The notes beneath the pieces were generated by a model. That model was not told where the DNA came from, searched no databases, and was given only the letters and a program-made list of their open reading frames with translations. Positions 1 to 64,000 of a DNA stretch of 64,000 nt are shown one piece after another (position 1 is the stretch's first letter; every line of letters begins with the position of its first letter). The stretch covers positions 20,336,001 through 20,400,000 of the forward strand of contig OZ320319.1 in assembly GCA_976226885.1 (NCBI GenBank). The letters run 5' to 3'. Source of the stretch: Iphione sp. A-MEVVRFRX5. Its lineage: Eukaryota. A program made the translations under genes and the position numbers.

Positions 1-779
1 CTGGATAGTCGCGTTGTTACTCGGGTTGCATATATGTCCAAATTTGGATCCTTGTTCTTATTCTTCCATCTTTGCGAAGGTAGTCTGGTTCACGCTACCT
101 GGTTTGGGACCGTGTCAGCAGAGATGTTTTTAACAGGCACATCTTTTACCACCTCATCTCGATAGGCAGAATCTAATAAGATAAGAACTCCTGAATCCAA
201 CAGTTCTTTCACTGTAATGCCTTTATCGACAGCGCTCATTTTGGTATTTTGTTCTGTGAATTTTCAGTTTAGAGTAGGACCTCCCCAGCTGGGACACCCT
301 TGGCTCCTAGTGAAATTTTCTACATTTAGGGGGTGTACCCCGTCCTGAATGGTACCATGTATAACCGAAATATGACGCTGTTCCCAGCAAACTTGTCCCC
401 AGTTTCAGGGTTTCCCCTGTTTTGGATGGTCCCATTAATGAGGTTCAACCGTACTAACACACGTGTATAGAGGAATGGGACTGTTTAGAGACCTTCAAGA
501 GCAGCGAATACCGGTGTTTGATATATTAAAAAAAAAGTTTTATAGGCTGTAAAGAAGAAGACAGTAGAATTTATTCACGTTTTTTTCTCCACATTGTGCT
601 TTAAATAACTGTGCCCCTCGAGGGATATATCTTTCTCCTTCGCAATTCATAATTACAATTATCCTTTAATTACTTTATAGAAAGGGTTGCTTACATAAAT
701 CGCTACCTGCAATTTCCATCAGGAAGCCTGGGTGTCAAAAAACAACTATGAAAAGTGCCCTCTTTCAATAGCTTGCCGT

Positions 780-1635
780 ACTAGGATGTGACCACCTTAG
801 CTTGTAATGGAGGTCTCTCACCAGCAGCAGCAGCAGCAGCACCAACCGTCACACTCACAAACAGACGGACACTTCCATCCAGCAGGTTGATATCGTTACT
901 GCCAGGCTGACAAGCGCCAGTACATCGTCCCCCTGATTACAAGCTACAGCTGCGCTTCCATGCAGCCAATGCAGGTCATGTACCCCCAATAAGGCGGCAG
1001 GGCCCAAGGCGCCTATAAAAACACCATCAGTTGCACCCAGTAAATTTACATGAAATGATGATAAAGCGGAATCCGACCAAGCAAAGCATACTATAAAGCA
1101 ACAGATTCCGGGTGTGGGGGGGGGAGATGCCTTCGGGCTGGCTTTCGGCATGTAAATCAAGACTGTAATTGAACTCTACCACGTGCCTCACGCCTGTCGA
1201 CAGCAGCTGGCCGCGCCCAAGGATGGCCATAGACTGGAAGCCATTCTTGAAATGAGTCGTAGAAACAGAGGAGGCAATAAACAGTAGTGAGAGGGAGTGA
1301 TGTATTGTAGCTCACGCTCACCATTTCAAGCTGAACACTGTTGAGGCTCAAACGAATGGTCACAGAGAAGGTATGATGACTTTAATGCGAAGTAAATGTA
1401 AGGAAAGGAAATCTGTACATAGATAGGGGAGGTTGGTACGTTTTTCACCGTTCCACCCATTATTCTTTACCTGTCCAGAATTTCAGCACCATGATATATA
1501 TACATGTACAGTGAAAATAACAGCAACTATGGAAGCCACATCAATTTAAAACTGCTACTAGATAAAGGGTACCTTAATTCGTGGACAACAATCTGGCACC
1601 TAACCGTGTGCCCAGAGAAGTTTCAGTACAATCAC
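780..1635 (-). pseudogene. Possible decayed paralog of the 13271-14329 GPCR, split by the Harbinger (5' part may continue at about 10305-10560)
   Basis: Collinear short matches across frameshifts and stops: DVASIV~DVESIL, VER~VER, RIKVIIP~RLAVIIIP, FIGALGPAALLGV~LVANILPAMALAV, GSVRLFVSV~GSVVLVVVV. Spacing is only partly conserved; matched by eye. Confidence 0.35.
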
Positions 1636-1785
1636 TAAGGCCCGGTTTCCTTGTGTCCGTTTTTTTTTTCCGTATACGGGGAGGTCCGTGAAGCTCGGTC
1701 GACATAATCCCCTTCTCCGGACGTGCACGGACATGCAGTTTTCATGTACGCGGGAAATGTGTCCGTGTACGCACTCAAGCGCCAA

Positions 1786-1810
1786 GTCACGTGATGACAC
1801 TCTGACGTCA
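1786..1810 (+). promoter_or_regulatory. Putative transposase promoter elements (E-box CACGTG 1788-1793, CRE TGACGTCA 1803-1810)
   Basis: Motif matches 115-137 bp upstream of the transposase ATG in the left subterminal region; sequence match only. Confidence 0.4.
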
Positions 1811-1924
1811 CTTGACCCATTTTACAGCGTCACCTGACCTCTTTTTAAGCGCGCGTAAAGCGGGTTTGTTTACTACTCAGGTGATCGCAGACCATATCGC
1901 TGACATTCTCCAAGAAAGTCCGCG

Positions 1925-2277
1925 ATGGACGAGATCGAATTAATGGAAACACTGCTGGAGGAGTTAGAGGAAAGTGTTTTGTGTGAGGAGGAGGAAACTG
2001 CAGCTGCATTGATAGCTCTGGCTGACTCGCATGGAAAAGACAAAAAGCGGCGGCATCAGTACTGGGTGCAGCCTATCCTTCAGCGTCGTGGAGAATTAGG
2101 TGCATTCCACACACTTGTGCAAGAGTTCCTCGAACTAAACGAAGGTTTTAAGGGCTACTTTCGACTGACAGTTCCTCAGTTTGAATATGTAGTTCGGAAA
2201 CTAACCCCTTCATTGGAGAGGGTGTCGCTGACACGTGAGGCTATTCCACCAAAGGAAAGAGTCGCCATTTTTTTAAG
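1925..2277 (+). CDS. Harbinger transposase exon 1 of 2; CDS join(1925..2277,3522..4461), 430 aa
   Basis: MDEIE...RRHQYWVQPILQRR...FKGYFRLTVPQF...AIPPKERVAIFLR is a typical Harbinger N-terminus. Donor AG|gtacat at 2278, phase 2, joins exon 2 in frame (R-YVAAGES). Confidence 0.93.
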
Positions 2278-2654
2278 GTACATATAATTACACTTTATTA
2301 CGTTCATAATGTCACATATAAGTAGTAGTGTGTAAAATATCAGTCGTAATAATTTTATTGAGAAGAAATCGCACAATATAATCTACCCCGTTAATAAATC
2401 GTAACTTGTACATATAGTGGACATTGTCATTCATATGTAAATGTACAATTCTGAGTCGTCGACATTTAGTAGTAGTACCTAATTTTGGTCCGCGATATAA
2501 AAGGACATTGTAAACGGAGAGTACAGCCATAGTAAACATTGCTGTTAAATGGTATATCACCGTTGTTCTAAATGTACATATCTGAGTCTCGGACAGTTGT
2601 TAGTAGTACAGAATTTGGTCCGCGATATAAATGTCCATGGAAAATGCCATAATT

Positions 2655-3309
2655 TCACATGGCATGGTACTGCTTCCCAATCTCGCTACATTGGTTATAT
2701 AAGTCTCTGTCGCCGAAGAGCTCTGGTGACGCTGGGCACTCTGAGTAGGAGTAGGTGCTAAGAGCAGATGAGTGACTCTCTTGAGCGACTTGACGTAGGC
2801 GTGCTGGCGTTGGTGGCGTCTGCTCGTAGTACTGACTGGGGACAGGTGCTCGTCCTGGTGGCGTTGATTGGTGGTCCTGCAATTGCTGCGAGTAATTATA
2901 GTTACCGTGAGTCTGTCTTGCTGGCAGCGAGTGTTGCACCTCGTAGAACACCTCAGAAATTTTTATTTGTAGTCTGGCCTGCTGCTCGGGCGAGAGTGCT
3001 CGAAATCTGGGAACAAATGATGCCCAAAACATCCAGGCATTGTCCCTCATCCAGTCCTTCTCTTCTCTGTCCTGTCGAGACAGATCTAGTTGTCTTTGTA
3101 GCAGCTCAATACGTTGCATGCTCTCCTCTCTCCTTTTCTCTGATGATTTCGCTAATTTCTGCATAACAGAGGCTATGTCGTCATCGTCATTCTTCCTTTT
3201 CTTCCCCTTCTTCGTCGACTCAGTTGACGTTGGTTCAGAGGCTGCTGCAGAAGTGGCAAAAGTCTCTGGCTTCTTTATTGGCTTAGGGGTCGAGGTGACA
3301 AGCGGAGGC
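2655..3309 (-). CDS. MADF-BESS protein exon 3 (basic KKGKKRK patch, BESS-like motif)
   Basis: Acceptor ttttacag|G keeps the frame. DNAWMFWASFVPRFRALSPEQQARLQIKISEVFYEV resembles a BESS motif. Stop at 2655-2657; minus-strand AATAAA at about 2354-2359. Confidence 0.88.
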
Positions 3310-3521
3310 CTGTAAAATGAAGTAGTTGAAGTCAGTCACATATAAATGAATGTACTGCATTATGTAAATGAATTGACTGCATTAATGAAAACCATTGTCA
3401 TCGTGGACATTAATATGTCCGCGACCTAGTCATATCTGACCATTTTCATCGCGGACATTTATATGTCTGCGACCTAATCAGAGTTGATGTGAAATTAAAA
3501 TATGCACTCATATATTTTCAG

Positions 3522-4461
3522 ATATGTTGCCGCTGGTGAGTCACAAAAAAGCTTGGGGTACCAGTATAGGATTGGACGCGCCACCGTTCATCGCATAATT
3601 GAAGAAGTTGCTGACGCTGTTAATGAGCACCTCTTCGCTGAAATGGTCACCCCAACAACACCTGAAGAGTGGGAGCTAGTGGCAGCCAACTTCCAGGAGG
3701 AGTGGCATTTTCCCAACTGTGTCGGTGCTATTGATGGCAAGCATATCAACATGTTTGCAGCAGTCAACAGTGGGTCCGTATTCTACAACTACAAGGGCCA
3801 CTTCTCCATTGTCCTCATGGCAGTGGTCGATGCCAATTACAATTTCCTGTATGTTGATGTTGGACGTGAGGGCAAGAACAGTGATGGCGGTATCTTTCAG
3901 AGGATGGACTTTGGTAGGGCCCTTCTCGACGGCGCACTGAATTTGCCATCTGCTAGGGTCCTGCCTGGAGCAGAACATTTAGGACACCTACCCTATGTGT
4001 TTGTGGGGGATGAGGCTTTCCCCCTACTGCCCAACCTTCTCAGACCATACCCAGGACGTGACCTCAATGACCGACATCGAATGTTCAACATGCGGCTATC
4101 TAGGGCTCGTCGGATGGTGGAGTCTACGTTTGGTATTTTGGCCGTCCGATGGAGAATCTTCCATACAAAGATTCTACTCCGTCCAACCACCCTCGCCAAG
4201 GTCGTCAAAGCCTGTTGCATTTTGCATAATCTCATCCAGAGCAGCAGCACCCCTGCAAAGATCAAGGTAGTAGCTGAGGCTGCTCGGGATGATGGTGAGG
4301 CCGCTGCCCTTGCCCCCCTTCCCAGAACAGCACACCGAATGCGCCAGGACGGTGTAAACGTCCGACACAAATACATGCAATACTTTGTTGACCATAACCC
4401 TCTCCACTGGCAAGAGGAATATGTGCAGCGGGGTACAGAGCCTACCACGTCACAGACCTGA
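3522..4461 (+). CDS. Harbinger transposase exon 2 (DDE_Tnp_4/HARBI1-like catalytic domain)
   Basis: Acceptor ttttcag|A at 3521/3522. Motifs FPNCVGAIDGKH, YNYKGHFSIVLMAVVDA, NSDGGIF, VFVGDEAFPL, SRARRMVESTFGILAVRWRI, ACCILHN; no stops or frameshifts. Confidence 0.97.
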
Positions 4462-4488
4462 ACTGATCCAGTGACAAGCTGTACTCAC

Positions 4489-4879
4489 CCAATGTCGATC
4501 CTGGCCCCATCAACCTCAACACCTGCTGGTTCGTCTTGCGACACATCAGTAACTTGTGAATCTGCCTGTGACTCTGCCTGAGAGTCACACTGCGTCTGCT
4601 GTTCTTGGTCGCATTCCTGTGATTGACTCCCTGGAGCCTCCGAATCCACTTGGACATCATCTGGCACCTCAGACGTCTCTTGCACTGGCGCCTCGTAGAC
4701 GAAGTTGGACACATAGGCCTGTTGATCATTGCAGAATTTGTCCAGAAAACCGAGGATATCATAGTATGGCCATTTACGTGTGGTTTTAGGTGCCTGGCCA
4801 CTCTTTGTTAGCCTGGCCTCCCGCCTCTTCTTGACATACTCGTCCCGCAATGTGCGCCACCTGGTCTTGCATTGCTCTA
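4489..4879 (-). CDS. MADF-BESS protein exon 2
   Basis: Acceptor ctgcag|TA. (L)EQCKTRWRTLRDEYVKK...KSGQAPKTTRKWPYYDILGFL completes the MADF domain. Donor GG|gtgagt at 4488, phase 2. Confidence 0.93.
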
Positions 4880-5195
4880 CTGCAGATGAATGTAAAATGT
4901 GAGAATTAAATGTCAGACCAATCTTCAATGCATTTGCTAATAATCACTGACCATTTTTATCATGGACTGATGTATTGATGTGTACCATTTTATTATTCGC
5001 TGACCATTGTATTATCTGAGACCTTTATCATTCCCTGCATATTATCGTTTGTATTAATCGCGGACCATTTATTTATCGCGGACCAATTATTTATCGCGGA
5101 CCATTTCTTACTTTTGTCGTGGACCGTAATGTTACTATTTCTAAATTAAAGTCCGGTAAATTAAAAACCAAAGAGAACATCAGTTCAAGGAATCT

Positions 5196-5762
5196 TTATT
5201 TCGAAAATTTCTGATCCGGGTAGATGGGCAGGTCCTCCTTGCCAGAGACAATGGCAGTCTGCAGACAGCGGATCAGGTAAGCCTTGAAGGAACCTGACCC
5301 CTTCTTGTAATTCCCCTCCAGAGTCTTGATTTCTTCCGGCGTGAGGGGCGTCCTGTCAACATCGTCCGGTTTAGTGGTCTCTGCAGTTGAACTGCCTCCA
5401 CCAGCTGCTCCTTTACTGGTGGCCATCTGGAGTGAGAGCCGCTCGAGATCACGGGCCAGGTGGTCAACCTGCTTGCCGATCTCATCACAGCGGCCACGCA
5501 TGTTCCTGTCCAGAAGTGCTGCGTCATCCCTCCTGTCCAACACCTCCATCTCAATGAGTTCCCGGAAGTGGGGGATCTCATGGAGGCTGCGGTTCACCCG
5601 CTGCATGTCCTCCCGCAATGACAGGATCTGGGACTGCTGCTCGCTGACGATGGCCTGTGTCACCAGGATCTGGTCGGTAACATGGCGCACCTGTTCCTGG
5701 AGGCTCCAGCTCTGTGTGTCAGGGGCCTGCGGCTGCTCTACCATTTGATGATGCTCCCCTAT
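5196..5762 (-). CDS. Third gene exon 5 (coiled-coil-like region and helical C-terminus)
   Basis: Acceptor cttctag|ATA; 188 open codons (LQEQVRHVTDQ...LARDLERLSLQM...GSFKAYLIRCLQTAI). An AATAAA overlaps the stop codon. Confidence 0.83.
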   Translation of the reverse strand: MGEHHQMVEQPQAPDTQSWSLQEQVRHVTDQILVTQAIVSEQQSQILSLREDMQRVNRSLHEIPHFRELIEMEVLDRRDDAALLDRNMRGRCDEIGKQVDHLARDLERLSLQMATSKGAAGGGSSTAETTKPDDVDRTPLTPEEIKTLEGNYKKGSGSFKAYLIRCLQTAIVSGKEDLPIYPDQKFSK

Positions 5763-5974
5763 CTAGAAGTAGAAAAAAACCAAACAGAATGGTCCACGAT
5801 TTAATGGTGTACATATGTATGTGAATATGTTTTTAATTTCAATAAATTGTATCTGAATGAAGGAAATATTGTTTTAGTATCGCTGACCAACAGTATTGTC
5901 CGCTATATCACTGACATTATGAAGGTTTCATTCAGTTAAGTTTCAATGAAATTGTGCGCTACATATGTAGTTAC

Positions 5975-6223
5975 CTCATGGGCCTCCGGCTGCTTGGGTT
6001 GGGCGTCTTGTGTGGCCTGCGGGCGCTTGGGTCGGGCATCTTGTGTGGCCTCCTGGCGCTTGGGTCGGGCGTCTTGTGTATCCTCCTGGCGCTTGGGTCG
6101 GGCGTCTTGTGTATCCTCCTGGCGCTTGGGTCGGGCGTCTTGTGTATCCTCCTGGCGCTTGGGTCGGGCGTCTTGTGTGTCAGGGGCCTGCGGCTGCTCT
6201 TCCATCTGATGATGCTCCCCTAT
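5975..6223 (-). CDS. Third gene exon 4 (6 more repeat units)
   Basis: Acceptor cttctag|ATA; IGEHHQMEEQPQAPDTQDARPKRQE...AHE; donor GAG|gtaact; 249 nt = 83 codons. Confidence 0.8.
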
Positions 6224-6455
6224 CTAGAAGTAGATGAAAACCAAACAGAATGGTCCAAGATTTAATGGTGTACATATGTATGTGAATATGTTTTTTATTT
6301 CAATAAAGTTCCATCTCAATCATCAATGTTGTATGTTGAATTATATCTGCATGAATGAAATATTGTTTTAGTATCGCTGACCAACAGTATTGTCCGCTAT
6401 ATCACTGACATTATTATTAAGTTGCAACGAAATTGTGCGTTACATATGTATTTAC

Positions 6456-7043
6456 CTCATGGGCCTCCTGGCGCTTGGGTCGGGCGTCTTGTTTAGCCTC
6501 CTGGCGCTTGGGTCGGGCGTCGGGTGTAGCCTCCTGGCGCTTGGGTCGGGCGTCGGGTGTAGCTTCCTGGCGCTTGGGTCGGGCGTCGGGTGTAGCCTCC
6601 TGGCGCTTGGGTCGGGCGTCGGGTGTAGCCTCCTGGCGCTTGGGTCGGGCGTCGGGTGTAGCCTCCTGGCGCTTGGGTCGGGCGTCGGGTGTAGCCTCCT
6701 GGCGCTTGGGTCGGGCGTCTTGTTTAGTCTCCTGGCACTTGGGTCGGGCGTCTTGTTTAGTCTCCTGGCGCTTGGGTCGGGCGTCTTGTTTACCCTCCTG
6801 GCGCTTGGGTCGGGCGTCTTGTTTACCCTCCTGGCGCTTGGGTCGGGCGTCTTGTTTACCCTCCTGGCGCTTGGGTCGGGCGTCAGGGGTGGCCTTGGGG
6901 GCTTTGGATTTGCCTTTAGGGGGAGCTGGCTGCTCCTCCTCCTCCTCCTCTTCCTCCGAATCATCCTCATCCTCGTCCTCCTCAGTGGTCTGGTCATCAG
7001 ATTCGCTCTCCTCCGTGCTGGATACGAAGATGGCCGCTACTGC
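6456..7043 (-). CDS. Third gene exon 3 (acidic tract plus 13 x 11-aa DARPKRQExxx repeats)
   Basis: Acceptor ataacag|GCA; AVAAIFVSSTEESESDDQTTEEDEDEDDSEEEEEEE...; donor GAG|gtaaat; 588 nt = 196 codons. Confidence 0.82.
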
Positions 7044-7224
7044 CTGTTATAATGGAACAGACACATGTAATTCTTATAGGCACAATCACATCAACGGAGA
7101 TATGAATTGAACTAGCAAAATCAATCACGGACTTTTCTTCCTTGTACACTATCAACTCAAATGAGACATGCATTAAACTAGCAAATCGTGGACTTTTATT
7201 CCTGAAATGTCAGCGACTAGATAC

Positions 7225-7358
7225 CTCAGCACACCACAGCGCCTCCTGGCGTTTTTCGAACTTTGCCAGGTCTTTCTCGTATTGCGCCCATCTCCGGTCG
7301 AACTCCTCCGGTGACAGGTTGGAGCGGCGCTGAGGCTTGGGGGGGCGCTTGTTTTCAA
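7225..7358 (-). CDS. Third gene exon 2
   Basis: Acceptor ttacttccag|TT; (V)ENKRPPKPQRRSNLSPEEFDRRWAQYEKDLAKFEKRQEALWCAE; donor GAG|gtatct; 134 nt, phase 1 in and phase 0 out. Confidence 0.78.
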
Positions 7359-7383
7359 CTGGAAGTAATTAACATCCATACTT

Positions 7384-7556
7384 TGACATTATTCATATAC
7401 AAAATACATGCATGTCGTGGACAGTCTCAGCATACTCCAACAAATAGTCAGCGACACATAATACTAACATTATTTGACATTATTCATATACAAAATACAT
7501 GCATGTCGTGGACAGTCTCAGCATACTCCAACAAATAGTCAGCGACACATAATACT
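7384..7556. repeat. Two-copy tandem repeat (about 91 bp) in third-gene intron 1
   Basis: tgacattattcatatacaaaatacatgcatgtcgtggacagtctcagcatactccaacaaatagtcagcgacacataatact, twice. Confidence 0.9.
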
Positions 7557-8289
7557 ATGCAAAGGGTGAATACGGCAGTGTCTAGTATAATCTATTCATT
7601 GCACGGGATGTGTGCTGCATTAGCCGCTACACTCTCCCCGGGCCTGCCTGCCATCAGCAGCAGCAGCAGCACCAGCCGCCGAGCATGTCTGCTCGACCTG
7701 AGTGTACCCCCCACAGTGCTGCCACTGTATTGTCTTGTGTGCTGCCGCTGGCTGCTTCCCGCTGACTGCCTCCCGCACCCCGGCTGTGTGCTCCCCATCG
7801 GCAGCGGCGGCGGCGGCGGCGGCGGCAGCAGCAGCATGCATGCAAGCATGCAAGCGCTGCGCCTGTGTGCCAGAGGATCGAGTGTAGCCCTTCTATGATG
7901 GCAGCGCACCGCCCGCGACATGCAACAGCGGCCGCCTGTGTGCTCGATCATGCAGTGTACCCCCTCCCCATCTCTGCCTCCCTCGACCCTCCCGCAGCAG
8001 CAGCGCCTACGGGCTCCACACATTTGATACCCAAGGCAGAATAATTTTAAGGAAAGTAATTTTTGTCGCTGACATTTTCAATGGAAACATGACTTAATTA
8101 AAAAACAGCCAGTCAAACTTTAACACACTTGAGAACTGTCCGCGAGACATGACATGCAAAATTTGAAAAACCTGAGAATTGCCCGCGATATAAGGTCCAA
8201 GATTATCCTTCTACAATGTCCGCGATTTTAATATCATTCCATGAAACAAATGCAAGCAGATACATGAAATAGGGAAAATGTTTACTCAC

Positions 8290-8545
8290 CACGAGCCAGA
8301 CGCTTTCTGCTCGCCCTCTTCAGAGCATTCACATGTGCTTTGAACTCGGCCGCCTTCTGAGGTGTTGAGGTTTTCCTCCTCCTGTATCGGCGACACACGG
8401 CTGCATGTGAAGTTGGGTCATAGTCAGATCCATGCTCTGATCCATTATCAGACTCAGCCACGTATGTTTTCTCTGCTGCTGCTTTCTTCTTCTTCTTCTT
8501 CTTGTGAGCCTTCGTGCGGCTACGATGCTTCTTTGGTGGGGGCAT
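8290..8545 (-). CDS. Unknown transposon-borne third gene, exon 1 of 5; CDS complement(join(5196..5762,5975..6223,6456..7043,7225..7358,8290..8545)), 597 aa
   Basis: MPPPKKHRSRTKAHKKKKKKK (NLS-like)...SDYDP...KRASRKRLAR. Donor G|gtgagt at 8289, phase 1. Start codon is inferred. Confidence 0.75.
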
Positions 8546-9000
8546 CCTGACGAATGATCAACGACCAAGTGTCGCCCTCCCCTGCTGCTCTGCTATTGTG
8601 ACCATCACCCCCCCTCCCCCTGCAGCAGCAGCATCACTCATGTCGCATTGCGGATATTGCAGCAGAGCAGGGCCCTACATGCTTCATTTGCATTCATGAA
8701 TATTCGACACATTGCGGAAGATTCTAATGCTCACAAACCCAACCCCTGGTGTTCAAATTAGAGAGATGTTACCCTTCAGACATAGACATGCTGGTATTTC
8801 ATATACTACAACGGGACCTACAAATATATGGTTTGTGTGATATTAGGAATGCAAAATTAAACATGCAAGGTGTATTATACTCTCACGTTGAGAGGGGATA
8901 TTATGTAGCCTGTAATCATACTCTTGCCCGCACTAGGACAGGGCTTCTCTTGAGCGCGACCTGTCAATCAAAAATGTGGGGAGGGTTCTCGCAGGACCTG

Positions 9001-9265
9001 TCGCTCATATCGCGTCAGTTGGGGTGAGGGGTTCGCATTCATCTCACTGTGTGCATGGAGGGCTTCATGTCGCTCACTGGGTCGCGGACAATGCCATACT
9101 CATGGACGTTTAAAACATACATGTAAAAATACACCTAACGCAACGTTTACAATCGCTCATATCGTGTCAATTGGGGTGAGGGGTTCTCATTCATCTCACT
9201 GTGTGCAAGGAGGGCTTCATGTCGTCCACCCTAGGCGCAGACAATGCAATACTCTTGGACATTTA
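9001..9265. repeat. Two-copy direct repeat, period about 152 bp
   Basis: tcgctcatatcg.gtca.ttggggtgaggggttc.cattcatctcactgtgtgca.ggagggcttcatgtcg at 9001 and about 9153. Confidence 0.88.
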
Positions 9266-9339
9266 TAACACATCCAAAGAAATGCAGAAACATTCTCTGA
9301 TAAACACAAATTTGTTTGGACATAAACAAGAAATAGAAA

Positions 9340-9720
9340 AAGTCAGCGAGGTTAACCAGTGATATAATGGTCCACGACATTGGTCAGTGATTAGAATGGT
9401 CCCCGACATTGCAATGAAACATATATTGGCATGGACATAAGCAAGAAAAATAAAAGGTCAGCGAGGTTCACCAGTTATTAGAATGGTCCCCGACATTGCA
9501 ATGAAACATATATTGGCATGGACATAAGCAAGAAAAATAAAAGGTCAGCGAGGTTCACCAGTGATTAGAATGGTCCACGACATTGGTCAGTGATTAGAAT
9601 GAAACATATATTGGCATGGACATAAACAAGAAAAATAAAAGGTCAGCGAGGTTCACCAGTGAGATAATGGTCCACGACATTGGTCAGTGACTGGAATGAA
9701 ACATATTGGCATGGACAGAA
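9340..9720. repeat. Degenerate tandem array (about 85-100 bp unit, about 4 copies) in MADF intron 1
   Basis: Repeated catggacataa..aagaaaaataaaaggtcagcgaggttcaccagt...ggtccacgacatt; units carry GTCAGCGA and GTCCACGA (or the variant GTCCCCGA) motifs. Confidence 0.9.
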
Positions 9721-9746
9721 ACAGAAGCATATTAAAGTGCACTTAC

Positions 9747-9912
9747 GTGATACACTTGGGGCGGTTTCTTTCATAGCCTGCCAAATGGCCTTCCAGCTGT
9801 TGGCTGCCTTGATCTGGTCCTTGTAGTCTTTCCTGTACATGTCGTAGAGGTTCTGGTGTTGCCGCACTAGCTCAATGAGCTGTTCGCTTCGCTGAACAGT
9901 GAAGATCTTCAT
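9747..9912 (-). CDS. MADF-BESS (Myb/SANT-like) protein exon 1 of 3; CDS complement(join(2655..3309,4489..4879,9747..9912)), 403 aa
   Basis: MKIF...EQLIELVRQHQNLYDMYRKDYKDQIKAANSWKAIWQAM is the first half of a MADF domain. Donor C|gtaagt at 9746, phase 1. Confidence 0.92.
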
Positions 9913-9980
9913 GTCGAATTTTCGTTCCTTCCCGCGTCTGCTTGAGCTTCTCGAATATGGTCCGAGAGGCTCGCATGCAC

Positions 9981-10064
9981 CTTTTTTATACTACTACTAC
10001 CCACGTGGATTCGCGCGACCACGTGTTTGTGTATGACGGTCAGCGACCACATGACCCTCACGTG
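9981..10064 (-). promoter_or_regulatory. Putative MADF gene promoter (TATAAAAA at 9990-9983, three CACGTG E-boxes)
   Basis: TATA about 70 nt upstream of the ATG at 9912; CACGTG at 10002, 10020 and 10059. Confidence 0.5.
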
Positions 10065-13000
10065 ACCGAGAATGTCCGCGACACGCCCCTCTTACGTAAT
10101 TTTCCGGAGCCCGGAGTCCGTGCTGCGGAGAAATTTACGAGCAGTGACCGTTTTCGGTCTCCGGACCCCGGACCACGCACCACGCACTACCACGCACCCG
10201 GACACATGGAAACACTCCAGTGCATTAGCATAGTCCCGTTTTTTTCCGCACCACGGAGTCCGTGGTGCGGAAAAAAAAAACGGACACAAGGAAACCGGGC
10301 CTAAGAGTGCTTTCAATATATGCAGGGTGTCTAGGTTACTGTAACAAAATGTTGCACCAATATTTTCCATTTGCTGAGAGGCTCCAGATCTCCCCCACAA
10401 TCCGGTACAAAATGCAGAAGGGACCAATAAGCGTGCATACTCCTTCCCAACACAATGCAGACCTCGAAACGCATGATTTCTTTTATCCATAATGGTGTGA
10501 GCCCTGCTTCTAGGAATTGAGAGCCTTTTTTAACAACTGTGATTTCATTAGGTGAGTGCATCACTTAATCCAGTTAACGTGATAAGCAGTTCTGTAGATT
10601 GTCACGCCCTCCAGCACATAGAATTATTCAGCCTCAAGCAAAGTGCACCAACCCACCGTAAACATATGATTTGTCTATATACATGTTGATACTTTACCAA
10701 CACACTAAAACTAACATAAAAGAATTGACAATTTTGATTTTTGCTTTACCTTCACAAATTAGGCAGATGAACTCGCTTGTAAAACGTACGATTTTTTATT
10801 ATTAATCTTGTACATGTACTTAATATTAAAATGTAATGTTCTCCCATAAAAGTTTTGTTACTGTAGATTTGTAGTATAACACTGAAACTTGCAACAAGAA
10901 TGACAGAAGACTAGCGATGAAAAAATAATGTTACAGCAAAGCCTCATAGTAGAAAAGGAAATTAAGAGTTCCAACCTGTCCCTGTCACCAACAAGCCCTA
11001 CTCTACCCTACATGTGGTTCTCAACGTGAATTCAGGATTCTGTTCCTGAAATTCAAACACAAAAAGGCACCCGAAGGTGAATTTGAACTTACGTAAACAC
11101 TACAAGGTCTAGAGTAGTCTTTCATCATATAGAAACATAAATACTTTTTGGTTCTATCAAAATTGGTCTCTCCCATATCTTGTCTCCTCTGGGATCTGGT
11201 CTTTAATGAGAGTAGACTACATGTGTATTGCAAATTTTATCTGCTTTAAGTTTTTGTCTTTATGAGAATCATTCATTTCCTCCCGTAGAAGCCTTGGACA
11301 CAATTAAGCATTCATAAAGAACAAACAATTGATATCCATATGTTTATTTACACTGACAGTAATGTAGGCAGCCACCAGTTCTTCCTTGTCTCTGTTCATA
11401 TGATAAACCTGTATAAATACCTTTCACATCCAGGTCCCTACATGTTGGTTCACCAGTCACACGTTTTCGTAAACATCGGCTAGACAGTTCACGTTCGACA
11501 CGAATGAAAACTAACCTTAACAACATGAAACTCTGTAATCATTTTCTTTTTAGAATAAGTTTGTAATATCCAAACAGACAGCTCTCTCTCAGTTTGAGAG
11601 GGGAAATTATAAGGTCATCTTGAACCAGAGAGATGCATTCCGCCAAAGGAACACCTTCAACCCCTTTCAACTCAAAAACTAAGCGGGGGGGGGGCTTGTC
11701 ATGGATCCTTGAAATAGACTATTTTGGATAGCACGAAGAAGATGAAACGTGCAGCATCCATTGATTTTGTAACACTTTCTGCATCACCACAGGTGTATTG
11801 TGAACAGGACACTATGTTGAGAAGTTTACTTTCACGATACAAAAAGAAGACATAAAGATGGAAGACGGGCCACTGCAAAACGCATTGTCGGTTATACCCC
11901 ACACTTCTAATATAATAGGCAATGAGTATTGACTGGAGCTGGGTCTCAAATATGTAGGTAATACAAAGTTTCAGATAATTTTAGTTAGTTTGGTTAGTCG
12001 GTGAATAATGGTGATGGCATATGTTTGCTCGCAATTTACACCATATAACTGAAAACCGTTTTCGATATATAGGCCTACATATATATACAAACTGATAATG
12101 TTTACAGATAAACTAAATTCGTTATTGACATATATAGCATAAATCTGCAAGTTACTCTTATAATTATGTAGAAATGTGTTTTGTAGCTCCACTGATCAAG
12201 AGATGATAGGAATTAAAGTTTCATTTTGTATAACAGGATCTGACGAGAAATTGAGTCGTGTTGCATATCCAACCCAATAGGTGGCAGCACTGTGGCGGAT
12301 CCACAGAGAAGTAGGGATCTCTGCAATTTTTGCGTGATTTGAACTGAACCTGTCTTCAGACTTTTTTCAAAAGATTTTTATAAAGCATTGTCATCGCCAC
12401 ATGCAGAAAAGCAAGTAGTACTTATATCGTGGAAAACTTTGGCAGGGGCATACAATTGCAGCATTAAAGGTCATGGATTTTAGTTTGATACTGATTCAAA
12501 TATTATTTATTATTATAGCAGTAGATATCTTTGCCCTCTCCCTTTTAAGTAATTCTTAGACGAGAGGGTTGGGGGTGTTGTGTCGTCAGCACTGCATAGT
12601 ATGAAAATATCACACATGGATGGTTTATGTGCTGCTCGGATCTGTGGGCTGCATACCACCATGCAAAAAGTAAAGGAGACCAAGTAAAGCTGCAAAACTA
12701 CATTTTCCAGACTTGATTGGGACTTTTCTTAGACTGATGGTTACTCCTACCTTGTATATTTTTACACTAACTATATACAATATTGTCCAAAGGTAGTCCC
12801 AACCAAACCTCATGGCAGAAGTTCATTTATATTTGCCGAGAAAAATACCACTAAATGTGTGTAGGGAAGCAGAGCAGCTGTCCCTACCCCAGTTTTCAAC
12901 ACAGGTGGGAGAGAGGGAGGGGCGTAGAGAGAATGCCTAAGGCGCTCGTTTATGCACTTTTTTAAAAAGGCATTATCAAGCCCCTGTTAACATGATGCAT

Positions 13001-13270
13001 ACATGCTAATGAATAATAACCCGGAAAATCGCTGAACAACGAACAAAATCACCTTTAGTATGAAGAGTACATGTACTTCCTTTCTATATGAATGTACATG
13101 TGTAGCAAATAAGGAATCACGAAAGAACTTTACAACATATTTACAATTACTCAAAGGCACAATTGGCTGGTTATAATCCCACTGAATAAACTACATGCCT
13201 ATTTTACATCCAAGGAGTGCGTCTCAAAACACCTGCAGGCAATTCCGGACCCAGATGCTCAGTGCTTTTA

Positions 13271-14329
13271 TTAGTCGTCGTCGGAGATGGTTTGCGTGGC
13301 GGAATTGACGTTGATCAGCGGTCGATAGCTATCTCGGACATCGTAACAACAGCACACGCGACTAGTGGCGCCACGGACGTCGGGTAGGAGAGTCACGGCG
13401 AGGATGAGAAGCAGCATCTCGACACCCGAGTAGAGCCAGTGGGTGACGACCCAGGGGCCCAGGCGGGAGATCTGAACGGCGTCGTCGATGACCACCAAGA
13501 GCATGGCGATGTCCACGACGACCACCAAGACGACGCTACCGCTGTGAACGACGGGGACGTCCAGGTCGGTCACGTTCGCGTTCCCCTGCCTTCCCCCACC
13601 GCGGCGGCTTTTCTTACAGAAGGCCACCACCAGGGCGGCGCTGGACACCGCCAGGGCCATGGCGGGCAGGATGTTGGCCACCAGCTGGTTCAGGAGCACC
13701 TGTAGGTGGCGCGCGCTGCGGTTGGTGACCACGTAGCAACCCACACTGGCGTGGTGACTGTCGCTGGAGCTGAGGGCTCCGCGCACCTTGTCACTGGCGA
13801 TGTCCTCGTTCATGGCGAAGTTGCGAATGATGCCGAAGAAGAGCCCCACCGCCCAGGGAATGATGATGACGGCGAGACGACTGGGGGTCTTGATGATTCT
13901 GGCATAGAGAAGCGGCCACTTGAGGGCCACCAGGCGCTCCACCGTCGCTGCCAGCAGCGTGTAGGGCAGAAGGATGGACTCCACGTCCAGCAGGACCAGG
14001 TAGAGGCTGCAGTAGGCCGGGGTGAGCCTGGCGCCACGCACCTCCTCGTGGATGGTCCCCGGACGGACGAGCAGGCTGAAGAGGACGGTGGCGGCCGCCA
14101 GACTGGCGAGCAACTGGTGGAAGAGCTGGTGCTGCAGGTGGCGGTGGGCACAGAGGAGAACAAGCACGCAGACGGCCAGTAGAGTCACACAGCCCACGAT
14201 CAGAGACTCCGTGACGACGAAACTGACAGTCAGGAGGCTGTACGGGTCCGGTGGTGTTGTTGGTGTTGACAATGCCACACTCAGTGGTGTGCTGTTCAGT
14301 GGTGGGGACATGATGTTGTTGGCGGCCAT
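13271..14329 (-). CDS. Intronless divergent rhodopsin-like (class A) 7TM GPCR, 352 aa, orphan
   Basis: Single ORF with high GC3 and about seven hydrophobic segments. N-terminal NST sequon, Cys at the top of TM3 (AYC) and in ECL2 (GCY), DRY-position motif TVERLVALKWPLLY. Confidence 0.88.
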   Translation of the reverse strand: MAANNIMSPPLNSTPLSVALSTPTTPPDPYSLLTVSFVVTESLIVGCVTLLAVCVLVLLCAHRHLQHQLFHQLLASLAAATVLFSLLVRPGTIHEEVRGARLTPAYCSLYLVLLDVESILLPYTLLAATVERLVALKWPLLYARIIKTPSRLAVIIIPWAVGLFFGIIRNFAMNEDIASDKVRGALSSSDSHHASVGCYVVTNRSARHLQVLLNQLVANILPAMALAVSSAALVVAFCKKSRRGGGRQGNANVTDLDVPVVHSGSVVLVVVVDIAMLLVVIDDAVQISRLGPWVVTHWLYSGVEMLLLILAVTLLPDVRGATSRVCCCYDVRDSYRPLINVNSATQTISDDD

Positions 14330-15300
14330 AGTGTCTACATGAATGCCTTATTATCTAAAAAATGAATATCAAAGAGAGAGACAGGGGGTAAGATATACCC
14401 ATCAGAGTAGATATCTTCAATTCAATATCATTCTGCATGAGACAAACAAAAAAACTTATTTTATCCAGAATCCAGAAATTAATATCACTTAGGCGTGTTT
14501 TACATGTACACATGTAGCGTTTGGTGTCAAAATACACTTCGCAAAAATTCGCCTTAGAATGTATGTTTTGGACCTCCTATCATTATGCATATGGCAGCAC
14601 CGTAAGTCCACAATTAGAGTACCCTAGTGGATAAATACTAAGCATAACCACTCCCTGGTAAAGTCACCCTTCTGTGAATGAAAGGTTGGGAATTAAAGCG
14701 ACCTTTATCTCTACATGTACTTTGGTTGTTGCGTTTGCATGTACTATTCAATCATTTTAATACAAAAATTGTTACACAGTCGTGTTAGAAACGGTAATAT
14801 TGTGGCAGGTGTTCAGGTGTGCGGACATTGTGGACAGCTGGCCATAGAGGACATACAGACATTCTACATTTATGCGGTTTGGACAATAAAGTTAAATCAT
14901 GAAGCAAGCGGGATAACATTATGATTCGGACAATAGTGCAGTAGCATTATACCAGATTGAGATAACATTATCTTACTGTTAAGATAATGGTTTATTCATA
15001 AGAGAAAGTTGTTACTGTTCGCAATTGACTACATTAGAGAGAGAGATCTTTATACAGTGTATAGATATAAGCCTATAAGCACTGTCTGTGTGTAGACAAC
15101 AGCTGTGCCATGTTTCTAAGAGGTACTGTTGGTAGTCTGGACACCGTCAGACTCTGGCAGAGTAGACACTCATGAACTTTGTTAAGGTGACAGGGTGGAC
15201 GTAACAGACACTAAATTGGAATGGGATTTTGAGGCACTTCCAGGGTAGGTGATGATACCTCAAGTCATCTATTAAGAAGGGTGCTAGGGTGGGACAAAGG

Positions 15301-15417
15301 GTTTATGTCTACATTCTTACTTTTTGTGCTCAAATCCAACCCCGGCACCCAAGGCCACAGGCTGAGAGTGCAAAGGCTTGGATTTCAGCACAAAAAGTGA
15401 AGAATATAGACGTAAAC
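15301..15417. repeat. Imperfect inverted repeat (about 39-bp arms), MITE-like
   Basis: gtttatgtctacattcttactttttgtgctcaaatccaa ... ttggatttcagcacaaaaagtgaagaatatagacgtaaac. Confidence 0.7.
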
Positions 15418-17542
15418 ACTATCTTAACAACAATTTATTAGCAAAAGACTGAATTTTGGGGAAAATTTCAATTAATTTAGATCAAACTTATGTCATATTC
15501 TAGCATTGAAGATAGTGAAAACACCATTTTGGTTGTTTACTTTATAGACAAGGACTTTCATTGGCCAAAAAAAATAACTCCCCAATTCATGTTGGTGCGA
15601 GAGTTCATTTTCAAATTACGTGGCATACTTAAGTCTTGTTGACATGAAAGATAAAGATGCCACAGTGGAAGCATTATGTATGTAATCTATGTTCAAAGTT
15701 CATTTAATGTTGTTTTGTCTTTATGCTGGTAGCATTTATAAGCCGTTTCAGGCCGTATATTTACTGCATTATCCTCCCAAAGTATTAAATCAAGTAGTCA
15801 AGGAACTGCCATTTTGATTTTCGCAAAACCAATGACACAATGGCTTATAAACCTCTACCTGGGAATGGTCCAGAGTTCAAATCCAGCTGAGAACAACTGT
15901 TTCTATGGAACAATTCCAGATTATCACAACAAGAGTGTTAGAACCAGAATTTAATTTGATTTTAGACTGGTCATGACCCAGGGCATGCACCCCAGTCAGA
16001 GGTCGTGTGAACGATGACCTAAGGTTATGACATGCTACGAACTTTGTGCCTCAGGTTGTGAACTATGTACAAAAGGTTATGAACTCTGGCATAAGGTGTT
16101 GTGAACTACTGGTAAATAATGTCTATGATTTCTATTGACTTTTCGGAGAGCTCTGATCTGCCACTTGTATGTGTCAACTCTGCCTCTAATAAAACGCCAT
16201 GAACCAACCAGGAAACATGTGTTGTCTGAGTTGTTTTGTTACAAAATTAACAAATTTACATGAGATACAAACTAAATGCCTTTGAAAAAGACCTATTTGC
16301 CAATAGTAGGTGTGCTGTAGAATTCATTAGTCGACAATTGCAATCCTCAAATATCTTTAAAAATATACCGTCAGCTCCACTCAACTGAACAGGATGCTTT
16401 TTGGCAAATACATGTATTGTGCCGTCAAAGATGGGCGTTCCCTTGCACACAACTTCATGCATATGAAATGTGATTCGCCGGGCCTTTTTTGATGGGGTTG
16501 TCACCCGGTTGGCAGGTGTCACCAGACTGACAGAACACTGCTTAGCCCAAAATAATTAGTTTCCCACACTTGTTGGTCTCGTGTAGTGGTCTGAGGCTGG
16601 TGGTAGAGGTGGTCAAGCCATCGAATAATTAAGGATCGGTTGCAAAATGTATATATACTATGGTATTGCGAGGACCTTGGCAATAGTAGGCCTAGCAGGG
16701 ACAGTGATGATCTCAAGAACTGGAGGAGAAACGTAAAAAATGACAATTCTTTGCACGTTCAAGCTTCGCTTGAGGTCAATGTAGCTCTGAGATCAACAAA
16801 ACAAATGACTTACATCATCTGAAGGTTTGTATAATTTATTCTTTAATGAACAGTGGCTTATCAAAGCCATTAAATATTACGGTTGCAGTTGAGCAATGTT
16901 CACCCTCTTCCTTTTTTTCAATCAAGACTTTAGGGTCGCCTCAAGTGTCTATTTGGGCCTGGAATCTAAGACAATACTGCTACCTCCATCTAGTGACTAA
17001 AACACAAGTTATATGTATCCGGATCACATGTAGTATCTGCAAAACGGCCAAACAAATCAGCTAAACATGTACTATATTATACGAGTTTTAGTGAGTGATC
17101 CCACAGAAAACTCATGGATGATATGTGTGCCTGACGTAGCTGATTGTGAACAGCCATAGTAGCGGAGTAGTGGCCCCAGTACAAGTGATATATCGACCAT
17201 AACATGACATGAACGACTATCTTATATCTATTTGTAATTTATATTTGTTATATTCATTTCTGGAACAATGTAGAACTTGATTACCTTTTCACTAAGAAAA
17301 TTCTCATGCACCAGTGTCTAGGTGTATGGATTAGACAAATTAATGATATTGTAGTTGATTTTAGAATCCTGAATGAGCACCCCAATAAATATTGAACAAG
17401 TATGAATAAAAGATACTTATTGACAAGAAAGCTTTGTGGTTTATATCCTTGGTGTATAAGAGCTTCAATAGTAAATCTTCATAATTTGGAAACATTATTT
17501 TCTGAATAAATTAGATGAATTTCGATCTGAAAAAGGGCTTAA

Positions 17543-18598
17543 CCCTATACTGTTTATACATAGGAAAATCGTGCATATTTGCACGATGGTAACAATGCCA
17601 GAAGTCCTCTATTAACCCTGTATGCATTTGATCCATTTTTAATGAAAATAAATAAAAATCTTCTGGCAATATTATGGTCATATCAAATTTTGGAATGAAG
17701 ATTCAGTAACCATGGAGAGGTAGTCACATGACCTGTAAAAGCATCAACAATGAGCATGTTCATATGTTTTTAGAGAAATTAATACAAATATATCCTAAAT
17801 CTTTAAATAATTACTGAATTATTATTATATTAACAAAAGTTTCCTTTGCAACATCAGAGGGTATATTACTACAGCTTATCATAAGTGTTTAATGAATCAT
17901 TAGAGGGAACACTACTGAAAGTATAGCATTTGATGTCCTATAACTGTTTTATTAAGACTTAAACTGATGTGTAATTATTACTTATTATTTTATGATTATC
18001 ATATACAGCTTTTATGTAATATAGACTATTTTTTGTTAATATTTGCCATCCAAATAATGAGAAAGTTCATAGCTTAGTTAAGTCATTTTAACTAGTGCTT
18101 TTTTAACCAATTATGATTATGTCTACTTTTGATATATTCCATGATGCATCAGGTGTGCATCAGTGATGCCAATGCATATGGTGATGCACTATTTTTGCAC
18201 AAAATATGTATACATGCAAGTCACAAGAAAATAGGTTTTAGATCACATGCACAGACAAATGAGGTATCAAAACATTGGAAATCACCTCCTGATCATTTTC
18301 TTAATTGAACATTTTATTCTAGGAGCAATATTTTTCAATGTTAACCTGCCAGTAATGTAAATTAGAGTAAACTATATTTAAATTTTCTAAATTATATTCC
18401 ACTTTCAATCCTGCCATGTTGCCATGGCAACCAAATATATGAAGCACAATTATTTTCAAAATAACATGGAATTCAAGGGCTTTCACTTGATGTATAACAT
18501 AATAAAGTACCTCTTGTATTAAACCCTACAGCTAAACATGATATATCAAACTACAGTTACCAATTGCAAACACAACATTTTTCATGAACGGGATAGGG
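17543..18598. mobile_element. Non-autonomous piggyBac-like element (1056 bp)
   Basis: TTAA at 17539-17542 and 18599-18602; ends CCCTAT...ATAGGG with 12/15 terminal inverted identity; AT-rich interior with no listed ORF. Confidence 0.7.
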
Positions 18599-21500
18599 TT
18601 AATGGACGGTATTGGGGGACTGGAATGTAGTAGCATGACTGTACTAAAAGCTACATCAAAAAAAATTGAAACACTTGGATAAATTGAGATTAATTAAATA
18701 TACTGTGGGGAACCAGCCATTGTATAAATAAGTGAAATTTCTATAGTTGTACTTTTATTTTATTTTACAGCTGGACCAACAAACCGGTGCGGTTCATTTC
18801 ATGGTACAATGTAATATGTACCCGATAATTGACATCAGGGCGGCAATGTACAACGCGCTTCTGGTGGTACCGACTCATGGAATTAAGGAGCATACCTACG
18901 TTTTATATATAACCCTGACACCGCTGATATAGAGGTGTAGGTCTACAGTACGAGTAAAAAAAGGCATCGCTACTCTACACTGGGAACTCTTCCTCGGTAC
19001 GTGCCTTTGTCTGGATTTCTGCTACCCTATATCTGCGTAGTACCTTGACTGACTCGGAACAGACTGGTGTTTTTGTTGGGTTTCTCTCATATTCGTCATC
19101 AGCTTGCTGCTCCAATTAGTAAGAATAGATCGAATACAGGACATATCTACAACGGAGACACATCTATACCTTTCGAATGATTAAGCGAATACGTCTGCAT
19201 TGTGTATTAACTACGTGTGCTCTGTCATATGGCCTTTTGTATATTCTCTGTGTTAGGATATAGTGGCCTGAGGTTCCTTCATTGTCTGTATGTGGGGAAA
19301 AAATACGCAGTTGGTTTACGTGGCAAAATGCTGAATGAACGGAACGCAGCCCGCTATAAATATCATATTGTGCATCCATTCTACTCTAGAACGTCCGTCT
19401 TTACCAACCGATGGTAGAGAGCAAGGCGATTATGTTCGCGATGTGTTTTATATCTTGATGATACAAAGAAAACAGATTGAGTTTCTTTTGTTTGCGGCTC
19501 GTTTCTTCACAATTCCACCTCTGGTGTATATAGCCGGTTGGTAAATTAGTGCTGTTTAAAGGGAAGCTACTATCAAGTGTTAAAAAAGAGACACCCAGAA
19601 GATGGGAACAATTAGATTATATAGGGAAATAATCCATCCATATCCCATGCATTCATATCCTATGGTGATATACTTATTGAATACACGCCTTTTATATAGA
19701 AAAGGATATATCAAAGTTTTTTAAGTTCTTTTTTAAAATCAAACTGGTGTAATGAACGCTTCGTTTTTATTACATCAAGGTCATTCAAAGCCAAACAGAA
19801 CTAGTTAAAGAAACTTTGTTCTTACTTTGAAACTCGGAGGAGCCCTGTTGGTGAAGCAGTAGCAGTTTCAAGTTGTACTTCTAGCTGAGGGGTCCGTTAT
19901 TCTCTGCTATCGCTTCAACTGCTGAGGTGCTCGCGCTGGTCTGGTTCAAGTGAGCCGCTCGGGATAATCTTGTGAGTGACTCAGATTCCTCGGGCAGCAT
20001 ATACACATACAGAAGTCTCCCGTGAGGGGGAGCACAACCCACTACGTCCGTCGCCGACTTGTCTCTGCGATCTTGTTTTCAGCCAATATCTATGACATCG
20101 CTATATGAATGTCTGGGCGATTACAATGTCTGAGAGGTTCGTGTGTATATGCGTTAAGTATGACATTTTTGAATTCTTGATGGCTCTTCATCTTAGGCAA
20201 TTGATCCCTCCCCTATCCACCTCTGCCCGAACCGCACCAAGAACGGCGGCACCTGACCTTTTCACGTACCGGTGGTGTGCTAGGGAGAGCTATGTCGGAG
20301 TGTGTGTGACGGGGGTGGGAGGGGGCAGGGGGGGGGGCAGGAGATACTATAAAGCCAGTACCCAGCTCTAAGTAGCAACCAGACACTGAGTTTTGAGTTT
20401 CTCCATTATCTCCCACCTCCTACATATCTTGATATATAGGAAATCCTTCTGAAGGAGATCATATCTCAAGTCATTCTACTGAGGTTCTAGCGTTTGGAAA
20501 ATATGTTTTTTTGTAGAAGCAATGGCTCACTGTTGGAGGTTTCACGGTAAGGCTGTAGGCTGGCTGATTAGGGACTTGGCTTTTCAGTTGAGGAGTTGGA
20601 TTGGATCCGTCTGTGGTATTATATACATATATCTGGTAGTGGAGGAAGCGGCAATGAAGTAGGAACGAACGTAAGTATACTTCAGTCTCCCAGTGTAAGA
20701 GCTACAGTCGTATTCAGTGTAAAACAGAATTGAGGTGGTGTAAGTCAGCTCTCCTCATTAACAAATCAAAAAAATATTTAACAAAGGTGAGGAATCGTTA
20801 TCAACTTCAGTGTGTCACTCTTCAGTCATCCCAATGCAACATGTTAATAAAATGCATTGTGTTAAGATTTAGTCTGTGCAGAGAGAAACACTCCCCCCCA
20901 AAAAACCCTTAGTATGCAACATTCTACGCTGATAGTTCCACAATATTCAGATGGTCAGTCATATGGTTGGAATGTGCCAAGGTCCCTAGCCGGAGCAAAG
21001 GGTGCAAAATCAAGATTTTCAGTGACGTACTGTTGAATGAGGCAGCCTGAGGGGGGAGGGTGGTCCCTGTAGCAAAGGCCCTCTTCCAGGATGTCACTGT
21101 TAAATTAAATAGGAGCTGTGCGCACACATCACACTAGTGCTCAAGTTGACAAGAAACGGTCTTTTACTTGGGAAATACATCAGTAACCGATACGCTGTAT
21201 AATTTGATTGATACTGTTGAAATATTGACCCAGTGGACTGTGGTAGAGGACTGCAAGCACGTCACATCATTACTATTCAGGTCAACATGATTGGATGATG
21301 TCACTTTCGCATGAACGGGTACAAATATACATACCATTCATGATTCGAACCTTTATCCCGATACAAGTGAATCGATCTGTATATGTTGTGTTGCAGAAAA
21401 TGTCAAGGGGAAAAGGTCAGTGAATGTTGTGATCAAATGACGATTCGGTCAAGTTCAACATGACCCCAAGCAAGACGCAATTTCACGGGGTAGAAAGGTC

Positions 21501-22964
21501 TAGTATAGTTGTTTTATCAACTATTAGGATCTATCAACTTGTTTAACAGTCACCCCACCTATCCAAACAGGGCTGGTTTTTCTTAAAGATGTGCAGTTAC
21601 GCGGGGGGTTCAGATAGGTATAATAAAATGAAACAATTTTGTTCAGTTCTAGAGAAAATTGGATACATGGGTAATCTAGTTAAATGTCGTTTGGTTGACC
21701 GGGCTTGACTGTGAACCTGTCAAAGTTGAGTAATTCAGCTGATGCCTAGGTGGACTATTTGTTTCTTTTCAATATTATATTTCAATTTTCATCAAGTATT
21801 CATCATTTTCTACCTCAGCCAATAGCTCCTGGCCATTATGAAAAAGATACAGTACTTAGTACCAGTATAAATCCAACTGATGACAAAGTTGGTCCTTAGA
21901 GTAACTACCACATGGGTAGTGGAATAGAGGTTGAAGAAAAACAGAAGCCAACTAACTGCTACAGAATTGGTTCAACAGATAGACACATTAACCATTATGT
22001 CATCTGCACTGACAGGTACTAGTTAATTGCTCAGATCTCCTCACACCTACTCCCACGGCTTTTTTCCATGCAGTTCAGCTCACACATGCACAATGCTGTC
22101 TAACAGTGATTTTTCCTTTCTACAGGTCTTAGTTCATTCCTATTTGTTCATGTACATGTAGTAGTAAGGTCTGTGGAACTGTTAGAATCCATGGAAGTCC
22201 CTGCAAAGTACTCACTGCTAAAGGATAGGTTGAAGAGGGGCACAGGCCCTTCACTTAACAGCTGTACAAACAAATGGCAGATTTCTTGTAGTCTTGGCTT
22301 CCATTTGAGGGTATTACACAATGAACTTTCATTTGACCAACAGACAAGTGTGAATGAGAAAGAAAGGCCGTGATACAGATAAATACAACCATTATTATTG
22401 CTGTTGTGAGAGCCCTAACAGAAGGGAACACTGCAGAACGCTAGATCAAATAAACAAGACTTGGTTAGTGTTTCTAAAAGTATATGGGCTACCAGATCAT
22501 CTGCCTGGACTACACTTTAGACACAGTTCCCCATGTATAGCAGGTCTGCCGGAGGATGAAACATCTCAATGAGATGATCAGATGCTTATACACATAGCTA
22601 TAAAATCAAACCTCTTTATCCAGAGATATAGAATCCTTATGTATTTATTATTCAGAAGAAAAACCAAGGAACATTTAATGCTTCCTGCATACAATTATAT
22701 TTATTTATCCGCATTATCCAGATGAAAGTGCCAGAAGCAGAGGCATGACTGTATGCAAACTGTCTCCCAGTCTCTCCCGGTTTCTCTTATTTTCCATGAT
22801 CTTCCCTACTTCTCCCCTAGCTCTAATGTACATTAATTGTCTAACCCTGTCCACATAGTTCCAATACTGCTCCCTACTGTCTCCCTATCTACCATAAATT
22901 TTCCGATTCCCGTCTCTCTTCATACTGTCTCCTGTCTTCCATAGTCCCCATGTTTCCTCTCCTT

Positions 22965-23345
22965 ACCATCTCCCTATCTCAAATAGTTTCCATGCCTATG
23001 CCTACCATCTCCCCATCTCTAGTAGTTTCCGTGTCTATGCCATCTATCTCCCGATCTCTAATAGTTTCCATGTCTATGCCTACCATCTCTCCATCTCTAG
23101 TAGTTTCCATGCCTATGCCTACCATCTCCCGATCTCTAATAGTTTCCATACCTATGCCTACCATCTCCCCATCTCTAATAGTTTCCATACCTATGCCTAC
23201 CATCTCCCCATCTCTAGTAGTTTCCATGCCTATGCCTACCATCTCCCCATCTCTAATAGTTTCCATGTCTATGCCTACCATTTCCCCATCTCTCGTAGTT
23301 TTCATGCCTATGCCTACCATCTCCCCATCTCTAATAGTTTCCATC
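22965..23345. repeat. 39-bp minisatellite, about 10 copies
   Basis: Unit accatctccccatctctagtagtttccatgcctatgcct; it explains the spurious 13-aa-repeat ORFs on both strands. Confidence 0.93.
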
Positions 23346-26300
23346 TCTCTTTCTACTGCCTCATGTCTCCCATAGTTTTTATCACTCTCTACCATTTCAC
23401 CATCTTCTATAGTTCTTATGTTTCTCCCTAAAGCCTCATCTCCCATAGTTCGTGTGCCTCTCCCTACATTCTGCATGTGGCGATACATGAACAACAGAGT
23501 CGGGTTAGGCAACACACCAGCATGGGGAACCTTGGAGCATCTGCTACTGCTGCTCCTGGCTAGTGCACATAGAACCTGTTACCTATCAGTGTTCCGCCTC
23601 GCAACTTTTTGAAGAGAGAATGAGTGCAGTTCCAGCATCTACATGAAATCTCCCCATTTTTTTGCTACTTCATCTTGGGTCCTCTCTCAAAATGGCTTGA
23701 ATCTACACCGTATATTAGTAAAACACTATCAGTAGCTATCTGCATTTGACGAAGTTTTTATCTGTTTTACTGGTCAAGACCAAAACAAATAATTTTTAGA
23801 AACCACATTAGTAGACTAGTGACGCCATGAAATAAAAAACAGATTCTCACTCGGCGCAAAGGGAAACTTTATTTACAAGTTTTCAGTAGAAACGGGTTTG
23901 AGGACTGGCTTCCACCGCAGTACCAGTTTAACGGCGAGTTTCCCCCGACAATCCATGGGGAAAATCCCTCGCCTACCTTTTCTCCCTACATACAGGTTAC
24001 GTAAGCAAGACGACCGTGTACACAACCTTGGATACATATATATATATATATATGTATATAGAGGTGGCCAAAGGTATGGACACTTTCATGTTAGTCCCGC
24101 TTGTCCCAAATGTCACCAACATGGGGGAACATGAATCCTGCTTCTACCACAGTGTTACATCTTCATTATGAAATACGTGCGTGTTGTGGTGTGTGTTCCA
24201 GGTACGCAAGAAAAGTAAACAACTGACTCCGGCCTCCCTGCAACTGGCGATGGCGTTGACAGAGGCCCTCTCATTGCCACTGCTGATAACAGGCAGAGAA
24301 GACCAAGGCTTAATTTCCTCAGGCACATGTTCGCATGCAGCATGTTTTCATGACCGTATCGCTGTGAAACGTTGATATGGTATTCACCATTTACATAGCG
24401 ATTCAACCAATGTGAGACCTTGTATCACCCAAGTGGAATAGCATAGAATCCATCAAAAAAAGGCATATACGGCCATGAAAATTGGGAACTTTCCCAATAC
24501 AAACACATGCTTCATGTAATCATGCTACACAGTACATGGTTCAGGCACACAGAGACATTCGTAGCAATAAGCATCGTTCTTTTTTAAAAAAAAAAACAAA
24601 CCCAAAAAAGACCACCACACCTGTGAAAACACACGCCTAAGTCAATAAAGCCTTGAACAAGTCATGTCCATGGTTATGTCAACTATTCTCAGTGCGGACA
24701 GAGGGCGCGCGGGTGTGGGAGGACAGGCCGATAACCACCTTCGGTACTGTTGACTGTAGTCTCTATGCAGCACACACAGGACGAGTTGACAGTACACAGA
24801 AGGGTCAATCAAAAGTTATCATACAACGTGACAGAGCAAAAAAAAAAACCCAACAATATTAGGACCTTCACATTACATCATCATGCCATGATTGGATTCT
24901 ATCAACCTGATTAGAAACCGAAAGCGAAACAAAATTATTGGGGCGTTCTTGGTCCTCTTCCGTGATGGTTATAATTATTTTTCGCTTTTCTAAAAGTACG
25001 TAATACCTGTGCAGCCATCAGTGCGTGTACCGTCTTGTTCTCCTCGGTGCTCACTTCTAACATGCCCGCATGTTAATTCATATTCACAACCTAGTAGGCA
25101 TTATACAATAACAACACTATTTTGTTTCCCGTTTCCCTTTTACAATTTAAAAAAAACATTTCTTTTCTGCCATAAAGAATCTACATAACTACGTGTTCCA
25201 TACCCTTAAGCAATCAGTTTGGAATAGTCAGTTTATTTTGGCCGTTTTTGACTGAATTATTCCCCCTTAGTAAACAATAAGCCACCTTACACTACGAGAT
25301 CTACCCATGAGGTAGTGGACAGATTTAAGAGTCGCGGAGTAACGACATGTCTGCCGTCTAACCTTTAAAGGAGGTAAGACTATATTCGCTTTGTAGTCTA
25401 GGAGGGCAATGTCCCTCATTTACACACTTGTAAACACCCCTATACACATTGCTGAGATATCAACACAGAGCTTTCACACAAGTAGGAAGTAGAAATCCGC
25501 TTTGAGACCGAACCATGGAGGAGGCTGAGACCTTGATGAAGAGCGAAGTGTTTCAGAACTTAACATCTACATTGACATTACATGTGTATTGCATACCTCT
25601 ATGGTGACCAACACAAGGGAGAGACAGTCACCTAGTCATATTTGAGGGGTTTCTCCTCAGCTGAGAGGAACCTGGTAAACAAAGTCAAGACTGATTGTAC
25701 AGTAGAATATGACGCAACCAGATGAATTCATGTTGACACTACAATGCCCACTATGAAAACTATATCTAACAATGCCAAAGTTGGGATCCTCACTTGAAAA
25801 CACCTACAAGTGATGCAGTTACATATCTCAACTTCACAATATGATTTATTTTTTTACCAACCAAAATGTGTATATTAGCCAAATTTAACACATTTTGCTA
25901 CTGAACAAATTATCATGTCCACGCATGCAATAACCTGATACACACAGAGAATCCACACCCTGCTGGAAGCTGACTAGCAGTTATGAAGTAAGTTGGACTA
26001 GTTTGCCAAGAATAATAAAGATATGTAAATCGTATGCAAATTAACGGCTGTGCGGTGCCGTCATGACAACGACGCGTCAGTATTATGCATCGCAAAAGAA
26101 AGTTCGCAGGGGGGAGGGGGGGGGGGTTCTTAACATAAACAAGCGTTGTATGGAGTCTTGTCAACATAACCGATGATAACAAGAACTGGAATCACGGCTC
26201 CTGTGATATAAACACACAATAGTATTTATATAATACAACTCGTGAGATAAATTGCATAATAAAACTATAATCGCTTCCCCAGTATACAGTGCGATGCGAC

Positions 26301-27740
26301 GTCTGGAAGATCCCTGGAAAGAGAGATGTTCTATGTACAATAAATAGTGTACACTGGAATAGGATATTCTGCGGAAGCGATGGACAAAGAAAACGGATAA
26401 CATGGCGAACAGCCTACTGTCTGGACGGATACAGGATGGAAACGGCGCAGAATGGACTATTTCAATGCGTGCATTTTTCCCGGGAAGATCTCAATATTGC
26501 TAAATTTAGGACAATTGCATAATTCTGTTTTGCATTACCTTATCTAACTAAAAAAAAACCCTACAATTGCTTAGCTGGACATAACGCTGGCCATGCACGC
26601 TGTCAACATTTCAATTTGCAAAAATAAACAATTTACATAGGCAGCAGGGAGGTGGACAGTAACAGACTTCGAGCTGCCACCAAGTTCGTATAAAACGAGT
26701 GGCCGCTTACAAAAACATTACATTCTAGGAAAGTAAAATTCCCAAGAGTAGGTCCTGCGTAACATCTTCACAAATTAAAGTGAAAAAATAGTACATTCCA
26801 TCATAAAAAGGAGGGGAAAAAGTTTTCGTATTACATAGCTTTTCTTTGTGTACGACTAGACAGTTGTTTTAGGCATATATTTTTCCTAAAAAAATGGTTT
26901 AGCAACCTGGTACAGTGTAAATTGTAAGTACAGAACAAAGATCAAAGGACGTTTTGGTACATCGCAATCGATTAACACATCTCCAAAGCTGTCTCATAGT
27001 AAATCCATCACAAAAAGGGCAAAACGATCTAAATGACAGGAGCTTGGCGACATATAAAAGTGAAATTTAAGGAAATTTGTGTTTTTCCCAGCTAAATTGA
27101 GGTTACATCTTTAAAACTGTTTATATGTGGCAGGAGACGCAAAACTTATGAACATGTTCGCCCGTCAAATGTACAACTTGCCCTGGCATACAGATGAACG
27201 GCAAGGTCAATTAATGATGTATATGGCATGGTACAGATTAGTTAACATTATTACGTTATTATAACGTTATTTATTCAAGTCCCCACTGTCCCTTTATCAA
27301 TGGCACAGTGGTGCTGGACGGTGGCGACTGTGGAGTTGTTTTTTTGTTGTTTTTTTTTTGGACGGAAAAGACTCCGGGACGGAGCGAGCAGATATAAGGG
27401 CAGGTACCACAAAACAAAACGAAGGAAGCCTACTCAGTTCTCCGTAGGAGAAATGTGACGGGGACCTCACAGAATAATTTCATATTCTGACAAGTCTTGA
27501 ATGTGACAGGAGGTTTACTCCAGTAAAGGATCGGTGCGGGAATTTTTTTCCTTTAAAGAGATACACAAAAATGTTCTACTTTAGCAGAACAGATTTTTTT
27601 CAAACTACACTGTACATAAAAGAAAATGATTGGTTAAGGCATCTGCAGCTGCTGACCGTAAATCAATAAAATTGATTAACCACTGAAATAGAGTCAGCTG
27701 TTTGTGGTGGTCAACTGAACCAAGACATAGTCCCAAGTTA

Positions 27741-28048
27741 GTTGCTTTTCACATGTATCCTGACAAAAATCTGTCCCAGGACACGGGTGCGGACAATACT
27801 CCCTGCAGAGTTCGTTGTTAATTGCCAACATATGGTCAACAGATGTACTTTACCATGGGCTCCTATGGAATCCGCATCCGGGTGCGGACTGAACCCATGT
27901 TGTATGGATAGAAAATTCGTCCCCCTGTGCGGACGCGGAAATATCTGTATGTATGTGAATGGGTATAATGATAAGACCAGGCTGGGATAAATTCCGCCCC
28001 CGTGTGCAGACGTGGAACGGTAAAATCCGGTTATATGTGAACAGCCCC
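27741..28048. mobile_element. Harbinger-type MITE (308 bp)
   Basis: TTA on both flanks (27738-40, 28049-51); imperfect TIR GGGGCTGTTCACAT / GTTGCTTTTCACAT; internal GTGCGGA/TCCGCA repeats. Confidence 0.62.
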
Positions 28049-31000
28049 TTACTGCAATATGGACTGCCACTATAACCAGCTCTACTACATCTTTGTGTGA
28101 ACTTTGTGTAATCAGGAGCTATTGTAACACACGTGCCCCGCTAACTGATCCAACACCTCTTCCACTATCCCCGTACACGACTGCCAAATCGCAAATTAAA
28201 GAATGACCCAGACAGAAAAAAAGACAACAAATTGAGGACTTGACAGAGTTCTGCTTTGCCTTGTGATAAGTTCGCTTCTCTGTTCCTATTAGTTTTTATC
28301 AACTCCTACTAGTGTGTAGCGGAATTACCTCCCTTCCCCAGTGAAATAAATAGAAACATCTGCTGGCAATACAACTTGGAAATTCTATATCATATATCAG
28401 AATATACAACAACCATTATTTTCTGAACTCACCCCCTCCCTTCCTTAGTATCTGCACTGCAGACAGAATACATCAAAATTACATCGTGACAATATAACTG
28501 CGGCGAGAGGGATTTTAGGAGAAGGCTACTTTCGTCAACAGAGCACAACTGAAAGAGAAAAGAGCCTGTAATGCACTCTTACTCTCTGTAAGAACATAGT
28601 TAAGCAGGTCTAGACACACACACAAGCCTGATTCAGTATGAGCTAGTTCAGTAGCTGGCGTCATTGTCATGGGAAATCCTCCCACCCAGACTATATCTAA
28701 TAGTATATATATATATATATAAATATATATATACGTAGCTCCCAGGTCGATTACCATTGTAAGCACGACGCATTCGACACTTTGCCAAATTGTAAAGAAC
28801 GTTACAATTGAAATATTTTTGTGTAGTTTTCTCCATTGCCGACATTAGAAAGTCATCAGTCTTCCTTACCCCGTCCTAAATCAGCAGTTGAATCCTGTTA
28901 ACCAGAGTTGTACAATCGCATGCTCTTAGAAACGAAAAGCAGCAGCAGCAATGCAAAATAATGATGATAATTATTAATAATAACAACAATAATATCTGGG
29001 GGGGGGGGAATCGTTAGTTGTAGCTGTGGTATAAAGTCTACGTGCTTCGACTACCCTAAGACACGTGACGGCCACACCAGTGTCGTTTAACAACTAGAAG
29101 TTGTTGTTTTTTTAAAACTTCATTCTTATTCACCTCGCTACTGGTAACTATCCTCAGGGACTCGATATAGAAGACCAGCGGTGCCTTCATTGAAAAACCT
29201 AGAACTATGGAGTCAGCAAAATACATTACAAAATGTTGACACGGTCTAGTAGTCAGAGATGTGTCGAAAGCTGGACAGGGAAAGCTGCACCAGCTCTGCT
29301 TGCGGGGAGATTTTGTAGTTACTCCTTGACTCAACCGGCTAAAAAAAAAAATCCAAGCGCATACCAACTGAACATAGGCAGTGACACGGTTATGTACACA
29401 CATGGGATTGATATCATAAGACAGATGGACATTTTTATCACCACCTCTGACGTCATGGCCGAGATAATGGGCGGTGGCTTGTCATCTCATAAGCTCAGTG
29501 CATTTCATATGGAAAAAAAAGTGACCTCTCTGTTGAAAGTGATTTCCGATATATTCTGAGGCAGATTCATAGATTCAATCTTTCCGGGGCTTTGTCCTCT
29601 CTGTCAAAGTTGTCATTTAAAAGGGCGCAGAATCAGAAGACTGTATCTGATAAACAGCTGAAAAAAAATACCGGCCCCAAACCGATAATTTCTTACGGAA
29701 CGAAGGCAAAAACTGCTTTTACCACACTCCAGCCGTCCCCAGCTCGACCAGTCATCCTGACTCCTAATTATGCCATATAGAACCACTAGGCGGCGACACC
29801 TCGTTGCCAAGGCCTTTCTCACTAGGTGGCCATGGGACACCTAGCGGGAAACCTTGTTTGTCATTGGCGAAGAGCCTTGTGGCACAGCGAAGGGCAGGCC
29901 CGAGAGCTGTCACGTCATCATCATTGCCAGTCCAAGACACCAGTGAAAGAGTATACACACAACACAACAGACTCAAATAGTCAAACCCCTGTTGTCCCCT
30001 GTTGTTGTTTTTTTGGAACCCTCGGTGGCCTTTACAGAGCAACACAAAGTGAAATGTAGCGATATCTTCGGAGCCAATGAAGGCCCGATGCGTGGCGAAG
30101 GCCAGCCTCAGGTATTTGCCACATCATAACCACAGAGAGGTAACCTACCATCCTCCTCGTTTGATAACTGTTACCCAGTTGAGCCATAGCCACATTGTGC
30201 TGCAACCAATTCACTTCATCACCAATGGATCTTTTTTCGCTGGACTGTCAGTCACACCCCTGCAACGGAAGTTTTTTTTTTTGCTGTTTGTGACCTCATA
30301 ATAGCCTCTCGACCGAGAAGAATGCGTCATACGAAAATCAGTTCGCGCGATATTTTTCGTGACTGGGCAGTGCATCAATTGACCAATCACTGATGAGCAA
30401 TGTGAACTACCGTTGTAGCATCATTATGATGTTATAGAGTGGTGCAGCAATCAGGAGGAAGTTCACACCATAATCAACTCACACAATCCTTGATTCAAAT
30501 GATTTCTACCTGTGTTTCAACTACTGGGCCTGACTTTAAAATCATGATCAAACATGTCTGCTATATGCAAAAAGAAATACTTCCCAGGAGATATCTGTCC
30601 AGAACACCTGGAATTATAAGCATTTGAAAATCCCATGTACTCATGCAGGAGGATGTGATGAAAACTGCTCACGGCACAAATCATCCAGCATCCTCGACAA
30701 AATAACTCATTTTCAACGTTTGAGAGTCTATTGTGATGTCACAAACAGCAAATAAAAAAAAACAGTATGTTCAAGCAGCGTAACTGACACTTTCGTGATG
30801 TGACAATAACATGGCCAATGAGTCACAACACAACACTATGTATTGTTTCGCACGACTATGGGTTTACATTGGTCAACAGCCTGTTGTAACACTGCATTGT
30901 AGCAGCTTGACATACACTCCAGCTTTACCTCAACTGGGCTCAGCTTATAACTAAAAGGGGAAGGACAGGTCTTAAGGGGGCTCAAAACGACCTCTGAAAG

Positions 31001-31253
31001 TGGCACCGTCAGAGTCAGCCACACAGACTTCAGATGTTCTTCAAACCTCCTGAGCAATAATATAATGACTTCTAGAAACCGAAACTCTCCCGTGTAAGTC
31101 ATACTGCCCAAACGGAGAGGCTGGCTTCGTGCCTATCAGCTCACGACCAGCCAATGGCGGTGGCAAGGTAGGATACATGCACCTCCACTGACAAGGTAGA
31201 TGAACGTCCTACCCGTGGTCCATTATTAACAGCCGAACTACAGCATCAACTTA

Positions 31254-31789
31254 GGGTCGGTTTCCTTACCTGCGTTGGTGTCCGTGAAGCTGCATTATGC
31301 CTCCGTGTGCATTAGTGTGCGTTCTACATGCGTTTTCTCTTAACGCTGCACAATGCACAGGGGTGTCTATTGAGGTGCGGCATTATGGGTACATTATTGG
31401 TGCGTAAAAAGGAGGAATTTAACTTGTTAAAGGATAAAAAAAGAGAAATTTGATGGGAATAGTGGCAAAAACCGGTGAATTTCACTAGTTAAAGGACAAA
31501 TTTGATGGGAATAGTGGCAAAAACTAGTGATTTTCACTAAAGGATGGTTTTTCATGTCTTTTGACATGGTTTCATGTTATTTCACCTGATACAAATAGAA
31601 TCTCCTGTATACTGTCCATTTTCAGTCTGTTTGCATTAAATTATCGGTCTAGGACCGAAAATGGGCAATGCATGGCAACCCACACGGAAAGCTCACGCAT
31701 ACAATGCACACCCTCCATTGAAATCAGTGTGCTGGTAAAAAACGAATGGCAATGTACACGGACAGCAACACATGTTAGGAAACCGGCCC
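31254..31789. mobile_element. Harbinger-type MITE (536 bp), TIR related to the autonomous element
   Basis: TTA on both flanks (31251-53, 31790-92); about 33-bp imperfect TIR GGG(T/C)CGGTTTCCT.AC.TG.GTTG.TGTCCGTG. Confidence 0.82.
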
Positions 31790-33433
31790 TTAACCCACTC
31801 TCCGTATAAATGACCGACCTACTAACGTAAACGCTACGTTACGACCTTTCACTGAGAGCAAGAGATATTTTACACATGGCAGATCACATCCATATGTCTG
31901 GATTTTCCTATTCTCACTCGGTGTCCACTATTTCGGCTTGTACATTGGCGCTGTGGTGTCCCACGTAGCATTTCCTACCAAGCGAAGGGTCAACTGCAGT
32001 GCCAATTACAAATGCACTAAGAATGTCACTGACAGAGGCAACACTTAGACGTTAATGCAGACAGGGGCAAAACAAAAAAATACACCATATATGAGAGCAG
32101 TAGTAACCCACATATTCTATTACTGTTGTGCTTTCGTTGGAGAACCGTAACGCTGATCAGTTCTATCACGGAAGGCTTTCTAGATGATCAAGTGCACAGA
32201 ACTAACAAGTGCATGGAGCATATTCGGATGAAAACTGAAGTGTCATTTCTGTACAAAGAACAATATTCCACCAATGGAACTGTAAATATATATATTTTTT
32301 GCACCGTTTCTCACACAATGCAAGTGAGAACCAATATAACAGACTGTTAAAACACTGCGCCTTCGATGAATCGATCTATGATATATATATATACTGGATT
32401 TCAAGTAATATACTTATTTGCACCAGCTAGCCAATAAATATGCCCTGTTCGTGTGTTGTGCATGATATTTTCTGTTTTATCTTATCTCAGTTTGGTGTGA
32501 ATTGGAGCATAAACAGTGTGCATACAAAACTGTGCGTTTGTCTCTCTGGCTGTCTGAAAGTGACTCCGCACGTACTGTCCAGCTAGAAAAGAAGCCATGG
32601 ACCCCTATTAGAACAGCATGTGTCACTCACTATTCTACTTACATATATATACACATATATATATGACAGGGAGGAAGCTTGTTACAAAATATACTCATTA
32701 TAAATTGGACTTGAGAATATACTTATTCATATATATATATTGATGCATTTAGACTCGTACATGTGTGTACCTTTACTGAACAAACGCCGAAAGTCTTGCA
32801 GCGCCTTCTGGATATCTCCTCTCCACCGTGCACAACTTGTACCTGTGTCACTTAGTCGAATAAAAAAAATAGAAGGTAGCATTGTTATATATGCAATTTC
32901 TTTTTACACTGTGAAGCCACATGCTATTTTTCTCTATTTGTCTGATACATATAGTGCATGCCTCTCGAAACAGACCTTGAGTGTCATACATAACGCTCGT
33001 GTTTGAAATGATCACTGCCTGTGACAACATGTAAGAACTCGGTTCTCGTGGGGAGGGGGGTTGGGGGGGTGATGGAGAGCCGATGACTCCCAGAAGTCCA
33101 ATAGAAAATCCGTACTAGCCTTGTAACTAACTCTACGGGCCCTCACACACTCCCCCAAGTACAAAACCTCACCGAGCGGTTTGCACGATGCACGTAAAAG
33201 TGAGTTTTTTTTAAATGTTGGATAGCACACACAACAACACCTTGGGTCACTCGGCCGCTCCGACTGTTCCCCGTGATGAAGTTCAACCACTCCCGTCGCC
33301 ATGACACCTCCTCCTGCTGCTCTGGGTGGCCTGCTCCTGCGTCAACATGCTGGCTAAGGTCTCACTACGTTAACTACTGAGGGGAGAGGGGGGGGGGGTG
33401 TTCACTGGCTGGAGCACGGGCAGGCCTCCTGCA

Positions 33434-33541
33434 CTAGAGAAGCTTGTCCCAGTTGAAGTCGTCGTCGATCTCATCGTTGTTGATGGCGGAGTAGACGGAG
33501 TGTTGTTGGGGGTACGGATTGGCCACTGTGATCACCGGCTT
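33434..33541 (-). CDS. FOXJ3: FoxJ2/3 last coding exon (...NDEIDDDFNWDKLL*)
   Basis: ccttgcag|AAG; C-terminus resembles, from recall, FOXJ3 DEIQDDFDWDSIV. Confidence 0.92.
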   Translation of the reverse strand, partial: KPVITVANPYPQQHSVYSAINNDEIDDDFNWDKLL

Positions 33542-34207
33542 CTGCAAGGCACACAAATAACCGTCTTCATCAACCCATCCAATTCTCTGCCATATAAAAC
33601 GCACCTTCGTGCAGCAAGATGGGAATGTATGATTGGTACGTGCTGTACAGTTGCGGTGGAGTTACACATGATACACCGAGTTTCCTTAGATCACCTTCCA
33701 AGAATTCAAAGCCGACAAGAGGTTCGTTATAAGCGTGCACCACAATACTGCATGTTGCTGACAGAGACAGACAGACAGACAGATAGATGGCAGTCAGACA
33801 GACAGACAGACAGATTAAATATCAGATATCCAATGCTATACATGTATCCATTTACCATTATGTCATACAGATACATCTCTATTAACGAATCCTCTGGGAA
33901 CGAAACTTCCTTGTCGCGAAGTAGGCATTTTTGTTCAATTTTGTGGCCCCTTTCTACAGACCCAATTTAGAAAGAATTGACTAAAATGAATTGGAAACAA
34001 ATACGCCCTTATAGTTCCCAAGAGGCATATGATAAAAATGTCTTTAAATATCCAAGAAAATCAATGCCAGAAATGTTTTCATCTGATGACGTTTTCTACA
34101 GCGAAGTGATATAATGGAAAGCATCAACCTTGTTAAAAGTGACAAACATGTAAATGTCTCCTATTATTATTATGCTTGAAATATCCGCTAGGGAGCGCGG
34201 AACTCAC

Positions 34208-34305
34208 CTGGTCCTCGGGACTGAGGGGCGAGGCATTGGTGAGAGCGCTGTAGGTGGGCTGGCCGTTCCCACCAATGATCTGCTGCGGTGTAGTGGTATA
34301 CACTG
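34208..34305 (-). CDS. FOXJ3: FoxJ2/3 penultimate coding exon
   Basis: ttttctag|CA ... CAG|gtgagt; phases match both neighbours. Confidence 0.85.
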
Positions 34306-37300
34306 CTAGAAAATCAATAAAAAAAACAAATTTCAAGTAATTCAATTTCAGAATGGATCGATAGAACCAGGGGTAGCCACAGACGGCTGGAAGATGCTGC
34401 ATCGCGACAGCGTTAAACGAAGAGTTGGGTTTGAAAGTCTGCTACAGCATGGTTCTAATCAAATCCTTCACAAAGTTCTGCGAAGGCAACCATGAAAAAA
34501 GTGACAGTGGCATGGATTTTTTATGACTAACTGCCATGTTATCACAACTTTTTATTCCCTTACTTGATGGTGAAATATATCCCTCTTTCTATTGTTTACG
34601 TTTACTTGATAAAAGTCATTACCAAATGAAAAAAGGTAATTCCCCTCGCCCTCCCTCTCTCCCTTTTCACATGGGCTGAGGTAGACTTTTTACGGTTTCA
34701 CCCCTCACGATTCATTAGCCATCACACTCATGTGCAACAAGTATTTCTCTCACAGGTTGGTGGGTGGGATATACTTAGACATGGTGGAAGTGGAGTGAAA
34801 CAAAATCTTTTTTTCCTATCCAAAATGCTGATTGGTTATTGATGAAATTTCTCCAGCGTGGTTGTAAAGAGGACTGTAAGGAGGCATGGGATGCGAGTTT
34901 AGCTACAGGACCACTTAGAAGGGGCTCTTGCATTTAATAATTACAGGCGGAACTCTTCCGAAATTTCAACCTTTGTTCCAGTCATTTTGTGACCATTCAG
35001 TGACAAGCACTGGATAGAGGTAATTGACTGTATCAGATATAGAAATTAGTTCCTAATGGATTTGACCATAATAAAAGACGACCGCTGGGGAGGGAGGGCC
35101 GTTAGGAGAGAGTTCCTTATAATTCTACTTCAAAAGGCAAGTCATTAGACTCTCAGTTTCTTGCTTGGATACAAAGTGCTAGTAATAAACAGAGCTTTAC
35201 AAATACAGTACACTATGACTCAGCGGACACAGCAGTAGGGGTAGCATTACCCAATAAGACAGTTAAAGGAAGAAATCAATTTGTAATTTCACATTCTGGA
35301 TACGATTAAGATTATAGATATGATAATTACTGAAGCAGACATCCTATGAAGGCCCATTGTCCTTTGGTCTATGGTTCCATGCATTTATGGGATAGAAAAA
35401 ATACACACTGAACCAGACTTGTACAGTGGTTAAGATAAAGATAAGTCGGTTCCTCCATGTACAGACTTGTGACAATGTATGATCCAGAAATGTATATAAA
35501 CCAGATCAGTGGACAATGGGCCTAATGATGCTGACAGTTTGGGGAAAGTCTGAACGGTGACCAGAGTGCTCAGTGTAATACTTATTCTTTGAATAATTAG
35601 CAAAATCCAATACGGAATAAAATTGTGACCTGGCAGACAAAAAGGGTACACCAGCATAAAAAAGGGGGTGGGGAGGGAACCTGCATCACTTGGTGCGACA
35701 ATTATGCAATTATTCCTCCGAAATCTTGAGATATCCCAACCAAAGTTGTTATACACTCATTCAAGAAAAGATTAAATTCATACTGAATATATTATTTGAC
35801 ACACTACCGTGTAAGACATTCTGATGCTGTGCAATATGTAAAATCATCTTGAATTTTGATTATCACACAGAGCTAGTTCGAAAATATCATTTGAATAGGA
35901 TTTAAGTTCTTGGCTGCGAATGTTTCATATTTATATATTACATAGGTACATAAAGACCTTTAAATTGTGTTTCTATGGTAGCCTAATTTGTGGATTTGAT
36001 TAAATTGACCCATTTATATATCTCGAGGCTCAGAATTACATTTACCAAAAATAAGTATCGCAGCAGATTCTTCATAAAATGTAACCAAAGAAAGTTTTTT
36101 TAATACATTTTCACTTTCCTTATTTTAGGCCCATTAAATGCTTATTTCACATCTTAATCCAAATGATTGGATTATCTTTTTACGGCTGGACACAAATACT
36201 TATCCACTTCTAGTATCAGACAACAACAAATACAAAACACAACACGCAGCCATGCACCAATCTTAAACAACTTCATAAAGCAGCACACTACTACTACTAC
36301 AACAAAAAACTAAACGACTTCAAACTGGCATGGGGATCGAGATACCGAAATAACATGGTATGGTTCAGTTTTGCATAGAAACAAAAAATTAATAAAGACA
36401 CATAATTGGGTGACTGACATATCATTGCATCCTGTTTTCTCATAAATGTCAGCCTCTAATCTCCCGTCTAAACAACACATTCCAACATAGTTCATCGACA
36501 TGAAAACACGATGATTAGGCTGAATTTTCTTTTATTCGGTGTTATGCTTCATATACTGGAGAAGTGTCAAATTTCAAGCAGTTGTCAGAAAAAGGTTCTT
36601 CGACCCTACATCTTACACCTTCCATATTTATTCATTTTCGATATGATAATCAGACTAATAAAAAGTAAAAGGTTGACCGAAATTCGATGCGAAACTGGAT
36701 CCGATTTAAAAAAAAAAATTAAGAACAATAAATAGGACAATTAAGCATATATATTGTCTGTGTGAAGTGTGCAAAGAGAACGTGGCATGCCATGGGGGTT
36801 CAGAATAGGCGCGAGGTTAACTGACACGATAACTACTCTGTTGATTTCTAGGATGTTTCTGCTGCAGATTACAAACAAAAACGTATCATAGACTTTGTCC
36901 TTAAAGAGTACCTGCTCCTGTTCATCAGATTGTCTAGATGGATCTTTGATTGAATTCCTTCCTAATTATTCTAATTTGCTATATACAGTTAGAACTTCGG
37001 TATCTGGCCACTCCAGAACAAAAGCCACCTCTTTAACTGGGGGCAGATGTTGATGGAAGCGAGCCTTTTACCCCTAGTTTATGTATCTTTCAGAACTGGG
37101 GACACCCCCTAAATGGAGACAGAGAAAGAAGGGTGTCCTGCTAAGTGAGGTTTTACTCTACATTCTCTGCACAGAACTAGAACTTCAGAATACAACTTTG
37201 TAATAAATCTGCATCTGGGAAACGTCCTAGAAACCAATCAGTCATTTGACGACGTTAGTGGGCACCTTCACGGCTTGATCCAGACGACTCGGCCAGGTTA

Positions 37301-37704
37301 GTCCCTGATGGCAAAAAGGCAGCAGGCAAGCAGGAGGAAGGAACCACGTTACCATACAAGGCAGCTGCTACCGTCTCATGCATAGTACAGTACATATATT
37401 GGGGGTGGGGGGCACTATAACCTGGGACAACCTGCTATTAGTGATAGCCATATTTACTAGTTATTTATGCCATATAAATTCTACAATGACTTCAACTGTG
37501 CATCTAAATTCTGGATAAATCTGGTTTCACAGCATGATGAACTGACTACATTAAACCAACTGTACAACGTATAGATGCCAACTCTATATGATACAAAAGA
37601 CCAAGCCATCGAAGTTCTAAATTGCAGAAAGTTTGCTGGAATTCCCCAAAGAAGCCAACGTTGCTTGAATGCTATAAATTCTGCTTCTTCAGACTGTAAC
37701 TTAC

Positions 37705-37914
37705 CGGTGCCTGCTGAATTGGTGCTACTCTGGCTGACAGTGAAGGGCGGTGTAGTGGGTGTGGAGGAGACTCCAGCCGGACCGACTTCGGCTTCACCTG
37801 GCATCAGACCGGTCTGTGTGAAGAAGCTGTTGAGGGAGCTGGCCAGGTCCTCGAACTGCTCCCGGTTGAGTGACCAGTTGCTCATGTCACCAGCCTTCAT
37901 GCTCTCTATGAGAT
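37705..37914 (-). CDS. FOXJ3: FoxJ2/3 exon (DLIESMK...NWSL...LASSLNSFFTQTG)
   Basis: cgtccag|AT ... G|gtaagt; conserved FOXJ2/3 C-terminal block. Confidence 0.92.
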
Positions 37915-38929
37915 CTGGACGGAGGAGAAATACAAAAACTGTTTAAAGTCACTTGTGTACATGTATACAGAATTAGTTCTTAACCCCTGTATCACGACAG
38001 AATCTTGGGTCAGCCTGTCATCTCATGTGGGTTGCCAGGGTTCTTTCTTTTTTCTTTTGTATCTATGATGATTACAGTTGGTTATGGGTCAGCAAGCTAT
38101 CATTGTAAACCATAATCCGGGTCGCCCCTGAAAAAGGTTAAGAACCCTTGCTAAGCAGGCATAACCCGACCTTAATGCATTTCTCATTTCACTTCATAGT
38201 TTGAACTTTCATTTTTAGAAGTAGCAAGAAATTCAATACATTCTGACTAATCAAGTGGCCTTGGACCATAAAGTCTACAGAAATGGCCAATTTTGTTATC
38301 GAAAAAGAGATTTCCCTCTCAGTAGATTCGTCAATAGAAGTATACCCATAGACTGAAGGTTCGACGAGTTGGCAGAGCCTCTTGCAGTGGAAATAAGGTA
38401 TGGTGGTATGGTGCAAATTTCCTTAAAGACTAACAATGGTTTTATTACTTACAAAATGTCAATTATCTTTTTTAAATAATAAATTGTATATTAACCCTTT
38501 GGGATCAGGCAGTGCCTTGAGACACTAACCTATGGAACAAGGCAGTACCATAACCCTTTCTAGACCTGGTAAAAAAAAATTCCACAGTGATTCGATTTAC
38601 TTTCTCTGCCTGCATTGACCCTTCGCAGCATGGCTCAAAAGCAAGTTACCATGTGATTTTTTTACACTTTCTTCTACTATGTCTCAAAATAACGCATTCT
38701 GATTGGAGGCGTGCATATTGTGACGTCACAAAAGGTAAACCATACTGAGGTGTACATTTTTTAAACCACCCCGCGATAGATCAAACAGCAAATCAGATTT
38801 AACTACTGAGATGACACCTTAATAAGAAGCAAGGAAATCGAACTTTAATTGAGCATTTTTTGTAACTTTCTGTGGGTTGCCGTGGTAACAGGACTGAGCT
38901 AAGACAGGCTGGTGATCGGGCTAGTCTAC

Positions 38930-39043
38930 CTTGAAATTGTGAGAGATTTCGGTCGCTCCAGTTGTAGCTGCTGGCAATGCGGATGCTGTCTTTCAAATTG
39001 TCGAGATTTTGCAGCCACTCGAGCGAGCTCTGCAACTGTGTCC
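38930..39043 (-). CDS. FOXJ3: FoxJ2/3 exon (LKDSIRIASSYNWSDRNLSQFQ)
   Basis: ttttgcag|GG ... G|gtagac; resembles, from recall, FOXJ3 [22 protein letters not shown]. Confidence 0.92.
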
Positions 39044-39996
39044 CTGCAAAAGACATTACAACAGTACTGCAATCGTTATTCCTTCTGTATTAAAGAAAAC
39101 ACATCCCACTGAAGTATAAACAATGAACTTTACAAATGTATATGCATACACGCATACACGTTGTTAAGGACTATTATTATCATTCAAGCAGTAGACCTTG
39201 TCTCTTTCTCTTTTGTCTTTTAGACAACACAAGCTTTTGCATCCACATGTAAATATATCTACAGTGTAGTATTTTAGTGTCGGAGGACGAGACCAGGTGG
39301 CAGCACCAGTAGTGGCGGAAACATGCAAAGCAACAGGCACAGCAAGCAGGTATCCTTTGGGGGGTGGGTGATGGCAGGGGCAAGGGGGGACAAGGAACCG
39401 GTAACAAGTGCAGGTGCGGCAGCATGGTTCATGTGAGCAAATAAGCTACAAACAAAAAAAATATTCCGATGATACACGTAGGCTATTAACGCTCCTCTAC
39501 GGAACACCTCTACACAGGTGGCATGTGTCAAGGGGCACTCTCCGGGCTCTTCACTTGTGGTTAAGCTGGCTGTATATACACACAGAGAGCACTGACCACA
39601 GCCAGACCTCAGCTACCCTTCTTCTGGGAACAGATGCACTCGGCCCACACCGGCTGTTTCGTTATCCATTGATGGTACTTCTACTGGATTCTTTCCCCAA
39701 CTGCATTTTGACGTGGTACGAACTTCTGGCTGTTAACGTTATTCTCTTCTCCACAAGCAGGATTTTCAACCCAATCTGGGAGTCCTCCGTTATGCACATG
39801 GGGATCGTTGTGGGAGCCAGGGCCTACATCAACCCTCCCCGCGGTGCTGAGTGCTGAGGGGGGCGAGTTCCAAAATATCACCCTTCACCGGTAGGGGGCA
39901 GCAAAGCAGCAACAACAAAGTGGGTGGTACGAGGGTATGCACAACAGTCTAAGCCAAATCGCTTTCAGCATGCGTAAAAACTTAACGCTAACCTAC

Positions 39997-40308
39997 CCAT
40001 TGGACCTGACTGAGGTTGACCTTGACCTGAATAACCTTGGGAGTGACCTTGATGTTGACTTTGCCTGGAGGTCACTTGTGGGCTGGTCCCATTAACATGA
40101 TTAGGGAGAGAAATTGGGGGTGCACCACCCGTAGCACCACCACCATTGACACCACCACCTTGTTGGTGGGGGTGGTGGTGGTGGTGGTTGGACCCAGCCT
40201 GCTGATGCTGGTTTTGGTGGTGGTGGTGGTGGTGATGGTGGTGGTGGTGTTGTTGATGTTGATGTTGTTGATGGTGGTGGTGGTGTTGGAGTAAGCTTGT
40301 AAGGCCAC
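39997..40308 (-). CDS. FOXJ3: FoxJ2/3 exon with poly-His/Gln tract
   Basis: tgtttag|GT ... G|gtaggt; phase 1/1 fits both neighbouring exons. Confidence 0.85.
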
Positions 40309-40758
40309 CTAAACAAATCATATAGTAGTGGGTAGGGCTTGTAACCAAGAGAAACAGAAAAAGGAGCTGGAATCACGGCATTCATAGGGTACAGAGGGTA
40401 AACCCAAACACAGGGTGAATGCATACATGTCTGTCGTTGTCTTCAAACCAAATCATCGCCTTTTTCATTATTTCAGGGAAAATCATCTCAAACGGAGGAG
40501 GAAAAGACTCGTGTTTGTGGCTTAATGAAATACAGAGGGACAAATATGCATTCAGTGTCATATTAAATGAAGTATTAATGAAACAAGTGTAACTATTAAC
40601 TTAAATAAACAATATTGATTTTAAGATCAAACTGTTAGCCTGATTAAATGCTAGATAGGAAAGACTGGCTGGTACTTGGTGGAGGGGCTAGGTAAGATCC
40701 AATCTATTGTAGAAAGGGCCTTAGCGGATACTTTGAAATCGGTTCTTCTACTTAAATA

Positions 40759-40967
40759 CAGGTATACCTCTGTTAACGAAACCTCTGACAACGGAGCTTC
40801 TCTATGCCGCAAGTACACACCTCCCCTTCTAAGATCACGGTAAAAACTACAAGGGCTCAGACTGAGTCAGATAGACAATACACATGTACTACACCGCTGA
40901 TGATGAAGTTTCTGACAACGAAGTACGTCCACAGAATGCGTCCGGTTCGTTAACAGAGGTGCATCTG
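40759..40967. mobile_element. Tc1/mariner (pogo/Tigger-like) MITE, 209 bp
   Basis: TA on both flanks; 22-bp TIR CAG.T..ACCTCTGTTAACGAA with 3 mismatches. Confidence 0.78.
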
Positions 40968-43427
40968 TATAAACAGCCCATTACCAGGATCATTACGGCT
41001 AGGACGACCTGTAATAGTCTATGATGGGTGAGGAATTCTATTTGAATCGCTAAATCACGACGGCCCCCGAGGGAAGTACATGTAAAGCCATCTGCATTTC
41101 AGTATAAAATGTCATTCCGTTCGTCCAACAACAACACAAATCCAGAAGGATACGCGTCTGAAAACTTCCAACAGCGATTTTTTTTAAAGCTGTTCAACGA
41201 CTGGGAACCTGAGTGCGGATGAACGCTCGCTCTCCTGAAAATTTAAATTATCACCTAACCTCTCCGTCATAACCGCAAAAAAAAACACAGAAGAAAACAG
41301 CCCGGTGGGATCAGGAGGCAGCTGAAGACGGAGGAGGGAGTATCTTACAAAGACGATCATAACCCTTCAGTCAAACTAAAGGGAGGGGGGAAAATCACTT
41401 CTTCGCTTGACTGACATATAAAAGAATGACTCCACAAGACAATTCAGAGTAAAAAAAAATAATCCTACTTGCCCAGTGGGCAGGCCGAGGGAAAAACCCC
41501 CAAAGAATCAATGCAAATCTAAACCTTTCTTTGTAATCGGCATTGAGTTGAGCTTTACTCTCGGAACAAAACTTAACTTCTCAAGACTCAACACTGAGGC
41601 AATTCGTAATACTTTTTCTCGTAATATGTCTGTATGGCAGCAGCATGATAGCTGATGTTCACAGTAAAAGGTACACGCAAGGTATTGCATAACGCGGGGA
41701 AGTGTCCTGTCAATATACAGAGGATTACCGGCTTGCCTTATCAACAGAGCTTCCAACGTATGACAGGTCTTCGTAACACCGGCCCCGGATTTGACTCTGC
41801 TCGGGGAAGATAACACTACTTGGTTTCTATTCGCAGGGGCTTGTGACGAACCCAGGTATGATTGACTCACGAGGGAGAAAATCTGCCATATTGTCCATCT
41901 GTTTATTTCGAGCTGAGTGACAAACCAGGCCAAATGCTTAACGGGAGGGCAGTATGGCCTACAGGTCACTCACTCTCTATCGTAGCCGATGGTTTCCCCA
42001 GACCCGTTACAAAGCAATGTTTTGCCTATATTTTCGAATCTATCACGAAAATAACACTCACTGGTCATCAATATAATCACATCCGTATATAATCCAAGCA
42101 AAAAGAGTACTGTGGTAGTTTGTGGGGATTTGCCAAATTGTCTCTGTGAAGACAGCGACCTGGTCTGGTCACTTAATCCTAGTGAAAGTAACTTACAATT
42201 TATGACGTCCTTAGAACGGCCCCATTCAGAGGGGGGGGGGGTGGAGCTGGGGTAGTGGGAGGGGCTGGGTGGCCTACTGGTAAACACTAGAATATGAGAC
42301 AGAAGACCTGTCACGACTCAGTCTCTGGCTTTCCAAAAGAAGCAAAAATTAGAAATGATGGACTACCCAATGAACTATGGATGCGAGACCACCGATGATG
42401 AGTCACAGCACAGAATGAACGGACCTAATAACTTCAAAGCTGCTCTGGCTTCTCAACCAGAGGTGCCAGTCAGAGGGAGGGAGGGGGGGCGGTTCAAGGG
42501 GACACTCCCAATTTTAATAGATGGGAACACAGCGATAAGTTACATCATGTGAGATAGAAAACCACCAGTGAGTCACAGGACAGGACTGACTTGGACAGGT
42601 GACTACGATAAAAGGTAGGCACGGAGCACACTGTGATCGAGCGGAATTAGCACTGTACAGCAAGCATCCACACCACTCTGCCACAGGAGGACTGGGAGTC
42701 ACAGTGAGAGCAGCTCAGGGAAAGAGAGACCGACTAACAACTCTCCTTCTCTCCCACTTTCGCTATTCCTTTCACACTCTCCATCACTCAGTCATCACTC
42801 CATCGCCTCATCTCTCGCTTCCTGCCTCTTTCTCTCTCTCCCTCTTCCTCTCTCTGTGTCTCTCTGTCTGTCTCTCTACTTGCCTGCTTCTATATACCTT
42901 ACTCTGTCTCTCCTCTATCAATGTCTTTCTCCTCTATATCTTTTGTTCTAATTTTGCATCTCTCTNNNNNNNNNNNNNNNNNNNNNNNNNNNNNNNNNNN
43001 NNNNNNNNNNNNNNNNNNNNNNNNNNNNNNNNNNNNNNNNNNNNNNNNNNNNNNNNNNNNNNNNNNNNNNNNNNNNNNNNNNNNNNNNNNNNNNNNNNNN
43101 NNNNNNNNNNNNNNNNNNNNNNNNNNNNNNNNTACCTGAGGGTGCCATACTGGATTGGCCATTGGGAACGGAGGCGGTGTTGAAACTGTTGCTCAGTCCT
43201 CCTCCTAGAGTCCCAAAGACAACAGGATATCGGCTTAAGACCAGCACATCATACAATGGAAGCAAAATGGATTCACTAATCAAAACACTCATTAACTCTT
43301 TCTCAAAAATCGTGTTGTCTCTTTCTCTGTGTATTGCTAGCTCTCTTCCTCGCTCTATCTCTATATTGTATTTTTTACTCTTTGTTCTTCGATCTGTCCT
43401 CGGTCAATCTGTCTCTGTGTGTCTGTG

Positions 43428-43459
<32 letters not shown>

Positions 43460-43992
43460 AGTCACTCTCTTTCACTTCGCTTCTTTTTTTCTGTTTCTGT
43501 CTAGTTAAAAGTACGTCTCGAATAGATGCAATTTGCACGGTTCAGATTCTGACTGCTTTATCTGTCTGTCTTTGTCCCTATCTTGTTTGTTGTTCTTTTC
43601 CCCGCGCTTACTCTTTGTATCTCCAGTCTTTTTAACACATCCATCTTCGCCTTTCTTCTTCTCTTCATCCCCCCTCCCCCCCTTTCCTGTTGTGTACTTG
43701 ACAAGACACACTTAGATGTCAAAGCTTGCAACAAGTTTACTATTTTCAAAAGCTGCCCTTCTCTCTACTGAGTACGTATACGGGACTGACGAGAGGACGA
43801 ACCGATACAGGGGCACCACCGCGGGACATGAGAACCAGGCATATATCACTCCTTACACCACACAACCGACCCTTTACTCTGGTATCCTAAAAGGGACGAA
43901 CACCGTGGGTGGGCGGACACATAGTAAAGCACCCTTAGTTCGTACTGCGACGGGTCAGTACTATATAGGTGGTGGTGAGGGGGATGATTTAC

Positions 43993-44089
43993 CTTGATTG
44001 GATTCAAAGACTGACTTGTAGAGGCTGCGAAATGATTCACTCAGATCACAGAAGGCGGGGTTCTGGTCGACAAACGACGCAGTGGCAGC
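43993..44089 (-). CDS. FOXJ3: FoxJ2/3 exon (DLSESFRSLYKSVFE)
   Basis: cctccag|GCT ... G|gtaaat; motif DLSxSFRSLYKSVFE recognised from FOXJ2/3. Confidence 0.9.
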
Positions 44090-44366
44090 CTGGAGGAGGT
44101 AAAAAAAATATATATATAACAATAACCTTATCCTCACCTTTACAAGCACGCATTCTGGTCAAACACTATCCATAAAGAAAGCACTTTTTTGTGACACAAC
44201 TGTTAAAAGGAAGGAGGTTTAGGAATGTATCAACACATGTATACGTATTTTTTTTATCAATATTGCGTTCAGCTTATTACTAATTGAATTCACTTTCATT
44301 GAATGTTTACGTCATACATTCTACACCTTTTAGGAGTGGAATGTGAGGGGAAAGGTGAGCAGTCAC

Positions 44367-44495
44367 CTGCTGTGATGAGGGCGGCATGCCGGCGAGGGCG
44401 GGGCTGTGTTGTTGCACCAACGACGTGGTGAGGGTCTGTGAGTTGATGGTGGTCGCCGAGCTGACCAGGTTCACGTCTGGACTGTACGGTGACGA
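44367..44495 (-). CDS. FOXJ3: FoxJ2/3 exon (SSPYSPDV...SSQQ)
   Basis: ttttgcag|TCG ... CAG|gtgact; 43 codons, phase 0/0; S/T/Q-rich. Confidence 0.82.
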
Positions 44496-44780
44496 CTGCA
44501 AAACATACAACACAATATACAAGTTATTGGTGATGCATTGAGAAAACTGTAGGATGACGACTGCAAAAAAAAAAAAAGAAAGAAAAAGACACTAAATACA
44601 AGTTATCAGTAATGCATCAAGAAAACTGTAGGGTGCCGACTGTATAAAACAACATGAAATACAAGTTATCAGTAATGCATCAGAGACAACCATTGGGTGC
44701 CGACTGTATAAAACAACATGAAATATATGTTATCAGTAATGCATCAGAGACAACTGTAGGGTGACGACTGCAAAACAACA
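44485..44780. repeat. Degenerate tandem repeat (about 62-75 bp unit) overlapping a FoxJ3 splice acceptor
   Basis: Repeats of gacgactgcaaaac...tacaagttatcagtaatgcatca.ga.aactgtagggt, 4-5 copies. Confidence 0.8.
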
Positions 44781-44955
44781 GAATGAAAGACAGGGAAGGG
44801 GACCTATGAGGTCTAATGTCCCCCAATAGCCATACAATCAAGTGTGGCCAATCAGATCTGCCTAGATGAGCAGACTATTACAAAGCTTCACGTCCTGAAA
44901 TCTATAAACTGACTGACTGACACACTGTGACTGTGACTGTGACTGTGACTGTGAC

Positions 44956-44996
<41 letters not shown>

Positions 44997-47900
44997 CGCG
45001 CTACCACATATTAAAACACATTAACTTGACTTCTGAACCACTTGGAATTACGACCTTTAAACTTTACACTTTGGCCTGACTGCCACTGATGAAATAGTTG
45101 TTCGCATACTTCAGCATGAAAAGGAAAGGGCCAACACACATAGATCAGTGACTATAGAGACTTGCCAACAGAGACGACCTTGATGAAGACATCTTGATAA
45201 GAAGCATGAAGAATTACGGTGATTTCAAAGTTAAATATTTATACACATAATACACAACCAATCACGGCTCATCATGTCATCACCATATGCAAACAGTACA
45301 CGTGGATTAGTGGATAGTCCAAAAAAAAATATGAATATTTCTATACGACAGATTTTCGTTCACAAACGTTACGGAGTCCTTTTCACATGAGTAGGTTAGA
45401 CGTGTTATGGAACAGAGGGCAGTGTCCCAACTTCAGGACACAACAACAACAATATACAGTTCATACAGGAATGATTACAAACAACAAAGACACGTCCACA
45501 AAATGCGTTCTCCTGGCAGAGTAATTACAAAATCAAAGACGGAATATCCATTCCAACGACAGCTCCTTCCTCAGACATTAATACCTTATAATACATGTGT
45601 TAAATGAACTTGTCCAGTCAGGTACAGAAACGACTCTATTGAGAATAGAAAAGAAACCACGAAGCCAAATTTATGGCAAGTACTATATAATGATATGGAT
45701 TGGACTCGACCGCATTTCTTCTGGTACTATATATACCTCCACTGTCCTAATCAATGTTTCATAAGAGCTAAGTTTACAAGAACGTCATAAGGATGAGCGG
45801 CCACATTCCATTATCCTGATCATTGTAAAAACTACGTAAATATTTCATGCCGTTCTATTCTCAGATACTCCTGCATTAACTGTAATTTATATGGCTCAGG
45901 AAATGGTCAGTGTAATTCTCTCACTGTCTGTGTCTGCCTCTTGCTCCCCTCTTGTCTCTGTCTGATCTATCTGCAAATATCTCTTTCCGTGTTTTTCTAA
46001 TTTTTTTTGTCGAAGCATCTACCCTAACTAACTACTAATTATGATGCAGACATAAGCTGCACCACAGAAATCAGACAGACATACAGACACGAGACCTAAC
46101 CTCCACAGGGAGCCCCGACAGAACACTCCCTCTGTGCACTGTCACCCCTGCCATCCGTCAGGTTATACCTTCCCCTTCGGCTCCTCCTTCCCTCATCCCT
46201 CCGTTTCTTGTCTACTGAATACCATGTAAACCCCGCTTCACTTTCTACCAAGGTTCTAATCTTCCAGAGCTACTACCTCTTCCGTCGCTATCTTTATCCG
46301 TTCCTGTGAGATAACGTACCACCTCAGACATCAAAGAGCCACTTAGGCGACCGACAGTGGATCTCAACCCGCTGTGGGTAAGCTCTATTGGACTGTTAAG
46401 TCATGTTTAAGCTCTAACTGTTGAACTAATATGCTATGGTTAAGGTCTGACTGTTGGACTGGTAAGCTATGTTTTAGCTGTACATAACTGCTGGACTGGT
46501 AAGCAGCTGAAACAGCTGCTACATAGTCATCATCTAGTTAGCTGATACACTGCACACAGTACACACACAAACAAAAACACACATACACGAATGTCAGGGA
46601 CGACTGGGAATGGGGGGTGTGGCGGTTACGGGGGACCACCTGGTAATTTCAAAGAGAACTGCCTTTCAAGAGATCATTACAGGTAGCATCACAGACACCT
46701 AGCCCCTCCCTGGGTCGTCACATCGTCACTCCACCCTCGCAGAGGTCGAAGGGCGGCCCTTCACGGTAGTACTTGAAGGCACCACAAGATAGAGCCAGCA
46801 CTAAGGTTGGACTCGCACGCTTCCTATAGTTCGCCTTGAGGGGGGTATTGACTTTAGTATCAGTATCGATGGCCTTGTCGGTGCTCGCTTCGTACACAGA
46901 CCGTCTGTGCGTCTAGCAGGTTGGGTAATTTACAAGCGCTTTGTGATCACTTTCATTTGTTTGTGTTTCGTAGATTCATGTAGTCATGATGTGATGCTTC
47001 GATTTTCACAAAAAAATGCATGCTATAATTATGATATTCGTTATTGACATCTCATGACTGGTTGTTTAGATCCAGTATCTTTATTTAAGGAAGTCTGAGG
47101 AATCTGATCCAATCTCCATTGTTAATCATTCTTTCGATGTTTTCTGCGCTTGAAAAGGTAAGCATTCCTTGCTTATTTAAGTTCATTATTCTTCTCTTCT
47201 AATAATCACAAACCACAAGCTTCTGAGTGTCTGAAGCTGAAAGTTATTACTCAGGCTGCTGCTCTACAAAAGTTGTCGAAATAATATTTTCCAGATTTTT
47301 CTTTTATTTATATACACCGAGAGGCGACTGTGATGTCAGGCATTCCTACTCGCAATCACGTCTTCTCCATGTAGGAAAGATACTCCCACTATTCATCCTG
47401 CCCTTGTTATCATTTCGACAGAGAAGCACGTCCTCCATCATGTCAGTGTGAAGGGAAGATATTAGTGTGTTAAAAACATATACAGGTACAGGGAGAGGTA
47501 TACGTTTGCCATATACATATATGTGTGTGTGTACACGTCCAGTTAGTCTCTTAGAGGGAAAGGGTTCATATCATCCAAACTTGCCTGAAAGTCTGACCGC
47601 CGAACGTGGTGCTCGTCTTCCTCCCTAGGGGGCTCTCCGTACCACTGAGGGGGTCAAAGGTAAAGATCAAATAAAATAAGAATGAAAAAAAAAGGGGTAC
47701 GCCTCGTTGGTACAGCAGAGTCACTTCTATCAACAAAATCTAAGGATCAAAGTGCAAACAAAAAGGGCCTATTCTGATTAAAGGTCACTGAATAGATATG
47801 AAAAATAAACAAATATTCTATATCGTAACTGCTGATATTAACTTGGTGTCAATAGCTGTTTACAACAGGAAAAATTATATTTCTGTGAACAGAGAATTTG

Positions 47901-50765
47901 AGAGAATGTAAAACTTGACAGGGATTCTTCTCAGATAGCATGTCCACGTTAAAGTTATCTGAATGACGGTCAACATCTAAAGTAGACACTGCAACGTCTG
48001 CGTTAATCTGTCACCGATAAGAGCTCTCGTTTGTTTAAAAAAAAATGTCACAATGAATATTTTTAACTATTCCAAAACTTCGTACTGGTTATTGATCCTA
48101 TTTTCATCGAAAAGTGCCAACTGCCAAACTAAGTAAGAATGGATGTTTGTGATAACAGAGGATTGGATTGTAAGGTCCCCCCCCCCCACCATAAGGTTGG
48201 GGACAATAGAAGGTAACACAAAGCAAGGAGAATGGCATTAAATGATGATACATGGTATGTACAATGTAACTTACGAGATATGAGGTGTATACTGTTTACG
48301 AAAATGAATTATAGCAGATAGATATACCAAAAATCTTCATACATCTGATGTAGTTGGGATGTCCAAAAATGCAATGTTCTGTCCGTATTGCCACAAGATC
48401 GTTTAGGTTTGTACAAAGCTACAACTAATGAAATCTCTGTCTCTGTTGTAATTGTATTATGCAATATTCCCTGTGTACAATTTCCATCGGAAATCTATGT
48501 TCTTGAGAGGTAGCAGAATTTATAGTTCTGTTAGACCATACCAAGTCACTATACTCTTGGTGTGATCTGTATGATCTGATAAACCACTTGAATAGCTCTG
48601 AGTTTACACTGTGGCACAAAAGAACCCTACAACGTTTTCAAGGGTATATGCACATATTTATTGAGTTTGACTAGCATTTAGGTGTTCGTGTAGAAAGTCC
48701 TGTTTATGGCTGCACTTCTAGTGATCAAATCCCTTTCAAACTGCGCACAGTTGTAGAAATAAACTTCTAACCATGATGTGGCCAAGTTGCACAGACGTAC
48801 GCCACTTATTACGACAGCAGACAGTTACACAAGATGAAAACCCGTTTTCTGTTATCGTCTCCCTTGTTAAAAAAAAAAAATCTACACCGTATATCCAAAT
48901 GACCTCCTTCTCATGCATTTTTGTCTCAGATATAAATTTCATTCAGATATCGAATTGTGGCCCGAGGTCACTGAACAACCTCAGCTATCCAAGGGGGTCC
49001 CGAGGGTCTCCTTCAAAGTGAAACACAGCAAGAAAATCATCAAAGACCTGTTGTGGTCCATCCAGTTGTTGAGGGGAGCGTTCTTGGTTCAAGCGAACTC
49101 TTTAATTGTACCCATCAACGAGAGGGCCGTCGACCAATGAAAATACGCTATTTCTACGACATTCGTGTAAAATGTAAGAATTCTTTCCGCCACCAGCGAT
49201 GGGTCAATTAAAGTCAATATAGGAGCACCTTGGGTGCATAAACAGTAGCAGAATGAAGTCGTCAGCATTCATCTGGATAATGAATACTGACTACACAGAA
49301 TTTCATTCAAGTATGATGACTAACCACATTCGCATACTGAGTATTCACATATCTGGTTACTTTCACGGTGAAACTTGAAATGGTTAGAGCCAACTCCATT
49401 CAGATATCGCATTCATCCAGCTATCCATGTGTGCAGAGATCGAATCCTGACTGTATACTTATGTCTGTTCACTACCTGTCACATATGAAGAAAATTAATG
49501 CAGGAATATCAGGAGGTACATGAGCATGACTTAATACTTCTAGCCAACCTCTATCTCTCTGAGGGAGAGGGAGGCAGACAAACAGGCAGACAAGCAGACA
49601 GACAGGCAGACGGACAAGCATATAGACAGACAGACAGACAGACAGACAAGCAGGCAGACGGATAGACGCGGACGGACAGACAAGCAGGCAGACAGACAAA
49701 CAGGCAGAGACAGACAAACAAGCAGACAGACGACCAGACAGACAAATAGAGCCACATATCCTCCGAACATCTTTTAGCCTGAACATACATCAATTAACCT
49801 CTGCTCTGCTTGTATCCCTGATATCCAGGAAATCATCGCGGCCCAGCCCTGCAGCCGAGCTACAAGCATATAGCTCACCGTGGAGGGCTTGACAGGTAGC
49901 CACACCCACAGTCCGGTGGATCCATATGGGTCTATTATTTATTCAAGATCTCTTATGCCATAGGAGGAAAGGAATGGTAGTTGGGAGGGGGGATCTTAAT
50001 GGTCCTGGTCTATTTCTACTTCTCCCTGTCTGCTCCACAACCACACCCACGAAACCTCCTAATCACGCTCAGGGTCGTGGCCAACATTATCTTCATAGAT
50101 ACCTAACTCTAACAAAAGATAGCATCATACCTGCTTGTGTGGTCCTAGACAATCAATACATGGGGCCTGGGGTGGAGGCGGCGGGGGGTGGGGCGGAGGA
50201 GCTACAGAAACGTGGCATGCTCCTGTATAACCATTCATTCCCCTGATTATCTATTGGGACATTGTAGGTCTTTCAGCGAACACCTACATCAGTAAGAAAT
50301 CGACAGATTATCAATCTCTGTAAAAATGGGATATATTTCTGAGAAAACAGAAGTTGGCTTTAAAGAGTGTACTCTATAAACTTTATCTCGTCATTATTGT
50401 CAATGATGTATCAATTCTGTGGACTTTAGGACTTTCTGGGAACTTGCACGGCGAGGGCCTAGCTAGTAATGTCAACATCAGTGTTAGGAAAAGTTAAAAT
50501 ACCCCTACCCTGATTTTGAGACAGATGTTCCATAAACCCTCGGTGTAATACTAATGTGTAATAGCATTAAACATCAAATAAGTAACAGATTGAGTCTAAT
50601 AACCAAAATACTGGAAAGAATGCAGGTGACTAGGTTGGGGGAGGGGGAGGGGGGTTAAATGTGATCAGGGGTAAGTAGAAAACATGGAGGCCGGCTGGTC
50701 ACAGAACCCGACCACCGGCCACCGGCTATCAGACACCTTGTTGCTGCAGTGAGGGACTGAGCAAA

Positions 50766-50800
<35 letters not shown>

Positions 50801-52369
50801 TGGAAGGGTTAGCAAAGACAGGCATACTTTGGGATATGAGAGAGCAAGCGAGCNNNNNNNNNNNNNNNNNNNNNNNNNNNNNNNNNNNNNNNNNNNNNNN
50901 NNNNNNNNNNNNNNNNNNNNNNNNNNNNNNNNNNNNNNNNNNNNNNNNNNNNNNNNNNNNNNNNNNNNNNNNNNNNNNNNNNNNNNNNNNNNTATAAAGG
51001 AATTAACGAACTTTAAAATACAATTGGAGAAGTTTTGCTTTTAAAATCTCGATCCTATGAATTCAATGTTGATTCAATTCCACACTTGATCCGTTGGAAT
51101 GTGCACTGCACGAGTTCATTCAAAACACTAACATTATATGTTTCTAATAAAAGACCAGATAACACCGGAGACTAGAGCAGAGGAAGGTCTAGCGTCAAAA
51201 GTGTACACCTCTATATAGAAAGAGACCACAACGGACCGTAAAGGAGACCAGATTTCCCAGGTCCCGCTGGTGATCTCCAAAGCGGCGTCAAGTGTATGCT
51301 TATTTATCCTGAAATTCTAAACATTCAATCTTGGTTCAACAACAACCCTCACAAGGCAACCCATGTCCACGTATATTTCACGATCCTTTCCTGAACAGAA
51401 GAACAGAAGCGAGATCAGGGCGACCAACTTGTAGGCTGGTCACAGGCTGCATGACTTACCACATAAAAAAAAACACCTGCAGAGACACAATGTACTCCGT
51501 GTGTTTATCTCTAATGCATCTTGTCATTATTATTACTATTATTCTGGCATTAGGCGCAGGGGACTGCCCAGGCTCAGGTACTGACCCCGCTGAGGTAAGC
51601 GTCTCCGCTTAGCTCTCCCACCAATTGAACTAATCGATAAGATGCACTGGTCAATAGGTGCAGCTTGCTGTGGATGACGGTGGCGTCGGTGTAGAGCACA
51701 TTGTATTGGGTAGAATCTGACACAAGCTGGTATATCTCTTACACAAGCTACAGCACCAACGCATTGGCAAATACCGGCAATAGCCTTCCAGTAACTGCAA
51801 ATCAGCACTTTCTTAAATTCTATTACATATTTTAACCAAAACAAACTGCGGGAAGGCACATTCNNNNNNNNNNNNNNNNNNNNNNNNNNNNNNNNNNNNN
51901 NNNNNNNNNNNNNNNNNNNNNNNNNNNNNNNNNNNNNNNNNNNNNNNNNNNNNNNNNNNNNNNNNNNNNNNNNNNNNNNNNNNNNNNNNNNNNNNNNNNN
52001 NNNNNNNNNNNNNNNNNNNNNNNNNNNNNNNCACCAAACCGAATTGACAACATGCCCATTGAAGCCCCAGGTTTCTAAAAGAGAGTTTATGGTCTAGAGA
52101 ACGAAGGAGACGTGTAGAGGACAAAGCGCACACGTGCACACGCACACGCACACCCACACGCACGCACGACGCACACACACACACACTCACTCACTCACTC
52201 ACTCACTCACTCACTCACTCTATTCTTCGGAGTGGTGCAACTGGCGCTGACTTGGTGTAAAATGACGTATTATCACCACGCCCAGACTAACAGACCAAGG
52301 CCAACATTTTTTTTGTCTTGGTTGGTTGGTGAGGGAGGGAGGCTGAAGGCTTAGTAAGGAAAATGGTGC

Positions 52370-52850
52370 TGTTGTTTCCTGGTAGGGGAGGGGCGGCCAG
52401 CTGGAGAGAGGAGAGGGAGGGTTAGTTGGAGGGAGGAGTGTGAGAGTTTGAAGAAGGAGAGGGAGAGTCACTTCGAGGGAGTGTTAGTTGGAGAGAAGGT
52501 TAGTCGGAGGGCCTGGGAGGGTGAGCAGGACAGGAAGGGAGAGGCATTTGGTTGAAGGTAACAGAGGAAGAGTTACTTGGAAGGAGGATTAGTTGAAGAG
52601 AGGGTTAGTTGGAGGGAGAGGGAGGGTCAGCAAGCAGGAAGGGAGAGGTAGAAAGGAGGAGAGTGAAGGATGGTTGAAGGGAGGAGAGGGAAAGTTAGTT
52701 GGAGGGAGGGATGGGGGAAAGTTAGCTGAGGGAGCGATGGGGGGAAGTTAGTGTGAGGGAGGGTTATTTTGAGGGAGACAGAGGGTTAGCATACAGGAAG
52801 GAAGAGGCATTTGGTTGAGAGGAGAAGAATGAGGGTTAGTTGAAATATAT
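52370..52850. repeat. Purine-rich degenerate repeat (gagggttagttggaggg-like)
   Basis: Strongly G/A-skewed plus strand with a recurring GTTAGTTGGAGG unit. Confidence 0.75.
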
Positions 52851-55360
52851 AATCACGGAGGAAACCATGAATATAGATGTCATCCAAGGACGCTGGCAAT
52901 GCAATCGAGGAGGTGGTGATTAGGACTCCTATACAAAGGGAGGCCTTGGATAACAAAGACCAGCATGGTCAATGTTGCTCGTTCACCACTCTACAAGTCA
53001 CAGAGCTGGCAATGTCCTCAATACAACGGATGATGAGATGGCTAGCTTGGAGTGTTGACAACTGTGGACCGTGTGAGCAGAGGAAGATGCTTCTCTGTCC
53101 TGTATACGTTTTGATATTTCAGTATCTTATGTACTACTCACATATTCTGTACAAAGGTCTACGCCATTCAAGCTCACTGACATAGTATATACTTAGTCAA
53201 CTTGAACGCGTATATTTAGTCAATCAGGAACACGATGACCACATTCTTTAATGAATGTAATGCATCCACAGTATACACACGGAGAGATGGGCAGTCAGAG
53301 GATTAGATCGAGAAATACTCACGACAGAAACAAGGCAGGGGAGCAATGAGAGTATGAGAATGTGAGATCTGCAGTGAAAATACAGGTAGACCCTCCGAGG
53401 AGATCGTGCATATTAGTTACATTTCTACACGGTGGATAGAACGATCTATGCAAGGCTGTATAAAGCATGAAAAAGGACAGCTTATATGTACAGGTGTACC
53501 ATAAATGTTCTTATAATAGCCACATCTTTTACCGACAGAGAACGTGCGACTTCTCTGAAGCCTTCATAAAAAAAAACAGTTCGTCAATTTGTTTTTCTTT
53601 TTTTTATTTACAAATTGGGTAATCGTCATTGAGAGTCTCTTTGATGGAACCAGACGCTCACATGAAAGCAAGACGTCAAGTTCGTAACGAGTTCAAAGAG
53701 TGCTTCTCCTGTGTAACTTTTTCGGCGGACAGAATTTCAGCAGCGAGAGAAGCCCCAAACCCCGCTACCCCCTCTACAAGAGAGCAGATGTGCAGTTGAC
53801 TGCGACTATGCCAATCCTACATCCTTATGTACGTATGCAGCTTTGGCATTTGCATAGATCTACGTTGGCAAAATCCGAGCGTTGCATAGATCTACGGTGG
53901 CAAAAAAAAGTCCGAGCGTTGTCTGCTTTTTTTTTTCTTCCTAGGGCCTTGCCTACATTGACACCGCCATGTTAAAACGTGTACTTCTGGTGGGCAGACA
54001 TAACATTAATTTACTGAGGAAAGAAAACAGTCACACACAGACGTGCTGTACACTGGGGTCAATATATACGTACATTGCATACGTAGCCACATATACAAGG
54101 ACATTTCCGTCAACGTGTGACTGTGTATACCAACATATATATAAGTAAGGAACACACTCCAACGTAGTCTGAGTCCCCATCCTAACCCCTCCCCTCCCCA
54201 CACGCTTCCAGAGGTCATCATCAACAGGAAATCAATGGTAATCAAGCGACGGCCAACGTCACTGACAGGGACGCCGGCGTTTCATCCCAGGTGTTGGTGG
54301 CTCAGGGCCCGAAGGACAGGGAATGGGAACCAGTTGGTACCGCTGAAAGCCCCACTCTTCTTCACCAACTGGTCATACGGATTAACCAACCAGTCATATT
54401 TAGACTCGAGTCAGTGGTTCGACATTGATTGTTCCGGGTACTGTTAGACAGGCAAGTAATCCTCCCCATATGTGCAGCAAGGTAAACTGGTATGTATAGA
54501 CATCTGTGCAGCTGCTCAAACGTATAGGTCCATATAGAGTAGGATCTCTCTCCAGCGGTCACCCTCGCTTCCCGTTAATTTACATTGTATCACCATAAAG
54601 TGAGATGACCACTAGAGCGAGGTTTCCGACTATATAACGGGCAATCTGTTCTGCAGCTATTTTACCATAGTAATAGTTGACCGCTTGGAAGTTAAAAGAA
54701 ACAGTTCCTAGGGTATATATCCAAATAGAAACGGAGTTGAGAGATGGAAGGGGTCGATGAATAGATGGACACATGAACCATCCCTTCTTTCTTAGGGAGC
54801 ATGCCATGCACATGTACACCCAACCGACTGAGGTGCAGGTATACATGTACCTCTGGTAACGAAGTAGATCTGTGCCCCATGATGTCCCTTCGTTGTGTAA
54901 AGCTTGATGATCACAGGCGCACTTTTCCTATTAATTTTTATGGATTCTCAACATAATTTCCCTACTAAATCATTTGCAATTGACTATTGACTACGTGTGT
55001 AAATTTGTTCCCTTTCATTTTATTACATTTCTTTCTGACTGGTTTGTACAAACTGGCTTTAAAGCCACAAAGTCTACACACAAATTGGCAATAAAGAGGT
55101 TTCGTCTAGGAGAATTTATTAAGAGAGGTTTACCTTCACTGGACTTAATGCATGCGTGAGGCGCTGTGTCTATACATGTATATCGATATAATGATGGGTT
55201 GGGAGTCCATTTAAAACTCCAACTCGTGCGTAGCCGGATGGGAGAGATTAAGGTGTTCTTTTTCCTCTTTGATTCTATCTGATTACCCTGATGTATTTCA
55301 TAAGACTTTTCCTTGTGTTTTTAGTTGGTTCCTCTGCCATATGATGGTGTTATTACCTAT

Positions 55361-55699
55361 TCATACTCAGCGGTAGAGCACTGGTCCACTGACTGAAAGG
55401 TCGCAGGTTCAATCCCGGGCCTGGGACTCTTGCTCAAAATCAGATTTACTGTAGCCCCATCCGAGAGTGATCCACAACTCGTAGAAAGACCGTGGGTGTA
55501 CAGGATTCTGTCTCCTATGCACAAAAAGACCTGAGAAATCTTTTTGAAATAAGAATAGAGGACAAACCCCAGGTATTCTAGTCTCTCAATTCTCAACAAT
55601 AGATGGCAGTATGCTACCCCAGGAGGATATGGAAGAGCCCTGTCATGTGATAGGGAATATCTAGTTCCTGGTTAAAGATACAATGAAATGAAATGAAAC
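55361..55699 (+). mobile_element. tRNA-derived SINE
   Basis: tRNA-like head with A-box-like CTCAGCGGTAGAGC and B box GGTTCAATCCC (55406-55416), a non-tRNA body and an (ATGAA)n tail; no clean cloverleaf. Confidence 0.72.
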
Positions 55700-57487
55700 A
55701 TACAGCTGGATAGGCTGATACATGTGTGTATCACCAATGATATTGTGGTTTTCTTTCTGGCCACGCATGTATTTTTTCCTGTCTAACTGACACTTGGCCA
55801 TGTGATCCACAAGCTTACTATACACGACGCCGAAATTAAGAAATGACGCTGGTGTAAGCTCAGCCTACAATGTACCAGTTTCCCAAATCTCAAAGGCTCT
55901 ACAGTATTGCGTCACAAGCAAGCCTCCACCACTCCCACGGTGTAAATCCACTATATACAAATGTGCTGACATTGCCAAAGCGGCTTTGCTGCCGTGCTTA
56001 TGTGGTCGCCGCGGTCAGCGAGCGATCCTGTGCTTGATCTTTCACAGGTCAGAGGTGCCAACCCTGGCGACGGAGGTGGGGGGACTGAAAGGAGCACACT
56101 TTCAACTGGAGTTCATGTGGTGATAAAGAGTACCGTACCCTTAAATGTATTCCTTTTTTCTGTGCATCACGAGAGCCTCACCCTGTCTCTCCTTCCTTCC
56201 AGTGCTCTCCAATTATATGTTAAAGTTCGTTAATTCATTTATATTTTAGGAAGACAGCCTGACTGACTGACAAACTCACTCACTCACTCACTCACTCACT
56301 CACTCACTCACTCACTCACTCACTCTTACCCCCTCTTTCACNNNNNNNNNNNNNNNNNNNNNNNNNNNNNNNNNNNNNNNNNNNNNNNNNNNNNNNNNNN
56401 NNNNNNNNNNNNNNNNNNNNNNNNNNNNNNNNNNNNNNNNNNNNNNNNNNNNNNNNNNNNNNNNNNNNNNNNNNNNNNNNNNNNNNNNNNNNNNNNNNNN
56501 NNNNNNNNNNNNNNNNNNNNNNNCCAGTTGTGTTCCAACCTACCTCTCGGTTTTAAGCCTCGCCATGACCTCTATTCCCCTAGTCTTGACCTCTTACAAT
56601 ACAGCATACAATAAAGCACGTCGGTCTAGTTATCGGACACACGAGAGACGTAAACAAGATAGGGTGGAGGTGGGAAAGGCCATATCCCGAACACCCCAGA
56701 TTAGAGGAGCGACAAGAAGGCTGGGACCCATACAGCGTGAAAAGTTCCTAAAGGGCTCTTTCCATGACTCAGGCCAGCTGAATGACCAATTTGTCAACAG
56801 GTGTTTATCAGTTGCTACTTTCAATGTCTGCAAAATCCGATCCAGCATCAGATGGCGACCAACTGGCCTGATAGCAAACCTGTCTGGGTCCAGTTTTTCA
56901 TCAGACCATCAGTATGTCAGACCATCACTACTTATAGGAACAAGCACTCTCACACTCACACACACATGCACACACAACACACTCACACACATTCACACAT
57001 ACTCATACACACAAATATGCACACACAACACTCTCACAAACATACATGTACATGTACATGCACACACAACACACATACATAATCACACATGCAATACACT
57101 CAGACACACATATACACACACAACACACATACACACAACACACATACACACAACACACATACACGACCCAGTCTCTCTCTCACACACACACATGCACACA
57201 CTATACACACATGCATTGTCCAAATTAGGTCACTGACGCTGCACAGGCAGTCAGACCCATGCAAACACCATCTCAAAAATTGCGGTCTGAACATCAGCCT
57301 GATGGGGGGTTTGATATATGGTCTGATATGCAACCTGAGACACGGACAGAGCCCTAACTAAAGACAGGAACCGCTCAGCCCTATGATCCCTTGCCCTGGG
57401 AAGTTGTGTTTTCGGTGATCATAATATTGAAAGCTATTAAGTGGGTGAAAGACAATTCCTGCTCTTCAGGTGTGCTTCCTAGATTAA

Positions 57488-58108
57488 GGCCCGGTTTTCT
57501 TGTGTACGGATTTTTTTCTGTACTGCGTGATGGTGCAGAAAATCGGATGCTTTTCTGGACCTGCACGGACNNNNNNNNNNNNNNNNNNNNNNNNNNNNNN
57601 NNNNNNNNNNNNNNNNNNNNNNNNNNNNNNNNNNNNNNNNNNNNNNNNNNNNNNNNNNNNNNNNNNNNNNNNNNNNNNNNNNNNNNNNNNNNNNNNNNNN
57701 NNNNNNNNNNNNNNTGGAGGTCGAAGCATATCTGTGGAAATTGTGCATTTTTTTGTGAGGACGAAGCATATTGGTGGAAATTGTGCAGCTTTTTGTGGAG
57801 GCCTAAACATATTTGTGGAAATTGTGCAGTTTTTATGCAATTGATATGCAAATTCAAAAATATATCACAACATCTTATATATGATACATAGTTTTTCTGT
57901 TTCTTAAAATGCCTCAAACCTCCTTTTATATACTTCTAGTGTATCCATGCTCCGGAATCCAGGAAAAAAATTAACATTGCCTGTTTTCGGACCACGGACC
58001 ATGCACACAGATGCATGGGAACACTCCAGTACATTGTCAGTCCCATTATTTTCTGTACCACATAGTCCATGGTCCAGGGAGAAAATCCGTACACAAGGAA
58101 ACCGGGCC
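57488..58108. mobile_element. Non-autonomous Harbinger related to the 1639-10301 element (spans an N gap)
   Basis: Ends GGCCCGGTTT(T/C)CTTGTGTACGG; both subterminal regions align by eye with those of the autonomous element. Flanks differ (TAA versus TTA). Confidence 0.8.
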
Positions 58109-61100
58109 TTATACATGAGGTAATACCTACATATCTATTCTAGGTGTTCCTCTTTCTGATTTAAACTATATTAAACAAAACCAACCTGGCATAGCAGTAT
58201 CCACATCATATTTTTTGAAAATGGCTTATTTCATACAGTAGTTTGGCAAGAACCACAAGATCATAAGGTAAGATCGGAGGGCTAGAAGGTTGGACAGCAG
58301 TATTCCTTGAGCCTGCACCCCCTTCCTCTTGGAGGTGGGAGAAAAACAACCAACAGAAGCTAACAAAGAGCAACAGGGAGGTCCATCACCTGGCACGAAG
58401 TTGACTGGTGGGGAGACAAGGAAGTGAGAGATACTTGGCATGGAGAGAAACAACACTTGGCATGGAGAGAACCAAGAGGACCAAACGAAAAGGCAATGAA
58501 AAAAATTTAAATAAATCACTTGATCACTTTACCGGAGAATCTACACGGTAGAACATCACCTGCCAGACAGACCAGGAATCAAAACAGCAGTGCAGAATAA
58601 GATTTACAATGTATAGTTTTCCCTCTGCAAGGGCTAAGTCTTTCATATCAAAGCCTCTGACACTAAAAGGTATACCGAAGTTAATGTTATGGATGATTTT
58701 AACTTGATTCATTTGAGTTCTTTAAAGTCAGTTCAGAATACATGTGTGGTACCCATAGATGGTGCATGAGTTCAGTCCAGCAAAGACATATTCCTAGAAA
58801 TCTGTCAGGCAGATATGAAAAGGCATACTCGATTTAAGTTTGAGTATTCTTCTGAGCGCACAAGTGCGACGTTTCCTTAGAGACATACATAGCGGCATGC
58901 ATCTGTAACACCATGCCTCAGACTAAGAAACCCACATTTGCTAATGCACAGCCCTGTTCGCTTATCTAGGTATGTAGCTTCGACCGCTTGTGTCTACGTT
59001 CGCCACGTCTACATCGCCATGTTGAAAGTGGCAATGCTTTTGGATGGCAGACATGATCGTCAAGTACACAGCTTGCAGGAAACACCCACACATGTACGCA
59101 GAGCATTTGGCACAACACATACATACACTGCATACGAACCAACTCCGCCTTACAACGGCAGGGAGGACAAGGTTCACACAGGTGCCATCCCAGTGGCAGC
59201 CACCCATACGATGAAGTACGGATGATGGTGTGGTCAATGTGATGAGTTGGGAGTACACATATGAATGGGGTCTAGAGAGAGGATAGTGGTTATGTAATGA
59301 GATTTATAAGAGAGGGATAACAGATGGACAAGTTGGGTGGGGGAGGGGATTATAACTTAACTTCACTGGACGCTTGACCACGTATCCCAATGTCTCACCT
59401 GACCCCTGAACTGACCCTGATCTCAACTACATCCCCCCTCCCCCGTAACCATGCACTCCAACACACATACGCTCGCCCACACTTTGACCCAAATAAACAT
59501 CCATCCAATAACTCTACTCCCTCACGTCCATACCCACACCAGAACGCACGCACGCTAAAGCACATATACACACACATACACACACGTACCAGGTGAGAAT
59601 CACAAATCAAGGCGACTTAGATCACCCTGTCTTCACTTATAAATACACGTAGTAGATGGTCACAACACTCGACACAATGACCACCTATAATACGTTATTC
59701 TAGACTGGGCGTCAGGACATCTACTTGATTTTTTTTATATATAAGCGAAGGATATTGTGGGTCGATAAAACCCGGTCTGATTTCCTTAAACTCCCAGTAT
59801 TCACTTCATCAAATACACCACCCACCACTCCTACCTCTACGACAACCAATATTGTGCGTCGATAAAACCCGATGTAATTCCCCTAAACTCCCAGTATTCA
59901 CTTCATGAGATACACTACTCCTACCTCCAAGAGAATCAACACACTCCTTCGCTACCGCCCCCCCCCCTAACCCCCGCCAGCCGACATAACAACTACATGT
60001 ATTACCCCCACCGTTGCGACTTCGTACAAGATTCATTGACCAATAAAGAGAAATGACAGTGAAATAAACCCGTTCGCCCATTTTTTCCCTGGACGTCCCG
60101 TGGCGCCTAAACATGCAGCGGGTATTGGTTGTAGTTATTGGCGTCGTTATCATTATATTGCGCCACAGTGGATAAGTACGGGGCAATTCTCCTCCACAAC
60201 AATTGGGTGTGGGTTTTTTTTTCACTCCTTCCCTACGGCTAAGCTCGCTGTCCCTCCCTGCTGGGGACATGATACGGTATTGAGCAGCTCGTAAGAATTA
60301 TCTTTTTTTTAAAGCGGAGGGGTGGGGGTTGGGGGAGGGGGAGGAAGGTACACATGTGTTAGGCATGGCAGGCCTTCCGCGCGGGTTGGGGGGCGGGGGG
60401 CGGGCAGGCTGGGTTGAGTAGTGTATTGGGGACATGGACGGGCCGGGGTGGGGGTATTGGGTGGAACTAAGGTAGATAGCTGGCACGCTGCCAGAACGGA
60501 TCAATAGCTCAAGCCTGGGTGGCGGTACCTGGCGGCCACTCGGGGAGGTATAACTCGCCTCCGCTGACTGCTCGGAGCGGCTCGGTCGCGGTTGGTTCCG
60601 CACCATTGATCACGGCTAGAGGTGGTCCGCCGCTGCCGCCACCGCCCGGCCGTACGCCATGGTGAGGTGGACGGGCGGGGGGGGGGGGGCGGGGTAGAAG
60701 GCTTACGTCGGCGTGAAAGATACCCTCCTCTTACACTTCGCCGGATTCATCCGCTATTTTTAGCGACGTCACTGATTGTAAATTTATAATATATACATGC
60801 ACAGGTGTGTGTGAGTGTGTGTTTGTGTCTGTGTCTGCGCCTGTGTGCGCGCACGTGCGCGTGCCAGGCAAAAGGACAAAACAATCGTGCTGAATGTACA
60901 TGTAATGCACTTCACAGCTTAATACCTTAATATCATACAAATACATGTACAGGTATCTGCTTTCCAAAAAAAATCATTAATGCTGAATACCTTTAACTCG
61001 ACAGAGCCTGCGTTGGGCCAGGTAGTTAGACAGCAGTGATCTAGGGTCCCTGACGGTCCACCACTCTTCTTGGGGTGGGGGGACAATATGGACTGTTTAG

Positions 61101-61659
61101 CTTTTTTTCTTGTAGCAAGCTCTGCTTAATTCATTCATTTAGTATCTATCAAGCTCAACACTAGGCTATATAAATACTGTGTGGCAGCAGCGACCAACTG
61201 CCTAAGCTAGGGCAGAATACTGTTCGAGACATGAGGAGGAGGAACGGGAAGAGAAGAAAGTCGACCTGAGAGGTCTCAATCCCCCCACCAGCCATTCAAC
61301 AATATCCCTCGAGTCTTGCATCTGTCCAGCATACATGTCCATGAGCCATGGCGAATCCTCATCAGTAGTTCCGGTTACTCGACTGAATTATCTAGACTCC
61401 AGGTGGACCAACACAACCACCACCGTGATCAAAGTACTAAAGCCTCGTTACGTGCACCTTTTAACACCTCTGGCGTTCTGGACTTGCACCTAGGGAAGAG
61501 TAGTTATACTTATGCGTAGGTGACAAGTACAATTCATCGAGGAGCTAATGTAAGCCGGACAAAGGTATGTATAATTATCACCCAACTGTCAAGAGACTAA
61601 CGGAAGATGCAGCTGTCAGTTGCAATGTGGAACTCCCATCAGACTACCTCTCGCCCAAT

Positions 61660-62380
61660 CTAATGGAGCGCTCATCTCCAACCCCCAATCTAACAGGGGG
61701 CTGATCTCTAACCCCTACTCTAACAGAAGGCTGATCTCCAACCTCCACTCTCACAAAGGCCTCAGCTCTAACCCCCACTCTGAAGGAGGGCCAATCTCCA
61801 ACCACCATTGTAACGGGGGGCTGATCTCTAACCCCTACTCTAACAGAGAGCTGATTTCCAAACCAGCCTTTAGCAGAGGGCTCATCTCCAACCTCCACTC
61901 TGCTGGAGACCTAAGCTGCAACCCCCATTCTAACAGAGACCTAATCTCCAACCTCCACTCTCACAGAGGACCAATCTCCATCCCAACCTTTAGCAGAGGG
62001 CTCATCACCAACCTACTCTAACAGAGGCCTCAGCTCCAACCTCACTCTAACAGAGACCTATCCCCAACCCCCACTCTGAAGGAGGGCCAATCTCCATCCC
62101 TAAATCTAACAGAGGACGAATCTCCAACCCAACCTTTAGCAGAGGGCTCATCTCCAACCCCCACCCTAACAGAGACCTCAACTCCAACCCTTACTCTAAT
62201 AGAGGGCCGATCTCCAACCCAACCGTTAGCAGAGGGCTCATCTGCAACCCCCACTCTAACAGAGACCTAATCTCCAACCTCCACTCTGAAAAAGGCCTCT
62301 GCTCCAACCCCTACTCTGAAGGAGGGCCAATCTCCAACACCAAATCTAAATGAGGGCCAATCTCCAACCCCTACTCTAGA
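61660..62380. repeat. Degenerate 30-bp minisatellite, about 24 copies
   Basis: Unit approximately ctctaacagagggctgatctccaaccccca; it produces spurious 10-aa-repeat ORFs. Confidence 0.92.
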
Positions 62381-62445
62381 CAAGAGTGTGGACCTGTGAG
62401 GTCTATTGTCCCCCGCCATCAACTGCCCAGAGAGGTGGGGGGGGG

Positions 62446-62481
<36 letters not shown>

Positions 62482-63084
62482 ATGAGAGAGAGAGGGGAGG
62501 GGGAGAGAGAGAGAGAGGGAGATTAAGAGAGAATGAGAGTGGAAAGAGAGAGAGAGTGTGTGTAGAGAGAGAAAGTGAGTGAGTGTGTGTGTATGTGTGT
62601 AGTGTGTAGTGTCTCTGTCTCCTTACAACCACCTTGATTGGCACCTTGTTTTGGGGGTGGTTGGCTAGACTTGTTTAAGTCCTTCAGGTTTACAACTCTC
62701 GGTTCTGCCTGACCGAGCACAGCCCCCTCGGTTCTGCCTCACTGAGCACCAGACTGCTACAAACCCTCAGTTCTGCATGACTGAGCACTGAGTGTGTATG
62801 TATGTGCATTGTCAGACCTAGGAACCCCTGAACCAGGTATGTATGTTTGTAAGTGTGTTAGGAAAAGAGTAAAATTGGCCTAATATCACCTTCAAAATAC
62901 TTGAATTACTACCAAAATTACTCAGTGCCATGGGGCCATATATATCAATATCATATATTAAAATCAGTTTTTTTGAGTGAAGGGTTTGAGACTTATAAGA
63001 CCCACAAGAGTGTGACGGATGGTCGGGACACCAGCCCGTAGCATTCCTAATGTCCCCCCCTCTATGAAGCGGGGGACAATAACA

Positions 63085-63365
63085 GAAGGCTGATCTCCAA
63101 CCCAACCTTTAGCAGAGGGCTCATCTGCGACCCCCACTCTAACAGAGACCTCAGATCCAACCCCCAATCTGACAGATGGCTGATCTTAAACCCCTACTCT
63201 AAGGGAGGGCCGATCTCCAACCCACACTCTGAAGGAGGGCTCATCTCCAACCCGAACTCTAATAAAGGGCTTATCTCCAACCAACACTCTAGTGAAGAAT
63301 TGATCTGAAACTTCAACTCTAATGGAGCGTCGAACTCAAACCCTGACTCTAACAGAGGGCTGATC
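63085..63365. repeat. Second block of the same 30-bp minisatellite, about 9 copies
   Basis: Same unit as 61660-62380, separated from it by about 700 bp of unrelated sequence. Confidence 0.88.
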
Positions 63366-63582
63366 TTCACTGATATCATGCCATACTTCACTAAAATACT
63401 TTATTGAGGACGTTTTCCAGATGTGGGTGTTTATCCTCACACGTCTCAGCAATAAGATCACTCCCATCTGCTCAATGAATTCCCCATCCCCTCAACGAAT
63501 GCCCAGCAAACCCAACCAAACTTACAGAAACAAGTGTGCATGGCAGCAGTCGTTCTGAGAGATCATTCACAGAGAAACTCAC

Positions 63583-63663
63583 CCGTTCACTTAATCTCCG
63601 CTTCTTGTTCCGCGAGGGTAGCGGGTCCTCCGGCGGGTTACTGTCTATCGCCCAATATGAACC
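63583..63663 (-). CDS. FOXJ3: FoxJ2/3 exon, end of forkhead domain. First of 8 exons in window: complement(join(33434..33541,34208..34305,37705..37914,38930..39043,39997..40308,43993..44089,44367..44495,63583..63663)), 5'-partial, 382 aa
   Basis: ttccag|GSYWAIDSNPPEDPLPSRNKKRRLSER|gtgagt resembles, from recall, FOXJ3 GSYWAIDTNPKED..P.RPKKR. Confidence 0.9.
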
Positions 63664-64000
63664 CTGGAAAAACAAAGAGAAAAAAAGAATTAGAAATAAT
63701 CTACACCGTCGTGAAGATTAGCATGGAATGAATCAACGCCCTCATTAGCATGTTTATGTCTACTGCATCGCAAAAAAAGCACATTTACGGGCATGTAAGC
63801 CATGTGAATCCCTTTAAAGTGACCCTTTATTCGACAATGGTATATTAACGACTTCATCATCTGCTTTTTGCCACCAGCCAAGGCCTAAGTTGCATGGAAT
63901 GGCTGGCTGGAAAGACCCTTATGTTAAGCAGGCAAAAGAATGATTAGCATATTTTGGACTGTTCTGGATTGCTTCAACAAGTTCGAGGTACTTTGTGAAC

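What the first reader, a model, noticed from the sequence alone, without database searches (positions are those of the whole stretch)
1897..10081. About 35 copies of a CpG-containing 8-mer (TCGYKGAC / GTCMRCGA) mark the non-coding DNA of the whole transposon
Seen: a manual count gives about 36 matches in 8.66 kb (e.g. 1897, 1918, 2488, 2618, 3401, 3417, 3449, 4997, 5058, 5076, 5094, 5117, 5792, 5880, 6374, 7186, 7209, 7415, 7447, 7506, 7538, 8066, 8138, 8218, 9082, 9342-9670, 10039, 10074). Roughly 1 is expected at uniform base composition. Only about 2 fall in coding exons, and I noticed just one in the other 55 kb (near 56013). They occur in both orientations, often next to exon borders, and are amplified by local tandem duplications. 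Established: the Myb-like protein of zebrafish Harbinger3_DR binds short subterminal repeats, and VANC proteins bind short motifs accumulated in non-coding tandem repeats of VANDAL elements to remove silencing. Inference: an element-wide binding code for the MADF protein or the third protein, possibly a sequence-specific anti-silencing or methylation-sensing system in an animal transposon.
Basis: partly seen in the sequence, partly recalled or inferred. Interest (0 to 1): 0.85.

Follow-up and report, generated by a model that had tools for sequence, protein, structure and literature searches.

The report
Transposon interior saturated with one DNA word
An intact three-gene Harbinger transposon in an animal genome repeats one short DNA word about 90 times more often than chance in its introns and untranslated DNA but not at its tips, which looks like landing sites for a protein that marks or regulates the element, though no binding has been shown.

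Summary
TCGYKGAC/GTCMRCGA occurs 39 times in the 64-kb window. Of these, 36 lie in the 8,661-bp Harbinger element (1640-10300): 33 non-coding, 1 on the transposase start codon, 2 coding. Dinucleotide shuffles of the non-coding DNA expect 0.38. Outside the element the count is at chance (3 found, 3.0 expected). After merging copies with shared flanks, about 25 independent sites remain. Unbiased k-mer ranking recovers the same word.

Refinements:
- Only three words are used (TCGCGGAC, TCGCTGAC, TCGTGGAC).
- Position 3 tolerates A or T, so the CpG is common but not obligatory.
- Sites are not biased towards exon borders.
- The word is absent from the terminal 200 bp, where a different repeat (nCACGGAC) sits. 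A co-resident MITE keeps that repeat but has no copy of the 8-mer.
- Ten sister Harbinger loci (transposase 44-56% identical, none with a third gene) have no element-wide word, only subterminal arrays at most.

Best reading: a selected array of binding sites for an element-encoded protein, most likely MADF-BESS, acting on the element's chromatin or transcription rather than on transposition. It resembles plant VANC/VANDAL. Binding, methylation and expression are untested.

The parts
1640..10300 (.). Complete PIF/Harbinger element, 8,661 bp, flanked by the 3-bp TSD TAA (1637-1639 and 10301-10303)
   Evidence: 38-nt inverted repeat 1635-1672 / 10268-10305, 97% complementary; sequence read
1640..1800 (.). 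Left TIR plus subterminal array of five CGGAC-core repeats (nCACGGAC type); contains no strict 8-mer
10100..10300 (.). Right subterminal array of six CGGAC-core repeats plus the right TIR; contains no strict 8-mer; 10189-10300 is shared with the MITE
1925..4461 (+). Transposase gene, 2 exons (1925-2277, 3522-4461), 431 aa, DDE_Tnp_4
   Evidence: open spliced model with GT/AG junctions; Pfam DDE_Tnp_4 E = 5e-30
2655..9912 (-). MADF-BESS gene, 3 exons (9912-9747, 4879-4489, 3309-2655), 404 aa. The MADF domain is split across exons 1 and 2, and exon 3 lies inside the transposase intron
   Evidence: Pfam MADF N-terminal half E = 1.2e-7, C-terminal half E = 2.4e-8, weak BESS
5196..8545 (-). Third gene, 5 exons (8545-8290, 7358-7225, 7043-6456, 6223-5975, 5762-5196), 598 aa. 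It is an orphan with a basic N-terminus, 11-aa repeats and a coiled-coil C-terminus, and it is nested in MADF intron 1
   Evidence: open spliced model; no Pfam family; no relatives
1897..1925 (.). Convergent pair of the word (TCGCTGAC at 1897, GTCCGCGA at 1918) abutting the transposase ATG
2456..2625 (.). Two 130-bp repeat units, each ending in GTCCGCGA (2488, 2618) with a degenerate partner (2456, 2587); lies in the transposase intron and MADF 3' region
3401..3472 (.). Two palindromic pairs with an 8-bp spacer (3401/3417 and 3449/3465)
   Evidence: (I9)
4944..5124 (+). Seven same-orientation copies, including an 18-bp x3 tandem repeat, between MADF exon 2 and the end of gene 3
5792..6409 (.). 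Copies in gene-3 introns 3 and 4 (5792, 5880, 5908 and the duplicated set 6253, 6374, 6402)
7125..7545 (.). Copies in gene-3 intron 2 and the start of intron 1: 7125, 7186/7209, and the 91-bp duplication carrying 7415/7447 and 7506/7538
8066..8225 (.). Four copies in gene-3 intron 1 next to exon 1 (8066, 8138, 8195, 8218)
9082..9690 (.). Region upstream of gene 3, inside MADF intron 1: 9082, 9100, 9253, and an 87-bp x3.3 tandem array with alternating TCGCTGAC / TCGTGGAC / TCACTGAC, all in minus orientation
9960..10081 (-). Three copies upstream of the MADF start codon, interspersed with three CACGTG E-boxes
57488..58108 (.). Non-autonomous MITE with the same TIR, TSD TTA and three CGGAC-core repeats; no copy of the word in its 477 readable bases (a 144-nt N gap was left untouched)

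Best explanation
The word is a recognition sequence kept by selection in the autonomous element's free-to-vary DNA (introns, UTRs, inter-gene spacers). Its effective form is TC-[G>A>T]-[C/T]-[G/T]-GAC followed by C/A and an A/T-rich tail. It forms a dense array of about 50 sites at roughly 11 per kb of non-coding DNA. An element-encoded DNA-binding protein loads onto this array. The best candidate is the MADF-BESS protein, the only product with a recognisable sequence-specific DNA-binding domain. The word is a close variant of the family's subterminal repeat (CACGGAC versus CGCGGAC). The array is not part of the cut-and-paste machinery: it is excluded from the termini and missing from the MITE. 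The likely role is to mark the whole autonomous copy in cis, most plausibly keeping its three promoters and gene bodies transcriptionally open by recruiting chromatin modifiers, as Harbinger-derived MADF/Myb proteins are known to do. Shown: the distribution, statistics, variant spectrum and terminal exclusion of the word, and its absence in relatives. Inferred: that a protein binds it, which protein that is, and what binding does.
For: Enrichment is about 90-fold over shuffles and is confined to the element. About 25 flank-independent sites have random flanks but an intact core, which neutral divergence of old duplicates cannot give. Unbiased k-mer ranking puts the word first in non-coding DNA. 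One-mismatch variants are 5-fold enriched and concentrated at a single tolerated position (TCA 10, TCT 5, TTG 0; 7 versus 0 after collapsing duplicates, p = 0.016), as expected for a recognition sequence and not for CpG decay. The orientations are balanced (25 plus, 26 minus), which points to duplex DNA rather than RNA. Sites cluster in groups of 2-5 with 13-37 bp spacing and lie just upstream of all three start codons. In AT-rich introns, 22 of 43 CpGs lie inside the word. There are no copies in either terminal 200 bp, where eleven nCACGGAC-type repeats lie, and the MITE keeps those repeats only. Sister L003's subterminal array mixes GTCCGTG with GTCCGCG, which links the word to the family's presumed Myb/MADF sites. 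The MADF domain is intact in an open 404-aa gene. Precedents: the Harbinger3_DR Myb-like protein binds a 9-bp motif (PMC9710019); fish ADF-1L, a Harbinger-derived MADF protein, binds its own locus and recruits the acetyltransferase KAT2B (PMC11893794); Arabidopsis HDP2 acts in the IDM1 acetyltransferase complex against hypermethylation (PMC5339849); VANC21 motifs accumulate in non-coding and intronic tandem repeats (PMC5735166).
Against: There are no binding, expression or methylation data, and no sequencing run was listed. Only one copy of this family could be examined, so selection is inferred from within-copy statistics. Between internal duplicates, motif columns diverge at about half the rate of flanks, but this is not significant (4.1% versus 8.5%, p = 0.10). 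Ten sister loci that encode MADF proteins lack any dispersed word, so having a MADF protein is not enough. The dispersed word differs from the subterminal repeat in its 5' half, so a single MADF domain may not read both.
Confidence: 0.45

Rival explanations
1. The orphan third protein, alone or with MADF, reads the word. On this view the element carries a VANC-like accessory gene, and that gene's arrival allowed or drove the spread of the word through the interior.
For: None of the ten sister loci gives a tblastn hit to gene 3 and none has a dispersed word. Gene 3 is open across 5 exons, with a strongly basic N-terminus and tandem 11-aa basic repeats. VANC proteins also carry tandem peptide repeats (PMC5735166).
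Against: Gene 3 has no recognisable DNA-binding domain or any homologue. The association rests on one element examined here plus one unchecked note. The word is related to the family's subterminal repeat, which points to MADF.
Confidence: 0.17
2. The sites bind a host transcription factor or chromatin protein. The element has accumulated a homotypic cluster to secure expression (for example in the germline) or insulation, with no element-encoded reader.
For: Transposons commonly carry host factor sites. This element's two terminal promoter regions already contain host-type sites (CACGTG four times, and one TGACGTCA). Copies sit immediately upstream of all three start codons.
Against: Sites fill every intron over 8.6 kb rather than promoter-sized patches. 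The word is at chance frequency in the other 54.5 kb, which includes a host gene. Related elements in other hosts show no such cluster.
Confidence: 0.18
3. The sites are auxiliary transposition sites: extra landing pads that concentrate the MADF-transposase complex on the autonomous copy (cis-preference) or help synapsis.
For: The word shares the GGAC/GAC core with the subterminal repeats. Harbinger Myb-like proteins recruit the transposase to DNA (PMC9710019).
Against: The word is absent from both terminal 200-bp regions and from the readable part of the MITE that shares the TIRs. Internal sites would compete with the ends. Ten related elements manage without them.
Confidence: 0.1
4. There is no function: the word is a by-product of how the non-coding DNA grew (repeated duplication of a seed unit) or of a local mutational bias.
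For: Eleven of 36 copies are demonstrably recent duplicates, and five tandem or segmental duplications carry the word. Motif columns are not significantly better conserved than flanks between duplicates (p = 0.10).
Against: Twenty-five sites share no flanking similarity yet keep 8 of 8 core bases. The variant spectrum is position-specific and asymmetric. Only 3 of 16 TCG-NN-GAC words are used. The word is excluded from the termini.
Confidence: 0.08

Closest known systems
VANC21 / VANDAL21 anti-silencing system of Arabidopsis (Hosaka et al. 2017, PMC5735166)
   Same: A short word (9 bp there, 8 bp here) is highly enriched in the non-coding DNA and introns of one DNA-transposon family, rare elsewhere, and amplified by local tandem repeats. 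The element carries an accessory gene beyond the transposition genes. In both cases motif density rather than single sites stands out.
   Different: VANDAL belongs to the Mutator superfamily in a plant, whereas this is a PIF/Harbinger element in an animal. No VANC homologue is present. VANC21 motifs are arrayed in one orientation, while these are balanced overall. Binding and hypomethylation are demonstrated there and untested here.
Subterminal Myb-like binding sites of Harbinger3_DR (Sinzelle et al. 2008, as cited in PMC9710019)
   Same: Same transposon superfamily, with a short repeated motif presumed to be read by the element's Myb/MADF protein. This element also has such repeats (nCACGGAC) in its terminal 160-200 bp, and so does sister L003.
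   Different: The 8-mer under study is not subterminal. It is absent from the terminal 200 bp and fills the interior instead, and the co-resident MITE does not carry it.
Harbinger-derived chromatin regulators: fish ADF-1L-KAT2B (PMC11893794) and Arabidopsis HDP1/HDP2-IDM1 (PMC5339849)
   Same: MADF/Myb proteins of Harbinger origin bind DNA sequence-specifically and recruit histone acetyltransferase activity. ADF-1L binds and activates its own locus in cis, and HDP2 prevents hypermethylation. This gives a plausible effector mechanism for a MADF-bound array.
   Different: Those are domesticated host genes acting at host loci. Here the protein would still be part of an apparently active transposon, acting on about 50 sites within itself.
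Subterminal multi-copy transposase or TnpA sites of maize Ac/Ds and En/Spm
   Same: Many copies of a short, CpG-containing motif in both orientations are read by an element-encoded protein. For Spm, TnpA binding also counteracts methylation of the element.
   Different: Those arrays are confined to a few hundred bp at each end and are needed for transposition. Here the termini lack the word.

Membership tests
PIF/Harbinger superfamily | DDE transposase of the DDE_Tnp_4 / Plant_tran type | tested here: met
   Pfam PF13359 E = 5e-30 on exon 2; 3059 homologues, best 50-65% identity
PIF/Harbinger superfamily | Second gene encoding a Myb/SANT/MADF DNA-binding protein | tested here: met
   MADF_DNA_bdg matched in two halves on exons 1 and 2, which splice in frame into a 404-aa ORF
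PIF/Harbinger superfamily | Terminal inverted repeats and a 3-bp TWA target-site duplication | tested here: met
   38-nt TIRs 97% complementary, TAA on both sides; the MITE has TTA
Harbinger3_DR-type subterminal Myb-binding repeats | [quoted passage not shown] | tested here: not met
   No strict 8-mers in the first or last 200 bp. The nCACGGAC repeats meet this criterion instead, with 5 on the left and 6 on the right
Harbinger3_DR-type subterminal Myb-binding repeats | Retained in non-autonomous derivatives mobilised by the same family | tested here: not met
   The MITE 57488-58108 has no strict or relaxed copies in its 477 readable bases but has three CGGAC-core repeats. A 144-nt N gap is unread
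VANC-type sequence-specific anti-silencing system | Short motif over-represented in the non-coding regions of the cognate element and rare elsewhere | tested here: met
   33 non-coding copies against 0.38 expected; 3 copies against 2.98 expected outside, within this 64-kb window only
VANC-type sequence-specific anti-silencing system | Motif amplified and evolving through tandem-repeat formation, including in introns | tested here: met
   18-bp x3, 87-bp x3.3 and 91-bp x2 tandem repeats plus 130-bp and 461-bp duplications all carry the word
VANC-type sequence-specific anti-silencing system | [quoted passage not shown] | tested here: inconclusive
   Local same-orientation runs exist (4944-5124 all plus; 9342-10081 all minus), but overall the count is 25 plus and 26 minus, with several convergent pairs
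VANC-type sequence-specific anti-silencing system | Element encodes a VANC-family protein | tested here: not met
   No Pfam family or homologue for gene 3. The other two genes are the transposase and MADF
VANC-type sequence-specific anti-silencing system | Element-encoded protein binds the motif and causes loss of DNA methylation | not testable with these tools
   No sequencing run was listed for this sequence, and there are no binding or methylation data

The most novel reading that the evidence does not exclude
Animal Harbinger transposons of this genome carry family-specific self-recognition codes: a short word spread through the interior of the autonomous element (TCGYKGAC here; a different word in another three-gene family, according to note s1-317806). 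The word is read by element-encoded proteins, either MADF-BESS or the orphan coiled-coil third protein or both, to keep the element free of silencing. This would be the first VANC-like sequence-specific anti-silencing system in an animal, and it would have evolved independently in a different transposon superfamily.
Probability: 0.2. Interest if true: 0.88.

Novelty: new variant of a known kind. Interest (0 to 1): 0.62.

Why it matters
As far as I found, sequence-specific counter-silencing by a transposon's own protein is documented only in plants (VANC/VANDAL; Spm TnpA from my own knowledge). My literature searches turned up no animal DNA transposon with an element-wide binding code. This element offers a compact, testable case:
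- an apparently intact copy with three open genes;
- a sharply defined 8-bp word at about 50 sites;
- an internal control, because the termini and a MITE use a different repeat;
- possibly a second family in the same genome with a different word.

If a protein encoded by the element binds the word and alters chromatin, it would show convergent evolution of self-marking in transposons. It would also help explain why Harbinger MADF/Myb proteins are so often domesticated as chromatin regulators. If nothing binds, the element is still a striking example of word accumulation that needs another explanation.

Tried and rejected
- **Read-level evidence.** The look-up of sequencing runs listed no run, so read laying could not be used. 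Expression, splicing and copy variation remain untested.
- **Same-family copies.** The window holds only a MITE related at its right end. The protein database has no transposase above 65% identity, and that hit sits on a 799-bp contig.
- **Gene 3 relatives.** Pfam, two ESM Atlas feature searches, a word-indexed search of 5.8 billion proteins and an exhaustive phmmer against 1.84 billion representatives gave nothing beyond weak coiled-coil noise.
- **Sister-element words.** AGATCTA in L001 and L007 turned out to be a palindrome counted on both strands, about 5 sites near one end. ATAAACG in L008 is a 13-bp subterminal tandem array. AGTATGC in L010 is 7 scattered copies, some coding.
- **Exon-border association.** Rejected.
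- **CpG-decay origin of the variants.** Rejected on the TCA/TTG asymmetry.
- **Conservation in internal duplicates.** A trend only (p = 0.10).
- **Structure prediction of the MADF domain.** Not attempted.


Full report
**1. The element**

The finding lies in a complete PIF/Harbinger transposon at 1640-10300 (8,661 bp).
- It has 38-nt terminal inverted repeats that are 97% complementary, and TAA on both sides.
- I built spliced models with canonical GT/AG junctions, and all three are open:
  - a transposase on the plus strand (1925-2277, 3522-4461; 431 aa; DDE_Tnp_4 E = 5e-30);
  - a MADF-BESS protein on the minus strand (9912-9747, 4879-4489, 3309-2655; 404 aa), whose two MADF halves on exons 1 and 2 join in frame;
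  - a third minus-strand gene of five exons (8545-5196; 598 aa) nested in MADF intron 1.
- The transposase and MADF genes are interleaved: MADF exon 3 lies in the transposase intron, and transposase exon 2 lies in MADF intron 2. Earlier notes of this scan described this layout for this and other copies.
- Coding DNA is 4,299 bp and non-coding DNA is 4,362 bp.

**2.

- An exact scan finds 39 matches to TCGYKGAC/GTCMRCGA in the 64-kb window. Of these, 36 are inside the element, one lies 60 bp outside the left TIR, and two lie far away at 13511 and 56014.
- Inside the element, 33 are non-coding, one straddles the transposase ATG, and two are coding.
- Dinucleotide-preserving shuffles of the non-coding segments give a mean of 0.38 and a maximum of 4 in 2000. 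The coding expectation is 0.44.
- Outside the element, 3 copies are found against 2.98 expected.
- An unbiased comparison of all k-mers in the element's non-coding DNA against the rest of the window puts TCGCGGAC (11 versus 0) and TCGCTGAC (13 versus 1) first among 8-mers, their 7-mers first among 7-mers, and CGGAC first among 5-mers. Over the whole element, only words from the 33-bp coding tandem repeat of gene 3 rank higher.

**3. It is not a few recent duplications**

- Five local duplications carry the word: 18 bp x3, 87 bp x3.3, 91 bp x2, 130 bp x2, and a 461-494-bp segmental duplication.
- Merging all copies whose +-25-nt flanks are at least 60% identical still leaves 25 groups.
- In the alignment of all sites, the flanks beyond -2 and +5 carry no information, while the eight core bases are intact. 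Old duplicates whose flanks had diverged to randomness could not keep 8 of 8 core bases without selection or a sequence-specific generating process.

**4. Refining the word**

- Of the 16 possible TCG-NN-GAC words, only three are used: CG (12 in, 0 out), CT (15 in, 1 out) and TG (9 in, 2 out).
- The extended preference is T-[A/G] before the core, and [C/A]-[A/T]-T-T after it.
- One-mismatch variants are also about 5-fold enriched in the non-coding DNA (28 copies; 6.4 per kb versus 1.3 per kb outside).
- The variants concentrate at position 3: G to A occurs 10 times and G to T 5 times, while position 2 C to T never occurs. Methyl-CpG decay would give TTG and TCA equally. The asymmetry is 7 to 0 after collapsing duplicates, p = 0.016. 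It fits a recognition sequence with one tolerant position.
- With that position relaxed (TCDYKGAC) there are 51 sites in the element (5.9 per kb) against 16 outside (0.29 per kb), split 25 plus and 26 minus. They are typically in groups of 2-5 spaced 13-37 bp apart, and include several convergent pairs in which a CTGAC-type word faces a YGGAC-type word.
- Eleven of these 51 sites have no CpG.
- The strict word still holds 46 of the 189 non-coding CpGs in 6.3% of the bases, and 22 of 43 CpGs in the AT-rich introns.
- The balanced orientation argues for duplex-DNA recognition rather than an RNA signal.

**5. The exon-border claim fails**

The claimed association with exon borders is not real. 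The mean within-intron rank of site-to-border distance is 0.485, where 0.5 is random, and p = 0.39.

**6. A two-tier layout**

- The terminal 160-200 bp at each end carry a different repeat with a CGGAC core, mostly nCACGGAC. There are five copies on the left and six on the right.
- The strict 8-mer is absent from the first and last 200 bp.
- A 621-bp MITE at 57488-58108 has the same TIR (1-2 mismatches in 21 nt), a TTA target duplication, and 77% identity to the element's last 112 bp.
- The MITE has three CGGAC-core repeats (GCACGGAC, CCACGGAC, TTTCGGAC) but no strict or relaxed copy of the 8-mer in its 477 readable bases. Its 144-nt N gap was left unread.
- So the termini use one repeat, which non-autonomous relatives keep, and the interior of the autonomous element uses another. 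This argues against a role for the 8-mer in the transposition reaction.
- The two repeats are related: CACGGAC and CGCGGAC differ by one transition. TCACGGAC, at 1684 and 7125, satisfies both.

**7. Relatives**

- A search with transposase exon 2 returned 3059 homologues, none above 65% identity.
- I fetched ten loci on long contigs. They come from three unnamed ENA assemblies, Haliotis asinina and Holothuria leucospilota, with transposases 44-56% identical. I mapped this element's three proteins on them and delimited four elements by TIR plus TSD.
- None has a tblastn match to gene 3. Where both MADF exons are seen, they lie close together.
- This window's 8-mer is not enriched in the loci scanned for it: 0-2 hits per 20 kb in L001-L003, and it is not among the top words of any sister.
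- No sister has a word of its own with comparable element-wide density. The best candidates dissolve on inspection:
  - L003 has CACGGACA confined to both subterminal regions, in an array that mixes GTCCGTG with GTCCGCG.
  - L008 has a 13-bp subterminal tandem array.
  - L001 and L007 have a handful of palindromic TAGATCTA sites.
- The classic Harbinger layout, with subterminal repeats only, is therefore the norm in the sampled clade. This element is the exception, and it is also the only one with a third gene.

**8. The third gene**

- Gene 3 is an orphan. There is no Pfam family, no convincing ESM Atlas neighbour, no hit among 5.8 billion proteins, and only weak coiled-coil-type matches in an exhaustive phmmer search.
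- It has a strongly basic N-terminus, an acidic stretch, about 25 copies of an 11-aa basic repeat, and a coiled-coil C-terminal part.
- Nothing identifies a DNA-binding fold, but nothing excludes one.

**9. Leads from the scan's earlier notes**

- Note s1-317806 describes another three-gene Harbinger on the same sequence piece, 58.5 Mb away, saturated with a different dispersed word (TTACGA). Its follow-up read that word as protein landing sites.
- I could not fetch that element. I checked only that TTACGA is not enriched here (0.35 versus 0.24 per kb).
This is a lead, not evidence. The scan has thus met this kind of feature before on other DNA.

**10. Interpretation**

- The most economical reading is a selected array of protein-binding sites in the DNA that is free to vary, specific to the autonomous element and separate from the transposition signals.
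- MADF-BESS is the prime candidate reader. It has the only recognisable sequence-specific domain, and the word is a near variant of the family's subterminal repeat. By analogy with Harbinger3_DR, the Myb-like protein binds that repeat (PMC9710019).
- A cis-regulatory or anti-silencing effect is plausible. Harbinger-derived MADF/Myb proteins recruit acetyltransferases: fish ADF-1L recruits KAT2B and binds its own locus (PMC11893794), and Arabidopsis HDP2 acts in the IDM1 complex against hypermethylation (PMC5339849).
- The distribution mirrors VANC21 motifs in VANDAL21 (PMC5735166).
- Against a simple MADF story, ten MADF-encoding relatives lack such an array.
- A host factor, an auxiliary transposition role and a neutral by-product remain possible, with decreasing likelihood.

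**11. Limits**

- Only one copy of the family was examined.
- There are no reads, methylation data or binding data.
- The host species is not identified. The nearest protein to the neighbouring GPCR is 56% identical and unnamed.
- The background comparison rests on 54.5 kb.
- All functional statements are inference.

Noticed in passing
window 57488-58108: A 621-bp MITE with the same TIR as the 8.66-kb Harbinger and a TTA target duplication. Its right 112 bp is 77% identical to the element's end. It contains three ~33-bp internal tandem units and a 144-nt N gap, which was left unread.
   Followed up: partly
window 2432, 5810-5812, 5960-5962, 6271-6273, 6441-6443: A second over-represented word, TACATATG/CATATGTA (palindromic core ACATATGT), occurs 9 times in the element and never in the other 54.5 kb. 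Most copies lie close to the ends of gene-3 introns, and some are part of the 461-bp duplication.
   Followed up: no
window 7600-8030: A GC-rich block in gene-3 intron 1, made of three ~168-bp units with CAG and CGG runs. It is the only long non-coding stretch of the element without the 8-mer. Its role (promoter, CpG island or captured DNA) is unknown.
   Followed up: no
window 1788-1810 and 10002-10064: Host-type promoter motifs lie at both ends: CACGTG plus TGACGTCA upstream of the transposase ATG, and three CACGTG boxes upstream of the MADF ATG, interleaved with copies of the 8-mer.
   Followed up: no
window 5713-6455: A 461-494-bp segmental duplication inside gene 3 duplicates an intron and adds an in-frame exon (5975-6223). 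Together with the 33-bp tandem repeat, this gives about 25 copies of an 11-aa basic peptide repeat.
   Followed up: partly
window 1925-4879: The transposase and MADF-BESS genes are interleaved on opposite strands, each with an exon inside the other's intron. The whole third gene sits in the 4.87-kb MADF intron 1. In sister loci where both MADF exons map, that intron is short.
   Followed up: partly
window 13271-14329 (-): A single-exon rhodopsin-family GPCR ORF (7tm_1, E = 6e-12). The stray 8-mer at 13511 lies inside it. The nearest database protein is only 56% identical and unnamed.
   Followed up: partly
L009 12621-14990; L004 10001-21729: In sister locus L009, a LINE-type gene (reverse transcriptase plus endonuclease domains) lies between the transposase and the Pfam-annotated MADF exon. 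The Haliotis asinina locus L004 holds two tandem copies of a related Harbinger about 9 kb apart.
   Followed up: no
window 1579: One exact copy of the word (TCGTGGAC) lies 60 bp outside the left TIR in the flanking DNA. It is probably chance, given 3 outside hits against 3.0 expected.
   Followed up: yes

Follow-up and report, generated by a model that had tools for sequence, protein, structure and literature searches.

We report that the 64-kb stretch of DNA analysed here (the window) contains a complete PIF/Harbinger element of 8.66 kb, at positions 1639-10301, and that the first intron of its MADF gene holds a third, spliced open reading frame, ORF3, for a protein of 597 aa. PIF/Harbinger elements are textbook two-gene transposons. 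We favour, with a probability of roughly 55%, that ORF3 is a genuine, element-integrated and lineage-restricted gene of an autonomous PIF/Harbinger rather than a chance ORF or part of a nested transposon.

The carrier element has the following parts.

1636-1638, no strand: left target-site duplication TAA, identical to the TAA just outside the opposite terminal inverted repeat (TIR) at 10302-10304
1639-1672, plus strand: left TIR, beginning GGCCCGGTTTCC, complementary to 10268-10301 at 34/34 nt
1925-2277, plus strand: transposase exon 1, with an in-frame junction to 3522-4461 that gives an intact 430-aa protein
2655-3309, minus strand: MADF gene exon 3, within the transposase intron, weakly BESS-like (E=0.06), completing an intact 403-aa ORF
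3522-4461, plus strand: transposase exon 2, DDE_Tnp_4 (Pfam PF13359, E=4.8e-30, whole profile 1-158)
4489-4879, minus strand: MADF gene exon 2, MADF_DNA_bdg positions 43-84 (E=2.5e-07), frame in agreement with exons 1 and 3
9747-9912, minus strand: MADF gene exon 1 (166 nt), Pfam MADF_DNA_bdg positions 1-41 (E=1.5e-07)
10268-10301, minus strand: right TIR, pairing perfectly with 1639-1672 (34/34)
10302-10304, no strand: right target-site duplication TAA, matching 1636-1638

The termini are those of a PIF/Harbinger element, i.e. perfect 34-bp TIRs flanked on both sides by a 3-bp duplication of the TWA type (TAA). The transposase is of the DDE_Tnp_4/Plant_tran type, matching PF04827 (E=6.8e-10) in addition to PF13359, and has 3059 homologs in the protein collections, many of them called HARBI1/ALP1-like; the closest match there is 65%, in a partial hit. 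For a host GPCR the single match was 56% identical, from the ENA assembly ERZ25767047. The second gene, which is interleaved with the transposase gene, encodes a DNA-binding protein of the Myb/SANT/MADF-like class, with the MADF_DNA_bdg domain split across exons 1 and 2 of its 403-aa ORF. Its first intron spans 4880-9746 (4867 bp). ORF3 lies wholly inside this intron, on the same minus strand and between the perfect TIRs, as originally predicted.

ORF3 consists of five minus-strand exons running from 8545 down to 5196.

8290-8545, minus strand: ORF3 exon 1 (256 nt), Lys-rich N terminus; ATG with A at -3, phase-1 end, donor GTGAGT; GC 52% versus 35% in the flanking intron
7560-8040, no strand: GC-rich (63%) low-complexity block within ORF3 intron 1, not coding-like, with a negative codon score in all frames
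7225-7358, minus strand: ORF3 exon 2 (134 nt), helical SPEEFDRRWAQYEKDL segment; acceptor TTCCAG, donor GTATCT; GC 60%
6456-7043, minus strand: ORF3 exon 3 (588 nt), acidic (E/D) tract and 13 DARPKRQExxx units (33 bp/11 aa), the repeat part open in three frames
5975-6223, minus strand: ORF3 exon 4 (249 nt), chimeric product of a tandem duplication within ORF3, containing 6 repeat units; duplicate spacing 461-494 bp
5196-5762, minus strand: ORF3 exon 5 (567 nt, 188 open codons), coiled-coil domain, short helical tail and stop
5195-5200, minus strand: AATAAA polyadenylation signal, overlapping the ORF3 stop

The predicted chain of five GT-AG exons (256+134+588+249+567 = 1794 nt) was thus reproduced exactly, and the AATAAA assigned to it was found at 5200-5195. 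All introns are GT...AG with compatible phases and the sole stop is the terminal TAA, so that the frame is unbroken and has canonical splice sites, a start, a stop and a poly(A) signal. Likewise, the SPEEFDRRWAQYEKDL segment, the E/D tract and the 19 DARPKRQExxx repeats, of which exon 3 encodes 13 and exon 4 the other 6, proved to be present. The 33-bp minisatellite that encodes the repeats makes up ~35% of ORF3 and is stop-free in all three frames, and low-complexity or disordered sequence accounts for more than half of the protein. Exon 5 has a strong heptad register, in which a/d positions hold 18/30 LIVM residues, and its AF2 model has helices at 21-61, 63-116, 142-154 and 159-173, with a pLDDT of 85-96 in the coiled coil. 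For exon 1, AF2 gave 43 disordered aa followed by two helices of low confidence. The GC-rich block at 7560-8040 was considered as a missed exon and ruled out by its codon score and its low-complexity translation.

The search for homologs of ORF3, made exon by exon, was negative throughout. Exhaustive phmmer with exon 5 against 1.84 billion representative proteins gave no homolog and two weak matches of the coiled-coil type, and none of the five exons matched a Pfam family at the cut-off, the top match being MbeD_MobD (21.0 bits versus a cut-off of 21.6), a coiled-coil artefact. There was no significant profile match to known chromatin, chaperone or DNA-binding families (HMG, BEN, NAP, bZIP, THAP etc.), and Pfam detected no transposase, RT or integrase domain. 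The PDB sequence search and the ESM Atlas searches with exons 5 and 1 were negative, and the proposed structural check, Foldseek with the AF2 model of exon 5, gave no fold match in AFDB clusters or the PDB. That ORF3 holds no recognisable domain, as the original prediction had it, therefore stands by Pfam, PDB, ESM Atlas and Foldseek. Against the element's own proteins there was a lone 14-residue C[SD]EIGKQ match (E=0.013), which we take as chance. No further copy lies within the 64-kb window and none was found in JGI metagenomes by protein and TIR-pattern searches; Rfam returned nothing across the window, and our literature searches did not retrieve any account of a Harbinger with three genes.

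Transposase homologs (45-51% identical by tblastn) led to related Harbinger loci in public assemblies. ORF3 was absent from all three, L001 from Haliotis and L003 and L004 from ERZ22147071, and we conclude that it does not belong to the ancestral make-up of the clade. In L004, a LINE lies inside the MADF intron.

These observations bear on the alternative that ORF3 is a passenger, which the element either took up by transduplication of all or part of a host gene or formed de novo out of intron DNA rich in GC and repeats. Whether transcribed or not, such a passenger would have no role in transposition and would be intact only through the youth of this copy. We consider this unlikely, and the best of the alternatives. 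An orphan protein that matches no domain and is in large part low-complexity is what a passenger might look like; related Harbingers do without ORF3, the LINE in L004 illustrates that foreign DNA is tolerated in a relative's MADF intron, and transduplication has been documented in the animal Harbinger Turmoil-1 (PMC2572040). Moreover, because ORF3 is represented by one copy, in an element that is young, whose TIRs are perfect and whose genes are all intact, an unbroken ORF3 by itself proves little. However, the ORF3 introns do not resemble host introns but consist of motif-laden, AT-rich DNA like the other introns of the element. The motif GTC[CA][GA]CGA occurs 36 times in the element, with 34 of these 36 copies in non-coding DNA, versus 3 times in the remaining 55 kb of the window, and the 1556 bp of ORF3 introns hold 12 copies while the ORF3 exons hold 1 (Fisher p=0.001). 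The original claim that these introns share an element-wide motif is thus supported.

A second argument against a passenger comes from the internal structure of ORF3. Exon 4 opens with sequence copied from the start of exon 5 and closes with sequence copied from the end of exon 3; it is therefore the product of an internal tandem duplication and the ancestral gene had four exons. The duplication copies differ by ~6% substitution divergence and by two indels in ~200 intronic bp, and the 1167-nt non-repeat frame is intact despite this divergence, i.e. the frame has outlived the duplication. In a simulation without constraint, the probability of an intact non-repeat frame was 0.003-0.06. This clock argument fails if template switching joined two copies that were already diverged. 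The codon usage of exon 5, described below, is also gene-like, a further point against a passenger.

It is less probable still that the ORF3 model is spurious or partly wrong, in the sense that some GC-rich blocks, e.g. exon 5, are or were coding while the five-exon chain is an artefact of picking GT and AG dinucleotides around open stretches and a frame-neutral minisatellite. In a chance test, we used dynamic programming to determine the longest ATG...stop chain with at most four GT-AG introns in 42 control stretches of 3.55 kb from the window, and obtained spliced ORFs that averaged 1139 nt and reached at most 1713 nt. By the same chaining the ORF3 region yielded 2094 nt, or 1665 nt with the repeats collapsed, and its antisense strand 1734 nt; the splice-compatible phasing of ORF3 by itself lies ~2.4 SD over background. 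Five compatible GT-AG exons are therefore weak evidence alone, and although the phases cited in the original prediction are exact, the weight placed on them was overstated.

What speaks for the proposed exons is their composition. The GC content of ORF3 exons is 52-65% and that of its introns 30-36%, a contrast seen equally in the transposase and MADF genes, whose exons are supported by homology (exons 47-52%, introns 33-34%). While the non-coding 481-bp GC-rich block in ORF3 intron 1 illustrates that high GC is insufficient to mark an exon, every exon boundary coincides with a sharp GC step and with the end of a maximal open segment, depletion of the motif tracks the proposed exons, and the splice-site contexts resemble those of the element's homology-supported introns. 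On a composition-controlled codon score, for which the training set comprised the transposase, the MADF gene and a host GPCR only, exon 5 scored +0.169, non-repeat exon 3 +0.095, exon 2 -0.006 and exon 1 -0.057, compared to a mean of -0.277 (SD 0.172, maximum +0.031) for 110 chance stop-free segments. Exon 5 and non-repeat exon 3 thus exceed the chance maximum, whereas exons 1 and 2, with scores merely near zero, lie beneath it; each of the four non-repeat pieces nevertheless ranks no lower than about the top 5% of chance ORFs. The repeat arrays, open in every frame, scored poorly and do not look coding by this measure. Within 5196-8545, the proposed frames had higher codon scores than the other stop-free frames that overlap them, and exon 5 has the positional pattern GC1 > GC2 < GC3. 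Set against chance ORFs from this genome, ORF3 is coding-like in composition and codon usage. In total, composition, motif avoidance and codon usage argue for real ORF3 exons.

The position of ORF3, on the same strand as the MADF gene and entirely within its first intron, would also be compatible with alternative exons of a single MADF transcription unit, in which one primary transcript is alternatively spliced and polyadenylated as in En/Spm TnpA/TnpD. MADF exon 1 (166 nt) and ORF3 exon 1 (256 nt) share phase-1 ends, so that MADF exon 1 could be joined in frame to ORF3 exon 2, and ORF3 exon 1 to MADF exon 2, and the internal AATAAA could supply an alternative 3' end. However, such an agreement in phase has a probability of 1/3 by chance, the fusions would break the MADF domain, which is encoded across MADF exons 1 and 2, and ORF3 has its own ATG in good context. 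Moreover, splicing of MADF exon 1 to a candidate CAG acceptor one base upstream of this ATG would read ORF3 exon 1 in the +1 frame and reach a stop after 71 codons (frame 1, 8544-8332). We therefore regard a shared transcription unit as very improbable. Least credible of all is that ORF3 belongs to another transposable element that inserted into the MADF intron. Although the LINE in L004 illustrates that such insertions into Harbinger MADF introns occur, the repeat search of 4880-9746 detected no TIRs, LTRs or target duplication around ORF3 and only copies of the element motif (the sole inverted pairs) and internal tandem repeats, and ORF3 is spliced and hence not retroelement-like, is devoid of transposase, RT and integrase domains, and has introns that carry the motif of the carrier element.

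If ORF3 is a genuine gene of the element, as we favour, its transcription would start inside MADF intron 1 and run in the MADF direction; the transcript would lose its four GT-AG introns by splicing and receive its poly(A) tail ~300 bp short of MADF exon 2. Against this reading, a poly(A) signal on the MADF strand within this intron should compete with MADF expression. The predicted product would have a Lys/Arg-rich, NLS-like N terminus, an acidic tract, 19 charged 11-residue repeats, a coiled coil and a two-helix tail, the repeats being variable and minisatellite-encoded and the coiled coil forming a helical hairpin of ~95 residues. Such a protein would most likely be a nuclear, self-associating scaffold or adaptor acting on, or together with, the element's own nucleoprotein complex or chromatin, and ORF3 was presumably gained after its Harbinger family split from the nearest sampled relatives. 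We infer that ORF3 may be expressed, that its product may be nuclear and self-associate, and that it may benefit the transposon. The original suggestion of a dedicated accessory nuclear factor, possibly of the anti-silencing or histone-chaperone-like type, was not supported: only the Lys-rich N terminus, the acidic tract and the coiled coil point in this direction, and an anti-silencing or chaperone role is speculation.

Canonical two-gene PIF/Harbinger elements such as Harbinger3_DR and Ping/Pong encode a DDE_Tnp_4 transposase and a Myb/SANT/MADF partner between short TIRs with a 3-bp TWA duplication (PMC2836001, PMC13668399). The element analysed here is alike in its transposase, DNA-binding partner, TIRs and duplication, all of which are intact, and differs in having an extra multi-exon ORF in MADF intron 1, interleaved genes and non-coding DNA saturated with one 8-mer. 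Turmoil-1, a PIF/Harbinger of C. elegans, carries transduplicated host fragments (rsp-2 RRM and cpg-3) in its ITRs (PMC2572040). Both are animal Harbingers with coding sequence besides the two canonical genes; however, the Turmoil-1 sequences are recognisable host fragments, whereas ORF3 is complete and intronic, with five exons, a start, a stop and a poly(A) signal of its own, and no detectable parent.

In the CACTA element En/Spm, a single transcript is alternatively spliced to give TnpA and TnpD, and a repeated motif is subterminal. En/Spm and the present element both have several proteins encoded on one strand and a short repeated non-coding motif that is probably a protein-binding site; by contrast, ORF3 begins at a start codon of its own and every intron here is filled with the motif. 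VANC proteins of Arabidopsis VANDAL elements, which belong to the Mutator superfamily, are anti-silencing proteins, and MURB is encoded by maize MuDR. With these ORF3 would share the concept only, i.e. a fast-evolving, family-specific extra protein next to the transposase; the superfamily is another one, the searches with ORF3 gave no sequence homolog or fold match to link them, and the parallel is a lead rather than a result. A bolder version, which we consider doubtful, is that a clade of interleaved-gene Harbingers in this invertebrate lineage carries family-specific accessory genes as cargo in the large MADF intron 1, and that ORF3 is a fast-evolving nuclear coiled-coil protein that aids its own element, e.g. 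by countering silencing or organising the motif-studded DNA, as a functional analogue of VANC and MURB. Were ORF3 only a passenger, it would still be a neat orphan spliced ORF that arose or rides in a mobile element. If it is maintained, the element would offer a tractable three-gene system of 8.7 kb for studying accessory factors, and would show that animal cut-and-paste elements, like the plant VANDAL and MuDR elements, can evolve private ones.

ORF3, the third reading frame of its element, lies in MADF intron 1. The carrier is a PIF/Harbinger transposon, complete and evidently young, with the following features.

Features of the element and its surroundings (window coordinates)
1639-10301: element, 8663 bp; TIRs of 34 bp, perfect, beginning GGCCCGGTTTCC
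both ends of the element: flanking direct repeat TAA
1925-2277 and 3522-4461, plus strand: transposase gene, intact, 430 aa
9912-9747, 4879-4489 and 3309-2655, minus strand: MADF gene, intact, 403 aa
1897-10081, both strands: motif GTC[CA][GA]CGA, core GTCCGCGA, extended form about AATGGTCCGCGATA
13274-14329, minus strand: rhodopsin-family GPCR ORF, intronless, 352 aa, 7tm_1 E=6.4e-12

Transposase exon 2 matched DDE_Tnp_4 across the full profile (Pfam, E=4.8e-30), and the top match to the transposase in protein collections was a partial hit only, at 65%. The MADF domain is divided between exons 1 and 2 of the MADF gene. The two opposite-strand genes are mutually interleaved (1925-4879): the transposase intron contains MADF exon 3 (2655-3309), and MADF intron 2 contains transposase exon 2 (3522-4461). 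The interleaved layout was also found in the related Harbinger locus L004, where a BESS exon is upstream of transposase exon 2. A second copy of the element was detected neither in the window nor in JGI metagenomes. A related Harbinger-type element has its terminus at 57998-58112; this terminus shares 77% identity with the right subterminal region of the ORF3 carrier and ends ...ACAAGGAAACCGGGCC followed by TTA, with masked N runs close by. The sole database relative of the GPCR ORF is 56% identical and lies on an 8.3-Mb contig of ENA assembly ERZ25767047, and thus the host lineage is poorly sampled.

The element has 36 copies of the motif GTC[CA][GA]CGA, against 3 in the remaining 55 kb of the window; 34 of the element's copies lie in non-coding DNA, and every intron contains the motif. 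It is probably a protein-binding site, perhaps one for the MADF protein. Tandem repeats are found upstream of ORF3 (87 bp x 3.3 copies, 9385-9682) and in ORF3 intron 1 (91 bp x 1.9 copies, 98-100% identical, 7382-7557), and every unit of both includes the motif. The same intron holds a GC-rich (63%) low-complexity block of 481 bp (7560-8040), in which CAG/GCC runs and a loose ~168-bp periodicity are seen; it is without the motif, inverted copies of which are on its flanks, and as a candidate coding region it was non-coding-like in every frame.

The original prediction described ORF3 as a five-exon gene entirely inside MADF intron 1 and of the same strand as the MADF gene. This location was confirmed, with the intron at 4880-9746 (4867 bp). 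We recovered exactly these exons (8545-8290, 7358-7225, 7043-6456, 6223-5975 and 5762-5196, minus strand), totalling 1794 nt and 597 aa, with GT...AG borders in all four introns and an AATAAA that overlaps the TAA stop. The 19 DARPKRQExxx units, encoded by 33-bp arrays in exons 3 and 4, the acidic tract and the helical segment likewise match the description, and the donors and acceptors are similar to those of the homology-supported introns of the element. A new observation concerns exon 4, which arose by tandem duplication of about 460-490 bp within the gene: its 5' end is a copy of the exon 5 start, and its 3' end is a copy of the exon 3 end; thus, ORF3 originally had four exons.

Compatible GT-AG phases are a weak argument for ORF3. 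In a dynamic-programming search for the longest chain that runs from ATG to stop through no more than four GT..AG introns, the ORF3 region yielded 2094 nt, or 1665 nt with repeats collapsed; its antisense strand yielded 1734 nt, and 42 control stretches of 3.55 kb each from the same window yielded a mean of 1139 nt (SD 223, maximum 1713). The 33-bp arrays are without stops in all three frames and, therefore, 627 nt of ORF3 are uninformative.

Four independent properties, i.e. composition, motif avoidance, codon usage and frame survival, mark the proposed exons as exons. GC content is 52-65% in ORF3 exons versus 30-36% in its introns and changes stepwise where splice sites are predicted, and the transposase and MADF genes have the same contrast (exons 47-52%, introns 33-34%). 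Within the ORF3 span, the 1556 bp of introns contain 12 copies of GTC[CA][GA]CGA, and the 1794 bp of exons contain one (p=0.001). The codon-usage score was composition-controlled, and its training set was limited to the transposase, the MADF gene and one host GPCR. Exon 5 scored +0.169, higher than every one of 110 chance segments that were stop-free over 80 codons or more (mean -0.277, SD 0.172, maximum +0.031); exons 1, 2 and non-repeat exon 3 scored near the top of the chance distribution, and the repeats, as expected, scored poorly. Moreover, divergence between the two copies from the internal duplication is ~6%, with two indels in ~200 intronic bp, and despite these changes the non-repeat frame (1167 nt) is unbroken; in simulations, an intact frame without constraint had P = 0.003-0.06, presuming duplication within the lineage and not template switching between diverged copies. 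In total, the observation of ORF3 in the Harbinger is confirmed. We put the probability that ORF3 is a real, element-integrated orphan gene at about 0.55; that it is a real gene, the passenger reading included, we consider likely.

Because MADF exon 1 (end 9747) and ORF3 exon 1 (end 8290) both end in phase 1, the reading frame would be kept if either were joined to the second exon of the other gene. Isoform swapping is thus formally possible; however, it would divide the MADF domain. The ORF3 introns, like the remainder of the element, are motif-rich, AT-rich DNA, which argues against a host gene captured recently along with its own introns. In a repeat search, no marks of a separate transposon bracketed the gene inside MADF intron 1. 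Among related Harbingers retrieved via transposase homologs, ORF3 was not found in L001 (Haliotis) or in L003 and L004 (both from ENA assembly ERZ22147071). In L004 (ctg31534l), MADF intron 1 is ~5.8 kb (L004:11330-17120) and holds a LINE; this non-LTR retrotransposon has a 789-aa ORF with endonuclease and RT on the MADF strand. MADF intron 1 is evidently a permissive site, and ORF3 evidently a late, family-specific acquisition.

No Pfam family reached threshold in any ORF3 exon, an exhaustive phmmer search with exon 5 against 1.84 billion representatives returned only two weak, coiled-coil-type matches, and no matches were obtained in a PDB sequence search, in the ESM Atlas with exons 5 and 1, or with Foldseek of the exon 5 model against AFDB clusters and PDB. 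For exon 5, AF2 predicted a confident helical hairpin (residues 21-61 and 63-116, pLDDT 85-96) followed by a linker that is disordered and then by two short helices. Of the 30 LIVM residues in exon 5, 18 share a single a/d heptad register. The exon 1 segment is basic, with a net charge of +20, and for the most part disordered. Together, these observations support that the ORF3 product is an orphan, highly charged and largely disordered protein with an NLS-like N terminus, which is probably self-associating; the specific anti-silencing or chaperone function originally suggested is unsupported.

We found no report of a three-gene Harbinger in the literature; among known systems, Turmoil-1 is a Harbinger with transduplicated host fragments (PMC2572040).
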